This document shows, one piece after another, positions 1 to 32,000 of a DNA stretch of 32,000 bases. The position numbers and the translations under genes were made by a program. The stretch lies in NCBI GenBank assembly GCA_048938295.1, contig JBHLMI010000021.1, positions 14,864-46,863 of the forward strand, given 5' to 3'. The notes below the pieces were generated by a model. That model was not told where the DNA came from. It was given only the letters and a program-made list of their open reading frames with translations, and ran no database searches. This stretch comes from Promethearchaeota archaeon (lineage in GTDB: Archaea > Asgardarchaeota > Hermodarchaeia > Hermodarchaeales > Hermodarchaeaceae). Numbering within the stretch: the stretch's first letter is position 1; the number at the start of each line of letters is the position of its first letter.

Positions 1-1
1 T

Positions 2-454
2 GATGTTTGGGCCTACGATTACGATACCAATACCTGGACGGAACGCACCTCATTCCCCACAATTATCGCCTCACACAGTCTAGCGTATGATAGTGCGATG
101 GATCGCGTCATCCTTTATGGTGGCGCACGGAACTTTGGGGAAACCGATCTTCGTGATGAAACTTGGACTTATGACTACAACACTGACACGTGGGAGCTGC
201 TCATAACTGATCCTCATCCCCCAGAGGCTTGTCGTGGGTACATGACTTATGATGCAGGAGCTGAGCGCACCATCCTCTTCGGCTTTCGTGGACCGCAGCC
301 AGATCCAGTCCTTTATGAGGAAACCTGGGCCTTACACTACTTAGATATCACAATACCGCCACCACCATTTCCTGGTTTCCCCACCGCTGCAATTGTCTTG
401 GGCATCGCCCTTACCCTTGGAATTGTAATCTTAATTCGACGTAAGCGAAACTAG
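2..454 (+). CDS. Kelch/beta-propeller repeat surface protein, 3' part (5'-truncated by window), with PGF-CTERM-like membrane anchor
   Basis: Frame is open from base 2 (DVWAYDYDTNTWTE...). Two Kelch-like units (W-x-YDYxTxTW). The C-terminus PPPPFPGFPTAAIVLGIALTLGIVILIRRKRN is Pro-rich linker + PGF + TM helix + basic tail. Confidence 0.8.
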   Translation, partial: DVWAYDYDTNTWTERTSFPTIIASHSLAYDSAMDRVILYGGARNFGETDLRDETWTYDYNTDTWELLITDPHPPEACRGYMTYDAGAERTILFGFRGPQPDPVLYEETWALHYLDITIPPPPFPGFPTAAIVLGIALTLGIVILIRRKRN

Positions 455-481
455 CAGAATGTCAGAACTAAATGAACTTTA

Positions 482-513
482 AGGAGGCGATAACGCCTCC
501 TGTCTTTTTCTTT
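482..513 (+). terminator. GC-rich hairpin followed by T-rich tract between convergent genes
   Basis: AGGAGGCG(482-489)-ATAA-CGCCTCCT(494-501) is a perfect 8-bp stem, followed by GTCTTTTTCTTTT. Confidence 0.6.
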
Positions 514-562
514 TGCACTGTCTTATTTGGCTTCAAGAAGAGAACCCATCATGCAAAGCCGT

Positions 563-2029
563 CTATGCTTCGCGAATTTGTGCAAGACGTTTTGCGAGTG
601 CCTTTTTATCCTCAAGGTTTGCCAATCGGCCAATCATAATACGTTGGGCTTGTGGAGAACCAGCACCATGCATGGACTCGGTAAGATACCCAACTGCTGC
701 TCGGCCCAATGTTAGGTTCTCAATTAATCTGAGTATTTTGATGCGATTAATTGTGCTGACATTTTCAACCCCGGTGAGATATTTTTCGATGATTTTCTTG
801 GTTTCAGGGTTTTCCAATTCTTTTGCGCTGGGAAGAGTGACAAATAAGCCTCCGGCGATGTCTTGGAGGAGACGGGCGATTTCGAAGGGGAATCGGGTGA
901 CATTCTGTTTGCATACATTCGCTAATAGAATATCTACGAGGTAGTTTCCGGCGTTGGTTGCATGACCGCAACTGGAGCAAGCCATTCCGCAGGCATACAG
1001 GGTTTCGTTGAGGTGCACCATTTCGGTGAGCTTGTCTTTGATGTGGGAAGCGTTCTCCACGCCATTATATTCGGCAATAGTTGCGGCGGCGCCAATTAAC
1101 ACGTCGCCGACCCCTACTTTGCAGCCCCCATAGCTTTGTCGATGGTAGGCCGCAAAGCTTTCCACCAAACGCCCGCAGAATTCGGATTCTCCATTCATGA
1201 AAATGCGGTCATTGGGCACAAAGACATCGTCAAAGATAACTAAGCATTCTTGTCCCCCGAACTCAGGGTTCCCACAATCAATATCACCTTCAGCGCTCTG
1301 GTCCAATCGTCGAAGATCACTGGATTGGCGTCCGTAAAAGTAAGTGATACCCTTTGCGTCAGCAGGGACAGCACAACAAATGGTGAACGCTGCTTCTTCA
1401 TTGCGCATGGCGAGGGTGGGCATAATGAGGTGTTCATGGGAGTTTACGGCCCCAGTTTGGTGAGCCTTTGCTCCACGAATGACCACTCCATCATCGCGGC
1501 GATCCACCACATGAACGTAGACATCGGGGTCCTTTTGTTCGGAGGGACGTTTGCTGCGATCACCTTTAGGGTCCGTCATGCAGCCATCAATAACCCAGTC
1601 GTGAGCCTCAGTTTGCTTCATGTAATCTGTGAAGCGCTGGTGATACGTGGTTCCGTGTTTCTGGTCAATATCATAGGTTGTCAAGTAAACAGCATTCATA
1701 GCATCCATGCCCACGCAGCGTTGGAAACATGTACCGCATCGTTGGCCCAGCAGACGGAGCATTTGCACTTTCTTTTCCAAATCCGTAGTGTTTTGGTGTA
1801 AATGGCAGAACCGGTTAATCTGTTTGCTCGTCAACGCCGAGGTCGCCGTCATGATATCTCGCGTCTGCGGGTCATGGGCTAAGTCATAGGTGAGGGCTAC
1901 TGAGTTAATGGAGGCTCGCACGATGGGGTGAGTTAGGGGGTCTTGGAGTTGCTCCCCAGTGAAATAGACTGTCATCGGACCTCGTTTTTTCAAGCTTTGC
2001 CGATACTCGTCACCAGTCATAAGAACCAT
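563..2029 (-). CDS. abfD: 4-hydroxybutyryl-CoA dehydratase / vinylacetyl-CoA delta-isomerase (FAD, [4Fe-4S])
   Basis: 488 aa, HpaB-fold family. It carries the AbfD cluster ligands CFQRC and HRQSYGGC plus MTDPKGDRS and HGAGSPQAQ motifs. Confidence 0.9.
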   Translation of the reverse strand: MVLMTGDEYRQSLKKRGPMTVYFTGEQLQDPLTHPIVRASINSVALTYDLAHDPQTRDIMTATSALTSKQINRFCHLHQNTTDLEKKVQMLRLLGQRCGTCFQRCVGMDAMNAVYLTTYDIDQKHGTTYHQRFTDYMKQTEAHDWVIDGCMTDPKGDRSKRPSEQKDPDVYVHVVDRRDDGVVIRGAKAHQTGAVNSHEHLIMPTLAMRNEEAAFTICCAVPADAKGITYFYGRQSSDLRRLDQSAEGDIDCGNPEFGGQECLVIFDDVFVPNDRIFMNGESEFCGRLVESFAAYHRQSYGGCKVGVGDVLIGAAATIAEYNGVENASHIKDKLTEMVHLNETLYACGMACSSCGHATNAGNYLVDILLANVCKQNVTRFPFEIARLLQDIAGGLFVTLPSAKELENPETKKIIEKYLTGVENVSTINRIKILRLIENLTLGRAAVGYLTESMHGAGSPQAQRIMIGRLANLEDKKALAKRLAQIREA

Positions 2030-2122
2030 ATACTATCACCTAGGGATGAGAATTGATAATGCTACCTTAGCGGATAGTCTACTTTTGCATTTCGAATTTC
2101 ATTGAATGACACTTGGTTGCCG

Positions 2123-2872
2123 CTATTTGGTTCGACGTGGTCTTCCGATCGGACAAGCGTCAATACAAATCGTGCATTCGACGTAGCTATTTGGTGTTGG
2201 TCGTTGAGTGAGTTTCTTTTCGACTTGCCGGACCTCATCGGGAACGTCTTGTGCGACTGGCTGTTCGGCTGCGTAGGTCAGGCAGCGTGTGATTGTAATT
2301 TTGTAGGGTTCCAAGGCTTTTGTGGGGCATGCTTTGATGCATTTTTCACAATCGCCGCACAGGTCATCAGTGAATGGTTCATCGGTGTCCAGTTCGGCGT
2401 TGGTGAGAACGGCGATTAATCGGATTCGCGGTCCATAGTCGGGAGTAATCAGGAGGGTGTTTTTCCCTTGGCTGCCTAGCCCGCATCGCACGGCAGAGGT
2501 TTTGAGAGGAATAGACAGCGAAAGGCATGCTTCATACCCTTGCTTGATCAGGTAGTCGACCAGTGCCCAGGCCTTGTTCTTCAGGATTTCGTAATACAGT
2601 TGGTAGCGTTCCGCGGGCACTTCCGGTGTTTGCTTTTCACGATCAAGAAGATAGGCTGAATCGACTGCGATATTGAGGGATTTATCCCAGGCATAGTAGC
2701 CCAGCAACATGACTGATTTCACGGTGGGTAGCACTTCTTCCGGGATTAGCAGGTTCTGAACCGTATGGACCCATCCGTGTGGTAAACCGCGAAGCGTCTC
2801 CGGTGTGGCAATACCCATCGTAACAAAACCTGCATCCGTTGCAAGTGTCTTAAGAGCAGAAGTCAGAGTCAT
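2123..2872 (-). CDS. Epoxyqueuosine reductase (QueG)-like cobalamin/2x[4Fe-4S] protein, paralog 1
   Basis: GLGSQGKNTLLITPDYGPRIRL, CGDCEKCIKACP and CTICIDACP motifs. Start moved to ATG 2872 (MTLTS), which follows a GGGTGG SD-like site. Confidence 0.75.
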   Translation of the reverse strand: MTLTSALKTLATDAGFVTMGIATPETLRGLPHGWVHTVQNLLIPEEVLPTVKSVMLLGYYAWDKSLNIAVDSAYLLDREKQTPEVPAERYQLYYEILKNKAWALVDYLIKQGYEACLSLSIPLKTSAVRCGLGSQGKNTLLITPDYGPRIRLIAVLTNAELDTDEPFTDDLCGDCEKCIKACPTKALEPYKITITRCLTYAAEQPVAQDVPDEVRQVEKKLTQRPTPNSYVECTICIDACPIGRPRRTK

Positions 2873-3054
2873 TTTACAGAATCCACCCAAATACTGCATT
2901 GTAAGCTAATGTGTGATTTCAGTTAAATGATTTCTACAAACTAGCGGAGTGTTTTGATCGTGAAGGTAGCTTGACGGGTTTAATCCTGTCAGACACTTTT
3001 TTGTCCGATAAATTTGTAAGGCGGTTTTTTCTATAGAAGTAACGAGGTGAAATT

Positions 3055-3237
3055 ATGTCAAAGGAAATCAAATGCCCGAAATGTGGTGAAAAAAAGAAAC
3101 TAAGGCTGATGTTGTTGGATACGCCTGCGAATCGGAAGAGAGAGGAGGAGGATCCGGATGGTATTCTGTTGGTGGCATCGAAGGCGTTTGACGGCAAGTT
3201 GGAATGCCTGAAGTGTGGGCATTTCTGGGATGCCTAA
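3055..3237 (+). CDS. Small Zn-ribbon protein (CPKC...CLKC), 60 aa
   Basis: Two CxxC pairs; SD GAGGTGA directly upstream of the ATG. Confidence 0.75.
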   Translation: MSKEIKCPKCGEKKKLRLMLLDTPANRKREEEDPDGILLVASKAFDGKLECLKCGHFWDA

Positions 3238-3399
3238 TTAGGTGTAGGCTTGAATCTGTGGCAGCTTGCTCAGAACCATGAGAAACGTATGGTTGATATT
3301 AGCCTAGAAACCCGAGGCCTTCATAAGTACTCCTTTCTGGTGGGTGCGTGGACCTTTTCCTCTTTTATGTCCAATGTTAGGGGAACTGGTGGAAGTCTA

Positions 3400-3933
3400 A
3401 TGGATCCGTGGCTGATAATTGGGTATATCGTTATTATCATTCTCCTCTTCATCATTGCTGTAATCACCTCAGCTCTTTGGCCAACAGTAATTGGGGCAGT
3501 GTGGATACCGACTCCACGAGAAACTGCGCGAAAGATGTTGGAGTTAGCCAAGGTAACCCCTGAAGATACCGTCGTTGATTTGGGATCAGGAGATGGACGG
3601 ATCATTGTCATGGCTGCAGAAGAGTTCGGTGCTACAGCCTTGGGTATTGAAGCCGATCCGTTGCGTGTGTTGTGGTCACGGAGTATCATTTGGCGCCATG
3701 GTCTGAGAGATAGGGTGAAGGTGGTGTGGGGGAATTTCTATTCACAAAGTATCGCTGCGGCTACTGTGGTGACGGTGTTTCAGGGTCAGGCGATTAATAA
3801 AAATCTGCAGTCCAAATTGTCAATTGAGCTGAAACCCGGCACACGTGTGGTCTCCTATTCCTTCTCCTTCGAAGATTGGGACCCGGTGGAGACGCAGAAA
3901 AAACCCAATCTCTACCTTTATGTAATCGGATAG
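3400..3933 (+). CDS. Class I SAM-dependent methyltransferase with N-terminal TM helix (FAM173/archaeal protein-lysine MTase-like)
   Basis: WIPTP pre-motif, VDLGSGDGR motif I and KPGTRVVSYSF. Probable start is ATG 3400 (MDPWL), not TTG 3250. Confidence 0.8.
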   Translation: MDPWLIIGYIVIIILLFIIAVITSALWPTVIGAVWIPTPRETARKMLELAKVTPEDTVVDLGSGDGRIIVMAAEEFGATALGIEADPLRVLWSRSIIWRHGLRDRVKVVWGNFYSQSIAAATVVTVFQGQAINKNLQSKLSIELKPGTRVVSYSFSFEDWDPVETQKKPNLYLYVIG

Positions 3934-4014
3934 AGTGTCCTTTTCTCGCCTTAAATAGGCTCACCCGGAAACTTCCTGTATTGGATCGCTAAGAAGCAGC
4001 GAGGTATGACTGGG

Positions 4015-4212
4015 TTAAACTTTGTGAACTTTGGCGGCTTTAGGACGGCCGTTGCCTTCTTTGAGTTCGAAGGTGACTTGATCTCCGGTATTGAGAGAGG
4101 TGCCTTCTTCGATATCGTCGCCATGGACGAAGACATCGGCATCACCATTTTCGCGTTCAATAAACCCATAGTTGCTCTCTGGATTAAACCATTTGATTTT
4201 ACCGTTTTCCAT
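4015..4212 (-). CDS. cspA: Cold-shock domain protein
   Basis: GKIKWFN, YGFI (RNP1), DVFVH (RNP2), GDQVTFE and GRPKAAKV; 65 aa from ATG 4212. Confidence 0.9.
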
Positions 4213-4395
4213 TGAAATCATCTTGATTGTTTGGATTGGGTGTAGCATGATATCTCATGAGCTAGTTTTCACGAAAAATCGAAACTAGTTCTATTTGATA
4301 TTGCGGAAACGCCAGGGATTTCGCTTAAAGTTCTTTCGAATGTGTACCATCATCAAGAAAATGGTTTGAATTCCGAATATTAGACTCAACAACCA

Positions 4396-4881
4396 CTAAA
4401 GCTTGTTGAGCAGTGGACGAAGCTTTGTGAATTGGGGATCAGTTTGAATAGTTGATAGAAGCTCCCCTGATAGTGAGTGATCGATTGCAGCTTTGAGTTG
4501 TTTAATCGCCTTCTCAGTTTGTCCGAGCTCAATGAGTGTTAGGGCGTGGTGGAGATAGATGGTGGGAGAAGCGTCGTTGAGCTTGGCGGCCTTGGCATAA
4601 CATTCTTCGGCTTGTTTCCACTGACCGAGGATAATATGGAGGTAGCCAAGGTTATTCCAATGTTGAGGATTTTCGGGATCGAGTCGGGCACTCCGTTGAG
4701 CCGTTAAAAGGGCATGTTGGGGCTGTTGATATTGTTGGTAAATAGTGGTGAGAAAGGTGAGGAGTTCGAGGTTGTTTCGGTCTTCTTCAAGGAGTTTTAA
4801 AAGTTGTTGTTTCGCCCTTTCTGGATTACCACCTGCGAGGGCGGCGATTGACCGCTGGAATAGGTCATTCTCGGCTCCCAA
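4396..4881 (-). CDS. Tetratricopeptide repeat protein
   Basis: TPR consensus segments, e.g. DPENPQHWNNLGYLHIILGQWKQAEECYAKA. Confidence 0.85.
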   Translation of the reverse strand: MGAENDLFQRSIAALAGGNPERAKQQLLKLLEEDRNNLELLTFLTTIYQQYQQPQHALLTAQRSARLDPENPQHWNNLGYLHIILGQWKQAEECYAKAAKLNDASPTIYLHHALTLIELGQTEKAIKQLKAAIDHSLSGELLSTIQTDPQFTKLRPLLNKL

Positions 4882-5090
4882 GCCATCACCTGACCCATAT
4901 TATAAGAGGGTGATGAATTTTAAGGACTATTTGTTTCTACGATTCACCGAAGCATTCTTGGTGAAATCGCAATAAGCGGAGAATTGAATCGGCTTATTCT
5001 GAAGCTGCTCATCGAATCAAAAAGTCTAAGGCATTAATACCCCTGTATTTCTAAGGTGTACTTTTCTATCTCTACTAGAGTTGATTCAAA

Positions 5091-5942
5091 ATGGTACTGC
5101 GAAACATTGCTCAAGATGATCCAGAGATTGAGCAGTTCAAAGAACAAATTAAGCACTACACGGAACAAGTCGAGGCCCTTGGTTTCGGTTACCAGTTGTA
5201 TCTGAACGACGACCAGATTGTGGCGTTGGCGGTAATTGGCAAAGAACCGATGCAACTATTCAAACCCGTTGGCACACCCCTGATTCGACTGTATGTAATT
5301 AATTACGACCAACCGATCAACATCCTTACTGCGCTAGCAGATGATCTATTATTGCTAGCGAAGAAGCGCTCCGTGGACTTTGCTTACCTGGATATCCCAG
5401 CTAGCCGCAAAGAGTTGGCCTCATACTTCCGAAAGATTGGGTTTGAGGAACTTGCTAATCGGTTTGAAATGACGCTACCACTCAATGATTCCATAGAGGT
5501 TACGAATCTGCTCCGATATGAACAGATCAAACGGAAGGATGTGGACCAGTTTTTCGATTGCATGAAGGAATTCATGCGTGGATCGCCGGATGCCGTGCTG
5601 AATTTAGTTTTGGAGAATTTCAAGAACGTCCCAGAGGTTTTGCTAGATTATTGGTATGAAAGCGAGAAGGCGTATTTCGTTTACTGTGACGATGAGTTAA
5701 TTGGAATTTTAGATTTGGCGCCAGAACAGAGTTATATCCAGAATATTGGAGTGGCTCCGGCTTATCGTGGCAAGGGATACGGTACGGAGATGCTCCGGTT
5801 TTGCTTGAAACTGTTTAAGGACGGAGGCGGCGAAACTGCAAGTCTTGGAGTACATGTGGATAACAAGCAAGCCATCCACGTCTATGAGAAATTAGGCTTT
5901 ACGATTGCGAAGCAGACGCAGACCCTTGTATGGTGGAAATAA
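5091..5942 (+). CDS. GNAT family N-acetyltransferase (two-domain)
   Basis: C-terminal acetyl-CoA motif IGVAPAYRGKGYG and NKQAIHVYEKLGF. Confidence 0.85.
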   Translation: MVLRNIAQDDPEIEQFKEQIKHYTEQVEALGFGYQLYLNDDQIVALAVIGKEPMQLFKPVGTPLIRLYVINYDQPINILTALADDLLLLAKKRSVDFAYLDIPASRKELASYFRKIGFEELANRFEMTLPLNDSIEVTNLLRYEQIKRKDVDQFFDCMKEFMRGSPDAVLNLVLENFKNVPEVLLDYWYESEKAYFVYCDDELIGILDLAPEQSYIQNIGVAPAYRGKGYGTEMLRFCLKLFKDGGGETASLGVHVDNKQAIHVYEKLGFTIAKQTQTLVWWK

Positions 5943-6118
5943 CTCGAGTATGTTAATCTCTAAGGAGATCTTCGTAGGGTTACCTTCAAGCGGTTTCCTG
6001 CTGATAAACGTGTGAGTACCGTGTAATTGCACTGTCACTTTCCTGCCTGTCTCTGTCTATTTTTAACTCGGCTTGGATTTTCTAATGTGAAACGACTAGC
6101 TCTTAGTAGGCCTATTGT

Positions 6119-7219
6119 ATGTCGCGATGGCTGTTTCATGTTGATATGGATGCCTTCTTTGCCTCGGTGGAACAGTATCGACTGCATCCCGAGTTCATCG
6201 GAGAGCCGTTGTGCGTTGGTCCTGACCCGAAGAAAGGGCAACGACGGGGTGTTGTTCGGGTCGCCTCCTATGAGGCTCGCGCGTACGGAATTCATGCGGG
6301 AATGCCGGTGACAAAAGCCTATAGCCTGTGCCCTGACGCTGTGTTTGTATTCGGAGCGTTTTCAAATTATGTAGAAGCTTCTGATGAAGTCATGGAGGTG
6401 CTCCAAGACTTTGCTGATGAGCGACGCATCCGGAAGGCTAGTATTGATGAAGCGTACCTTGAGGTTACAGAACGGGTAAAACAGTACAATAGTCCTAAGG
6501 AGTTGGCATTGGAAGTTCAACGTGCAATCAAAGAAGAAACCAAGCTGCCTTGTTCGATTGGTATTGCACCGAATATGGCGGTGGCGAAGATTGCGACGGA
6601 GCAGAACAAACCGCTAGGCATTACTCTTGTTCCGCAAGATCCGGTATCGGTAGCCAAATTCTTAGCGCCATTGAATGTCACAGCGATTAATGGCATCGGA
6701 CGTGTGACCGGGAACCATCTGAAAAAGCATGGCATTACCACATTAGGTCAAATCCAGCAGATGTCTCTACAGGAGCTATTACCGGTATTCGGAAAGGGAG
6801 CCAAGTGGTTATCGGACCGCGCGTGGGGTATTGATAACCGAGGAATTGTGCGTACCGGTCCTTGGCGACGGAGATCCATGGGCAATGAACGGACTTTTCC
6901 GAAGGATGTGGACTCCAAATCCATGAACGTGGCATTGGAAACTCTTGAAGGATTGTCTTCACACATTTGCCAGCGACTCCAGTTGAAGTCTTATCATTTC
7001 CGAACTGTGACGGTGAAAATCCGGTATCGGGACTTTACCACGATGCAACGGAGTCGAACATTACCAGTTAGCACGAATGATGGGAACACCTTATCGAAGA
7101 CTGTGACCTCGTTGTTTGAGGAGCATCGGAAACCGGATACACCGTTACGATTGGTGGGTGTCCGTGTTACCAATCTTACACGAATGACTGGTCAAGCCAG
7201 CCTATCCGATTATGTCTAA
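6119..7219 (+). CDS. dinB: Y-family DNA polymerase IV
   Basis: HVDMDAFFASVE, ASYEARAYGI, SIDEAYL, SIGIAPNMAVAKIA and the little-finger domain. The C-terminal QASLSDYV resembles a PIP box. Confidence 0.95.
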   Translation: MSRWLFHVDMDAFFASVEQYRLHPEFIGEPLCVGPDPKKGQRRGVVRVASYEARAYGIHAGMPVTKAYSLCPDAVFVFGAFSNYVEASDEVMEVLQDFADERRIRKASIDEAYLEVTERVKQYNSPKELALEVQRAIKEETKLPCSIGIAPNMAVAKIATEQNKPLGITLVPQDPVSVAKFLAPLNVTAINGIGRVTGNHLKKHGITTLGQIQQMSLQELLPVFGKGAKWLSDRAWGIDNRGIVRTGPWRRRSMGNERTFPKDVDSKSMNVALETLEGLSSHICQRLQLKSYHFRTVTVKIRYRDFTTMQRSRTLPVSTNDGNTLSKTVTSLFEEHRKPDTPLRLVGVRVTNLTRMTGQASLSDYV

Positions 7220-7227
7220 GTGATGGG

Positions 7228-7560
7228 ATGCAAACATTCATTCAGGACTCCAGACCTAGGATACCCCTGGTGGTTGACGTGTACTTCAAGGGTCTGTCCA
7301 CGATGTTAGATGAACCTGGTGACTCCTATCCCCGGCGATCTGAGTTGAAAATCATTCGGGGAAAAACTCTTACGAAAACTCCGAGCTGGCATAAGGCCAT
7401 CGTGTTAGTTGAACTAGCGAAAGGGCGTCAGCTACGGTTAGTGGGATGGCAGTTGAATAAAGATGGCGAGTGGCGAATGCGCCAGAAATTCAATATCTCC
7501 AAGGGGTATGCGTTGAACATTGCAGAAATCTGTGAAGCCTTTGCGAATGAATGGGAATAG
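7228..7560 (+). CDS. Hypothetical protein, possible PC4-like ssDNA-binding fold
   Basis: Lies 8 bp after dinB with an SD-like GTGATGG. Its beta-strand-then-helix pattern QLRLVGWQLNKDGEWRMRQKFNISKGYALNIAEIC resembles PC4 (inference). The true start may be downstream. Confidence 0.55.
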   Translation: MQTFIQDSRPRIPLVVDVYFKGLSTMLDEPGDSYPRRSELKIIRGKTLTKTPSWHKAIVLVELAKGRQLRLVGWQLNKDGEWRMRQKFNISKGYALNIAEICEAFANEWE

Positions 7561-7577
7561 CATGGAAGGTGAAACTG

Positions 7578-8060
7578 GTGGCGAAGATCTTGGTTGTGTA
7601 TGATTCAGAAACAGGAAATACGGAAAAGATGGCGAAAGCCGTAGAAAAAGGAGTCTTAGAAGTTGAAGGAATAACGGTTGAGTTGAAACGGGCAAGGGAC
7701 ACAACAAACGACGATTTGCTTGCCGCGGATGGCATTATTGCTGGCTCCCCGGTCTACTATGGGCTCATGTCGGCTTCGTTGAAACAGGTCTTTGATGCCT
7801 CCGTGAAGATTCATGGCAAACTTGATGGAAAAGTGGGTGGTGCTTTTGCGTCAAGTGGTGGGATTGCTACGGGCGCTGAAACAACCATATTGTCCATTGT
7901 GGAAGCGATGTTAGTACATGGGATGATCGTTCAGGGGAATGCTAGAGGTGCCATGCAACACTATGGAGCAGCAGCCAAAGGTGCTCCCGATGAGAAGGAG
8001 CAAATGGCCTGTCAACATCTTGGGACCCGTGTGGCACGCCTTTTAATGCGGCTAAAGTAG
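7578..8060 (+). CDS. Flavodoxin-like NAD(P)H:quinone oxidoreductase (WrbA family)
   Basis: YDSETGNTEKMA FMN loop, GSPVYYG and GGAFASSG...GAET. Start GTG 7578 follows an AGGTGA SD. Confidence 0.85.
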   Translation: MAKILVVYDSETGNTEKMAKAVEKGVLEVEGITVELKRARDTTNDDLLAADGIIAGSPVYYGLMSASLKQVFDASVKIHGKLDGKVGGAFASSGGIATGAETTILSIVEAMLVHGMIVQGNARGAMQHYGAAAKGAPDEKEQMACQHLGTRVARLLMRLK

Positions 8061-8072
8061 AGGAGCTAGGTA

Positions 8073-8560
8073 TTACGAAGCTGTATGAGATAGCGTATAG
8101 CTTCGCCGACGAATTAGGGCTAGCCCAATTACTCCTAGCAGCCCGATGGCAATGGCTGCTAGCGGAAAGCCCAGAATAGCAGGTGGTGGTTGGGTTTGTA
8201 ATCCGCCACAGAGGAGACGGTAATTTGACGTCTGATTTGACCCGAGATACTACAGATTGCTATAACTTGGAGGATGTCATCGTCTTCCGCATATATGTTG
8301 AATGTGTCCGTCATCGACGAGGTCGAAGCTTGACTTGTATAGGTGTGGTTCATGGCAAAGACACCATTTTTGTTAATGATGATTTCCTCAATATAGGGGG
8401 TGTCTGCCACTGAATGAAATATAGTAACTGTAAGAATTTAGTTGTCGTAGTCATAACTGAGCGTCATATTTGAAGAGGCATGAGCTGGAACTGGAGTGAT
8501 GCAAAATAAGAATAAGGTAATGGTGCAAAGAATACCTAACAGGAGAAGCGATTTTCTTAT
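8073..8560 (-). pseudogene. Disrupted secreted, C-terminally anchored small surface protein
   Basis: One frame reads IRKSLLLLGILCTITLFLFCITPVPAHASSNMTLSYDYDN*ILTVTIFHSVADTPYIEEII..., with ATA at 8558-8560 and TAA at 8438-8440. A second frame gives GLQTQPPPAILGFPLAAIAIGLLGVIGLALIRRRS...* (stop 8073-8075), implying a frameshift near 8200-8215. Confidence 0.75.
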
Positions 8561-8625
8561 TGAGTAATTGCTTCCAATAAGACTTGATTATTCTTGACTT
8601 CTCCTGTTAAGAACCTTGAGGTTAC

Positions 8626-8737
8626 CGATAGCAGTAATTTACTATTATCGTTTGATTCTGTGATTTATCTAAATCAATCACAGAATATGGGTGTAACCCT
8701 ACACCCTCTATCCCGTCTACCGATGAGGCTTTCGGGA
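8626..8737. repeat. Array of four adjacent inverted repeats in an intergenic region
   Basis: 8626-8650 is imperfect. ATTCTGTGATT(8655-65)/AATCACAGAAT(8676-86) is a perfect 11 bp. GGGTGTA(8689-95)/TACACCC(8700-06) is a perfect 7 bp. TCCCG(8711-15)/CGGGA(8733-37) is a 5-bp pair. Confidence 0.7.
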
Positions 8738-8825
8738 CTGCTTCCATCAATTGGGTTTCAAAAATAAGTATATAAAGTCACTATTTTTTTGTCTTACTAG
8801 TGAAATGTCTTGATGGAGGGTTACT

Positions 8826-9191
8826 ATGCGATTACGTACGCCTCAATGGATTCAGCTAGAAGAAGTTGTGTTTGAGAATCCTGGAGATGAGATTTCTGGG
8901 TTAGTGATTGGAAAATTATTCCGGAAGGCACGGTTCGGGGAAATCCCCGTTTTTCTCCTCTACGATGTCGAAAAAAGCCGCATAATCGCTATTCAGGCGT
9001 GGGCGAAGATGCTGCGGAATTATCTTCAGGGTGGTTCGGGTCGAACAGGCGTACGGATGGGCGAATACATCACCATCACTTACCAAGGACGGAAGGCCAA
9101 GAAAAAACCGCCTGGAACATTTTATCATGTGTTTCGTCGAACGAGGAGCCATTATATTTCTAAACAGTATACATATCCCGAGAAAAAGTGA
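8826..9191 (+). CDS. Hypothetical protein, probable OB-fold ssDNA-binding type
   Basis: SD GGAGGG and TATA-like GTATATAAA near 8768. The pattern FENPGDEISG...GEYITITYQG...YHVF resembles virus/MGE-type OB-fold proteins (inference). Confidence 0.55.
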   Translation: MRLRTPQWIQLEEVVFENPGDEISGLVIGKLFRKARFGEIPVFLLYDVEKSRIIAIQAWAKMLRNYLQGGSGRTGVRMGEYITITYQGRKAKKKPPGTFYHVFRRTRSHYISKQYTYPEKK

Positions 9192-9217
9192 GTAGAGTCC
9201 TGTTAAGGTGATCTGTA

Positions 9218-10051
9218 TTGGTTATGGTTGTAAAATGGGACGGACGAAACGAAGAGTTTGATCCAAGTAAAATCGTTCGAACGTTGACTCGAATGGGAGC
9301 GCCTCAAAACGTTGCGGAAGAGATAGCAGATGACCTGGAAGACCACATTGAGGAGGGGATGACGACCAAGGAAATCTATGACATGGCAGTGACTGAACTT
9401 GAAACCCATAAAGAGGTCGTAGAATTTCGTCGCGATCTTCGCGATGGGCTAGCACGGATTGGCAGCGGCTTTATCTTCGAAGATTACGTACGCTTGCTCC
9501 TCGAAGAATACGGATATAAAGTGTCAGGAAATGTGGTAATTCAGGGGGCGTGCGTTAACCACGAAATCGACAGCATCGCGGAAAGAAACGGGGAAACCGT
9601 GTATGTGGAAATGAAACACCACAGCGTGTTGGAGCGGTACACCCCCTTCGAAGTGACATTAGCGGCAAAGGCAAAATGGGACGATTTGCAGGCCGGTTGT
9701 GACCAAGGATTAAATGATTGTAAATTTGACCGAGTTCTCATTGTGACGAATACGCGATTAACCCAACATGCTCAACGCTACGCCGAGTGTGTGGGAATGG
9801 AGCACTTTGGTTGGAACTCACCACGCGGTCGTGGGATCGAGTGGTTCATCGAAAACAAGAAACTGTATCCTATAACGATTTTGAGAACAATGAACGATGA
9901 AGAAAGGGATCAGTTGTATTCTCACAACATCCTAACACTTCGACAATTAGTCAATGCAGATCCAAAATCAGCGGGATTGTCGGAAAAACGTGTTAAAGAG
10001 CTGATTGATGAGACGCATCGTGTCTTTACTTGTTGCCAAGCAGATTCGTAG
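9218..10051 (+). CDS. ATP-cone domain + Mrr-like PD-(D/E)xK endonuclease protein
   Basis: N-terminal VVKWDGRNEEFDPSKIVRTL...GMTTKEIY is an ATP cone. FEDYV, HEIDSIA and VEMKHH form the nuclease core. The C-terminus is HhH-like. Confidence 0.8.
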   Translation: MVMVVKWDGRNEEFDPSKIVRTLTRMGAPQNVAEEIADDLEDHIEEGMTTKEIYDMAVTELETHKEVVEFRRDLRDGLARIGSGFIFEDYVRLLLEEYGYKVSGNVVIQGACVNHEIDSIAERNGETVYVEMKHHSVLERYTPFEVTLAAKAKWDDLQAGCDQGLNDCKFDRVLIVTNTRLTQHAQRYAECVGMEHFGWNSPRGRGIEWFIENKKLYPITILRTMNDEERDQLYSHNILTLRQLVNADPKSAGLSEKRVKELIDETHRVFTCCQADS

Positions 10052-10129
10052 CTACTTCAAATGTTACCAACACGAAAGTCTTTTGTTGAAGTTCAGTAGG
10101 ATAGGGCGGTGGTTACTAATCCTCGATAG

Positions 10130-10522
10130 GTGAAACTTATTATGGAAACTCTAGATGTTGGAAAACTCTTAGTGCGCATCGGTGCGCTTCTCATTATCAT
10201 TGCAGGCTTTGTACAAATCGGTGAATACGCAATTTACATTGTTATGGATTTCTTTAACTACGGATATACTGGTCCCTGGATGATGTTCTGGTTATCAACA
10301 GGGGTGGTAGCAGTCGTCTTCGGATTTCTAGTTATGTTCTCCTTCCTCCGGATGATTGACAAAAATCATGTCACGGCATCGATTCTCATCATCATCTTCG
10401 GGATTTTAGGGGCTGTATTCGCTGCTGAGTGGGCGATCATTGGCGCTCCTGGCGCCATTCTATGTTTGGCTGGAGCAATTCTTTTCTTCGTTGAAATGGG
10501 AAGCACAAACGGAGGAGCTTAG
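10130..10522 (+). CDS. Small multi-pass membrane protein
   Basis: 130 aa with about four hydrophobic segments. Confidence 0.7.
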   Translation: MKLIMETLDVGKLLVRIGALLIIIAGFVQIGEYAIYIVMDFFNYGYTGPWMMFWLSTGVVAVVFGFLVMFSFLRMIDKNHVTASILIIIFGILGAVFAAEWAIIGAPGAILCLAGAILFFVEMGSTNGGA

Positions 10523-10545
10523 GCTCCTTCCTCCACTCTTTTTTT
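10511..10545 (+). terminator. Hairpin + T-tract at the end of the membrane protein gene
   Basis: GGAGGAGC-TTAG-GCTCCTTCC followed by CTCTTTTTTT. Confidence 0.45.
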
Positions 10546-10584
10546 ATTCATGGAAAGGTTGCACTTGTTTGAGGCTAGTCGCCC

Positions 10585-11667
10585 GTGAACTATCATCTTG
10601 TCTTGACTCATCGGTGTAACCTGAACTGCGATTATTGCCACGGGGGGGAAGCCGATGGCCCCCACACTGAAATCGAGTATTCCTTAGATGATCTTGCTAA
10701 GTTCCTCCGACAGGATTCTGATGTCCAACTAATGTTCTATGGGGGCGAACCCACTCTTCGGATTCCGCTCATGACGGATATCATAACCCGGTTTCCATCC
10801 GCCCGGTATATGCTACAGACCAATGGGCTTCTGCTTCATCATATTCCCGTGGGCTATTTACCTTACTTTCATTCGATTCTTGTCTCAATTGATGGAAGAG
10901 AAGAAATAACGGATGGGTACCGATCAAAGGGCGTATATAATCAAGTAATAGAGAATGTGCGCTGGTTATACGAGCATGACTATAAGGGTGACATTGTTGC
11001 CCGAATGGCAGTGTCTGAGCAGACTGATATTTACCAGGATGTACGGCATCTCCTTGACCTTCAAGATCCGCACTTTCAGCATGTTCACTGGCAACTGAAT
11101 GTGGTCTGGGACGAGGAGGAGAATTGGATTGATTTTGACCGGTGGGTTCGTGAATCCTACTATCCAGGAATTAGTCGATTAGTGAACGACTGGCTCGCTA
11201 AAATGCGAACGGGGACCGTTGAAGGTATCGTCCCATTTTTGCCAATAATGCACGATCTGTTAACAGGAAACAAGAGTCGGATCCGATGTGGCGCAGGTCA
11301 TGATACCTTTGCGATTCATGTGGATGGATCGATTGGCATTTGTCCAATTTCACCGGATTGGCCCTTTTCAATAGTGGGAGACCTTTGGTCATCAAAGCCG
11401 TCAGAACTCCGTGACAGCATGTTGTTTGGCGAACCGTGCCCATCTTGTAAAGAATTTGGGTTGTGTGGAGGACGGTGTTTGTTTGCGAACAAGCAGCGGT
11501 TGTGGGGTGAGGAGGGGTTTCTCAAAGTGTGTGAAGCGGTAAAACACCTTCTGGGGTGCCTCAGAGATATTTTACCCGAAGTTCATAGGCTAATCGCACA
11601 AGGAAAAATTGCACTCAATGACTTCGTGTACCCGGAATTTAATAATGGCTGTGAGATTATTCCGTAA
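10585..11667 (+). CDS. Radical SAM/SPASM protein (AF0577 / TIGR04084-like)
   Basis: CNLNCDYC, FYGGEP, QTNG and SIDG motifs; SPASM cysteines CGAG, ICP and CPSCKEFGLCGGRC; terminal NGCEIIP. Confidence 0.8.
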   Translation: MNYHLVLTHRCNLNCDYCHGGEADGPHTEIEYSLDDLAKFLRQDSDVQLMFYGGEPTLRIPLMTDIITRFPSARYMLQTNGLLLHHIPVGYLPYFHSILVSIDGREEITDGYRSKGVYNQVIENVRWLYEHDYKGDIVARMAVSEQTDIYQDVRHLLDLQDPHFQHVHWQLNVVWDEEENWIDFDRWVRESYYPGISRLVNDWLAKMRTGTVEGIVPFLPIMHDLLTGNKSRIRCGAGHDTFAIHVDGSIGICPISPDWPFSIVGDLWSSKPSELRDSMLFGEPCPSCKEFGLCGGRCLFANKQRLWGEEGFLKVCEAVKHLLGCLRDILPEVHRLIAQGKIALNDFVYPEFNNGCEIIP

Positions 11668-11753
11668 GGCTGATGAAAAGTGGTCTCAGGCGAAAACCCT
11701 TTTGGTAGTCTACCGATAACAAGTATCACTCAACTCTTTTGGAGGTCCTGTAA

Positions 11754-12947
11754 TTGCCCATTGTGAAAATTCCCAAGTACCGGTTTGAGGAACGCTTAGC
11801 CAAGTTACGCCAGACACTTGCGAAAGAAAAAATTGCGCATTTCATTGTGTTTAACCCAACCCATATCTATTATCTCACAGGGTTTGTCCACATCCCAACG
11901 GAACGCCCATTTGCCCTGATCGTACAAGACTCGGATATCAGCTTCTTTGTCCCAGAGTTAGAAAAACAGCACGTCGAAGAAGAAGTGCCAGGGGTGGCAA
12001 AGATTGGCAGCTACTTCGACTATCCTGATTCCGAGCATCCAATGAAGCATTTCGCTGCCTTCCTAAAAGAGGAGCTAAAAATCAAGGATCGATTAGGCGC
12101 TGAAGCACCAGGGAGTTCAGGTCGGTGGGGGTATGAGGGACCGAAGTTAGAAGAAGTCTTAGGATTTCCCGTGAAGGTGGAATCACAGCTATTGACGAAT
12201 ATGCGAATTATCAAAGATACAGATGAGCTGGCCTGTATTCGTGAGTCAGCCATGTGGGCAAATCTAGCCCACCAACTGCTTCAGGATAAGACCAAAGTTG
12301 GTCTAAACGAAGTCGAGGTTTCTACACAGGCATCCCTCGAAGCGTCGATGGCAATGGGTAAAGCCCTAGGCATCGCCTATCGTCCATTTGCGATTAGTGG
12401 GTTACCAGTTCATGCAGGTTACCGCGGTCAGATTGGCACCTACTCTGCAATCCCCCATGCGATGACACGGTTCACAGTCTTCAAGGCTGGAGATACCCTC
12501 GTGACGGGGGCTACAGCCAATGTCGCTGGGTATTATGCTGAATTGGAACGAACCATGTTTTTAGGAGAACCGAACGCGAAACAACGGAAATACTTTGATA
12601 TTATGATGGAAGCCCAACAAGCTGCCTTTGATGCTTTTGCTCCTGGCAAGCCCTGTTCAATCGTTGATAAAGCCACGCGAACCGTGTTTAAACAACATGG
12701 GGTTATGGAACTGGTTCAACACCACACGGGGCATTCCATCGGGCTAGAGGGACATGAAAAACCGTTTCTTGACCATGGAATAGATAATACTATGGAACCG
12801 GGCATGGTCTTTACCGTAGAACCCGGAATCTATGATCGGACAATTGGCGGCTTTCGTCATTCCGATACCGTGTTTATCACCGATGATGGGATTGAGAAGG
12901 TGACTTACTATCCCTGGGATATCGAATACCTAACTATTGACATCTAG
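11754..12947 (+). CDS. M24 (Xaa-Pro peptidase/creatinase) family hydrolase with non-canonical metal ligands
   Basis: Creatinase-N domain (IYYLTGF), IIKDTDEL, TGHSIGLEGHE and TVEPG. Confidence 0.85.
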   Translation: MPIVKIPKYRFEERLAKLRQTLAKEKIAHFIVFNPTHIYYLTGFVHIPTERPFALIVQDSDISFFVPELEKQHVEEEVPGVAKIGSYFDYPDSEHPMKHFAAFLKEELKIKDRLGAEAPGSSGRWGYEGPKLEEVLGFPVKVESQLLTNMRIIKDTDELACIRESAMWANLAHQLLQDKTKVGLNEVEVSTQASLEASMAMGKALGIAYRPFAISGLPVHAGYRGQIGTYSAIPHAMTRFTVFKAGDTLVTGATANVAGYYAELERTMFLGEPNAKQRKYFDIMMEAQQAAFDAFAPGKPCSIVDKATRTVFKQHGVMELVQHHTGHSIGLEGHEKPFLDHGIDNTMEPGMVFTVEPGIYDRTIGGFRHSDTVFITDDGIEKVTYYPWDIEYLTIDI

Positions 12948-12968
12948 ACATCTGCTTCGGCAAATTCC

Positions 12969-13550
12969 TCAGCGCGGTTTACAAATCAATTCTTGAATGT
13001 ACAAGTCGAAGACATTGTTCGTATGCGCTGGCTGAACTACTATGGCGGTATCGACACCACGATTAGTTCCTCCGAGTGCGATGATGGATTGGTCCATGGG
13101 AATCAGTCCCGCATCTGCGGCCATGAGGGTGATTTCGACCCCGACTTTTACACCTTGACCTAGCATTTTGAGGGCGCTGGCAATCACAATGGCAGGACCA
13201 ATGGTATCGAACTTATTTCGTATACCCCGTTCAACGCCGCTAAGCGCATGGCTGGCTGTGAGGATTGGGGTGTTTGATTCTTCGAGGATTTTTCGATGTT
13301 CGGGGAGGAGCTGGTTTTTGCCGGATTCTTTGAACCCGCTCATGTGAGTGACAACAACTAGGTTCACTTCGTTCATGATTTCTAAGGCTTTGACGGCGGT
13401 GGCACCCGATGTCGTAGGCACCACAATGTGAGTTATTTTCAATTGTTTGGCTCGTTGATAGGCGAGGCGAAGGGTTTCATCGGTATTCTTTGTGGTCTTT
13501 TCTTCAAAATAGGTGACTGGGACTTTCATGAGAGTCTTTTCATTTTTCAT
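12969..13550 (-). CDS. Pyruvate kinase alpha/beta (PK_C)-like stand-alone protein (archaeal MTH1675-like family)
   Basis: YFE...NTDETL, VVPTTSGATA, VVVTH, HALSGVER and GQGVKVGVEITLMAADAG. Start is ATG 13550; the longer ORF call overlaps the divergent gene. Confidence 0.8.
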   Translation of the reverse strand: MKNEKTLMKVPVTYFEEKTTKNTDETLRLAYQRAKQLKITHIVVPTTSGATAVKALEIMNEVNLVVVTHMSGFKESGKNQLLPEHRKILEESNTPILTASHALSGVERGIRNKFDTIGPAIVIASALKMLGQGVKVGVEITLMAADAGLIPMDQSIIALGGTNRGVDTAIVVQPAHTNNVFDLYIQELICKPR

Positions 13551-13607
13551 AGTTGATAAACCTCTAGCTTTTTTTGGTACAGAGGTTACTCTCAATACGG
13601 TGCCGGT

Positions 13608-14285
13608 ATGAGTGAGATTCCTGAAAACATCGAAGAAACTGTGGTTCAACGTTTCAATGAGGAATTGAAGGATCCTGTAAGACTTGTCTTTTTCACGCAG
13701 GAGATGGAATGCCCTTTTTGTGCCCAAACACATAAGCTTCTAGAAACGGTGGCTAATCTTTCGGAAAAGATCACTTTTGAAGTATACGATTTTATCAAGG
13801 ACAAAGATAAGGCAGAGGAGTTAGGGATTGATAAGATACCAGCGCTGGCCATTTTGGGCGAAAAGGATTATGGGCTCCGGATGTTTGGTATTCCGTCAGG
13901 ATACGAGTTTCAGACATTAGTTGAAGGAATAGTGTTTGCCTCGACAGGGAACAGTGAGTTATCGCCAAAAGCACAAGAAGCCCTACGAAAAGCAGCAACC
14001 AAACCCGTCAAAATTCAAATCTTTGTAATCCCGACATGTCCTGTATGCCCTGTCCTCGGAGCCATAGCGTTTCAGTTTGCCATTGCCAGCGCCAATATTT
14101 CCGTTGATATAGTTGAAATTGCGGAATTCCCGCATCTTGCGATAAAATATAATGTGATCGGAACACCCAAGGCTGCACTGAATGAAAAAGTGCAATTCGA
14201 AGGACTGGTGCCTCCTAGACAATTCTTGGCGTTCATCCAGCAAGCAGCCCAAGGCTCACCGACAGGCATTTCTCCAACGATCTAA
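13608..14285 (+). CDS. Protein disulfide oxidoreductase (two thioredoxin folds, archaeal PDO/glutaredoxin-like)
   Basis: CPFC and CPVC sites, FGIPSGYEFQTL and VIGTP. Confidence 0.9.
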   Translation: MSEIPENIEETVVQRFNEELKDPVRLVFFTQEMECPFCAQTHKLLETVANLSEKITFEVYDFIKDKDKAEELGIDKIPALAILGEKDYGLRMFGIPSGYEFQTLVEGIVFASTGNSELSPKAQEALRKAATKPVKIQIFVIPTCPVCPVLGAIAFQFAIASANISVDIVEIAEFPHLAIKYNVIGTPKAALNEKVQFEGLVPPRQFLAFIQQAAQGSPTGISPTI

Positions 14286-14309
14286 AGTGCTGAGTAACTG
14301 GAACTTATT

Positions 14310-15323
14310 GTGGATGTGAATCATGTGACAGACCAACAACCAATGTATGATCTCGCCATTATTGGTGGCGGAGTAACTGGTCTCGCGGCAGCGATGTATG
14401 CAGGACGTATGAAGCTGCGAACCGTCCTGATTGGTTATCCCCCGGGTGGAGTACTTGCCACCACGGATTGGATTGAAAACTACCCGGGATTCATCTCCTT
14501 ATCGGGAAAAGAATTAGCTGACAAAATAATGGCTCACGCCAAAGAGTATGAGGCGGACATGGTCTTTGATGAGGCCACAGAGATTACCCGGGACGACCGA
14601 TGTTTTACCGTCAATACTGCGTTCGACGAATATCGGGCAAAAACAGTGCTTTTTGCGACTGGAACGCGTTATCGCAAACTTGCGGTGCCTGGTGCAGATA
14701 CCTTTGAAGGGAAAGGGATCCAATTTTGTGGCCTCTGTGATGGACCGATGTTTCAAGACAAAGTTGTGGCAGTTGTAGGAGGCAGTGATAGTGCCGCAAA
14801 GGAGGCCTTGATCCTGGCACAATGGGCAAAGCACATCTATGTCATTATTCGCGGGGATCAGTTGAAAGCCGAGCCGGTCAATCTGGAACGGGTCAACAAA
14901 ACAGAGAAAATCACGCTTGTATTCAACACCAACGTAACCAGTATTGAAGGAAGTCAGGGTATCGAAAAAATCGTATTGGATCAGTCTTTTGAAGGAAAAA
15001 ATGAACTTGCGGTGAAAGGCGTGTTCATCGCCATTGGAAGTCTTCCCTTATCTCAATTGGCAGTACAACTGGGTGTTCAAGTTAACGAGAAGGGAGAAAT
15101 CCTCATTAACCGCCAAACAGAAACCAATATCCCAGGTGTGTTTGCAGCAGGGGATGTGACAGATACACAGTTTAAACAAGCGATTACTGGTGTAGCCGAG
15201 GGAGTTACTGCCGCTTATCAAGCGTACAGATATTTGGGCGGAGAATTTGTTTGCACCTGTGTTGATGCGGACTATCTGGATTGCCCAGCTGCGTCTGAAG
15301 ATTTGCGTGGACGCACTGAATAA
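14310..15323 (+). CDS. trxB: Thioredoxin reductase (low-Mr type)
   Basis: IIGGGVTG, IENYPG, CGLCD active site, VVGGSDSA and GVFAAGDVT. Confidence 0.9.
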   Translation: MDVNHVTDQQPMYDLAIIGGGVTGLAAAMYAGRMKLRTVLIGYPPGGVLATTDWIENYPGFISLSGKELADKIMAHAKEYEADMVFDEATEITRDDRCFTVNTAFDEYRAKTVLFATGTRYRKLAVPGADTFEGKGIQFCGLCDGPMFQDKVVAVVGGSDSAAKEALILAQWAKHIYVIIRGDQLKAEPVNLERVNKTEKITLVFNTNVTSIEGSQGIEKIVLDQSFEGKNELAVKGVFIAIGSLPLSQLAVQLGVQVNEKGEILINRQTETNIPGVFAAGDVTDTQFKQAITGVAEGVTAAYQAYRYLGGEFVCTCVDADYLDCPAASEDLRGRTE

Positions 15324-15421
15324 CATCATTTGATGGAGATAGAGAAAGAAGTCCTATTATGATTAAGAACGCTTACGACAGGCGCTTCGTAGAAGAAAAC
15401 CATACCCCAACAACATAAATG

Positions 15422-16291
15422 TCATTCAGGGATTGGATGCCACAAAGTTGGATTAGTTTTGATATAGTATTTCATCTGTTCAGAGACTTTGAAGCCTTCA
15501 GTCTCGAAGATATGCCGCGCAGGGGTATTGGCAACTGAAACTCGAAGCCATGCCCGGAAATGACCTTGTCCCGCGAGGTGGTTTTTTGCCCATTGGGTCA
15601 TTTTGCGACCATAACCCTTTCCTCTCAGGTTGGGATGAACACCAAGCATTCCAATGGTGGGACCCTCAAAGCTGATCACTCCCACGGTGTTGGCTTGATC
15701 TTTGACTAAGATGACTTCCATTTGGGAGAGGGTTGATTCGAGTTTGTCTGGGGGAAGATGCCGGATATTATAGACTACTGTACGGAGTAAACGACCTGGT
15801 GTATTAGCCATCATCGTTTCGAGGTTATGTAACACGAGGGAGGTTTCATCAGGAGAAGTACGGGTGAACGTTAACTCCGTCTGAGGTGGCGTTATGTCCT
15901 GTAAGGGAACGCCCATTTTTACAGTTTCATCGTATACCGAAAAGCTCGCATTTTCTAGCGATTGAATCGTCGCTTGTTTATCAGCGCTGACGACACAGCT
16001 AATGTAGGCGGCCTGCTGCGGAGTAGCAATCGTGTCAGCTTCATCCAGGATCCGTGTTACTGCACTCGGTTCATGACGAAATAGATAGACTTGGATGAAG
16101 GTAGTACTAGCGGGTTGTAATAGGTCTCGAGGTTCCTTGGCTGCCACTATTAATCCCAAGACAATTTGTTCGTGGACAAGTGCCCAGAAAGGGAACTTAG
16201 CTTGCTCGAAGATGGTTTTCAATCCGAGAAATTGATCCGAGTACGTTGCCATATCGGGCTCTGTGGATGCAAGAAGACGCATACTCTTCAC
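15422..16291 (-). CDS. GNAT family N-acetyltransferase, paralog of 5091..5942
   Basis: LGVHPNLRGKGYG and NTPARHIFETEGF. The N-terminal AKEPRDLLQPASTTFIQVY aligns by eye with GKEPMQLFKPVGTPLIRLY. Confidence 0.8.
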   Translation of the reverse strand: MKSMRLLASTEPDMATYSDQFLGLKTIFEQAKFPFWALVHEQIVLGLIVAAKEPRDLLQPASTTFIQVYLFRHEPSAVTRILDEADTIATPQQAAYISCVVSADKQATIQSLENASFSVYDETVKMGVPLQDITPPQTELTFTRTSPDETSLVLHNLETMMANTPGRLLRTVVYNIRHLPPDKLESTLSQMEVILVKDQANTVGVISFEGPTIGMLGVHPNLRGKGYGRKMTQWAKNHLAGQGHFRAWLRVSVANTPARHIFETEGFKVSEQMKYYIKTNPTLWHPIPE

Positions 16292-16392
16292 CTGCTTCTT
16301 GAAATTCCTTCCAATAAAGCCACTTAAAGATGGTGTCAGTGATAGAGATTCCAGAATTTCATCAGGGGATTCGCAGACCTGGATTTTTTCAC

Positions 16393-18780
16393 TCAGACGA
16401 GGTCTTCAGAGAGCGTGATTGGAATCGGAAGATTACAGGATGGACAGCGCCCCTCCCGTGTTAGTCGTACAGAAAGTGTACGTACACCTAATCGTTCGAT
16501 GAGGAGCGCGCCACAGTTCGGACATATGGTATTGGCCCCTTGATGCCCGGGAACATTACCTAAATAGACGTATTTGAGACCTGCACGCGATGAGAGTTCT
16601 GCAGCGGTTTCAAGTTTCTTAATGGAGGTGGGTGGGAGATTACTCATCTTGTAATGGGGATAAAACCGTAAGAGATGGAGTGGCGTATCTTCGCCGAGTT
16701 CCTTAACGATCCATTGGGCTAGTTTTTCCGCTTCTTTAGTGTCATCGCCGACATCGGATACGAGGAGGTTAGTGATTTCGATATGAATGTCTGCAGCCTT
16801 CATCGCTTTGAGCGAATCAAAAATAGGCTCTACTTTGGGAACATGACAATATGTTTTGTAAAAAGCAGGATTGGCATTACCCTTGAAATCAACAGTGGCC
16901 GCGTCAAGGTAAGGGGCAATGGTGTCAATGGCATCGGTGGTCATGTAACCGTTAGTGACAAAAGTATTGAACAGCCCCTTTGCGTGGGCTATCTTTGCGG
17001 TATCATAGGCGTATTCAAAGAAAATGGTCGGCTCCGTATATGTATAAGATATGCCTGTGCAGCCGGTTTCCAACGCATACTCAACAATTTTCTCAGGAGA
17101 CATTTTACGCCCTACAATATCACGCTCATGGCTAATTTGCCAATTTTGACAGTTTCCGACTCCAATGAAATTAGCAAGGTAAGAGTGTTCACCTTCCACT
17201 TCCATATTGTAGACCGGTCCAGAGTATTGTTTTTTGGTTATTGTTTTTACTGGAAGAAGCCAGAAATCCTTAGTGTTTCTAAAGGCAACTGCTTTATCAG
17301 GATCTGGGTTCTTCCTGGTTCCACCCATCAACTCTCTACCAAATGTGTTTGTATTTACTTTTACATAGTATATTGTAGATTGGTTGATCATTCTTCCTTC
17401 GATTTCTTTCTGTTCGGGAGGTTTCCATTCGTACCACCCCGGTAAATAACCAAGTTTGAGGAGAAGAAAGTAGATACCAATCGAAAGTTTTTTTGAAACA
17501 GTGTTTATCGCAATATTGTTACCTGTTTCAGTTCCATCCCCTTTTAGATAGGCTCTTAGAAATGATAATACGATGTTTTTCGATGATGAGTATACCAAAT
17601 CAGGTACTTTCTTGGTTTTTGCACTACTTCCACAGAGTTGCTTGAATAAAACGCCAAGAGAGCTTTTTGTGACTTCAACCGCTATTGTAGTCCTTCTTTT
17701 TATTACTGCGATTGTAGCATCAAATATTTTTTTGAGAAGAGTGGCTGTTCGTTCCACCAATGCTTTCTCTTCGTGTCCATAACTGAAACTCACCCGGAAC
17801 GAATTAGGGCGGTTTCTATCCTTAGAAACACATCCTTCTGCAACATAGTATCCCAGAAGCTCAGCCAGTTCTTCGTTCATGGACACGCAGGCAGGTATCC
17901 ATCCCTTCTCACTTCGGAACTTCAAATAGCCTTCATTTTCTATTACATCATTTGGATAATAGAATGTCTTTTCTGTTATTCCATCGCTGCTTAGTTCCTT
18001 CATCAGTTTCCTCAAATAAGTGGGATGCATACCAATGATTTTCCCGATTTCACGTGAACTCAGACCAGTCTCCCGGAATTTCATAATTTCCTTAAGCTTC
18101 TTCTCATCCGTTTTTCGTGATTTCTTTATCCTCGATTTCCTTTTTTCGAGTATGGGAGCAATTTCGATTATTTCTTCCTTAGTTTCATTCGAGATCAGTT
18201 TGGGAACTATCAGTAGATCTCCAACCTGAATATTCCCTGCCTTCTTCTTTGTGATACCGCCATTCCACACATAAATTTCGTGTTCAGGTGTACACTCTAG
18301 AGGAGGAATATAAGCAGCGTTGAGTTCTATTAGTTCTCCCTCGTAATTGTGACGAAAGACCTTGCGAATACTTCTCTTCTGACCCGTTGCACTATTTGTG
18401 TATGTATTCTGTACAATTCGGATATTTTCGTGATGAGTTTTATCGGCTCTAGTGAACAATTCTCCAATCTTTTGGGGAATTCCATTACTAATTATCGTGG
18501 TTTCAGGATGGAAGCAAAAGTCACAGCGAAAATTGCAGCCGACGGTGGCTACAGACATGGCTAGTGCGCCTGGATGAAAGTGCCAGAGCGGCTTCTTTTC
18601 GATGGGGTCGGGGTTAGCCGAACACGCTTTTCCATAGACTAGCGAATAAAGGATGCCTTTCTCGTTTTTCCGGACTTGGCAGTATCCCAGTTTTCCGTCT
18701 GCTATTGTGCATCGGCGGCTGCACAGATAGCAGCCGACCTTGTTGTCTTCGAGTTTATTGTATAGCATCGCTTCATGCAT
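16393..18780 (-). CDS. AmmeMemoRadiSam system radical SAM enzyme, intein-containing (about 340 aa after splicing)
   Basis: N-terminal CYLCSRRC...GYCQVR and DPIEKKPLWHF. GCNFRCDF|CQNWQIS is restored after intein removal. YTYTEPTIFFEY, VTNG and C-terminal CPNC...CPSC follow. Confidence 0.92.
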   Translation of the reverse strand: MHEAMLYNKLEDNKVGCYLCSRRCTIADGKLGYCQVRKNEKGILYSLVYGKACSANPDPIEKKPLWHFHPGALAMSVATVGCNFRCDFCFHPETTIISNGIPQKIGELFTRADKTHHENIRIVQNTYTNSATGQKRSIRKVFRHNYEGELIELNAAYIPPLECTPEHEIYVWNGGITKKKAGNIQVGDLLIVPKLISNETKEEIIEIAPILEKRKSRIKKSRKTDEKKLKEIMKFRETGLSSREIGKIIGMHPTYLRKLMKELSSDGITEKTFYYPNDVIENEGYLKFRSEKGWIPACVSMNEELAELLGYYVAEGCVSKDRNRPNSFRVSFSYGHEEKALVERTATLLKKIFDATIAVIKRRTTIAVEVTKSSLGVLFKQLCGSSAKTKKVPDLVYSSSKNIVLSFLRAYLKGDGTETGNNIAINTVSKKLSIGIYFLLLKLGYLPGWYEWKPPEQKEIEGRMINQSTIYYVKVNTNTFGRELMGGTRKNPDPDKAVAFRNTKDFWLLPVKTITKKQYSGPVYNMEVEGEHSYLANFIGVGNCQNWQISHERDIVGRKMSPEKIVEYALETGCTGISYTYTEPTIFFEYAYDTAKIAHAKGLFNTFVTNGYMTTDAIDTIAPYLDAATVDFKGNANPAFYKTYCHVPKVEPIFDSLKAMKAADIHIEITNLLVSDVGDDTKEAEKLAQWIVKELGEDTPLHLLRFYPHYKMSNLPPTSIKKLETAAELSSRAGLKYVYLGNVPGHQGANTICPNCGALLIERLGVRTLSVRLTREGRCPSCNLPIPITLSEDLV
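17152..18516 (-). mobile_element. Intein (455 aa) with LAGLIDADG homing endonuclease
   Basis: Begins CFHPET and ends GVGN with C at +1. Blocks: B CTPEH, C LLGYYVAEG, E FLRAYLKGDG, F YSGPVYNMEV. Visibly more AT-rich than the exteins. Confidence 0.92.
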
Positions 18781-18953
18781 TACCAGGGACCTCGGGTTGC
18801 CGAACTATGGAAAGTGAGTAAGTTAGAGCTATACAAGTAGTTACCTAACGGATTCATAGCTCTTCCCGTTACTCCCAGTATTATTTGGACTCTAAACGCA
18901 AGAGAGGCATCTTAATAAGATAGAATTACGTCCGGTGTTTTTGGTGAACGAGG

Positions 18954-19217
18954 TTGGTTAGAACCTACGAACTTGGAAAACTTAGCATAGAAGACCACGA
19001 GAGTAAGACCCTTACTGGTGCTTTTGGTTTAAAGGAAGAGCAATTCGATGAAATCGTCAACACTGCTCGTGAAGCCTGGAATTACGAAGACACGGTTTCC
19101 GAAAGTGTTGAATTCATAGTTAAGAAACTGAAGAATTCTGAATTAGTCCTTGGTTTGCTCATCCTTGGTCGCATCTGGGAAGAAAATAGCGTAGAAGAAG
19201 AATCAGAAGAAGAGTAG
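18954..19217 (+). CDS. Small acidic hypothetical protein
   Basis: 87 aa, TTG start after GAGG, helical pattern and Glu-rich tail. Confidence 0.65.
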   Translation: MVRTYELGKLSIEDHESKTLTGAFGLKEEQFDEIVNTAREAWNYEDTVSESVEFIVKKLKNSELVLGLLILGRIWEENSVEEESEEE

Positions 19218-19264
19218 AAAGTTACTCCTCTTTCTCCCTTCTTTCATCAGAGGAGGAGGATTCT

Positions 19265-19744
19265 ACGTCGGATGAGGAAATTAGACGTTGCGGTGTTTGT
19301 TTTCGACCCATTGAGCGATTAGAAGAAGCACGCACGATTCGACTTGCAGAATCGGAGTTTTTGGCGCATAGTGTTTGTTTGTTACGTTTACGTAGATTAG
19401 CCTGTGAGATGTATGAGACACCATCCCCGATGCCGACGTTAACGCGAGTGTTAACTTTGGCCGAGTTCCTTTTATCGAGGCGGCCAGGGACAGAGGCTGA
19501 AATCTTGTGCTGTTTAGCATTCTATCAACGGTGTAATGCTTTAGAAGAGGGATTAACAGCATCGATGGTGCAGCAGCAGTTGCGTTTGTCTCCGTACAAA
19601 ATCAACAACATTTCGGTGGTGTTACAAGAAGCATCTGAGAAACATGGGTATCTTAAGAGGAAGCCTGGCACAGATCAAGAAGTATTTGTACTCACCGAAG
19701 TGGGAGCAAATGTTGTCAAACAGCTTCCTCGGGCACCTGAGTAA
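19265..19744 (+). CDS. Zn-finger (CxxC...HxxC) + winged-helix-like protein; apparent ACG start
   Basis: The frame of ORF 19361..19744 is open back to 19190 and encodes SDEEIRRCGVCFRP...AHSVC. GAGGAGGAGG (19250-59) lies 5 nt before ACG 19265. The C-terminal GYLKR...FVLTEVGANVV has a wHTH wing pattern. Confidence 0.6.
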   Translation, partial: TSDEEIRRCGVCFRPIERLEEARTIRLAESEFLAHSVCLLRLRRLACEMYETPSPMPTLTRVLTLAEFLLSRRPGTEAEILCCLAFYQRCNALEEGLTASMVQQQLRLSPYKINNISVVLQEASEKHGYLKRKPGTDQEVFVLTEVGANVVKQLPRAPE

Positions 19745-19747
19745 GAA

Positions 19748-20161
19748 CTAAAGTTCTTTGCTCCGATCAGTTACATTAACAATGACCCAGTTATTATCGG
19801 ATTTCACAAAATGAAATTGTGAATAATGCATACCGATACTTTTACCCATGCTGAGCATCTGCCATTCCACAGTTGCAGAAGCAATAAGGTTGTCTTTTTG
19901 GATATCGAAGTGCTTGATGCGGGTGATGAGAAAAGTCAAAGAAAAATCTGGGTCTTCATTCTTGGCTTGACGAATGGCATTTAGTTGGTTGGCAAGGATA
20001 TCTTCGGTGCCGAAGATATAGAGTTCGTTGTTAGACCCGAAACCAAACCGTCGAGCTTCAGGATGCCATACCTTCAAGAAGAGCTTTGTATCACCTGTTT
20101 CCTGGGCTAGAAAGAAGATGCGAAGCGTTTCACGAATTTGTTCTTTTTCTTGAACCGACAA
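19748..20161 (-). CDS. NTF2/SnoaL-like (lumazine-binding-type) protein
   Basis: GDTKLFLKVWHPEAR...ASATVEW...FHFVKSDNNWVIVN pattern. Confidence 0.75.
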   Translation of the reverse strand: MSVQEKEQIRETLRIFFLAQETGDTKLFLKVWHPEARRFGFGSNNELYIFGTEDILANQLNAIRQAKNEDPDFSLTFLITRIKHFDIQKDNLIASATVEWQMLSMGKSIGMHYSQFHFVKSDNNWVIVNVTDRSKEL

Positions 20162-20271
20162 GAGACCACATCCCTTACGCGGTCTTCTTCATAATATATG
20201 AATCCGTCGAGTTGATATCATTAAATAATGAAAGGGTGAAGAACAAAATCAAGACTGCCCTTCGTAGGTGG

Positions 20272-21330
20272 TTAGGAAAGCGTGGGTCGTCGCTTCCAAT
20301 AGATAATTCCACTGGCTACTGCAATGATAGCAACAACCCCAATAACAATGCCTCCAAGAAGGATTGGTAACCCGGGAAACACTGTAGAAACATTACGGAT
20401 GACCTCGAGGACGTCATTCGTATCTATGACTTCAATGTCCACACGATAAGGACCTCCACTCAGTCCTGAAATCGTTCCTGTGTAGGTGCCACCGGACGCG
20501 TCTAAATTCACTGTTGTTACTGTAGTGCTTGGATTGCCCGGCGAATAGACACAAGCTCGTACCTCAGTAATAGTGGTAGAATTGATTCCAGGTAATCCAC
20601 TAGCAGGATCGGTAGTTGCTACTGTAACGGTATAGTCAGATCCCGATGGAGTGACCTGTATGCTTTGTGTAAATGAATGACCTAACGCCATTTTTACCAC
20701 CATAGCACAGGCCTCATATATTGGGGCAGCATCATATCCGCCACCTGTAGGTCCTCCTCCCTGACTTCCAGTGATTATTCGGTTATCATAGACTAACCGA
20801 ACATTTTCAACAATGTTAGCACCGGCTGCAAGCATTTCATCGTTGGACATGGAGAATGAGGCAACCTTGGTATTGGCACAGATTGTCCCTGTACTAGCAA
20901 TAACGACATTGCCAATGCAGAACGTGGCCACAAGTAACCCTTGGGCATGCGCAGTAGAAAGCAGTGTTCTCACAGCTTGGCTAGAAACTAATGTAGGCCA
21001 GTTTCCACCTGAGGGAATGAACACACAGTCGTAGTCACTTAATGAATTGATGTCAAAGTCTTGGAGCAGTAGGTCGGCTGTTGTTTCTCGGTGTGGTCGA
21101 TTATGACAGGCTGAAACGTTCGTATCCAAGGCTAAAGCTACAGTTGTTGTCTGAACACCCCAAGAATTGAAGTGATCTTTTGCAGTGAAATAACTCCACC
21201 CAAATCCAGTGGAGATAACAAACAACACATGGACATCACTCATTGTCTGTGCTGATACTTGGATAGGATTGAAACTGCTACAACAGCTGACTGCCAATAC
21301 AGCAATGAGTAGAAAGACTTTGTATCGCAT
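20272..21330 (-). CDS. Secreted, membrane-anchored DJ-1/PfpI family protein
   Basis: Signal peptide MRYKVFLLIAVLAV, YDCVFIPSGG, ATFCIG nucleophile elbow and DNRIITG. A beta-rich linker domain precedes the C-terminal PGLP-TM-KRR. Confidence 0.8.
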   Translation of the reverse strand: MRYKVFLLIAVLAVSCCSSFNPIQVSAQTMSDVHVLFVISTGFGWSYFTAKDHFNSWGVQTTTVALALDTNVSACHNRPHRETTADLLLQDFDINSLSDYDCVFIPSGGNWPTLVSSQAVRTLLSTAHAQGLLVATFCIGNVVIASTGTICANTKVASFSMSNDEMLAAGANIVENVRLVYDNRIITGSQGGGPTGGGYDAAPIYEACAMVVKMALGHSFTQSIQVTPSGSDYTVTVATTDPASGLPGINSTTITEVRACVYSPGNPSTTVTTVNLDASGGTYTGTISGLSGGPYRVDIEVIDTNDVLEVIRNVSTVFPGLPILLGGIVIGVVAIIAVASGIIYWKRRPTLS

Positions 21331-21774
21331 GACGTTTCTGAACTCCGAAAGCAATTGAGCCTTTGATTTCTTTCAGTTACGTATAATTTCATGGCTCCCA
21401 ACAGGTTCAGAAAATTCTCTGAATAAATAAGTACAATTCCTGTTTCCGAACATTCAGGTTCAGAATCAGAAAGAAAAAAGGAGAGGAAGAGAAGCTCTTT
21501 TGTCTAAGGAGATCTCTCCCAAGATGCCTCTTTTACCACATTTGTAAGCAGGTGTATCCTTAAGCGGATGGAGAAGTCAGTCAGATCGGATCTTGTATTG
21601 GGTCATAGTATCTCTTACTTTCACTCTTTATCGTTGCGGGATAGTGAGAGTTGTGATATCTGTTTCGCAGGTATCCGCGATATTCAAACAAGTTCTTTAG
21701 CCTGCGAGCAACAATCGACGGTAATCGAGCTTGAATCTAATTGCTCGGATTTTGGTGGCGTTGTTCTTTCAGGC

Positions 21775-21888
21775 TTAAAGAACCCGCTCCCGAATATATG
21801 ATTCAAATATGCGATTCTTGCGGTGATTTTCTTCCTCAAGGTTAATGTGAGGTTCATTACAGTTCTCACCCTTGGATTTGGGTGTCAT
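21775..21888 (-). CDS. Candidate small protein, 37 aa (MTPKSKGENCNEPHINLEEENHRKNRIFESYIRERVL)
   Basis: Strong SD GAGGTGAGGT 4-5 nt before ATG 21888; divergent from the wHTH regulator. Confidence 0.45.
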   Translation of the reverse strand: MTPKSKGENCNEPHINLEEENHRKNRIFESYIRERVL

Positions 21889-22111
21889 TTCTACCTCACC
21901 TCTTGGCGTGAATGTGTAGTTTTGCTCTTGATAGTCTGCGAGATTGCAGCTGATTGACCCGACGCTCATCTTTTTGACGCTTAGTGTCATGATGATGTCA
22001 CACTATGTCCCTAGAATGACGAACCGGTATATTAATATTACCGTTTATGACAATATTAAACTGATAACTAACATAGAAGATCGTACTAATTACTCACAGG
22101 ATAGATGTAAC

Positions 22112-22780
22112 ATGGGCCATATAGAGAAGGAGAAGCCAAAGGATTATGATGATTTTCTCACAGCCCGCCCCGAGCCCATCATTTTCTTAACAGAGGAGCA
22201 GGAAGCCGTAGCTAAGGAATATGGTGATATCATCAAGGCCATGATTGGGAAGAATCTCACGGCAAAAGAAGTTCACGCCTTGTACTTTAATCCGAGCAAA
22301 GAAACGTATGATAAAACCATCAAAACAGTCTACCGGCACCTTGAAGCCCTTGAGAATGCAGGACTAATTATGGAATGCGGACACCGAAAGCCACACGATA
22401 GCCGCTTGACCGAAAAACTGTTCTGCCGCACCGCAAACATCTTCGTGCTCGGAGAAGACAGACCTAAAGACGAGTGGTGGAAGAAAGAGAAAGGCGAACG
22501 AATTATTAAACGCCTTAGCGTTCTCTTGCCAGAATTATTAGAAGTAGAACTTAAGGATCCTACAGAGTTCAAGAAGCTAATGGGACAGTTCTTTGAACAG
22601 CTTGATGGCATCCGGATGGAATTATGGCGAAAAGCCCCAGAAAACAAGGGCATATCTGGTATCTTTCGCGAAGCAGATCTTTGGGAAATTAATTACCTCT
22701 CAGATTTAGTGGCAACTATCGGAGTCATCCTCCGTAACTCCAAGCTCTGCGATCAGTTCAAAACGGTCCTCAGCAAATAG
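22112..22780 (+). CDS. Winged-helix (ArsR-like) transcriptional regulator
   Basis: NLTAKEV...KTIKTVYRHLEALENAGLIMECG...EKLFCRTA. Probable start is ATG 22112; the upstream in-frame stretch is an AT-rich promoter. Confidence 0.75.
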   Translation: MGHIEKEKPKDYDDFLTARPEPIIFLTEEQEAVAKEYGDIIKAMIGKNLTAKEVHALYFNPSKETYDKTIKTVYRHLEALENAGLIMECGHRKPHDSRLTEKLFCRTANIFVLGEDRPKDEWWKKEKGERIIKRLSVLLPELLEVELKDPTEFKKLMGQFFEQLDGIRMELWRKAPENKGISGIFREADLWEINYLSDLVATIGVILRNSKLCDQFKTVLSK

Positions 22781-22809
22781 GGAATTCGTTTTTCAAACGT
22801 GCTTGAACA

Positions 22810-22829
22810 CACCCGTCATTTGACGGGTG
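22810..22829. promoter_or_regulatory. Palindromic operator, copy 1
   Basis: CACCCGTCA-TT-TGACGGGTG has perfect 9-bp arms and sits immediately before TATA-like TTTATATTT of the HTH_10 gene. Confidence 0.7.
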
Positions 22830-22875
22830 AATTTATATTTAGACGGGCGCGATAGAGACCAAGGAGGCAATCCTA

Positions 22876-23598
22876 ATGCCATTGTTTGAACTAGTCTTCA
22901 AAGTCATTCATGATTGTCCCTTTGGCAACTTCTCTCGAAGGTTTCCTTCGCTGAAGATGTATTTTTGGTGCAATGGCGATCATGACGTGATTGAAATTGT
23001 TTCTGTAAGCCAGGATAGTGAAGCGCAGGTCATGGAGGAGCTGGCACAGTTAGAGGGCATTATTGAACAAACCTATGAAAAGGGGCGGATTCACCTTATT
23101 GTGAAACAGTGCTCGTGCCAGTATGAAGGAACCATATCAGAACTGATTGATGAGTTCCATATTCTACATCTGTTACCAGTTGTACACGATGAGGGCTGGG
23201 AATATTATCGGGCCATCGTCTTTCAACATGATGATATTGACCGGCTCTTCCAACGGTTTGATGAAAAAGGCTACCGATATGAGATCATTCGGAAAGCCCC
23301 CTTTGAAGGGGTAATTTCCAGCTCACTAGCCCTAACCGCGGATGCCTTATTTTCAGGCCTAACAGAGAAACAACTTGCAGCACTGGTCACAGCGCACTCC
23401 AATGGTTATTACGATTTTCCGCGGCAGACCAACGTAAAAGACATAGCCGCTAAAAAGAGAGTGCCGCGCACGACATTTCAGGAGCACCTGCAAAAAGCCG
23501 AAAGTAAATTACTTTCGTCCTTGATGCCATTTTTGCAGTTATATGTGCATATCCCATTAGAGATTAAGCAGCGCCATGTTATTCCGGCTGTGACTTGA
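22876..23598 (+). CDS. Bacterio-opsin activator-type HTH (HTH_10) transcriptional regulator
   Basis: C-terminal LTEKQLAALVTAHSNGYYDFPRQTNVKDIA...RTTFQEHLQKAESKL; SD AGGAGG. Confidence 0.88.
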   Translation: MPLFELVFKVIHDCPFGNFSRRFPSLKMYFWCNGDHDVIEIVSVSQDSEAQVMEELAQLEGIIEQTYEKGRIHLIVKQCSCQYEGTISELIDEFHILHLLPVVHDEGWEYYRAIVFQHDDIDRLFQRFDEKGYRYEIIRKAPFEGVISSSLALTADALFSGLTEKQLAALVTAHSNGYYDFPRQTNVKDIAAKKRVPRTTFQEHLQKAESKLLSSLMPFLQLYVHIPLEIKQRHVIPAVT

Positions 23599-23651
23599 CA
23601 AACTCACATCCGTTATTTTTTCGCTAGCTAATTTGGGTGTCTAATAGCCTC

Positions 23652-23665
23652 CCGTCGTTTGACGG
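23652..23665. promoter_or_regulatory. Palindromic operator, copy 2
   Basis: CCGTC-GTTT-GACGG has the same core and spacing as CCGTC-ATTT-GACGG at 22813-22826. Confidence 0.65.
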
Positions 23666-23712
23666 TAGAAAGGATATGCTGCACCGATTCAACTATCCAT
23701 TAGGTGGTAAAT

Positions 23713-23961
23713 ATGAAAGCATTACACCCTCATGGAAAACGAAGCATCCTTGGCAGAATGCGACGAGCAATCGGACGGCTCCCATCTACCTCTTCTACGA
23801 GTATCATGGTGCCAAATACGCCACTCGTGTCAAGTGGTGATGTTGGAATAGATAGAGGAAGTTGGGTTCCAAAAAGCGTTCAACGTCAAGCCTGGATAAG
23901 ATCACAGCAACAAAAATCTCGTGCTATTCACTTGAAGCGGATTCAGCGCATTGATTGGTAA
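23713..23961 (+). CDS. Candidate small basic protein, 82 aa
   Basis: ATG follows a GGTGGT SD-like site downstream of operator copy 2, and the ORF fills the gap before the QueG-like gene. No family recognised. Confidence 0.4.
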   Translation: MKALHPHGKRSILGRMRRAIGRLPSTSSTSIMVPNTPLVSSGDVGIDRGSWVPKSVQRQAWIRSQQQKSRAIHLKRIQRIDW

Positions 23962-23978
23962 TAAAGGACGAGTCAAAG

Positions 23979-24725
23979 ATGAGTTCGCTAACAGAGCAAG
24001 TTAAACAGCTCGCGCACGATGTGGGATTCGCTGCCGTCGGAATTACTCATCCGGATAAGTTAGAGAATCTTCCCCAGGGTTGGGTGGGACAAGTTCGACA
24101 GCTACAACGTCCGGATGAGGAATTTCCTTCGGTCAAATCAATAATTATTATGGCGTTCCACACGTGGGATCACATTTTCAATCTTAATGTTACAGCGCCT
24201 CGCTCTGTTCAGTTGGGGGAGGAGTCGTCTTTTGATACATTCCATGGATATTTTCTTACGTACGAGATTATGAAGAACAAGGCTTGGAGGATTATTGATT
24301 TCCTGCAACATAATGGGTTTGAAGCCAAATATTCTGTAGAGATCCCACTGAAACCCATTGCTGTGCAATGTGGGCTAGGTTGGCAGGGTAAAAACACCTT
24401 ACTGATTACCCCGCAATATGGACCCCGTGTAAACCTCATAGCTGTGTTAACCAATGCGGCACTAGAACCGGATAGCCCTTTCCTTGATGATTTATGTGGT
24501 GAGTGTACTAAATGTGTGAAAGCATGTCCCGTTCAGGCACTATCAGCGTATAAATGCCAAATCAACCGCTGCGTAGTCTATTCCCTTGAGTGTCCTGATG
24601 CACCTGAAGTACCTCAGGAAGTTCGGGATCTTGAAGATCGACTGACTCCGCGTCCAACATCGCATAGTTACCTTGAATGCTCGACTTGTATGAACGCATG
24701 CCCCTATGGCAAACCGACACAGTAA
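23979..24725 (+). CDS. Epoxyqueuosine reductase (QueG)-like cobalamin/2x[4Fe-4S] protein, paralog 2
   Basis: GLGWQGKNTLLITPQYGPRVNL, CGECTKCVKACP and CSTCMNACP; colinear with 2123..2872. Confidence 0.75.
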   Translation: MSSLTEQVKQLAHDVGFAAVGITHPDKLENLPQGWVGQVRQLQRPDEEFPSVKSIIIMAFHTWDHIFNLNVTAPRSVQLGEESSFDTFHGYFLTYEIMKNKAWRIIDFLQHNGFEAKYSVEIPLKPIAVQCGLGWQGKNTLLITPQYGPRVNLIAVLTNAALEPDSPFLDDLCGECTKCVKACPVQALSAYKCQINRCVVYSLECPDAPEVPQEVRDLEDRLTPRPTSHSYLECSTCMNACPYGKPTQ

Positions 24726-24940
24726 GCGTTGGGCGTATCGAAGGGTGTGCGTCCTCTTCACGAGGGCAAGATAGAGTTGTTCTATCAACTGGATAGAGAA
24801 GGGAGTAGCTCCCTGATCGAATTGCACTGTTTATCACTCCCATGTCATCTTAGTGTTTGTATTAAATCCACCTCATTGAACTGAAATGATCCTTTCTTAG
24901 TTGGAAGAAAATTGCTAGTTATAGATACTCGATGAATGTA

Positions 24941-25564
24941 TTACGTTGGACTATGGGCTACACTTTGGGCTTGTTCGGCGAGGCTCAGCTGATTGCGTTG
25001 CATGGCAGAACAGAGGGTACTAAAAACTAATTTCACGTTTTTCCCGGTTTTTGCTGAACAGGGGATATAGTCTGTGATGTGATGGCGAGTACAGAAGTCA
25101 TAGATAGTCTCTAATGCAATGGCTGGTTGGAGGTCGAATTTATTTCCAACCAGGACGAGGGTCATCTGGTCATTGGAGGAGTTCCATGACTTAATGAACT
25201 CGATCCATTGGCCTGCTGTTTCAATTGATTCGGGTGTGGTCAAATCGAAGACCAAGGCGACTCCGCTCGCCCCTTGACAGAATCGTGGCATGAGGCAGCG
25301 AAACCGTTCGTGTCCACTCAGATCCCAGATACTCAAGTTGACGGGACCTGCTTCACCGTGACAGACTTTCTGAGCAAAGTTGACACCAATCGTGGGTTTA
25401 ACGTCTGTGAAGCCTTCGAAAACTAAACTGTTGACTAGGCTAGTTTTTCCCACATTAATTGCTCCTGCGACGAGCACTTTTGCGAGAGAAGCTCTTTCAG
25501 TTACCATGGTTGTGTTCATTGCATCCCTTGCAATGACCCTTATAGCCTCCACACTAGTCGCCAT
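24941..25564 (-). CDS. Ras-superfamily (Rab-like) small GTPase
   Basis: G1 GAINVGKTS, G2 PTIG, G3 WDLSGHE, RabF-like RFRCLMPRF, G4 NKFD and G5 CSAK. Confidence 0.9.
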   Translation of the reverse strand: MATSVEAIRVIARDAMNTTMVTERASLAKVLVAGAINVGKTSLVNSLVFEGFTDVKPTIGVNFAQKVCHGEAGPVNLSIWDLSGHERFRCLMPRFCQGASGVALVFDLTTPESIETAGQWIEFIKSWNSSNDQMTLVLVGNKFDLQPAIALETIYDFCTRHHITDYIPCSAKTGKNVKLVFSTLCSAMQRNQLSLAEQAQSVAHSPT

Positions 25565-25567
25565 CTA

Positions 25568-26782
25568 TTATATTGAAGCCCGTCTACGTTTGCGAATGAA
25601 ATACGCACCGACTGTGACGACAGGAACAATGATTATGAGTGAAAGCAACAGCCCCAAGGCAATGGGGTTTGAAGCAAGTGGTGTATATTCTTCGATGGCC
25701 CGAAAAACGAAATCTTGTACTAATCCGAATACATCGATTTCCCCCTCAAAATCGGATGCGGTTTGCACGATAACTAGGTCGTATTCAGGATGAACGATGA
25801 TCCATTGACTGTATAAGCCTCGGGCTTCAAAGGTTCCCGCTGATAGCAGTTTCCACCACTGGTAACCATAGCCTGTGCCTGCCCAGGGATGAGCTGGTGA
25901 GTGTTGTGATTGGTGCACCCAGTTTGAGGAAATGATTTGTGTGCCATCCCATTCACCATCGTTTAAGTAGAGTAATCCAAACTTCGCCATATCCCGGGGT
26001 CGGAGGTAAAGTTCGCTCCCTCCGAAGTTAAGTCCATTGCGATCACGTGTCCATCTAACCGTGGAGATACCTAAGGGCTCGAAAAGGTTGTCTGAAGCAA
26101 AGTCTATAGGAAATTGACCCGTGGTTTCACGAATTATCCCCGCTAGAAGATGTGAGGCTCCAGTATTGTATACCCAGCTTGTTCCGGGTTCGGTAGCCAT
26201 GGGACGGTCGAGCATAAACTGGATGCAGTTACTGCTGTATATCATCTGAACAAGGTCATTTCGGCTATCGGTGTATGGATAGGTCCATTCATCCCATTCC
26301 AGCCCCGCCCTCATATTGAGCAGGTTTTCCACGGTCATCCGTTCTTTCCGAGCATCAAGGTTCGCAATGGTTCGATCTGTGAAAAAGGAGACCACCGGCG
26401 TATCCACACTTGAAATGTAGCCTTGATCGATGGCAATTCCAATAAGAGCTGAGGTGAAGCTTTTCGTTACGGAGTGCAGGATGTGAGAATTATGAACTTC
26501 ATAAGACCCGGGATAGTCCTCATAGACGATATACCCATGGCGTATCACCAGATATGAATCCAATGGTAACTCATTCGTATGAATATGGGTATGTAATTGT
26601 TGGAGGATGGCCGAGTTCATTCCCTGTAATTCGGGGGAAGACACCCGCCACTCAGCAGTGGGCCAATAATCTGGTGTCAACTGCTGTTGGTTCATATGAA
26701 TTGTATTAGGAATCCCCCATACAGGTGTTAACGCAAGGCATAACAAAAAGAGAAACCACCAATAACGATTCATGCCTACCAC
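25568..26782 (-). CDS. Secreted, membrane-anchored serine hydrolase (beta-lactamase class C / NylB-like)
   Basis: Signal peptide, SVTK (SxxK), YNT (YxN) and C-terminal TM + RKRRR. Confidence 0.85.
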   Translation of the reverse strand: MVGMNRYWWFLFLLCLALTPVWGIPNTIHMNQQQLTPDYWPTAEWRVSSPELQGMNSAILQQLHTHIHTNELPLDSYLVIRHGYIVYEDYPGSYEVHNSHILHSVTKSFTSALIGIAIDQGYISSVDTPVVSFFTDRTIANLDARKERMTVENLLNMRAGLEWDEWTYPYTDSRNDLVQMIYSSNCIQFMLDRPMATEPGTSWVYNTGASHLLAGIIRETTGQFPIDFASDNLFEPLGISTVRWTRDRNGLNFGGSELYLRPRDMAKFGLLYLNDGEWDGTQIISSNWVHQSQHSPAHPWAGTGYGYQWWKLLSAGTFEARGLYSQWIIVHPEYDLVIVQTASDFEGEIDVFGLVQDFVFRAIEEYTPLASNPIALGLLLSLIIIVPVVTVGAYFIRKRRRASI

Positions 26783-26863
26783 TTCCTACTCTTACGTTCC
26801 GATGGCTAGGCAAACGTTGTTTCTCCTTAAATGCTTCCAGAATCCGGCAGAAATCCCCTATGA

Positions 26864-27523
26864 CTATCGCATACGTTGCCCAATATATTCGACAATCCAT
26901 TCTTTTCGAGGTTTCTTGAAATTCAAGATTGATTCCATACCCTCAATACAATGGATGACTTTTAACTTCGAGAATAAATCCAAAACCTCAACCTTTGTAA
27001 AAAAATGATAATGTAAATTGTACCGGGAAACATAGTAGGTATTCGGCTCAACTAGCTTGATTTCTCTCTTGTTGCGTATATAGAACTCAAATTCGTCAAG
27101 GGAAAAGACCCGTAAATATACACAACCATGCTTGGCTAGGCCATTGTAGATTTGATCCGCTAGAGTTTCAATTTCTGATTTTGTAAAGAATTGCAGAACT
27201 TTTGATGCAATAATAAGTGAATACCGTCGTTTCGGAATAACAAAATCCCGTAAATCGGATTGCTTAACAGACACTTGTAATTCTTCGGTTTCAGTTCGCT
27301 CTTGACACTTCTTCACCCAAGTCTTAGAAATATCGATGCAATCGACTTCATAGCCCAATTGAGCAAAGAACAGAGTATTTCGTCCATTACCCATACCAAG
27401 GTCTAGCACAGGACCCTGTGCAAATAGATTCTGATATTCCATGAGCACCCAATCAGGTTCCAGCCCCCATTCTGTTACAAGAGTTTGATACGCGCTAAGC
27501 CATGTCCTAGGTTTTGATGGCAT
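26864..27523 (-). CDS. Class I SAM-dependent methyltransferase (TehB-like)
   Basis: VLDLGMGNGRN motif I and VDCIDIS; SD GAGAGGT. Confidence 0.82.
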   Translation of the reverse strand: MPSKPRTWLSAYQTLVTEWGLEPDWVLMEYQNLFAQGPVLDLGMGNGRNTLFFAQLGYEVDCIDISKTWVKKCQERTETEELQVSVKQSDLRDFVIPKRRYSLIIASKVLQFFTKSEIETLADQIYNGLAKHGCVYLRVFSLDEFEFYIRNKREIKLVEPNTYYVSRYNLHYHFFTKVEVLDLFSKLKVIHCIEGMESILNFKKPRKEWIVEYIGQRMR

Positions 27524-27541
27524 AATCGTTTACCTCTCATT

Positions 27542-27567
27542 ACCCAAGATAGCAACTTATCTTGGGT
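27542..27567. promoter_or_regulatory. Perfect 10-bp inverted repeat in a divergent promoter region
   Basis: ACCCAAGATA-GCAACT-TATCTTGGGT lies just upstream of the methyltransferase SD. Confidence 0.55.
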
Positions 27568-27718
27568 TTTTGCGAAGTGGTCTTTACAATATTAGGTGGC
27601 AAAGAAGTTTAATTATATCAAAATATGCAGTTTAGGGAATAAACCGCGAGGAAGAGATTTTATAGGAGGGTAGATTTGCCTGTTATAGTCGACCGTTGAG
27701 GGTGTCCTTACGTCAAAA

Positions 27719-29629
27719 GTGCCTACGAAATCGGAACATAAAAACGCAAAAGGTAAAAATCAAAACGAAGACACCCGTCAGTTTGAAGACGTAGAAACAA
27801 AAAAGCGCGATTCATGGTATGTGAGATTACGAACCAGCCTTAGCCGTCAGATTAAGAAACGGAGATTGGATATAAGCACAAGGCGCTTAATTCGGTTGAA
27901 CGTGTTAGCTGTTATTATCGGCCTGCTCGCAGGGTTAGGGGCAGTCGGGTTTCGTTATCTGATTGAGATTATGATCCCTCTGTTTGATTTGTTGGGGCAA
28001 ATCGGTTTCTTTGTTGGTGTTTTCTGGGTTCCCATTGGATTGGCGATAATGCCGATAATCGGTGGAGTGATGGTCGGGTTTCTAACAAATAAATTTGCAC
28101 CAGAAGCCGAAGGACATGGGGTCCCAGAGATTATGACCGCACTTGCGTTAAATCAAGGCAAAATCCGCCCGCGAGTCCCAGTTATCAAAGCCATTGCCTC
28201 TGCGATTACCATTGGATCAGGAGGAAGTGCTGGCGCGGAAGGCCCTATAGGGCAAATTGGAGCTGGCGTCGGATCAAGTATTGGACAGTTATTGAATCTT
28301 AGTGAGCCTGAATTACGGGTGTTGACTGTATGTGGGGTTTCTGCAGGTATAGCGGCAGTCTTTAATGCGCCTATTGGTGGCGCGCTCTTTGGTTTGGAAG
28401 TTGTGTTGATTGGCATCGAAGCTATTGCCGTTATTCCCGTGCTGTTATCAACGGTCGTAGGCACCTCGATAGCGTCCTGGTTTTTTGGAATTGATCCATG
28501 GTTTACGGTCCCCCAATATTTTGTCCCATATAGTTGGGAATTGTTGCTCTTTATTGTCCTTGGATTGATATTAGGTCTGTTTAGCATCATTTGGGTGAAA
28601 TTTCTCTATTCAACAGAAATATTGTTTCAACGAATTCGAATTCCCCGCATGCTCAAACCAGCATTGGGTGGCGTCGTTGTTGGCTTGATTATCATGTGGT
28701 TCCCACACGTGGCTAGAGTGGGTTACGATTGGATAGAATATACATTGTTAGGATTTCTAGCACTAGGTCCGTTGATTATATTGATGGTGATGAAGCTCTT
28801 TAGTACATCAGGAACCATTGGCTCCGGGGGATCAGGTGGTGTATTTGCCCCCTCACTATACATGGGCGCGATGGGAGGAGGCGCGATTGGCACTATTTTT
28901 TATCTGCTGAACCCAGGAATGCTGACCGTCCCCATGGCCTTTGCAGTAGTGGGGATGGGCGCTTTATTTGCTGGTGCAGCGCGTGCCCCTTTAACCTGTA
29001 TCATCATGATTGCTGAAATGACACGGGATTACATGCTCCTAGTCCCTTTAATGGCCGCTTGTGCAACAAGCTACTTCATCAATCTCATGTTCTCGCGCAA
29101 CTCCATCTACACTGAAAAATTAGCCGCCAAAGGTATTCGGCTAAAACATCAATTGATCGCTGACATCATTGACACCATCACTGTGGACCAAATCATGCGC
29201 ACACATGACATCGTCGTTGCCCGACCCCACATGTACGCCTTCCAAGTCATCGAACTCGCTGACCAAACCCACCATAGCACGCTGCCCGTTGTCGAGGGCG
29301 GACGATTGATTGGGCTTGTCACCGTCCAGCAAGCATTCAAAAGCGTTCGCGAGGATTTGCCACCTGAAGACACCATCGTAGCCAAACTAGCCAGACCCGC
29401 TCCCACCGTCTATGGCGACGACTCAGCTCATACAGCGCTTGACAAAATGATTGAATCCGATGAAAGCATCGTCTGCGTCGTCGATCGCGAAGACCCCGGC
29501 CGATTTCTTGGAATACTATCTCATGGTGACATTCTACAGGCGCACAACGTTGAATGGATTCAACAACAGAGTTTGGGTCCCGAACAACCCCAACTGTATC
29601 CCGTGAAATCCGATGAAAACTCCCGTTAA
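27719..29629 (+). CDS. ClC family chloride channel/transporter with C-terminal CBS pair
   Basis: GHGVPE, GGSAGAEGP, FNAPIGGALFGLEV, GGVFAPSL and SIYT motifs; CBS motifs LPVVEGGRLIGLVT and FLGILS. Confidence 0.92.
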   Translation: MPTKSEHKNAKGKNQNEDTRQFEDVETKKRDSWYVRLRTSLSRQIKKRRLDISTRRLIRLNVLAVIIGLLAGLGAVGFRYLIEIMIPLFDLLGQIGFFVGVFWVPIGLAIMPIIGGVMVGFLTNKFAPEAEGHGVPEIMTALALNQGKIRPRVPVIKAIASAITIGSGGSAGAEGPIGQIGAGVGSSIGQLLNLSEPELRVLTVCGVSAGIAAVFNAPIGGALFGLEVVLIGIEAIAVIPVLLSTVVGTSIASWFFGIDPWFTVPQYFVPYSWELLLFIVLGLILGLFSIIWVKFLYSTEILFQRIRIPRMLKPALGGVVVGLIIMWFPHVARVGYDWIEYTLLGFLALGPLIILMVMKLFSTSGTIGSGGSGGVFAPSLYMGAMGGGAIGTIFYLLNPGMLTVPMAFAVVGMGALFAGAARAPLTCIIMIAEMTRDYMLLVPLMAACATSYFINLMFSRNSIYTEKLAAKGIRLKHQLIADIIDTITVDQIMRTHDIVVARPHMYAFQVIELADQTHHSTLPVVEGGRLIGLVTVQQAFKSVREDLPPEDTIVAKLARPAPTVYGDDSAHTALDKMIESDESIVCVVDREDPGRFLGILSHGDILQAHNVEWIQQQSLGPEQPQLYPVKSDENSR

Positions 29630-30081
29630 GCCACATTCAACAAGGATTGCTTGACGTGCTCTCACTAGCTTTAGTCAATATGAACACGTTGTTGTTTACG
29701 CCTTAATCTGTAGAAGAGATTAATTCCAGGGCAAATAGATTATTCGAGGAAGAAGACACAAACAGGATTCCGCGCCTTCTACTACATGGTCACACAGATT
29801 CTAGATTTCCTCAAGGGAAGTCTTAGTGAATTGAAAAACCGTCTTCTTCTATCATGAATCGATTCACCTCTCCAAGAATGTGAAAGACTCTACTAACAAA
29901 AAGTCTTGCTGAAAAAGAAAGTGGTGGTCGTATACCCCAAGGACAATATCGCTCCAGAACCAGTGCATATAGCTCCTTTCGAAACTAACACACTTAGGCG
30001 GTACGTGGCGGCCCGCTCAACACCTCGCCGAAGCTCGATGCGTACACGGCCGCTCGTTCAAACCGGTCTTCTACCGGAGCC

Positions 30082-30149
30082 TTCGTCCACGGTTCACCGT
30101 TCTAGTCGCCTAGCCCAGTGTGGACTACTCATCCAATAACCATGGAGTG
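30082..30149 (-). other. Enlarged helix 98 / ES39-like expansion segment in 23S rRNA
   Basis: About 68 nt at the position of the short H98. Sense-strand pairings: GUCCAC/GUGGAC enclosing hairpins CUAG-GCGA-CUAG and ACGG-UGAA-CCGU. Confidence 0.65.
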
Positions 30150-30169
30150 GGTGACTCGTCTCAGGACCC

Positions 30170-30200
<31 letters not shown>

Positions 30201-30326
30201 GGGCACAGCTTGGCTGCCCGGCGATGCCCCATCGGACAACCGGTACACCATAGGCTGCGATCCGCCGTTCCTCTCGTACCGAGCGGACCTTCCCCTCAAT
30301 CACCCAACGCACCCAAAAGAGAGAAT

Positions 30327-30369
<43 letters not shown>

Positions 30370-30484
30370 TTAACAGGCGTACAGCCTTACCCTTGGGAGC
30401 TAATGCACCCCCAGGATAGGAAGAGCCGACATCGAGGAAGCAAGCCGCGGGGTCGATATGGACTCTTGCCCGCGACGACTCTGT

Positions 30485-31149
30485 TTAGGGTCCCAGGTCG
30501 GTGTTACTTGGTGAGGTATTGTTGTAATCGTTCGCGCTTCTCCGGGTGAGTTACCCCAGAAACTCGGTGGAGGAAGCGTGTGAGATTCTCGCGTCCTGTT
30601 ATGAACAATTGCCATACGGTTCTGTTGGGTGGCTTGTAATAGCCACAGTGAATTTTGTGGTGTTCGAGGATGTCGCCTGCAATTCGAAGCTTCTGGATGC
30701 TTTCATTGTAGATGCTGAATTGTGGTTGTCCTTCACTGTTTTGAGTGGCAGATCCTTCAGCGTCTGCAAGTCCTCGTAACCATGCCATTTGTAGTGTTGG
30801 TTTCCACATCCGAATGTCTTCGGGATGTTCATGGATTATTTGGATCTGTGATACTAGTTGTTTGTCCCACACCTGAATACGATGTTCAGGTCGGGTCTGA
30901 CGTGGTTTTACTTGGACTTCCTTATCTGGAAGCACATGTTCGAGTGCAGGCTTGATGATTTCGGTTAGCCATCGTTCCGATTTGGATTCGATGTCAAAGA
31001 CATATCCTTCTTTGCCACCCCGCCCGAGACGGGCGTCTTCGGATGCGCCTGCGAGATAGGCGATGGTATCATTGAGAACCATTGTATTCCAGAACTATCG
31101 TAGGCAATTGAGTATTTATTCGTCTCACTGTTCTCGTCCGGCCTGAGAA
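30485..31149 (-). mobile_element. Archaeal bulge-helix-bulge-type 23S rRNA intron (665 nt) between A2450 and A2451
   Basis: Sense 5' junction GGGG-UA^U-UCUCAGG and 3' junction CCUGGGA-CCCU-AA^A-CAG give a 4-bp helix, two 3-nt bulges and a 7-bp intron stem. Cleavage after the second bulge nucleotide restores GGGGUAACAG. Confidence 0.88.
30504..31082 (-). CDS. Intron-encoded double-motif LAGLIDADG homing endonuclease (192 aa)
   Basis: Motif 1 AYLAGASEDA and motif 2 AWLRGLADAEGS. It lies wholly inside the intron, on the same strand as the rRNA. Confidence 0.88.
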   Translation of the reverse strand: MVLNDTIAYLAGASEDARLGRGGKEGYVFDIESKSERWLTEIIKPALEHVLPDKEVQVKPRQTRPEHRIQVWDKQLVSQIQIIHEHPEDIRMWKPTLQMAWLRGLADAEGSATQNSEGQPQFSIYNESIQKLRIAGDILEHHKIHCGYYKPPNRTVWQLFITGRENLTRFLHRVSGVTHPEKRERLQQYLTK

Positions 31150-31663
31150 TACCCCTGGGGTAATTTTTCTGACGTGATCGACCCTCATCGGTAGGGTTCG
31201 ATCGTTCGCTAGGCCCTGCTTTCGCACCAGCGCTCGTTGCTTTTCGGAGCACTGTTAAGCCAGCTTTTACCCTTGCGCGCTACACGCGGTTTCTGTCCGC
31301 GTTGAGCTGACCTTTGGGCGCCCATGATATCTTTTCGTGGGCGTGCCGCCCCAGCCAAACTGCCCACCTGCTGGTGTTATGCACCGTTTGGTGCATTAAG
31401 AGTTGCAAACACTGAAGGCTGGTGTTCCATTGGCGACTCCACCACCCCCGCAAGGGTGGCTTCGACGTCTCCCAGCTACGCTCTGCATCAATGCCCGTAA
31501 CCCAGCAACAGGCTGCAGTAAAACTCCACAGGGTCTTCTCTTCCCTTTGGGTGTCCCTGGACTGTTCGCCAGGAGGTGGGTTCACCGGGCCGCAGGCGGG
31601 GACAGTGGGGACCTCATTGATCCATTCATGCGCGTCGGTACTTATCCGACAAGGCATTTGGCT

Positions 31664-31963
31664 CAGTTCTGTTACTTTCTTGAAAGCGAAGTGCCTTCAA
31701 TACTGACCTCGAATTCGAGGCGGGCATGCATTTCTGCACGCCTCCAATAGTCGCCTATTGGCTCGGACTATATCTTACTTCATTGCTGAAGTTCTGGCGT
31801 ATAGTCTCTGAGGATGTCTCTCCCATGGGAGAGATCTTTCCTGCTGATTGTCTCCACTTGTGTATTTTTAGGGGTCATTCCTCTGTCACCAGAGGAGTAT
31901 CCTAACACAAGATACGCGAGAGGTTCCAGCATATAGCCAGATTTTACTAAGGCAACTCTGTTC
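31664..31963 (-). ncRNA. Group I self-splicing intron (300 nt, no ORF) after U1931 of 23S rRNA
   Basis: Sense strand: 5' exon ends ...UAAGGU and pairs with IGS GCCUUAG (U.G at the splice site). Core elements are P AUGCUGGAA, Q AAUCAGCAGG, R UCAGAGACUAUA and S AAGAUAUAGUCC, with P3 UCUGGC/GCCAGA and terminal omega-G. Removal restores AAGGU|AGCCAAAUGCC. Confidence 0.95.
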
Positions 31964-32000
31964 ACCTTAAGAGAGTCATAGTTACTCCCGTCGTTTAACA

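Follow-up and report, generated by a model that had tools for sequence, protein, structure and literature searches.

The window analysed here is a 32,000-nt stretch of DNA (G000:C20:14864-46863) that reaches the end of contig C20 of the MAG. When the minus strand of the window was aligned with the Rfam archaeal LSU model, it was found to carry the 3' third of an archaeal 23S rRNA gene, with two large insertions. Since base 32000 of the window is also the final base of the contig, the gene is truncated at its 5' end by the assembly, and the contig end lies 37 nt upstream of the first insertion, a group I intron. The 5' two thirds of the 23S were sought in the rest of the MAG, and none was recovered beyond the C20 fragment. 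The features of the locus are listed below in the order of transcription, after the gene itself.

29982-32000, minus strand: 3' third of an archaeal 23S rRNA gene (RF02540, 779.9 bits, E 1e-244, model positions 1998-2987)
31964-32000, minus strand: exon 1 fragment, helix 69 through U1931, ending ...CUCUUAAGGU (from the sequence; the intronless alleles L010 and L005 run straight from it into the next exon)
31664-31963, minus strand: group I intron without ORF, L1931, 300 nt (RF00028, 61.2 bits, E 1.5e-14)
31150-31663, minus strand: middle exon, 514 nt, E. coli 1932-2450 (LSU alignment and sequence; 97% identical to congener G014)
31138-31155, minus strand: 5' half of the BHB motif, with GGGG (helix H), bulge UA/U and UCUCAGGCCGG (helix h')
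30485-31149, minus strand: BHB intron, 665 nt, 2450/2451, in the peptidyl-transferase loop (GGGG:CCCU helix, 3-nt bulges UAU and AAA, 11-position intron helix)
30504-31082, minus strand: ORF of the BHB intron, 192 aa, double-motif LAGLIDADG homing endonuclease, I-DmoI-like (PF14528, E 3e-9; profile against I-DmoI, E 1e-6)
30484-30501, minus strand: 3' half of the BHB motif, with CCGACCUGGGA (helix h'), CCCU (helix H) and bulge AA/A
29982-30484, minus strand: exon 3, A2451 to the 23S 3' end (LSU alignment and sequence; downstream CLC-channel gene syntenic in congener G008)

A first-pass annotation of this DNA had proposed a group I intron at L1931 and a BHB-type intron with a homing endonuclease at 2450/2451, the two being 514 nt apart. 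All three points were reproduced: RF00028 matches the former with 61.2 bits and its site lies after U1931, the latter has a conserved motif and a LAGLIDADG ORF, and the exon between them (31663-31150) is exactly 514 nt long. The predicted junctions AAGGU/AGCC and GGGGUA/ACAG also proved to exist without interruption, the first in L010 and L005 and the second in L019 and L020.

The host had been taken for an Asgard-type archaeon, and the genome bears this out. A profilin was detected at 28.3 bits, above the Pfam cut-off (0 of 14 control genomes match), together with actin matches of 212 and 182 bits, and the host is therefore an Asgard archaeon. The best actin matches are located at contig ends, G000:C9:53228-53734 and C18:11406-11822, one covering the N-terminal half and the other the C-terminal half of the protein; the assembly seems to have split the gene. 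The GTDB class of the host comprises 19 genomes in one family with two genera. Since the 3' flank of the 23S gene, with its CLC channel gene, is syntenic in G008, the rRNA fragment belongs to this chromosome region. As a separate observation on the rRNA itself, all the Asgard 23S examined (window 31150-31160 and 30481-30484; L005, L006, L019 and L020) read CAGGGGUAACAG, the Rfam archaeal consensus being CGGGGAUAACAG. The Asgard reading places a G where E. coli has the conserved A2448, which adjoins the peptidyl-transferase A2451.

Considering the locus as a whole, the single recovered 23S gene is very probably interrupted by two unrelated mobile introns that would be removed by separate routes. 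The relatives differ in how they carry the two elements. At the 2450 site, an intron was present in all the genomes of the genus with data (G000, G006, G008 and G014). At the L1931 site, the group I intron was present in G000 and in contig C17 of G014, and absent in contig C60 of G014 and in G015. The C60 fragment (L009) has a ~700-nt insert at L1923 (~440-1147), ending ...AAGATATAGTCC...GGTTG/CTTAAGGT and giving a weak RF00028 match of 25 bits, and the same contig has a 145-nt BHB mini-intron at 2450. The two 23S fragments of G014, C17 and C60, point to two operons or two strains.

It could be argued that the window is an assembly chimera, in which the conserved 514-nt exon had served to fuse a 5' part with the group I intron to a 3' part with the HEG-bearing BHB intron from another strain or operon, so that no single gene would have this pair. 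A single short-read contig links the two introns, and it breaks within the 23S close to the group I intron (37 nt before it); every rRNA contig found in the relatives is truncated at its ends. In addition, the two overlapping 23S fragments of the G014 bin differ in their introns (L1931 in C17; the L1923 insert, and none at L1931, in C60), which amounts to heterogeneity within the genus. However, the contig is continuous from the chromosomal genes through both introns, and its 3' flank keeps the gene order of G008. Moreover, because 4 of 4 genus genomes with data have the 2450 intron, any allele bearing the group I intron almost certainly also has the BHB intron. The C60 contig of G014, furthermore, independently pairs a group I-like insert with a BHB mini-intron. 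We therefore regard a chimera as unlikely.

A survey of Asgard genomes with Intron_gpI revealed group I introns in the 23S of three further Asgard genomes. Matches over the cut-off were obtained in 5 of the 151 Asgard genomes sampled, at least 4 of them in 23S genes; group I introns are thus present in the phylum and uncommon. Strong RF00028 matches (114-115 bits) were found for G060 and G147 in archaeal 23S genes, at sites other than L1931. The 115-bit group I intron of G147 (L019, G147:C242, 1487-1908) occupies an unusual site near E. coli 1780, and a ~360-nt AT-rich insertion is situated in the helix 89 region of the same sequence (2573-2935). An Intron_gpI match of 58.9 bits was also seen at 1540-1869 of L022 (G140:C312), which is a 2-kb contig from an Asgard bin; no rRNA was matched in the surrounding sequence. 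The small-subunit gene of the host has insertions as well. Its 16S fragment L002 (G000:C48, 1-1446) has a 617-nt insert after GGAUUCAAC, at about Rfam SSU position 916, containing a 182-aa ORF with no Pfam match. The same fragment has ~63 nt extra in helix 44 and ~90 nt of inserts in helix 45 before the true GGAUCACCUCC end.

The L1931 intron matched Rfam Intron_gpI (RF00028) over model positions 1-253 with 61.2 bits (E 1.5e-14), the gathering score being 50, and this match was also recovered in the whole-genome search. The 5' exon ends ...CUCUUAAGGU (longer, ...GGGAGUAACUAUGACUCUCUUAAGGU) and the 3' exon starts AGCCAAAUGCC (longer, AGCCAAAUGCCUUGUCGG). The site was numbered by counting from the H69 loop, which places it after E. 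coli U1931, between H69 and H71. In L010 (G015, the sister genus) and in L005 the L1931 site is empty and reads CTCTTAAGGT/AGCCAAATGCC; because these intronless alleles read straight through, the splice points of the intron are fixed. P1, as read from the sequence, consists of 7 bp formed by exon UUAAGGU and intron bases 11-17 (GCCUUAG), in which the final U of the 5' exon makes a U.G pair at the splice site. The terminal (omega) base of the intron, at 31664, is G.

The minimum-free-energy fold of the intron contains P3 (UCUGGC:GCCAGA), P4, P5/P5a-b, P6/6a, P8, P9 capped by a GCGA loop, and another two hairpins on the 3' side (P9.x); P3, P4, P5, P6, P8 and P9 are also present in the cmscan alignment. 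P7 (GACUA:UAGUC) was found by eye inside the conserved J8/7-P7 block AAGAUAUAGUCC, whereas P10 is weak, with 3 bp found by eye. The sole ORF inside the intron is 61 aa long and has no Pfam match. A 322-nt copy of the intron is located at L1931 in G014 (locus L013, C17), with 70 bits and 91% identity. When the two were compared, compensatory changes were observed in P5b and P9.1, a covariation that is thin, with two sequences only. The subtype is assumed to be IB4, because every LSU/1931 intron in Table 1 of PMC6125680 is IB4. Removal of this intron via a BHB motif was considered and rejected, as the duplex search at its junctions (-13.2 kcal/mol) returned nothing resembling a BHB, with no 4-bp helix between 3-nt bulges.

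The Rfam score of 61 bits is moderate, and together with the weak 3-bp P10 it could indicate a dead group I relic, which would no longer self-splice and would rely on host proteins or on the BHB pathway. Nevertheless, no core helix is disrupted, the J8/7-P7 block AAGAUAUAGUCC is preserved, the changes relative to the G014 copy are compensatory, and the junctions lack the geometry that the BHB pathway would use. A relic of this kind is quite unlikely in our judgement, and we favour a group I intron that may still excise itself.

The second intron is preceded by exon sequence ending ...CCCCAGGGGUA (longer, ...UUACCCCAGGGGUA), and the exon resumes with ACAGAGUCGUCG (longer, ACAGAGUCGUCGCGGGC). 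Because of a repeated A, its position can also be written as 2449/2450 at the DNA level. The same BHB architecture was found in 8 homologous introns, namely that of the window, those of the congeners L009, L011 and L012, and those of the other-lineage MAGs L004-L007, including Candidatus Thorarchaeota SMTZ1-45. Each of the eight (8/8) has, at the exon-intron borders, a pair of 3-nt bulges on opposite strands and a 4-bp helix that does not vary. In every sequence 10 of the 11 positions of helix h' are paired, and three columns of this helix are compensatory across the set (A-U to U-A, G-C to A-U, and C-G to U-A). Furthermore, the ORF lies in a loop that is closed by another covarying stem (GUGAG:CUCAC, GGCGAG:CUCGCC and variants).

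For this intron, the folds and the duplex search gave no convincing outer helix h between the exons, and the motif is therefore of the relaxed kind, made up of helix H, both bulges and h'. In isolated minimum-free-energy folds, the GGGG pairs locally with an upstream CCCC instead, and RNAduplex returned an alternative register, AGGG:CCCU, with a 4-nt bulge. The junction itself can be compared with natural sequences. Cuts after the second base of each bulge predict the product CCCCAGGGGUA-ACAGAGU, and this is the uninterrupted 23S of L020 (Asgard genome G060). The 23S of L019 (G147) equals the predicted product bar one upstream exon base (CCUC for CCCC), and in both L019 and L020 the empty 2450 site reads CAGGGGTAACAGAGT. 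The candidate reading of this intron as a degenerate group I intron was rejected: no RF00028 match was obtained up to E 1 (a search of 29800-32000 gave the L1931 intron alone), the 5' exon and the intron both end in A, and the BHB motif is conserved and covarying.

The 192-aa protein encoded within the BHB intron matched Pfam LAGLIDADG_3 (PF14528) at E 3e-9. A single-sequence PDB search gave a marginal match to I-DmoI (E 0.097), and a profile built from five orthologues matched I-DmoI at E 1e-6 over residues 21-169. Both motifs are recognisable, IAYLAGASED with D16 and WLRGLADAEGS with D107 and E109, and these three residues are invariant across the five orthologues. Orthologues 61-64% identical to the protein are situated at the same 23S site in four other MAGs, including that of Thorarchaeota SMTZ1-45. 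An exact-protein look-up of the 192-aa sequence found no encoding contig on record. In three congeners, the 2450 site is occupied by ORF-less introns of 145-148 nt, which agree with the long intron over their first 28 nt and over ~47 nt at the 3' end, a stretch that takes in the final 28 coding bases of the ORF. These shared ends imply that the long and the ORF-less introns are one element at different stages of endonuclease gain or loss. Elsewhere in the window (16393-18780, minus strand), an intein that has a LAGLIDADG_3 domain of its own interrupts a radical SAM protein of 795 aa, and it is the second homing-endonuclease-type element in the window.

The enzymes that a BHB intron calls for are encoded by the host. 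Two EndA paralogues of 186 and 196 aa were found, 29% identical to each other and each with PF01974 and PF02778; the putative alpha subunit is encoded at G000:C1:9137-9697 and the putative beta subunit at G000:C19:2886-3476. Both have the N-terminal and the catalytic-type domains; when the two are aligned pairwise, the catalytic His is missing from the second. RtcB was matched with 567 bits. The two paralogues, one of them without the catalytic His, suggest that EndA is probably an alpha-beta heterotetramer. The alpha-beta heterotetramer type is described as accepting relaxed BHB motifs (PMC5829648).

From the sequence we infer a scheme for splicing, for the order of splicing and for homing. 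Twenty sequencing runs, six of them metatranscriptomes, were found to contain 0.26-0.83 of the sampled words, and these shares carry no weight for the scheme. The L1931 intron would excise itself by the usual two transesterifications, in which an exogenous G would attack after the U.G pair of P1 and the terminal G of the intron would then dock for exon ligation. The host splicing endonuclease would cut the 2450 intron at its BHB motif, and RtcB would ligate the exons and probably circularise the intron. The I-DmoI-like LAGLIDADG protein may drive DNA-level homing into empty sites, and its candidate target is the intronless CAGGGGTAACAGAGT site, in a duplex carrying CCCCAGGGGTAACAGAGTCG. The first-pass annotation had expected two unrelated splicing systems to act at two functional centres of this rRNA; that mechanistic reading appears right on the sequence evidence, the EndA paralogues and RtcB being encoded. 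It is highly improbable that the BHB intron is cut out with its exons left unligated, giving a fragmented 23S, or that the gene is a decaying unused copy: although the MAG yielded a partial 23S only, strong conservation is seen in the exons (780 bits; 97% identity with the congener) and, together with covariation, in the BHB geometry, RtcB is present, the predicted ligation product is a natural intronless sequence, and we know of no precedent for a 23S break at A2450/A2451 in the catalytic loop.

The two introns can be set beside several known systems. The 23S intron of Desulfurococcus mobilis, a crenarchaeote, is removed at a BHB motif and encodes the monomeric two-motif LAGLIDADG endonuclease I-DmoI, of about 190 aa; it is located in domain IV, not in the peptidyl-transferase loop. 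Both it and the 2450 intron are archaeal 23S BHB introns with a LAGLIDADG protein, and the proteins are connected by the profile match at E 1e-6. However, the sequence similarity between the ORF and I-DmoI is remote, the hosts differ (Asgard and crenarchaeote), and so do the rRNA sites. Thermotoga carries 23S group I introns at L1931, in a bacterial host, for which self-splicing has been demonstrated. The L1931 intron of the window shares this prokaryotic 23S site, but its host is archaeal and not bacterial.

For the 2450 intron, the closest parallel in position comes from eukaryotes. L2449 is a group I site in the nuclear rDNA of myxomycetes and fungi (PMC3511172, PMC1299323), at practically the same rRNA position. 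As L2449 is an established group I site, the 2450 intron lies at a classical intron hot spot. Nevertheless, the eukaryotic L2449 introns are self-splicing ribozymes, whereas a group I core is absent from the 2450 intron.

Group I introns in archaeal rRNA were described by Nawrocki, Jones and Eddy in 2018 (NAR 46:7970, PMC6125680), who reported 39 of them, with LSU/1931 as the commonest site and all the LSU/1931 introns assigned to IB4. That work also describes cases in which one host gene carries both group I and BHB introns (Figure 1). The hosts were DPANN phyla, Thaumarchaeota, Aigarchaeota and Euryarchaeota; Table 1 has no Asgard entry, and a Lokiarchaeota-binned contig was discarded as bacterial. 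The L1931 intron of the window resembles these introns in its LSU/1931 site, its archaeal rRNA gene, its size (theirs are ~250-800 nt, some of them ORF-less) and its coexistence with a BHB intron. It differs from them in its Asgard host, and its IB4 subtype is an assumption. A literature search for group I introns in Asgard rRNA found no report, and what Wu et al. 2022 (PMC8813620) mention is limited to a homing-endonuclease homologue, carried by a mobile element next to the 16S gene. The first-pass annotation had been aware of no description of the combination in an Asgard-type archaeon. This holds for the Asgard host, which appears to be unreported, but not for the general pairing, which was published in 2018 (PMC6125680). 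Because the same pairing was known from other archaeal phyla, the novelty is limited to the Asgard host; this is a known combination in a new host group, with no new mechanism.

The published range of archaeal group I introns, and of rRNA genes that mix group I and BHB introns, is thereby extended to the Asgard archaea, which among prokaryotes are the nearest to eukaryotes. The life cycle of homing endonucleases is neatly illustrated by the genus, in which one BHB intron at the peptidyl-transferase centre exists in HEG-bearing and in ORF-less copies. Such introns explain the poor assembly of rRNA genes in these MAGs, and rRNA-based surveys and primers can miss them. More speculatively, the A2450/A2451 intron may be fixed in the genus (4 of 4 genomes with data, three of them with the 145-148-nt ORF-less form), in which case the catalytic centre of every ribosome would depend on the tRNA-splicing endonuclease and RtcB, with a polymorphic group I intron 514 nt upstream, and this might be the first documented Asgard lineage with both intron types in one rRNA. 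If this is true, the genus would provide a natural system for testing the descent of BHB introns from group I introns at hot spots that both types use, L2449 among them.

Follow-up and report, generated by a model that had tools for sequence, protein, structure and literature searches.

Archaeal rRNA introns of the BHB type that carry LAGLIDADG genes have been known since I-DmoI, the enzyme of a Desulfurococcus mobilis intron, and the yeast mitochondrial omega intron, which encodes I-SceI, is a group I intron at L2449. The idea of rDNA targets common to archaeal BHB and group I introns has already been published (PMC2602781; PMC6125680). Vdi141.L1927 of Vulcanisaeta distributa, with I-Vdi141I, and Physarum PpLSU3, with I-PpoI, have a near-identical rDNA target and unrelated endonucleases (PMC2602781), and group I and BHB introns have been found together within one archaeal rRNA gene (Nawrocki, Jones and Eddy 2018; PMC6125680). 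The listing of Jay and Inskeep (2015) gives 16S rRNA introns for Desulfurococcales, Thermoproteales and Aigarchaeota alone, and it notes 23S introns in the two orders named first. For Asgard archaea, Penev 2020 mentions introns only in saying that known intronic regions were removed from the LSU sequences. The searchable literature yielded no account of BHB introns in Asgard rRNA, nor of any archaeal intron at 2449-2451, an earlier listing in intron tables being possible.

Here we describe a 665-nt insert on the minus strand of a 32,000-nt stretch of DNA (hereafter the window) from a Hermodarchaeia MAG. With a probability of roughly 0.88, we read it as an archaeal BHB intron in the recovered 23S gene of this MAG, one that would be spliced by EndA and RtcB and that encodes a homing endonuclease. 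It is a known kind of mobile element, at a site and in a clade for which searchable papers hold no description.

The 23S insert and its junction fold

The host MAG (Hermodarchaeia, Asgard) comprises 2.52 Mb and is 91.6% complete. Only one copy of the 23S region was found in it, and at this completeness the genome may have a further rRNA copy that lacks the intron. We observe that the minus strand of the window at 29982-32000 corresponds to the 3' third of an archaeal 23S rRNA (RF02540, 780 bits), with the gene truncated by the contig end, and that two large inserts break the alignment, one of about 300 nt near helix 69 and the other at 30485-31149. When the flanks of the latter are searched alone on the minus strand with the Rfam archaeal LSU model, the match to 2444-2541 stops at 31154 and the match to 2545-2630 begins at 30485. 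Across the junctions (marked here and below by a caret) the RNA reads ...UUACCCCAGGGGUA^UUCUCAGGCCGG...CCGACCUGGGACCCUAA^ACAGAGUCG..., and removal of 30485-31149 leaves CCCCAGGGGUA^ACAGAG, exactly as in an intron-less relative. Excision at 31150/31149 and 30485/30484 yields CCCCAGGGGUAACAGAG, the sequence of that relative (G024, locus L010), so that a conserved functional exon is regenerated, as had been claimed for standard cleavage; other members of the phylum have GGGGAUAACAG or GGGGGUAACAG at this site.

Positions in E. coli numbering were assigned from the E. coli sequence and the I-SceI site numbering (-7..+11). A2444 pairs with U2066 on the opposite strand of helix 74, and the numbering register is therefore sound. 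By the BHB cutting rule, the insert would sit directly after A2450, at the peptidyl-transferase centre, the catalytic core of the 23S rRNA. The mature rRNA would carry a G at 2448 (window 31152, minus strand), where most organisms have A; since the intron-less Asgard relatives L009, L010 and L012 share G2448, it is a natural variant in the phylum.

Next, we examined the fold at the junctions, all on the minus strand. The exon strand GGGG (G2445-G2448; 31152-31155) pairs with the intron strand CCCU (30487-30490) in a central helix H of 4 bp, consisting of one G.U and three G-C pairs, and all four pairs are present in each of the 11 tabulated sequences, including GGGA/UCCC in L032. The adjoining helix h' (31138-31148 with 30491-30501) is composed of 7 bp between UCUCAGG (31142-31148) and CCUGGGA (30491-30497), followed, past a single C.A mismatch (31141/30498), by 3 bp between CGG (31138-31140) and CCG (30499-30501). 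Between H and h' the 5' junction UA^U (U2449, A2450 and intron U1; 31149-31151) forms a true 3-nt bulge, whose third base is U or A among relatives and in which the BHB rule predicts a cut at 31150/31149. The 3' cut region AA^A2451 (30484-30486), with a predicted cut at 30485/30484, lies in the correct register and is not closed by an outer helix, and is thus a bulge by position only; depending on the intron family it reads AA^A, GA^A or AU^A. A second core stem is formed by GUGAG (31124-31128) and CUCAC (30511-30515), the latter strand lying within the last codons of the intron ORF. No exon-exon outer helix adjoining the bulges can form at the window junctions, and, because this helix h is absent, the motif belongs to the HBh' class. 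A distal pairing of 5 bp, observed in one Thor fold, has no conserved counterpart in the window. The original prediction had described a relaxed motif with a 4-bp junction helix, UAU and AAA bulges, a UCUCAGG/CCUGGGA stem continued by CGG/CCG and no obvious exon-side outer helix, and every one of these elements could be verified directly.

According to the warning of a recent preprint, chance often produces relaxed BHB classes when these are defined loosely. The window junction satisfies the stricter class of that preprint, which has four central pairs and a flanking helix. Among 62,630 mock boundaries of equal length on both strands of the window, two combined 4/4 central pairs with at least 7 contiguous h' pairs, and one of these two top-scoring boundaries was the real junction, placing the junction geometry far above chance. 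When the BHB fold was enforced in six introns, it lay 0.5-1.9 kcal/mol above the MFE, the competing structure being a small local exon hairpin.

The junction also covaries between relatives. In Thor-type introns, h' reads UCUCUAG/CUAGGGA and UCUUUAG/CUAAGGA, with three pairs altered on both strands, and the second stem changes as well (GGUGAGA/UCUCACC vs GGCGAGU/ACUCGCC), so that both stems show compensatory changes between Hermod and Thor introns. Together with the break in the LSU alignment and the verified fold elements, this covariation upholds the assignment of 30485-31149 to a BHB-type intron.

The alternative that survives best is the same BHB intron with both splice sites one nucleotide upstream, after U2449 and thus at the classic L2449 position, or in some other cutting register, and we consider it quite unlikely. 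An A precedes both splice points, and consequently cuts after U2449 or after A2450 give an identical mature RNA and 2450/2451 and 2449/2450 are equivalent in sequence; where a relative has a UAA bulge, the number of equivalent registers rises to three. The choice between them falls to the canonical rule, which cuts two nucleotides into each 3-nt bulge flanking the 4-bp helix and gives 2450/2451 in all four intron families described below. As to other registers, an alternative central helix GGGU/ACCC was rejected: it leaves GGGGUAUAACAG, which would lengthen the mature RNA by 2 nt relative to the intron-less relatives, and it also fails in the other intron families. The upstream sites (2449/2450) predict an excised circle in which CCCUA is joined to AUUCUCAGG, whereas cutting at 2450/2451 predicts CCCUAA joined to UUCUCAGG. 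The insertion had originally been placed between A2450 and A2451, one nucleotide from L2449; the insert does lie in this stretch, and it is the BHB rule that would set the exact offset of one nucleotide.

Splicing genes and the encoded endonuclease

We searched the genome for the enzymes on which splicing of such an intron would depend and found exactly two EndA-like loci, as well as an RtcB gene. The alpha subunit (L013:1222-1782, 186 aa) carries the Tyr/His/Lys triad and matches the catalytic subunit of A. pernix at 2e-45; it aligns free of gaps through the Crenarchaea-specific loop, where its K41 lies opposite the functional K44 of the A. pernix alpha chain. In the beta subunit (L014:1462-2052, 196 aa) the His is missing; its matches include structural subunits, although those to catalytic EndA chains are stronger. 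At the gene level this predicts an (alpha-beta)2 EndA with the L1 loop, with two paralogues, the triad in one of them and the loop lysine conserved, and it answers the architecture check that had been proposed for the host enzyme. Kaneta et al. (PMC5829648) describe an (alpha-beta)2 EndA with the L1 loop for Asgard archaea and attribute broad specificity to the loop rather than to the architecture alone. At the 3' cut site of the window, which no helix closes, cleavage depends on a broad-specificity enzyme, and the conserved loop lysine suggests that the host EndA may be one.

In the splicing pathway that we propose, the ends of the intron would pair in the precursor into a long irregular stem, with h' (7+3 bp) followed by a second stem of 5-7 bp. 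Pairing of exon G2445-G2448 with CCCU would then put U2449, A2450 and U1 into the 3-nt bulge and leave AA^A2451 where the 4-bp helix is open, and EndA would cut at these two places. RtcB would join the exons, restoring GGGGUA-ACAG, and would probably circularise the excised intron. The excised intron would carry the endonuclease of 192 aa, and cutting of intron-less rDNA alleles by the translated enzyme would drive homing. A working ribosome in these organisms would accordingly depend on tRNA-splicing enzymes.

It is also conceivable, though very unlikely, that EndA or another RNase excises the insert and that the exons are not re-ligated, leaving a fragmented 23S rRNA like that produced by bacterial intervening sequences. 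Fragmented rRNAs do occur in other organisms, but here the break would fall in the catalytic core, at A2450/A2451, and RtcB, which is encoded in this genome, naturally acts on the products of BHB cleavage. Furthermore, the characterised BHB introns of archaeal rRNA are, as far as is known, all spliced (PMC4496867). These observations favour a spliced BHB intron.

The intron contains an ORF of 192 aa (30504-31082, minus strand) with two LAGLIDADG motifs, assigned to Pfam PF14528 (E 3.2e-9). The motifs AYLAGxSEDAHLG and GLADAEGSAT are conserved in 23 homologues of 59-95% identity, D16 and E109 are invariant in the 15 homologues compared, and purifying selection on the ORF family is evident. The first motif is atypical (LAGASEDAR), its acidic residue preceding that of I-DmoI by one position. 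The AlphaFold (AF2) model (pLDDT 93.4) has two alpha-beta domains, and its motif helices, at residues 5-16 and 95-109, finish at D16 and E109, giving a pseudo-dimer with two LAGLIDADG helices of the I-DmoI type. The best PDB match of the model in Foldseek is I-DmoI (E 3e-10, TM 0.70, about 21% identity), with PI-PfuI and I-Tsp061I as the other best fold matches, all three enzymes being archaeal; I-SceI is absent among the 50 fold matches listed. A phmmer search of PDB sequences with the ORF reached I-DmoI at E ~0.1 only, and kinship with I-DmoI was therefore settled by the structure model. On this modelled fold and the conserved motifs, the protein is a candidate nuclease, probably a monomeric homing endonuclease of the I-DmoI type. 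Such an enzyme, with I-SceI missing from its top matches, fits the original prediction that the peptidyl-transferase target was colonised independently by a different class of intron. As a family with an unusual first motif, these endonucleases are candidate meganucleases for a highly conserved 23S rDNA target.

Relatives and unrelated introns at the same bond

We find the same intron family at the same site in Ca. Hermodarchaeum yapensis, in Thorarchaeota SMTZ1-45 and in five other MAGs. Endonuclease homologues of 61-64% identity are encoded in Thorarchaeota SMTZ1-45 and three other MAGs, and a scan for the junction pattern adds a fifth full-length copy and a truncated match labelled Odinarchaeota. 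Wherever the junction is present with these homologues, the site is identical. Genomes of the same genus as the window's carry ORF-less versions of 145-148 nt at this site (L002 in G002; L003 and L023 in G006, which is Ca. Hermodarchaeum yapensis; L004 in G011). These share with the window intron 19-28 nt at the 5' end and 27-31 nt at the 3' end, and they consist of the terminal stem and one hairpin, with nothing else. Their interiors have weak similarity to the 3' end of the ORF (z 4.0, 2.7 and 1.6 against shuffles), which suggests that the ORF may have been lost by deletion in these same-genus mini-introns.

Next, we scanned 400 Asgard genomes for the same site. The 23S region was recovered in 180 of them, and in at least 27 of the 180 the alignment breaks at exactly the 2450/2451 point. 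Beyond the Hermod/Thor family, three further introns lie at this bond, namely a Heimdallarchaeum family, an intron in G312 and an intron in G391, and no similarity among the four families was detected with blastn-short at E<=0.01; hence at least four sequence-unrelated BHB introns occupy the 2450/2451 bond in Asgard archaea. The Heimdall family comprises ORF-less BHB introns of 344-423 nt in Ca. Heimdallarchaeum aukensis PM71, H. endolithica PR6 and two Heimdallarchaeota MAGs (L042-L045; L035, L036), and of the 20 Heimdallarchaeaceae genomes with the region recovered, 17 show the break. Its h' is CUACAC/GUGUAG, its 3' cut region is GA^A, and an internal block of 50 nt is 90% conserved between distant members. 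The intron of G312 (L032) measures 114 nt and that of G391 (L031) 186 nt. All three unrelated introns combine a central helix of 4 bp with a 3-nt bulge and an adjoining h' in the same register, as tabulated for G312 and the Heimdall family and as read by hand for G391. G312 carries A2448 in its exon and, at intron position -6, U in place of C, a compensatory change that keeps the exon-intron pair.

Several other inserts were observed in the vicinity of this bond. In G391, a separate insert of 32 nt lies about 10 nt upstream, between CUUAC and CCCAGGGG. Four nucleotides upstream of the 2450/2451 bond, at 2446/2447, a BHB micro-intron of 31 nt is found in Promethearchaeota LW40_45 (L033/L047) and in a MAG labelled Odinarchaeota H3M.118 (L034/L046); its central helix is CCCG/CGGG, its bulges read GG^A and AA^G, and its hairpin of 6-9 bp shows covariation between these genomes. 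An insert of 70-335 nt is common in Asgard genomes of other families about 27 nt downstream, in the loop region of helix 89 near E. coli 2478 (for example L037 in G115, L038 in G076 and L039 in G141). Finally, an insert of about 100-150 nt is present near the position corresponding to window 30336 (roughly E. coli 2593-2601) in same-genus and same-family genomes (G012:C69:13368-13582 and G015:C187:3472-3786); this is another classic intron site, and it is empty in the window.

The relatives bear directly on whether the window insert could stem from faulty assembly or belong to an inactive pseudogene copy of the rRNA. The sequence does come from a MAG, on a contig that stops within the rRNA gene; nevertheless, the same junctions recur in independently assembled genomes, which for the second family include two complete Heimdallarchaeum chromosomes, the LSU model scores 780 bits on the exons, and the ORF family is under purifying selection. 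We regard an artefact or pseudogene as even less probable than a fragmented rRNA.

With regard to group I introns, neither the group I model nor any other Rfam family matched the insert at E<=10 when 30400-31250 was searched, and none matched at the gathering threshold in 11 related loci; no P3-P9 core is found in the insert, in agreement with the covariance-model check that the original prediction had set for itself. ORF-less introns of 114-148 nt at this bond are too short and leave no room for a ribozyme core. A group I intron does occur elsewhere in the gene, as an ORF-less element of about 300 nt at window 31664-31963 (minus strand), after U1931 of the same 23S (RF00028, 61 bits over 31744-31993). 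Its 5' exon ends in ...CUCUUAAGGU and its last base is a G, before AGCCAAAUGCC; L1931 is among the archaeal group I sites listed in PMC6125680. That the covariance models have missed a group I intron of the L2449 lineage in the window insert, self-splicing but degenerate or divergent, is barely credible: L2449 is a classic group I site, the L1931 intron is genuine, and an origin of BHB introns from group I has been proposed, going by the citation in PMC6125680, but RF00028 finds nothing in the insert at E<=10 against 61 bits for the L1931 intron, the 145-148-nt relatives are a terminal stem with one hairpin, and the endonuclease resembles I-DmoI and not I-SceI.

Taking the insert as a spliced BHB intron, the most interesting aspect is the repeated use of the 2450/2451 bond across Asgard lineages. 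The endonuclease-bearing Hermod/Thor family, its ORF-less derivatives and the three unrelated introns with exon-intron covariation offer a natural experiment on BHB recognition. A further-reaching possibility, which we think unlikely, is that 2450/2451 serves as a clade-wide landing site in Asgard archaea at which introns are kept because they are useful, with splicing by EndA and RtcB built into the maturation of the catalytic centre. If this were true, the ORF-less introns would make splicing part of ribosome maturation in many relatives of eukaryotes, and one possible use would be a folding checkpoint in which G2445-G2448 are kept off helix 74 until late in assembly.

Comparison with known systems

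The closest counterpart of the window intron is the I-DmoI intron of Desulfurococcus mobilis, which is likewise a 23S BHB intron, spliced by proteins, with a core stem built from its ends and a two-motif LAGLIDADG enzyme of about 190 aa. The two differ in host, Crenarchaeota in D. mobilis and Asgard here, their protein sequences are barely detectable as similar (phmmer E 0.1), and the first motif is LAGxSEDA in the window protein vs LLGLIIGDG in I-DmoI. The I-DmoI intron is inserted in domain IV, at about L1952, and the window intron in the peptidyl-transferase loop.

With respect to sharing a target with group I introns, Vdi141.L1927 is the published precedent, in which a BHB intron of an archaeon occupies almost the same conserved target as a group I intron of a eukaryote. 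There the target lies in helix 69 (L1925/L1927) and the enzyme is a homodimer with a single motif, whereas the window case concerns L2449/L2450 and a monomeric two-motif protein known from its sequence. Similar to the genes described in PMC6125680, the window 23S carries a group I intron (L1931) beside a BHB intron; that paper catalogues group I introns, and it contains no element at 2449-2451 and does not mention these positions. The yeast mitochondrial omega intron and the window intron both target GGG(A/G)UAACAG of the peptidyl-transferase loop, with insertion points that are one nucleotide apart or, within the ambiguity of the sequence, identical. Omega is a self-splicing ribozyme, while the window insert has no group I core, would rely on EndA and RtcB, and encodes an I-DmoI-like enzyme. 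Overall, the known picture of archaeal rRNA introns is left unchanged by this locus and is extended to a new site and a new clade.

Follow-up and report, generated by a model that had tools for sequence, protein, structure and literature searches.

A probable I-DmoI-like homing endonuclease gene in an intron at the centre of the 23S rRNA peptidyl-transferase loop of an Asgard archaeon

Results

A 665-nt insertion with a 192-aa open reading frame in domain V of 23S rRNA

We analysed a window of 32,000 nt from a Promethearchaeota archaeon (GenBank assembly GCA_048938295.1, contig JBHLMI010000021.1), whose minus strand holds the 3' portion of a 23S rRNA gene of archaeal type (29982-32000; Rfam RF02540, E = 1e-244), cut by the contig end. 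This was the single LSU match in the 2.5-Mb assembly and thus the only 23S rRNA gene found there. Covariance-model alignment of the gene revealed two large insertions: a group I intron at site L1931 (31744-31993; RF00028, 61 bits) and, within the GGGAUAAC segment of domain V, an insertion of ~680 nt by this alignment that holds an open reading frame (ORF) of 192 aa. The main features are as follows.

29982-32000, minus strand: host 23S rRNA gene, 3' part, also with a group I intron at 31744-31993 (RF02540, RF00028)
30485-31149, minus strand: intron in 23S rRNA, 665 nt; intronless relatives join exactly here
30504-31082, minus strand: predicted gene for a homing endonuclease, 192 codons and a stop codon (ORF list, Pfam, PDB profile match, AlphaFold2, fold matches, dN/dS)
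31032-31061, minus strand: LAGLIDADG motif 1, residues 8-17, AYLAGASEDA, with D16 at 31035-31037
30753-30782, minus strand: LAGLIDADG motif 2, residues 101-110, WLRGLADAEG, with E109 at 30756-30758
31113-31120, minus strand: conserved A/T-rich box AATAAATA, ~30 nt upstream of the ATG; 7 homologous introns have a comparable box in the corresponding position

Alignment to Escherichia coli rrlH, in which the motif GGGGAUAAC starts at 2444, placed the 665-nt insertion between A2450 and A2451, with the exons reading ...G2447 G2448 U2449 A2450 / A2451 C2452 in E. coli numbers. Because an A is duplicated and available at both exon ends, a placement between U2449 and A2450 (L2449; window 30486-31150) would fit the DNA sequence equally well. 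BLAST pieces of the two 23S flanks from same-phylum relatives abut with a one-base overlap, and among these relatives six genomes have CCCCGGGGATAACAGAGTC as the intronless junction, two have CCCCGGGGGTAACAGGC, and locus L011 has CCCCAGGGGTAACAGAGTT. The L011 junction equals the window sequence after deletion of 30485-31149; the insertion therefore measures 665 nt, and the intronless target CCCCAGGGGTAACAGAGT, which a sequence-only reading of this DNA had reconstructed, is a real natural allele, found in the same phylum. A second natural intronless allele is CCCCGGGGATAACAGAGT.

The ORF encodes a LAGLIDADG protein with signs of purifying selection

The ORF runs from an ATG start to a TAA stop and, as the sequence-only reading had stated, fills most of the intron (579 of 665 nt, 87%), the non-coding part amounting to only ~86 nt (66 upstream and 19 downstream of the ORF). 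A search of Pfam identified LAGLIDADG_3 (PF14528) at residues 98-174 (37.4 bits against a curated cut-off of 22.5, E = 3e-9) and no other family in the 192-aa protein at E up to 10. The first half of the protein is too divergent for this HMM and was recovered by a family profile and by the fold. Database searching returned 23 homologues with 57-95% identity, and we found that a profile of 21 sequences matched I-DmoI in the PDB with E = 1e-8 across residues ~21-170, compared to a weak match (E = 0.1) for the single sequence. The segment holding motif 2 falls on the 'GLYVAEG' segment of I-DmoI in the HMMER alignment. Together, the motifs and the Pfam and profile matches are far beyond what chance would yield.

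Both motifs are strongly conserved. Among 21 homologues, A8, Y9, L10, G12 and D16 were invariant in motif 1 (AYLAGxSEDA), as were G104, D107, A108, E109 and G110 in motif 2 (GLADAEG). Among 31 wider relatives, which reach down to 21% identity, G12 was invariant and D16, G104, D107, E109 and G110 were at least 90% conserved. Motif 1 is non-canonical in two respects, which counts against an intact homing endonuclease: from Gly to Asp it is shorter by one residue than the canonical LAGLIDADG motif, and it has an acidic E15 where motif 2 has Ala. The short spacing is a trait of the whole archaeal family and not a mark of decay, because the wider relatives have the same form of motif 1 (G-A-x-x-D-G/A).

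An AlphaFold2 model made with the alignment (pLDDT 93.2, pTM 0.90) showed a double alpha-beta-beta-alpha-beta-beta-alpha order of secondary structure. The LAGLIDADG fold, which had been set beforehand as a test of the claim of a double-motif LAGLIDADG endonuclease (GASEDA and GLADAEG), was thus found both by HMM and by structure prediction. In the model, helix 5-16 ends at D16 with a strand from residue 17, and helix 95-109 ends at E109 with a strand directly after. LAGLIDADG enzymes place their catalytic acids at the ends of the motif helices, just before a strand. The candidate acidic residue that had been proposed for each motif thus stands at a helix end and is invariant in the 21 homologues, and D16 and E109 are the predicted catalytic Asp and Glu.

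We also assessed selection on the gene. Compared to the 88%-identical homologue L035, dN/dS was 0.18 over 192 codons (dS 0.35, dN 0.06), and values in other unsaturated pairs ranged from 0.08 to 0.39. These ratios, together with the full length of the ORF compared with its family, argue for purifying selection on the protein. The A/T-rich box upstream of the ATG could serve the endonuclease gene as an internal promoter of the archaeal TATA type.

Homologous introns occupy one 23S position, with and without the gene

We found the same 23S site and the same intron ends in nine of nine distinct homologous loci with both flanks readable (57-66% identity; L022, L023, L024, L030, L031, L032, L036, L038 and L039, the last from Candidatus Thorarchaeota SMTZ1-45). 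The common ends are GGGGTA / (A/T)T... and ...ACCCTAA / ACAGAG, and the 23S junction interrupted in these loci is GGGG(G)TA / ACAG. A 38%-identical relative from another archaeon, P0027 (L027/L028), lies at the same junction with different intron ends, and at least 10 distinct homologous genes were found at the identical 23S position. Three further relatives (P0023, P0026 and P0028) lie beside ordinary ORFs outside any detected rRNA gene and, judged from this sequence context, look free-standing. In a maximum-likelihood tree, same-site and free-standing relatives formed one clade with 100/100 support, with P0023 and P0024 sister to the main same-site group.

Introns that lack the ORF were also present. 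Three same-genus genomes (L003, L004 and L005) have ORF-less introns of 145-148 nt with the same site and ends, which share their first 28 nt and last ~47 nt with the intron in the window and have a private, structured middle. A search for ORF remnants in these mini-introns gave nothing significant by tblastn, and their middle ~70 nt yielded no convincing alignment. [quoted passage not shown] Within the genus, the site was thus occupied by an intron in four of four genomes where it was visible, and three of these four introns were without the ORF. A filled site, with the gene intact in one genome and lost from others, is what is classically expected once a homing endonuclease has reached fixation (PMC1654191, PMC4496867), and the one intact gene among ORF-less introns offers a snapshot of that homing cycle.

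Locus L035 (the P0002 contig, 1291 nt, JGI sample 3300036462) differs in being without exon sequence. The 3' end of the intron, ...ACCCTAA, runs directly into its 5' start, TTCTCAGG, with a period of 664 nt, and the corresponding circle junction would read ACCCUAA-UUCUCAGG. The two units are 92% identical (8% different), and the contig could be an assembly product of circular intron molecules from two strains, circles being the form that archaeal BHB introns take after excision. A search for the head-to-tail junction as a degenerate 20-mer in a metagenome contig collection, exclusive of the L035 contig itself, gave 44 matches, all of them chance matches with unrelated flanks.

The occupied sites bear on whether the enzyme still cuts DNA. 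The protein could be a decaying or domesticated endonuclease, folded and conserved yet no longer cleaving, that either serves some other function, for instance by binding the intron or the pre-rRNA, or is still awaiting loss. The full occupancy of the visible same-genus sites, three of them already ORF-less, would fit such a course, as would the departure of motif 1 from the consensus and the presence here of S33 and A112 at positions that align with Q42 and K120 of I-DmoI, residues that we take to lie at the periphery of its active site. Against it stand the dN/dS of 0.18 over 192 codons, the full length of the ORF relative to its family, and the invariance, in about 20 homologues from several lineages, of the two acidic residues and of every motif glycine. 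Moreover, BHB introns to our knowledge need no maturase, and we know of none that has been described. On this evidence, we consider loss of cleavage unlikely. An intact enzyme may nevertheless have few targets left, since all four visible same-genus sites are already occupied, and it could stand at the start of decay.

The protein groups with archaeal I-DmoI-like enzymes and not with I-SceI

Comparison of the model to known structures placed I-DmoI entries first in Foldseek (E = 9e-11, TM about 0.7), and VIA-align gave Z scores of 20.4 for PI-PfuI, 19.5 for I-DmoI and 18.8 for I-Tsp061I, followed by WhiA and intein endonucleases. By family, identity (17-24% to this group) and structure ranking, the protein groups with the archaeal I-DmoI, intein-endonuclease and I-Tsp061I enzymes and not with I-SceI.

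I-DmoI, from a 23S rRNA intron of Desulfurococcus mobilis (PDB 1b24, 2vs7), is the best PDB sequence match and the closest known parallel in several respects. It too consists of one chain, about 190 aa long, that carries two LAGLIDADG motifs, its first motif helix likewise ends in an Asp and its second in a Glu, and it likewise comes from an archaeal 23S rRNA intron that is spliced by protein, as is predicted for the intron studied here. The similar length and the same double fold (Z 19.5, rmsd 2.8 over 171 residues, within 1 Z of the best match) bear out the proposal of a compact double-motif enzyme of I-DmoI size. The two differ in sequence (19-24% identity), in motif 1, which is one residue shorter from Gly to Asp in the 192-aa protein, and in host, which is a crenarchaeote for I-DmoI and an Asgard archaeon here. 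We take the target region of I-DmoI to lie ~500 nt upstream of the intron site, where the present 23S gene, as read on the covariance-model alignment, is uninterrupted.

Other relatives differ in architecture. PI-PfuI (PDB 1dq3) nominally ranks first in structure (Z 20.4; 181 residues at rmsd 2.5) but is embedded in an intein and depends on splicing at the protein level, whereas the 192-aa protein has no intein domain. I-Tsp061I (PDB 2dch) and I-Vdi141I are crenarchaeal rRNA-intron LAGLIDADG enzymes that likewise act at highly conserved rDNA. Both have other sites than the present enzyme (L1927 for I-Vdi141I), and I-Vdi141I is moreover a homodimer with one motif per chain. I-Vdi141I, an archaeal intron enzyme, and I-PpoI of a eukaryotic group I intron hit almost the same rDNA site (PMC2602781), a published precedent for convergence of unrelated endonucleases on one conserved target.

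The sequence-only reading had further suggested a possible kinship with the endonucleases of L2449 group I introns and hence endonuclease exchange between intron classes. On this view, a relative of the I-SceI family would have left a group I intron and settled in one of BHB type. Archaeal group I introns are reported to carry Pfam LAGLIDADG families, LAGLIDADG_3 among them (PMC6125680), which counts in favour of such a move, as do the insertion at, or one nucleotide from, L2449 and the group I intron in the same 23S gene. I-SceI itself, which is encoded by the omega group I intron in the mitochondrial 21S rRNA of yeast (L2449; PDB 1r7m), is likewise a monomer with a double LAGLIDADG motif. 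The omega intron sits at, or one nucleotide from, the position of the present intron in the GGGAUAAC segment of the peptidyl-transferase loop, and the I-SceI recognition region overlaps the predicted target region of the 192-aa enzyme, which would also speak for kinship. The suggestion was not supported by comparison of the proteins. I-SceI, which is 235 aa long and comes from a different intron class, and I-WcaI reached Z scores of 13.7-14.3 at 10-11% identity (I-SceI: 14.3, 10%), against 18.8-20.4 for I-DmoI, PI-PfuI and I-Tsp061I. An I-SceI-family protein would presumably match Pfam LAGLIDADG_2, which the 192-aa protein did not, LAGLIDADG_3 being its only family at E up to 10. In addition, the relatives with readable context lie in same-site introns of BHB type or free-standing, and none (0) in group I introns. 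We rejected the kinship, which is highly improbable, on the Pfam result and the structure ranking, and the likeness to I-SceI is taken as convergent use of one conserved rDNA target.

Intron ends fit a relaxed bulge-helix-bulge motif

We then considered how the intron, with its I-DmoI-like gene, might be removed from the rRNA. The ends of the intron can form the following elements.

31152-31155, minus strand: central 4-bp helix H, exon strand GGGG (G2445-G2448), pairing with CCCU at 30487-30490
30487-30490, minus strand: central helix H, intron strand CCCU, pairing with GGGG at 31152-31155
31149-31151, minus strand: 5' three-nucleotide bulge UA/U, putative 5' splice site from the splice geometry
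30484-30486, minus strand: 3' three-nucleotide bulge AA/A, with A2451 as its third nucleotide; no closing exon-exon helix found
31142-31148, minus strand: inner helix h', 5' strand UCUCAGG, pairing with CCUGGGA at 30491-30497
30491-30501, minus strand: inner helix h' and its extension, 3' strands; alternative pairs in 7 distinct sequences
31124-31128, minus strand: further intron helix, 5' strand GUGAG, pairing with CUCAC at 30511-30515
30511-30515, minus strand: further intron helix, 3' strand CUCAC, overlapping the last ORF codons (C-terminal residues)

The central helix GGGG/CCCU was invariant in 13 of 13 introns of the family, and its support is geometric. The general BHB rule fixes the position of cleavage within the bulge; applied here, a cut between the second and third nucleotides of each bulge would yield the observed exon junction GGGGUA+ACAG. 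The inner helix covaries: across seven distinct sequences, five of its seven pairs (pairs 2-6) occur as two or three standard pair types (CG/UA/UG, AU/UA/CG, GC/AU), some of them changed on both sides. Beyond it lie an invariant C/A mismatch (31141/30498) and then CGG/CCG (31138-31140 / 30499-30501). The further intron helix covaries as well, with GGUGAG/CUCACC in L004 and GGCGAG/CUCGCC in L003, and was predicted in the folds of the mini-introns and in co-folds. The same BHB geometry with other inner helices was present in L027 (ACAC/GUGU) and L016 (CUACAC/GUGUAG).

The outer exon-exon helix of a strict hBHBh' motif was not found, CCCCA and CAGAG being non-complementary and such a helix being absent from the folds, and the BHB is therefore of a relaxed kind. 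Minimum free energy (MFE) co-folding recovered the BHB for L022, and for some homologues only, and when the window's own ends were folded, the exon hairpin ACCCC/GGGGU came out ahead of the BHB. The case for the motif is thus made by covariation and the geometry of splicing, and not by MFE folding. The missing outer helix and the partial recovery by MFE both count against reading the element as an enzyme-spliced intron.

The genome encodes two tRNA-splicing endonuclease (EndA) paralogues of 186 and 196 aa, 29% identical, both with PF02778 and PF01974. The His residues in the aligned active-site segment are kept only by the 186-aa paralogue, which suggests a catalytic and structural pair. The heterotetrameric type of EndA tolerates relaxed BHB motifs, and the relaxed motif of this intron may be processed by an enzyme of that type.

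Group I introns are found in other organisms at the neighbouring L2449 (PMC3679873), and one lies in this very gene. A search of 29800-32000 with Rfam at relaxed thresholds found only the L1931 intron and no group I signal in 30485-31149, so that group I identity of this interval was rejected. That the insertion is nonetheless a group I or other self-splicing intron, with a ribozyme core overlapping the ORF, is scarcely tenable given this Rfam result, the short stretches of 66 nt before and 19 nt after the ORF, a last intron base of A where group I introns end in G, ORF-less forms of 145-148 nt that are too short for a group I core, and ends that fit a covarying BHB motif. With no group I match and a covarying inner helix, the earlier description of the element as a non-group-I, BHB-type intron at the peptidyl-transferase centre was upheld.

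Discussion

We consider it very probable that this locus holds an intact I-DmoI-like homing endonuclease gene within a mobile, enzyme-spliced archaeal 23S rRNA intron. The 192-aa protein would be a single-chain enzyme of two pseudo-symmetric halves with their motif helices packed together, such that D16 and E109 would stand at a metal-dependent active site. Like I-DmoI, the enzyme would be expected to bind about 20 bp of uninterrupted 23S rDNA, here around GGGGTA/ACAGAG, its predicted target, and to cut both strands so as to leave 4-nt 3' overhangs. Cleavage of the intronless junction is plausible from the position of the gene and from homologues at the exact site. Repair of the cut allele from an intron-bearing copy would then copy the intron in. 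In the transcript, the intron would not splice itself; its ends would fold into the relaxed BHB, the host tRNA-splicing endonuclease (two paralogues of about 190 aa) would be the likely enzyme to cut them, and ligation of the exons would restore the peptidyl-transferase loop.

A broader proposal, which we advance tentatively and hold to be a little short of probable, is that these enzymes are compact single-chain meganucleases of a separate archaeal lineage, with a new ~20-bp specificity centred on A2450/A2451. Such a lineage would have converged with I-SceI on one rDNA hot-spot from a different intron class and spread among Asgard lineages including Thorarchaeota, with free-standing relatives and maybe an internal promoter of its own, and a natural A2448/G2448 polymorphism would perhaps separate sensitive from resistant alleles.

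The element appears, from its sequence, to be a known kind of selfish element at a 23S site for which we found no report: a literature search of incomplete coverage returned nothing specific on an archaeal intron or endonuclease at L2449/L2450 or on BHB introns in Asgard rRNA. BHB and group I introns together in one archaeal rRNA gene have already been reported (PMC6125680), and current concepts are unchanged by the present intron and endonuclease. The finding adds a well-supported I-DmoI-type family with an uncharacterised target, and one that is probably active judging from its sequences, to the limited range of compact single-chain LAGLIDADG scaffolds. It would also mean that protein-spliced archaeal introns, besides group I introns, home to the middle of the peptidyl-transferase loop, and it captures the homing cycle within one Asgard genus, with the gene intact in one genome and missing from the introns of three others. 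The only 23S rRNA gene found in the assembly would have to be spliced in two different ways, by a group I ribozyme and by EndA, before the host could build a working ribosome.

ORF-less introns share the insertion site, and relatives of the endonuclease lie elsewhere

Three loci of the same genus carry 145–148-nt introns without an ORF at the same 23S rRNA site as in the window (L003, L004 and L005, from genomes G006, G002 and G011, respectively), with conserved intron ends. The middle of each intron has a hairpin private to it (GUGCUC.../...GAGCAC, GCGG/CCGC), and these hairpins covary across the three. A 344-nt A/T-rich intron without an ORF is also located exactly between A2450 and A2451 in L016 (genome G021); it has its own BHB-compatible ends and an inner helix, CUACAC/GUGUAG, and no endonuclease remnant was detectable within it. 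Relatives of the endonuclease (37–58% identity) were found apart from any detected rRNA gene at three loci:

L025:384-1250, endonuclease relative
L026:571-1158, endonuclease relative
L029:547-1116, endonuclease relative

These are adjoined by ordinary ORFs in A/T-rich surroundings and look like free-standing copies from the endonuclease's own clade, with one such relative, P0023, bearing a charged N-terminal extension of ~100 residues. On the 3' side of the shared-site intron in L024, the region L024:3160-3990 includes a ~32-nt insertion past GGCTTGCTT, common to L024 and L021, and the following ORF.

L024:3359-3982, second LAGLIDADG_3 ORF, 207 aa

Together, the short insertion and second ORF suggest that the 23S gene of L024 holds additional introns.

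Flanking rRNA positions, a possible promoter and possible intron excision

Position 2448 in the peptidyl-transferase loop (window 31152) is G in the window's lineage compared to the consensus A, while position 2444 (window 31156) is A, with a compensating U on the partner strand. G2448 was present in all 14 intron-bearing alleles examined and also in some intronless relatives (L010, L011 and L012), and it could stem either from the history of the lineage or from co-conversion together with the intron.

Upstream of the endonuclease, ~30 nt before its start codon and directly past the 5' strand of a covarying intron helix, lies a conserved element:

31113-31120, minus strand, A/T-rich box

This box and its equivalents at the corresponding place in L022, L023, L024, L030, L031 and L032 take forms including AATAAATA, ATAATAAATA and TTATATA; the box may act as an internal promoter of the archaeal TATA-like kind, yielding a near-leaderless mRNA.

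A public contig (L035:1-1188; JGI 3300036462, Ga0373520_007134) consists of intron sequence only, arranged head to tail with a period of 664 nt, a unit junction of ACCCTAA followed directly by TTCTCAGG and 92% identity between its two units. Such an arrangement could arise when circular molecules of the excised intron from two strains are assembled together. The window's own genome encodes two tRNA-splicing endonuclease paralogues, with 29% identity to each other:

L033:1222-1782, plus strand, contig C1, tRNA-splicing endonuclease paralogue
L034:1462-2052, minus strand, contig C19, tRNA-splicing endonuclease paralogue

Only the 186-aa paralogue retains His residues in the aligned active-site segment, which suggests that the two products would form a heteromeric tRNA-splicing endonuclease with catalytic and structural subunits.

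Follow-up and report, generated by a model that had tools for sequence, protein, structure and literature searches.

The DNA analysed here, termed the window, is a stretch of 32,000 nt from a contig of an Asgard archaeon (G000:C20:14864-46863), and the window end coincides with the contig end. The minus strand carries a 23S rRNA gene that matches the archaeal large subunit (LSU) rRNA model RF02540 with 780 bits from position 29982 to the window end at 32000, where the 5′ side of the gene is cut off. Alignment to this model displays a 303-nt gap in the H69-H71 region, and the insertion at this place is 300 nt in length (31664-31963, minus strand). Read on the minus strand, the last bases of the 5′ exon are ...CUCUUAAGGU (to 31964) and the 3′ exon begins AGCCAAAU at 31663. 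In longer reads, the exon runs ...ACUAUGACUCUCUUAAGGU to 31964, the insert extends from G(31963) to ...AACAGAACUG (31664), and the exon is found again as AGCCAAAUGCCUUGUCGG from 31663; the insert closes with ACUG(31664). The last exon base is taken here to be E. coli U1931, counted from the landmarks H69 (1906-1924), U1939 and C1962. The 23S rRNA gene of a sister genus in the same family (G017:C67) has no intron and reads CTCTTAAGGT|AGCCAAAT straight through the same junction, and both boundaries are therefore fixed independently. A first-pass annotation had placed an L1931 insertion in an archaeal LSU rRNA gene at these positions, and the exon alignment and the intron-less allele prove it exact to the base. 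The intron sits in the only 23S rRNA gene assembled for the host genome. A 360-nt DNA contig from the sediment run that best represents the locus spans 31634-31993 and both junctions with 0 differences; this run may be the source sample and the contig is therefore not independent support, whereas a second metagenome-assembled genome (MAG), G006, is independent.

The insertion matches the Rfam group I intron model RF00028 (Intron_gpI) with 61.2 bits (E 2e-13; curated gathering cut-off 50). The match, at 31744-31993, covers the full model (1-253) and is the sole one in the genome. The 300 nt have a minimum free energy (MFE) fold of -105.8 kcal/mol vs -74.9 ± 5.1 for shuffled sequences (n=200; z = -6.05). 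Unguided, this fold draws P3, P4, P5-P5a-P5b-P5c, P6/P6a, P8, P9 and three 3′ hairpins (Table 1). P7 is a pseudoknot, G-[A]-GACUAUA with UAUAGUC-C, and has a bulged A. Four terminal loops are of the GNRA type, i.e. L8 (GCAA), L9 (GCGA), L9.1 (GAAA) and L5c (GUGA). The spacing between P1 and P3 is only 5 nt, so there is no P2, and that between P7 and P3′ is only 1 nt, so there is no P7.1 (nor P7.2). These two absences had been noted in the first-pass annotation together with P1 and its U.G pair, P3, P4, P6, P7 with the bulged A, P8 with its GCAA loop, P9 with its GCGA loop, the three 3′ hairpins and the omega-G, and all are found in the MFE fold or by inspection. The same annotation described the P5 extension as branched. 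The extension is present, but branching is rejected, as the MFE fold gives one linear arm in which P5 and P5a are followed by an A-rich bulge, P5b and P5c with the GUGA loop.

Table 1. Coordinates of the group I intron and its structural elements in the window
Feature	Position	Strand	Sequence, pairing partner and evidence
Whole group I intron	31664-31963	minus	300 nt after the base taken as E. coli 23S U1931; exon alignment to RF02540, intron-less allele, RF00028 61.2 bits
P1 5′ strand, UUAAGGU	31964-31970	minus	last 7 exon bases; pairs with GCCUUAG; U at 31964 (U1931) in U.G wobble with G11, 5′ splice site
Internal guide sequence GCCUUAG (P1 3′ strand)	31947-31953	minus	pairing with exon; falls inside the 25-nt search pattern
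P10 guide GUU	31954-31956	minus	pairs with AGC, first three 3′-exon bases (31661-31663); 3 bp; by inspection
P3 5′ strand, UCUGGC	31936-31941	minus	partner GCCAGA 31793-31798; 100% paired in 35 introns, 2 pairs compensatory
P4 5′ strand, UGCUGG	31926-31931	minus	partner UCAGCA 31842-31847; 100% paired, nearly invariant
P5 arm	31851-31921	minus	P5 31918-31921/31851-31854; P5a 31905-31911/31857-31863; A-rich bulge; MFE fold, P5 and P5a covary
P5 arm, outer part	31869-31904	minus	P5b 31901-31904/31869-31872, covaries; P5c 31890-31896/31879-31885, GUGA loop, MFE fold and same-genus copy
P6 + P6a hairpin	31812-31841	minus	P6 31839-31841/31812-31814; P6a 31828-31834/31817-31823; P6a 7/7 pairs compensatory
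P7 5′ strand	31800-31808	minus	G(31808), bulged A(31807), GACUAUA(31800-31806); pairs with 31765-31772; contains guanosine-binding G-C pair
J8/7 + P7 3′ strand, AAGA-UAUAGUC-C	31765-31776	minus	columns invariant or near-invariant; pseudoknot partner counts
P8 hairpin, ACUUCA-GCAA-UGAAGU	31777-31792	minus	6/6 pairs with compensatory changes
P9 hairpin, CCAAUAG-GCGA-CUAUUGG	31744-31761	minus	98% paired, 6/7 pairs compensatory, GCGA loop nearly invariant
Three peripheral 3′ hairpins	31680-31742	minus	P9.1 (GAAA loop) 31723-31742; P9.2 31707-31720; P9.3 31680-31700; MFE fold
Omega-G, final intron base	31664	minus	intron ends ...ACUG

The longest open reading frames (ORFs) of the intron, one of 61 aa on the minus strand and one of 59 aa on the plus strand, are without a Pfam match; a search of these ORFs against Pfam thus yielded no LAGLIDADG, GIY-YIG or His-Cys reading frame. 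The P6/P6a hairpin is at the position where relatives carry a LAGLIDADG ORF. Measured in the family between one and the same pair of core motifs on either side of P6, the span is 23 nt in the window, with no remnant of a reading frame, and 18-41 nt in most ORF-less members. The minimal P6 loop and the short ORFs agree with the earlier description of the intron as ORF-less. Among the matches listed, the family has three length classes: introns of 250-345 nt without an ORF, introns of about 680-776 nt, all but one of which have 417-505 nt across P6, and intermediates with 66-200 nt across P6 that resemble decayed ORFs. These classes are compatible with the cycle of gain and loss described for homing-endonuclease introns. 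They do not tell whether the ORF was lost or never present in the window intron, because its small clade holds both states.

Homologues were sought in GTDB species representatives with a 25-nt signature that comprises the guide sequence, J1/3, P3, J3/4 and the start of P4. More than 119 loci matched, and at least 86 complete L1931 introns, bounded by ...AAGGT and AGCN..., are among the matches listed. Invariance of the guide sequence across this set is by construction, because the guide is part of the search pattern. Among the matches listed, bacterial hosts are Acidobacteriota, Pseudomonadota, Dormibacterota, Patescibacteria and others, and archaeal hosts are Nitrososphaerota, Thermoplasmatota, Methanosarcinales, Woesearchaeota, Nanoarchaeota and Hermodarchaeota; the archaeal introns listed include 684-nt copies of Nitrosopumilaceae/Nitrosotalea as well as those of Woesearchaeota. 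The tail GUAACAGnnnUG is common to 10 of the 13 other archaeal introns in these matches that have G at the boundary, including a same-genus copy. An exact 49-nt core pattern gave no match in a search of genome contigs, the pattern being too specific. Matches to the junction pattern ATGASYCTCTTAAGGTB were mostly chance ones in bacterial and coding DNA, and 16 further archaeal L1931 introns were found with it, some ended by a contig edge.

In several bacterial members, the last intron base at the exon-inferred boundary is not G, e.g. ...GGATTA|AGCG. These are L215, L228, L250, L265, L273 and L321 (Dormibacterota) and L227 (a Coxiella endosymbiont). The true junction may lie two bases away, or these introns may be without a canonical omega-G. 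An intron of Coxiella burnetii has been reported to be without canonical omega-G (Raghavan et al., 2007, as cited in PMC11270868).

The 35 ORF-less introns of 250-345 nt among the 86 complete introns in the matches listed were aligned with MAFFT (alignment A2). RNAalifold assigns 52 consensus pairs to this alignment, 35 of which display compensatory double changes; these pairs are in P3, P4, P5, P5a, P5b, P6, P6a, P8 and P9. Canonical pairing on the window helices is 93-100% for P3, P4, P5, P5b, P6, P7, P8 and P9, vs mostly 11-69% in controls with the partner slid by 1 or 2 columns. The P7 pseudoknot, which is outside the reach of RNAalifold, shows 93% canonical pairing vs 22-37% in the shifted controls, and two of its pairs covary (U-A to C-G in 6 sequences; A-U to G-C or U-A in 7). 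The guanosine-binding pair G158-C198 is found in 35/35 introns and the bulged A157 is invariant. At 88 of the 90 columns that are conserved at ≥90% in the other 34 introns, the window has the consensus base. The two deviations are a compensated A-U flip in P9 and C148 in the P6a/P6 internal loop, a position that is A in 32 of the 34 relatives. Based on the pairing counts, the covariation and the conserved columns, the catalytic core therefore looks intact. P5c, P9.2 and P9.3 are lineage-specific and are backed only by the fold and the same-genus comparison; P9.3 is missing in most relatives in the alignment. By inspection, the segment 5′ of the guide tracks the 3′ exon (CGCU/AGCG in bacteria, CGUU/AGCG in Thermoplasmata, GUU/AGC(C) in the window), which is what P10 requires.

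A 322-nt copy of the intron is at the same site in a MAG of the same genus, Candidatus Hermodarchaeum yapensis (G006). The two copies are 86% identical over the full intron (BLAST), with a mean column identity of 89% when short exon flanks are included, and they differ mostly by loop insertions/deletions and compensatory stem changes. In the G006 copy, a C-G pair of P5c is U-A, four P9.1 pairs are changed, and P8 and P9.3 are longer yet paired. The pairing of P9.1 and P9.3 thus survives several changes and indels. The closest introns outside the genus, among the matches listed, are 63-65% identical.

A phylogeny had been proposed as a check in the first-pass annotation, and an unrooted maximum-likelihood tree was computed from 82 L1931 introns. 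The two Hermodarchaeum copies are joined with support 100/100, and a five-member clade (97/97) holds these two, a Woesearchaeota copy, a Nanoarchaeia copy and one labelled bacterial. The window intron groups with the archaeal copies, those of DPANN archaea being nearest outside the genus, and not with the bacterial ones. Archaeal copies form nearly one group, and two changes of domain label are needed. The sample, drawn from the matches listed with an exact 25-nt pattern required, is biased and the tree is unrooted, and therefore the direction of transfer is not readable from it. It may be speculated that DPANN archaea (Woesearchaeota or Nanoarchaeia), whose copies share a supported clade with the Hermodarchaeum intron, were the donors of the latter, but this is rather doubtful. 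If true, the intron would testify to gene flow, and to physical contact, between DPANN episymbionts and Asgard hosts.

Judged by its protein and rRNA relatives, the host is a Hermodarchaeum-like Asgard archaeon. The best relatives of a 795-aa protein, the gene for which is 11 kb away from the rRNA gene, come from Hermodarchaeota and Promethearchaeota MAGs and are 81-93% identical to it, and the 23S exons of the window are 97-98% identical to the 23S rRNA genes of two other Hermodarchaeaceae genomes. Concerning the protein itself (16393-18780, minus strand), the tblastn match in the five nearest relatives spans about 2,380 bases for two of them and about 1,015 for the other three (L010-L012), and all five matches cover query residues 1 to about 795. 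The spans suggest an insert of roughly 450 aa, perhaps an intein, in only some of the relatives.

A DNA search of 400 genomes revealed full-length homologues of the window intron in its own genome and in G006 only. This part of the 23S rRNA gene is assembled in only 3 of the 19 genomes of the family, and therefore absence within the family cannot be inferred or counted. RF00028 is matched at E ≤ 0.001 in 7 of 151 sampled Asgard genomes. In five of these genomes the match is above the cut-off, and four of the five are in archaeal 23S rRNA genes; the fifth (G140) had no rRNA model match. Other Asgard 23S rRNAs have introns at L1923, i.e. after U1923 in helix 69, 8 nt upstream (G006:C60, G197:C99 and G199:C98). 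The G006:C60 element (L094/L007; about 453-1150) is a group I intron of roughly 700 nt, with a P6 ORF whose translation is LAGLIDADG-like by eye, and this fragment has no L1931 intron. Fragment C17 of the same MAG has the L1931 intron and no L1923 intron, and the two fragments represent either two operons or two strains. Those of G197:C99 (L338) and G199:C98 (L340), from another Asgard family, are >850 nt and have the same P3-P4 and P7 motifs. The Asgard L1923 introns resemble the window intron in host phylum, gene and the P3-P4 and P7 core motifs, but differ in site and in their larger size, and have only short sequence stretches in common with it.

Two more Asgard 23S rRNAs have RF00028 matches of about 114 bits at different sites: L088 (G147:C242; 1501-1787) and L089 (G060:C46; 1501-1831, minus strand). 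One of these introns follows ...CCCGACUGUU (E. coli about 1770-1790) and the other is near ...AACGUGAGCU (about 2585). In the Asgard MAG G213, fragment C197 (L339/L332) is a 23S fragment whose exons are of bacterial type (CGTCCTAAGGTAGCGAATTTCCTTGTCGGGTAAGTTCCGACC), with a group I intron immediately upstream, and is probably a bin contamination.

A second insertion is found in the window 23S rRNA gene at 30485-31149 (minus strand), near E. coli 2450 and 500 nt downstream of the L1931 intron. It contains an ORF (30504-31082, minus strand) of 192 aa with a LAGLIDADG_3 match (Pfam E 3e-9). RF00028 has no match in this insertion, and a 4-bp helix compatible with a bulge-helix-bulge (BHB) structure fits its junctions; therefore a ribozyme intron and a protein-spliced intron are present in one gene. 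The 16S rRNA gene of the same genome, on fragment L003 (G000:C48), displays a 617-nt insertion (123-739) after ...GGAUUCAAC, at model position about 916 in the helix 31 region; it has a 182-aa ORF without a Pfam match, and no RF00028 match. Also in this 16S, about 33 nt lie between GCACACA and CCGCCCGUC in the decoding-site strand (1170-1202), possibly a mini-intron. The 16S 3′ end (1320-1360) is without the usual GGAUCACCUCC tail, and the helix 45 loop and the terminus read differently.

The steps proposed for excision of the L1931 intron are those of the standard group I pathway. The guide GCCUUAG would pair with the last seven exon bases to form P1 and thereby set U1931 in a U.G wobble. The attack on the 5′ splice site would come from an external guanosine that docks at G158-C198 of P7 beside the bulged A, and the final G of the intron would then occupy the guanosine pocket. 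The short P10 (GUU/AGC) may line up the 3′ exon, and joining of the exons would restore H69-H71 of the 23S rRNA; the ligated junction, if spliced, would be CUUAAGGU|AGCCAAAU. L9, L9.1, L5c and L8 probably brace the fold. The intron cannot home by itself, because it has no endonuclease gene. It may have spread by vertical inheritance within the genus, or it may have been mobilized by an endonuclease supplied in trans.

RNA data consist of Logan contigs from three metatranscriptome runs, none of which is from the source study; these were compared over 31300-32000, and the contigs pool many organisms. RNA depth is 0-24 in intron bins vs 1e4-1e5 in flanking exon bins, where exon depth sums many archaea. 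One run (X17) has a 125-nt intron contig with two differences and also a low-depth contig that is unspliced across the 5′ junction and is not attributable to the window genome; the latter is compatible with a precursor, and also with a retained intron. In X20, two contigs end in the exact ligated-exon sequence and are not assignable to the window organism. A joint 31663>31970, seen in both X17 and X20, was rejected as a splice product since it has ACCTAG where the window has ACCTTA, and therefore is from an intron-less relative.

The first-pass annotation of a complete, endonuclease-less group I intron at L1931 of an archaeal LSU rRNA is supported by RF00028, the covariation and the ORF search. 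Very probably, the element is an intact ribozyme intron of the widespread L1931 lineage, and it interrupts the only 23S rRNA gene assembled for this Hermodarchaeum-like Asgard archaeon. BHB introns cut by the tRNA splicing endonuclease are the usual rRNA introns of archaea and, with one of these 500 nt downstream in the same gene, the group I likeness might be thought incidental. However, no 4-bp central BHB helix can be placed at the 31664/31963 junctions, while the insertion at 30485-31149 passes the same test as a positive control of the same script; with the group I core backed by both a covariance model and covariation, a BHB identity is hardly credible. It is slightly less far-fetched, but still very improbable, that an intron-bearing rRNA piece of DPANN or bacterial origin was joined to the end of an Asgard contig during assembly or binning. 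The rRNA gene is indeed at the very contig end, the closest intron relatives outside the genus are from DPANN archaea among the matches listed, and one surveyed Asgard MAG (G213) does hold a bacterial-type 23S fragment. Nonetheless, the exons score as archaeal LSU rRNA and show the identity to two other Hermodarchaeaceae 23S genes given above; the 3′ end of the 23S is continuous with 30 kb of genes, of which the one protein tested has Hermodarchaeota/Promethearchaeota relatives; and an independent same-genus MAG has the same intron at the same site.

A more serious question concerns activity. The fold might be intact in appearance and not self-splice in the cell, such that the intron needs a maturase-like protein from the host or in trans, or stays in or fragments the rRNA. 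The unspliced X17 contig would fit this, as would the P10 helix of only 3 bp. At high temperature the L1931 intron of Thermotoga depends on the LAGLIDADG protein that it encodes (PMC3984707), and the window intron encodes none; that of Simkania is reported to stay unspliced (Everett et al., 1999, as cited in PMC11270868). On the other hand, the insertion site is in the H69-H71 inter-subunit bridge region, and 300 nt left in the rRNA at this place would probably do harm. The core of the intron has the consensus base at 88/90 columns, and compensatory changes between two species of the genus preserve its stems; both observations speak for selection on the fold. Moreover, ORF-less introns of ≤345 nt make up 35 of the 86 complete introns among the matches listed. 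On balance a loss of self-splicing is improbable, and an intact ribozyme is the preferred reading.

Group I introns of archaeal rRNA genes have been described by Nawrocki, Jones and Eddy (2018; PMC6125680), who report 39 of them. Fifteen are IB4 introns at LSU/1931, and several of these are ORF-less and 248-360 nt long; ORF-less examples are IB4.1 (281 nt, Thaumarchaeota), IB4.5 (311 nt, Woesearchaeota) and IB4.24 (248 nt, Micrarchaeota). The hosts are Thaumarchaeota, Woese-, Pace-, Micr-, Aenigm- and Nanohaloarchaeota and Euryarchaeota. A single candidate labelled Lokiarchaeota was set aside as bacterial, and no Asgard intron was accepted. The window intron resembles the archaeal IB4 introns at LSU/1931 in site, size class and lack of an ORF, and in its location in an archaeal 23S that also has a BHB intron. 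It differs in its Asgard host, the extra P9.3 and the long P5 arm, as compared by description. IB4.23 has the same length, 684 nt, as the Nitrosopumilaceae/Nitrosotalea introns among the matches listed here.

The bacterial and organellar L1931 introns, from Thermotoga, Simkania, Synechococcus C1/C9, green-algal organelles and Acanthamoeba mitochondria, are IC1-like with a complex P5 and no P2 (Haugen et al., 2007; PMC1995217). They are like the window intron in site, complex P5 region and absence of P2, but are 654-700 nt in length and encode single-motif LAGLIDADG endonucleases, whereas the window intron has 300 nt and a minimal P6 hairpin. The core signature of the window intron is common to many bacterial phyla among the matches listed; on the tree the window intron groups with archaeal copies. 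Position 1931 is also one of the sites at which insertions are frequent in CPR bacteria (Tsurumaki et al., 2024; PMC11270868). The subgroup 'IB-like' suggested in the first-pass annotation agrees with the IB4 typing of the archaeal LSU/1931 introns (PMC6125680), but the label is soft, because one study types such introns as IB4 and the other describes them as IC1-like without P2 (PMC1995217).

A full-text literature search found no description of a group I intron in Asgard archaea; Wu et al. (2022) mention only a homing-endonuclease homologue, which is not in an rRNA gene. ORF-less archaeal L1931 introns are already published (PMC6125680), and the novelty lies in the host clade and possibly in the link to DPANN copies. 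The 47-kb contig with Asgard protein genes provides a firmer context than would a short fragment of rRNA only. With 300 nt, the intron is predicted to be a compact natural ribozyme, and a close variant from the same genus is available for comparison; self-splicing could be tested. Current understanding of group I intron function is unchanged by it.

The presence of ribozyme and BHB introns in one Asgard 23S rRNA bears on a long-standing proposal, by which BHB introns took the place of group I introns in archaea, and co-occurrence of the two types has already been documented (Nawrocki et al., 2018; PMC6125680). The intron of the window extends the published group I introns of archaeal rRNA genes to the Asgard archaea. 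These are the closest prokaryotic relatives of eukaryotes.
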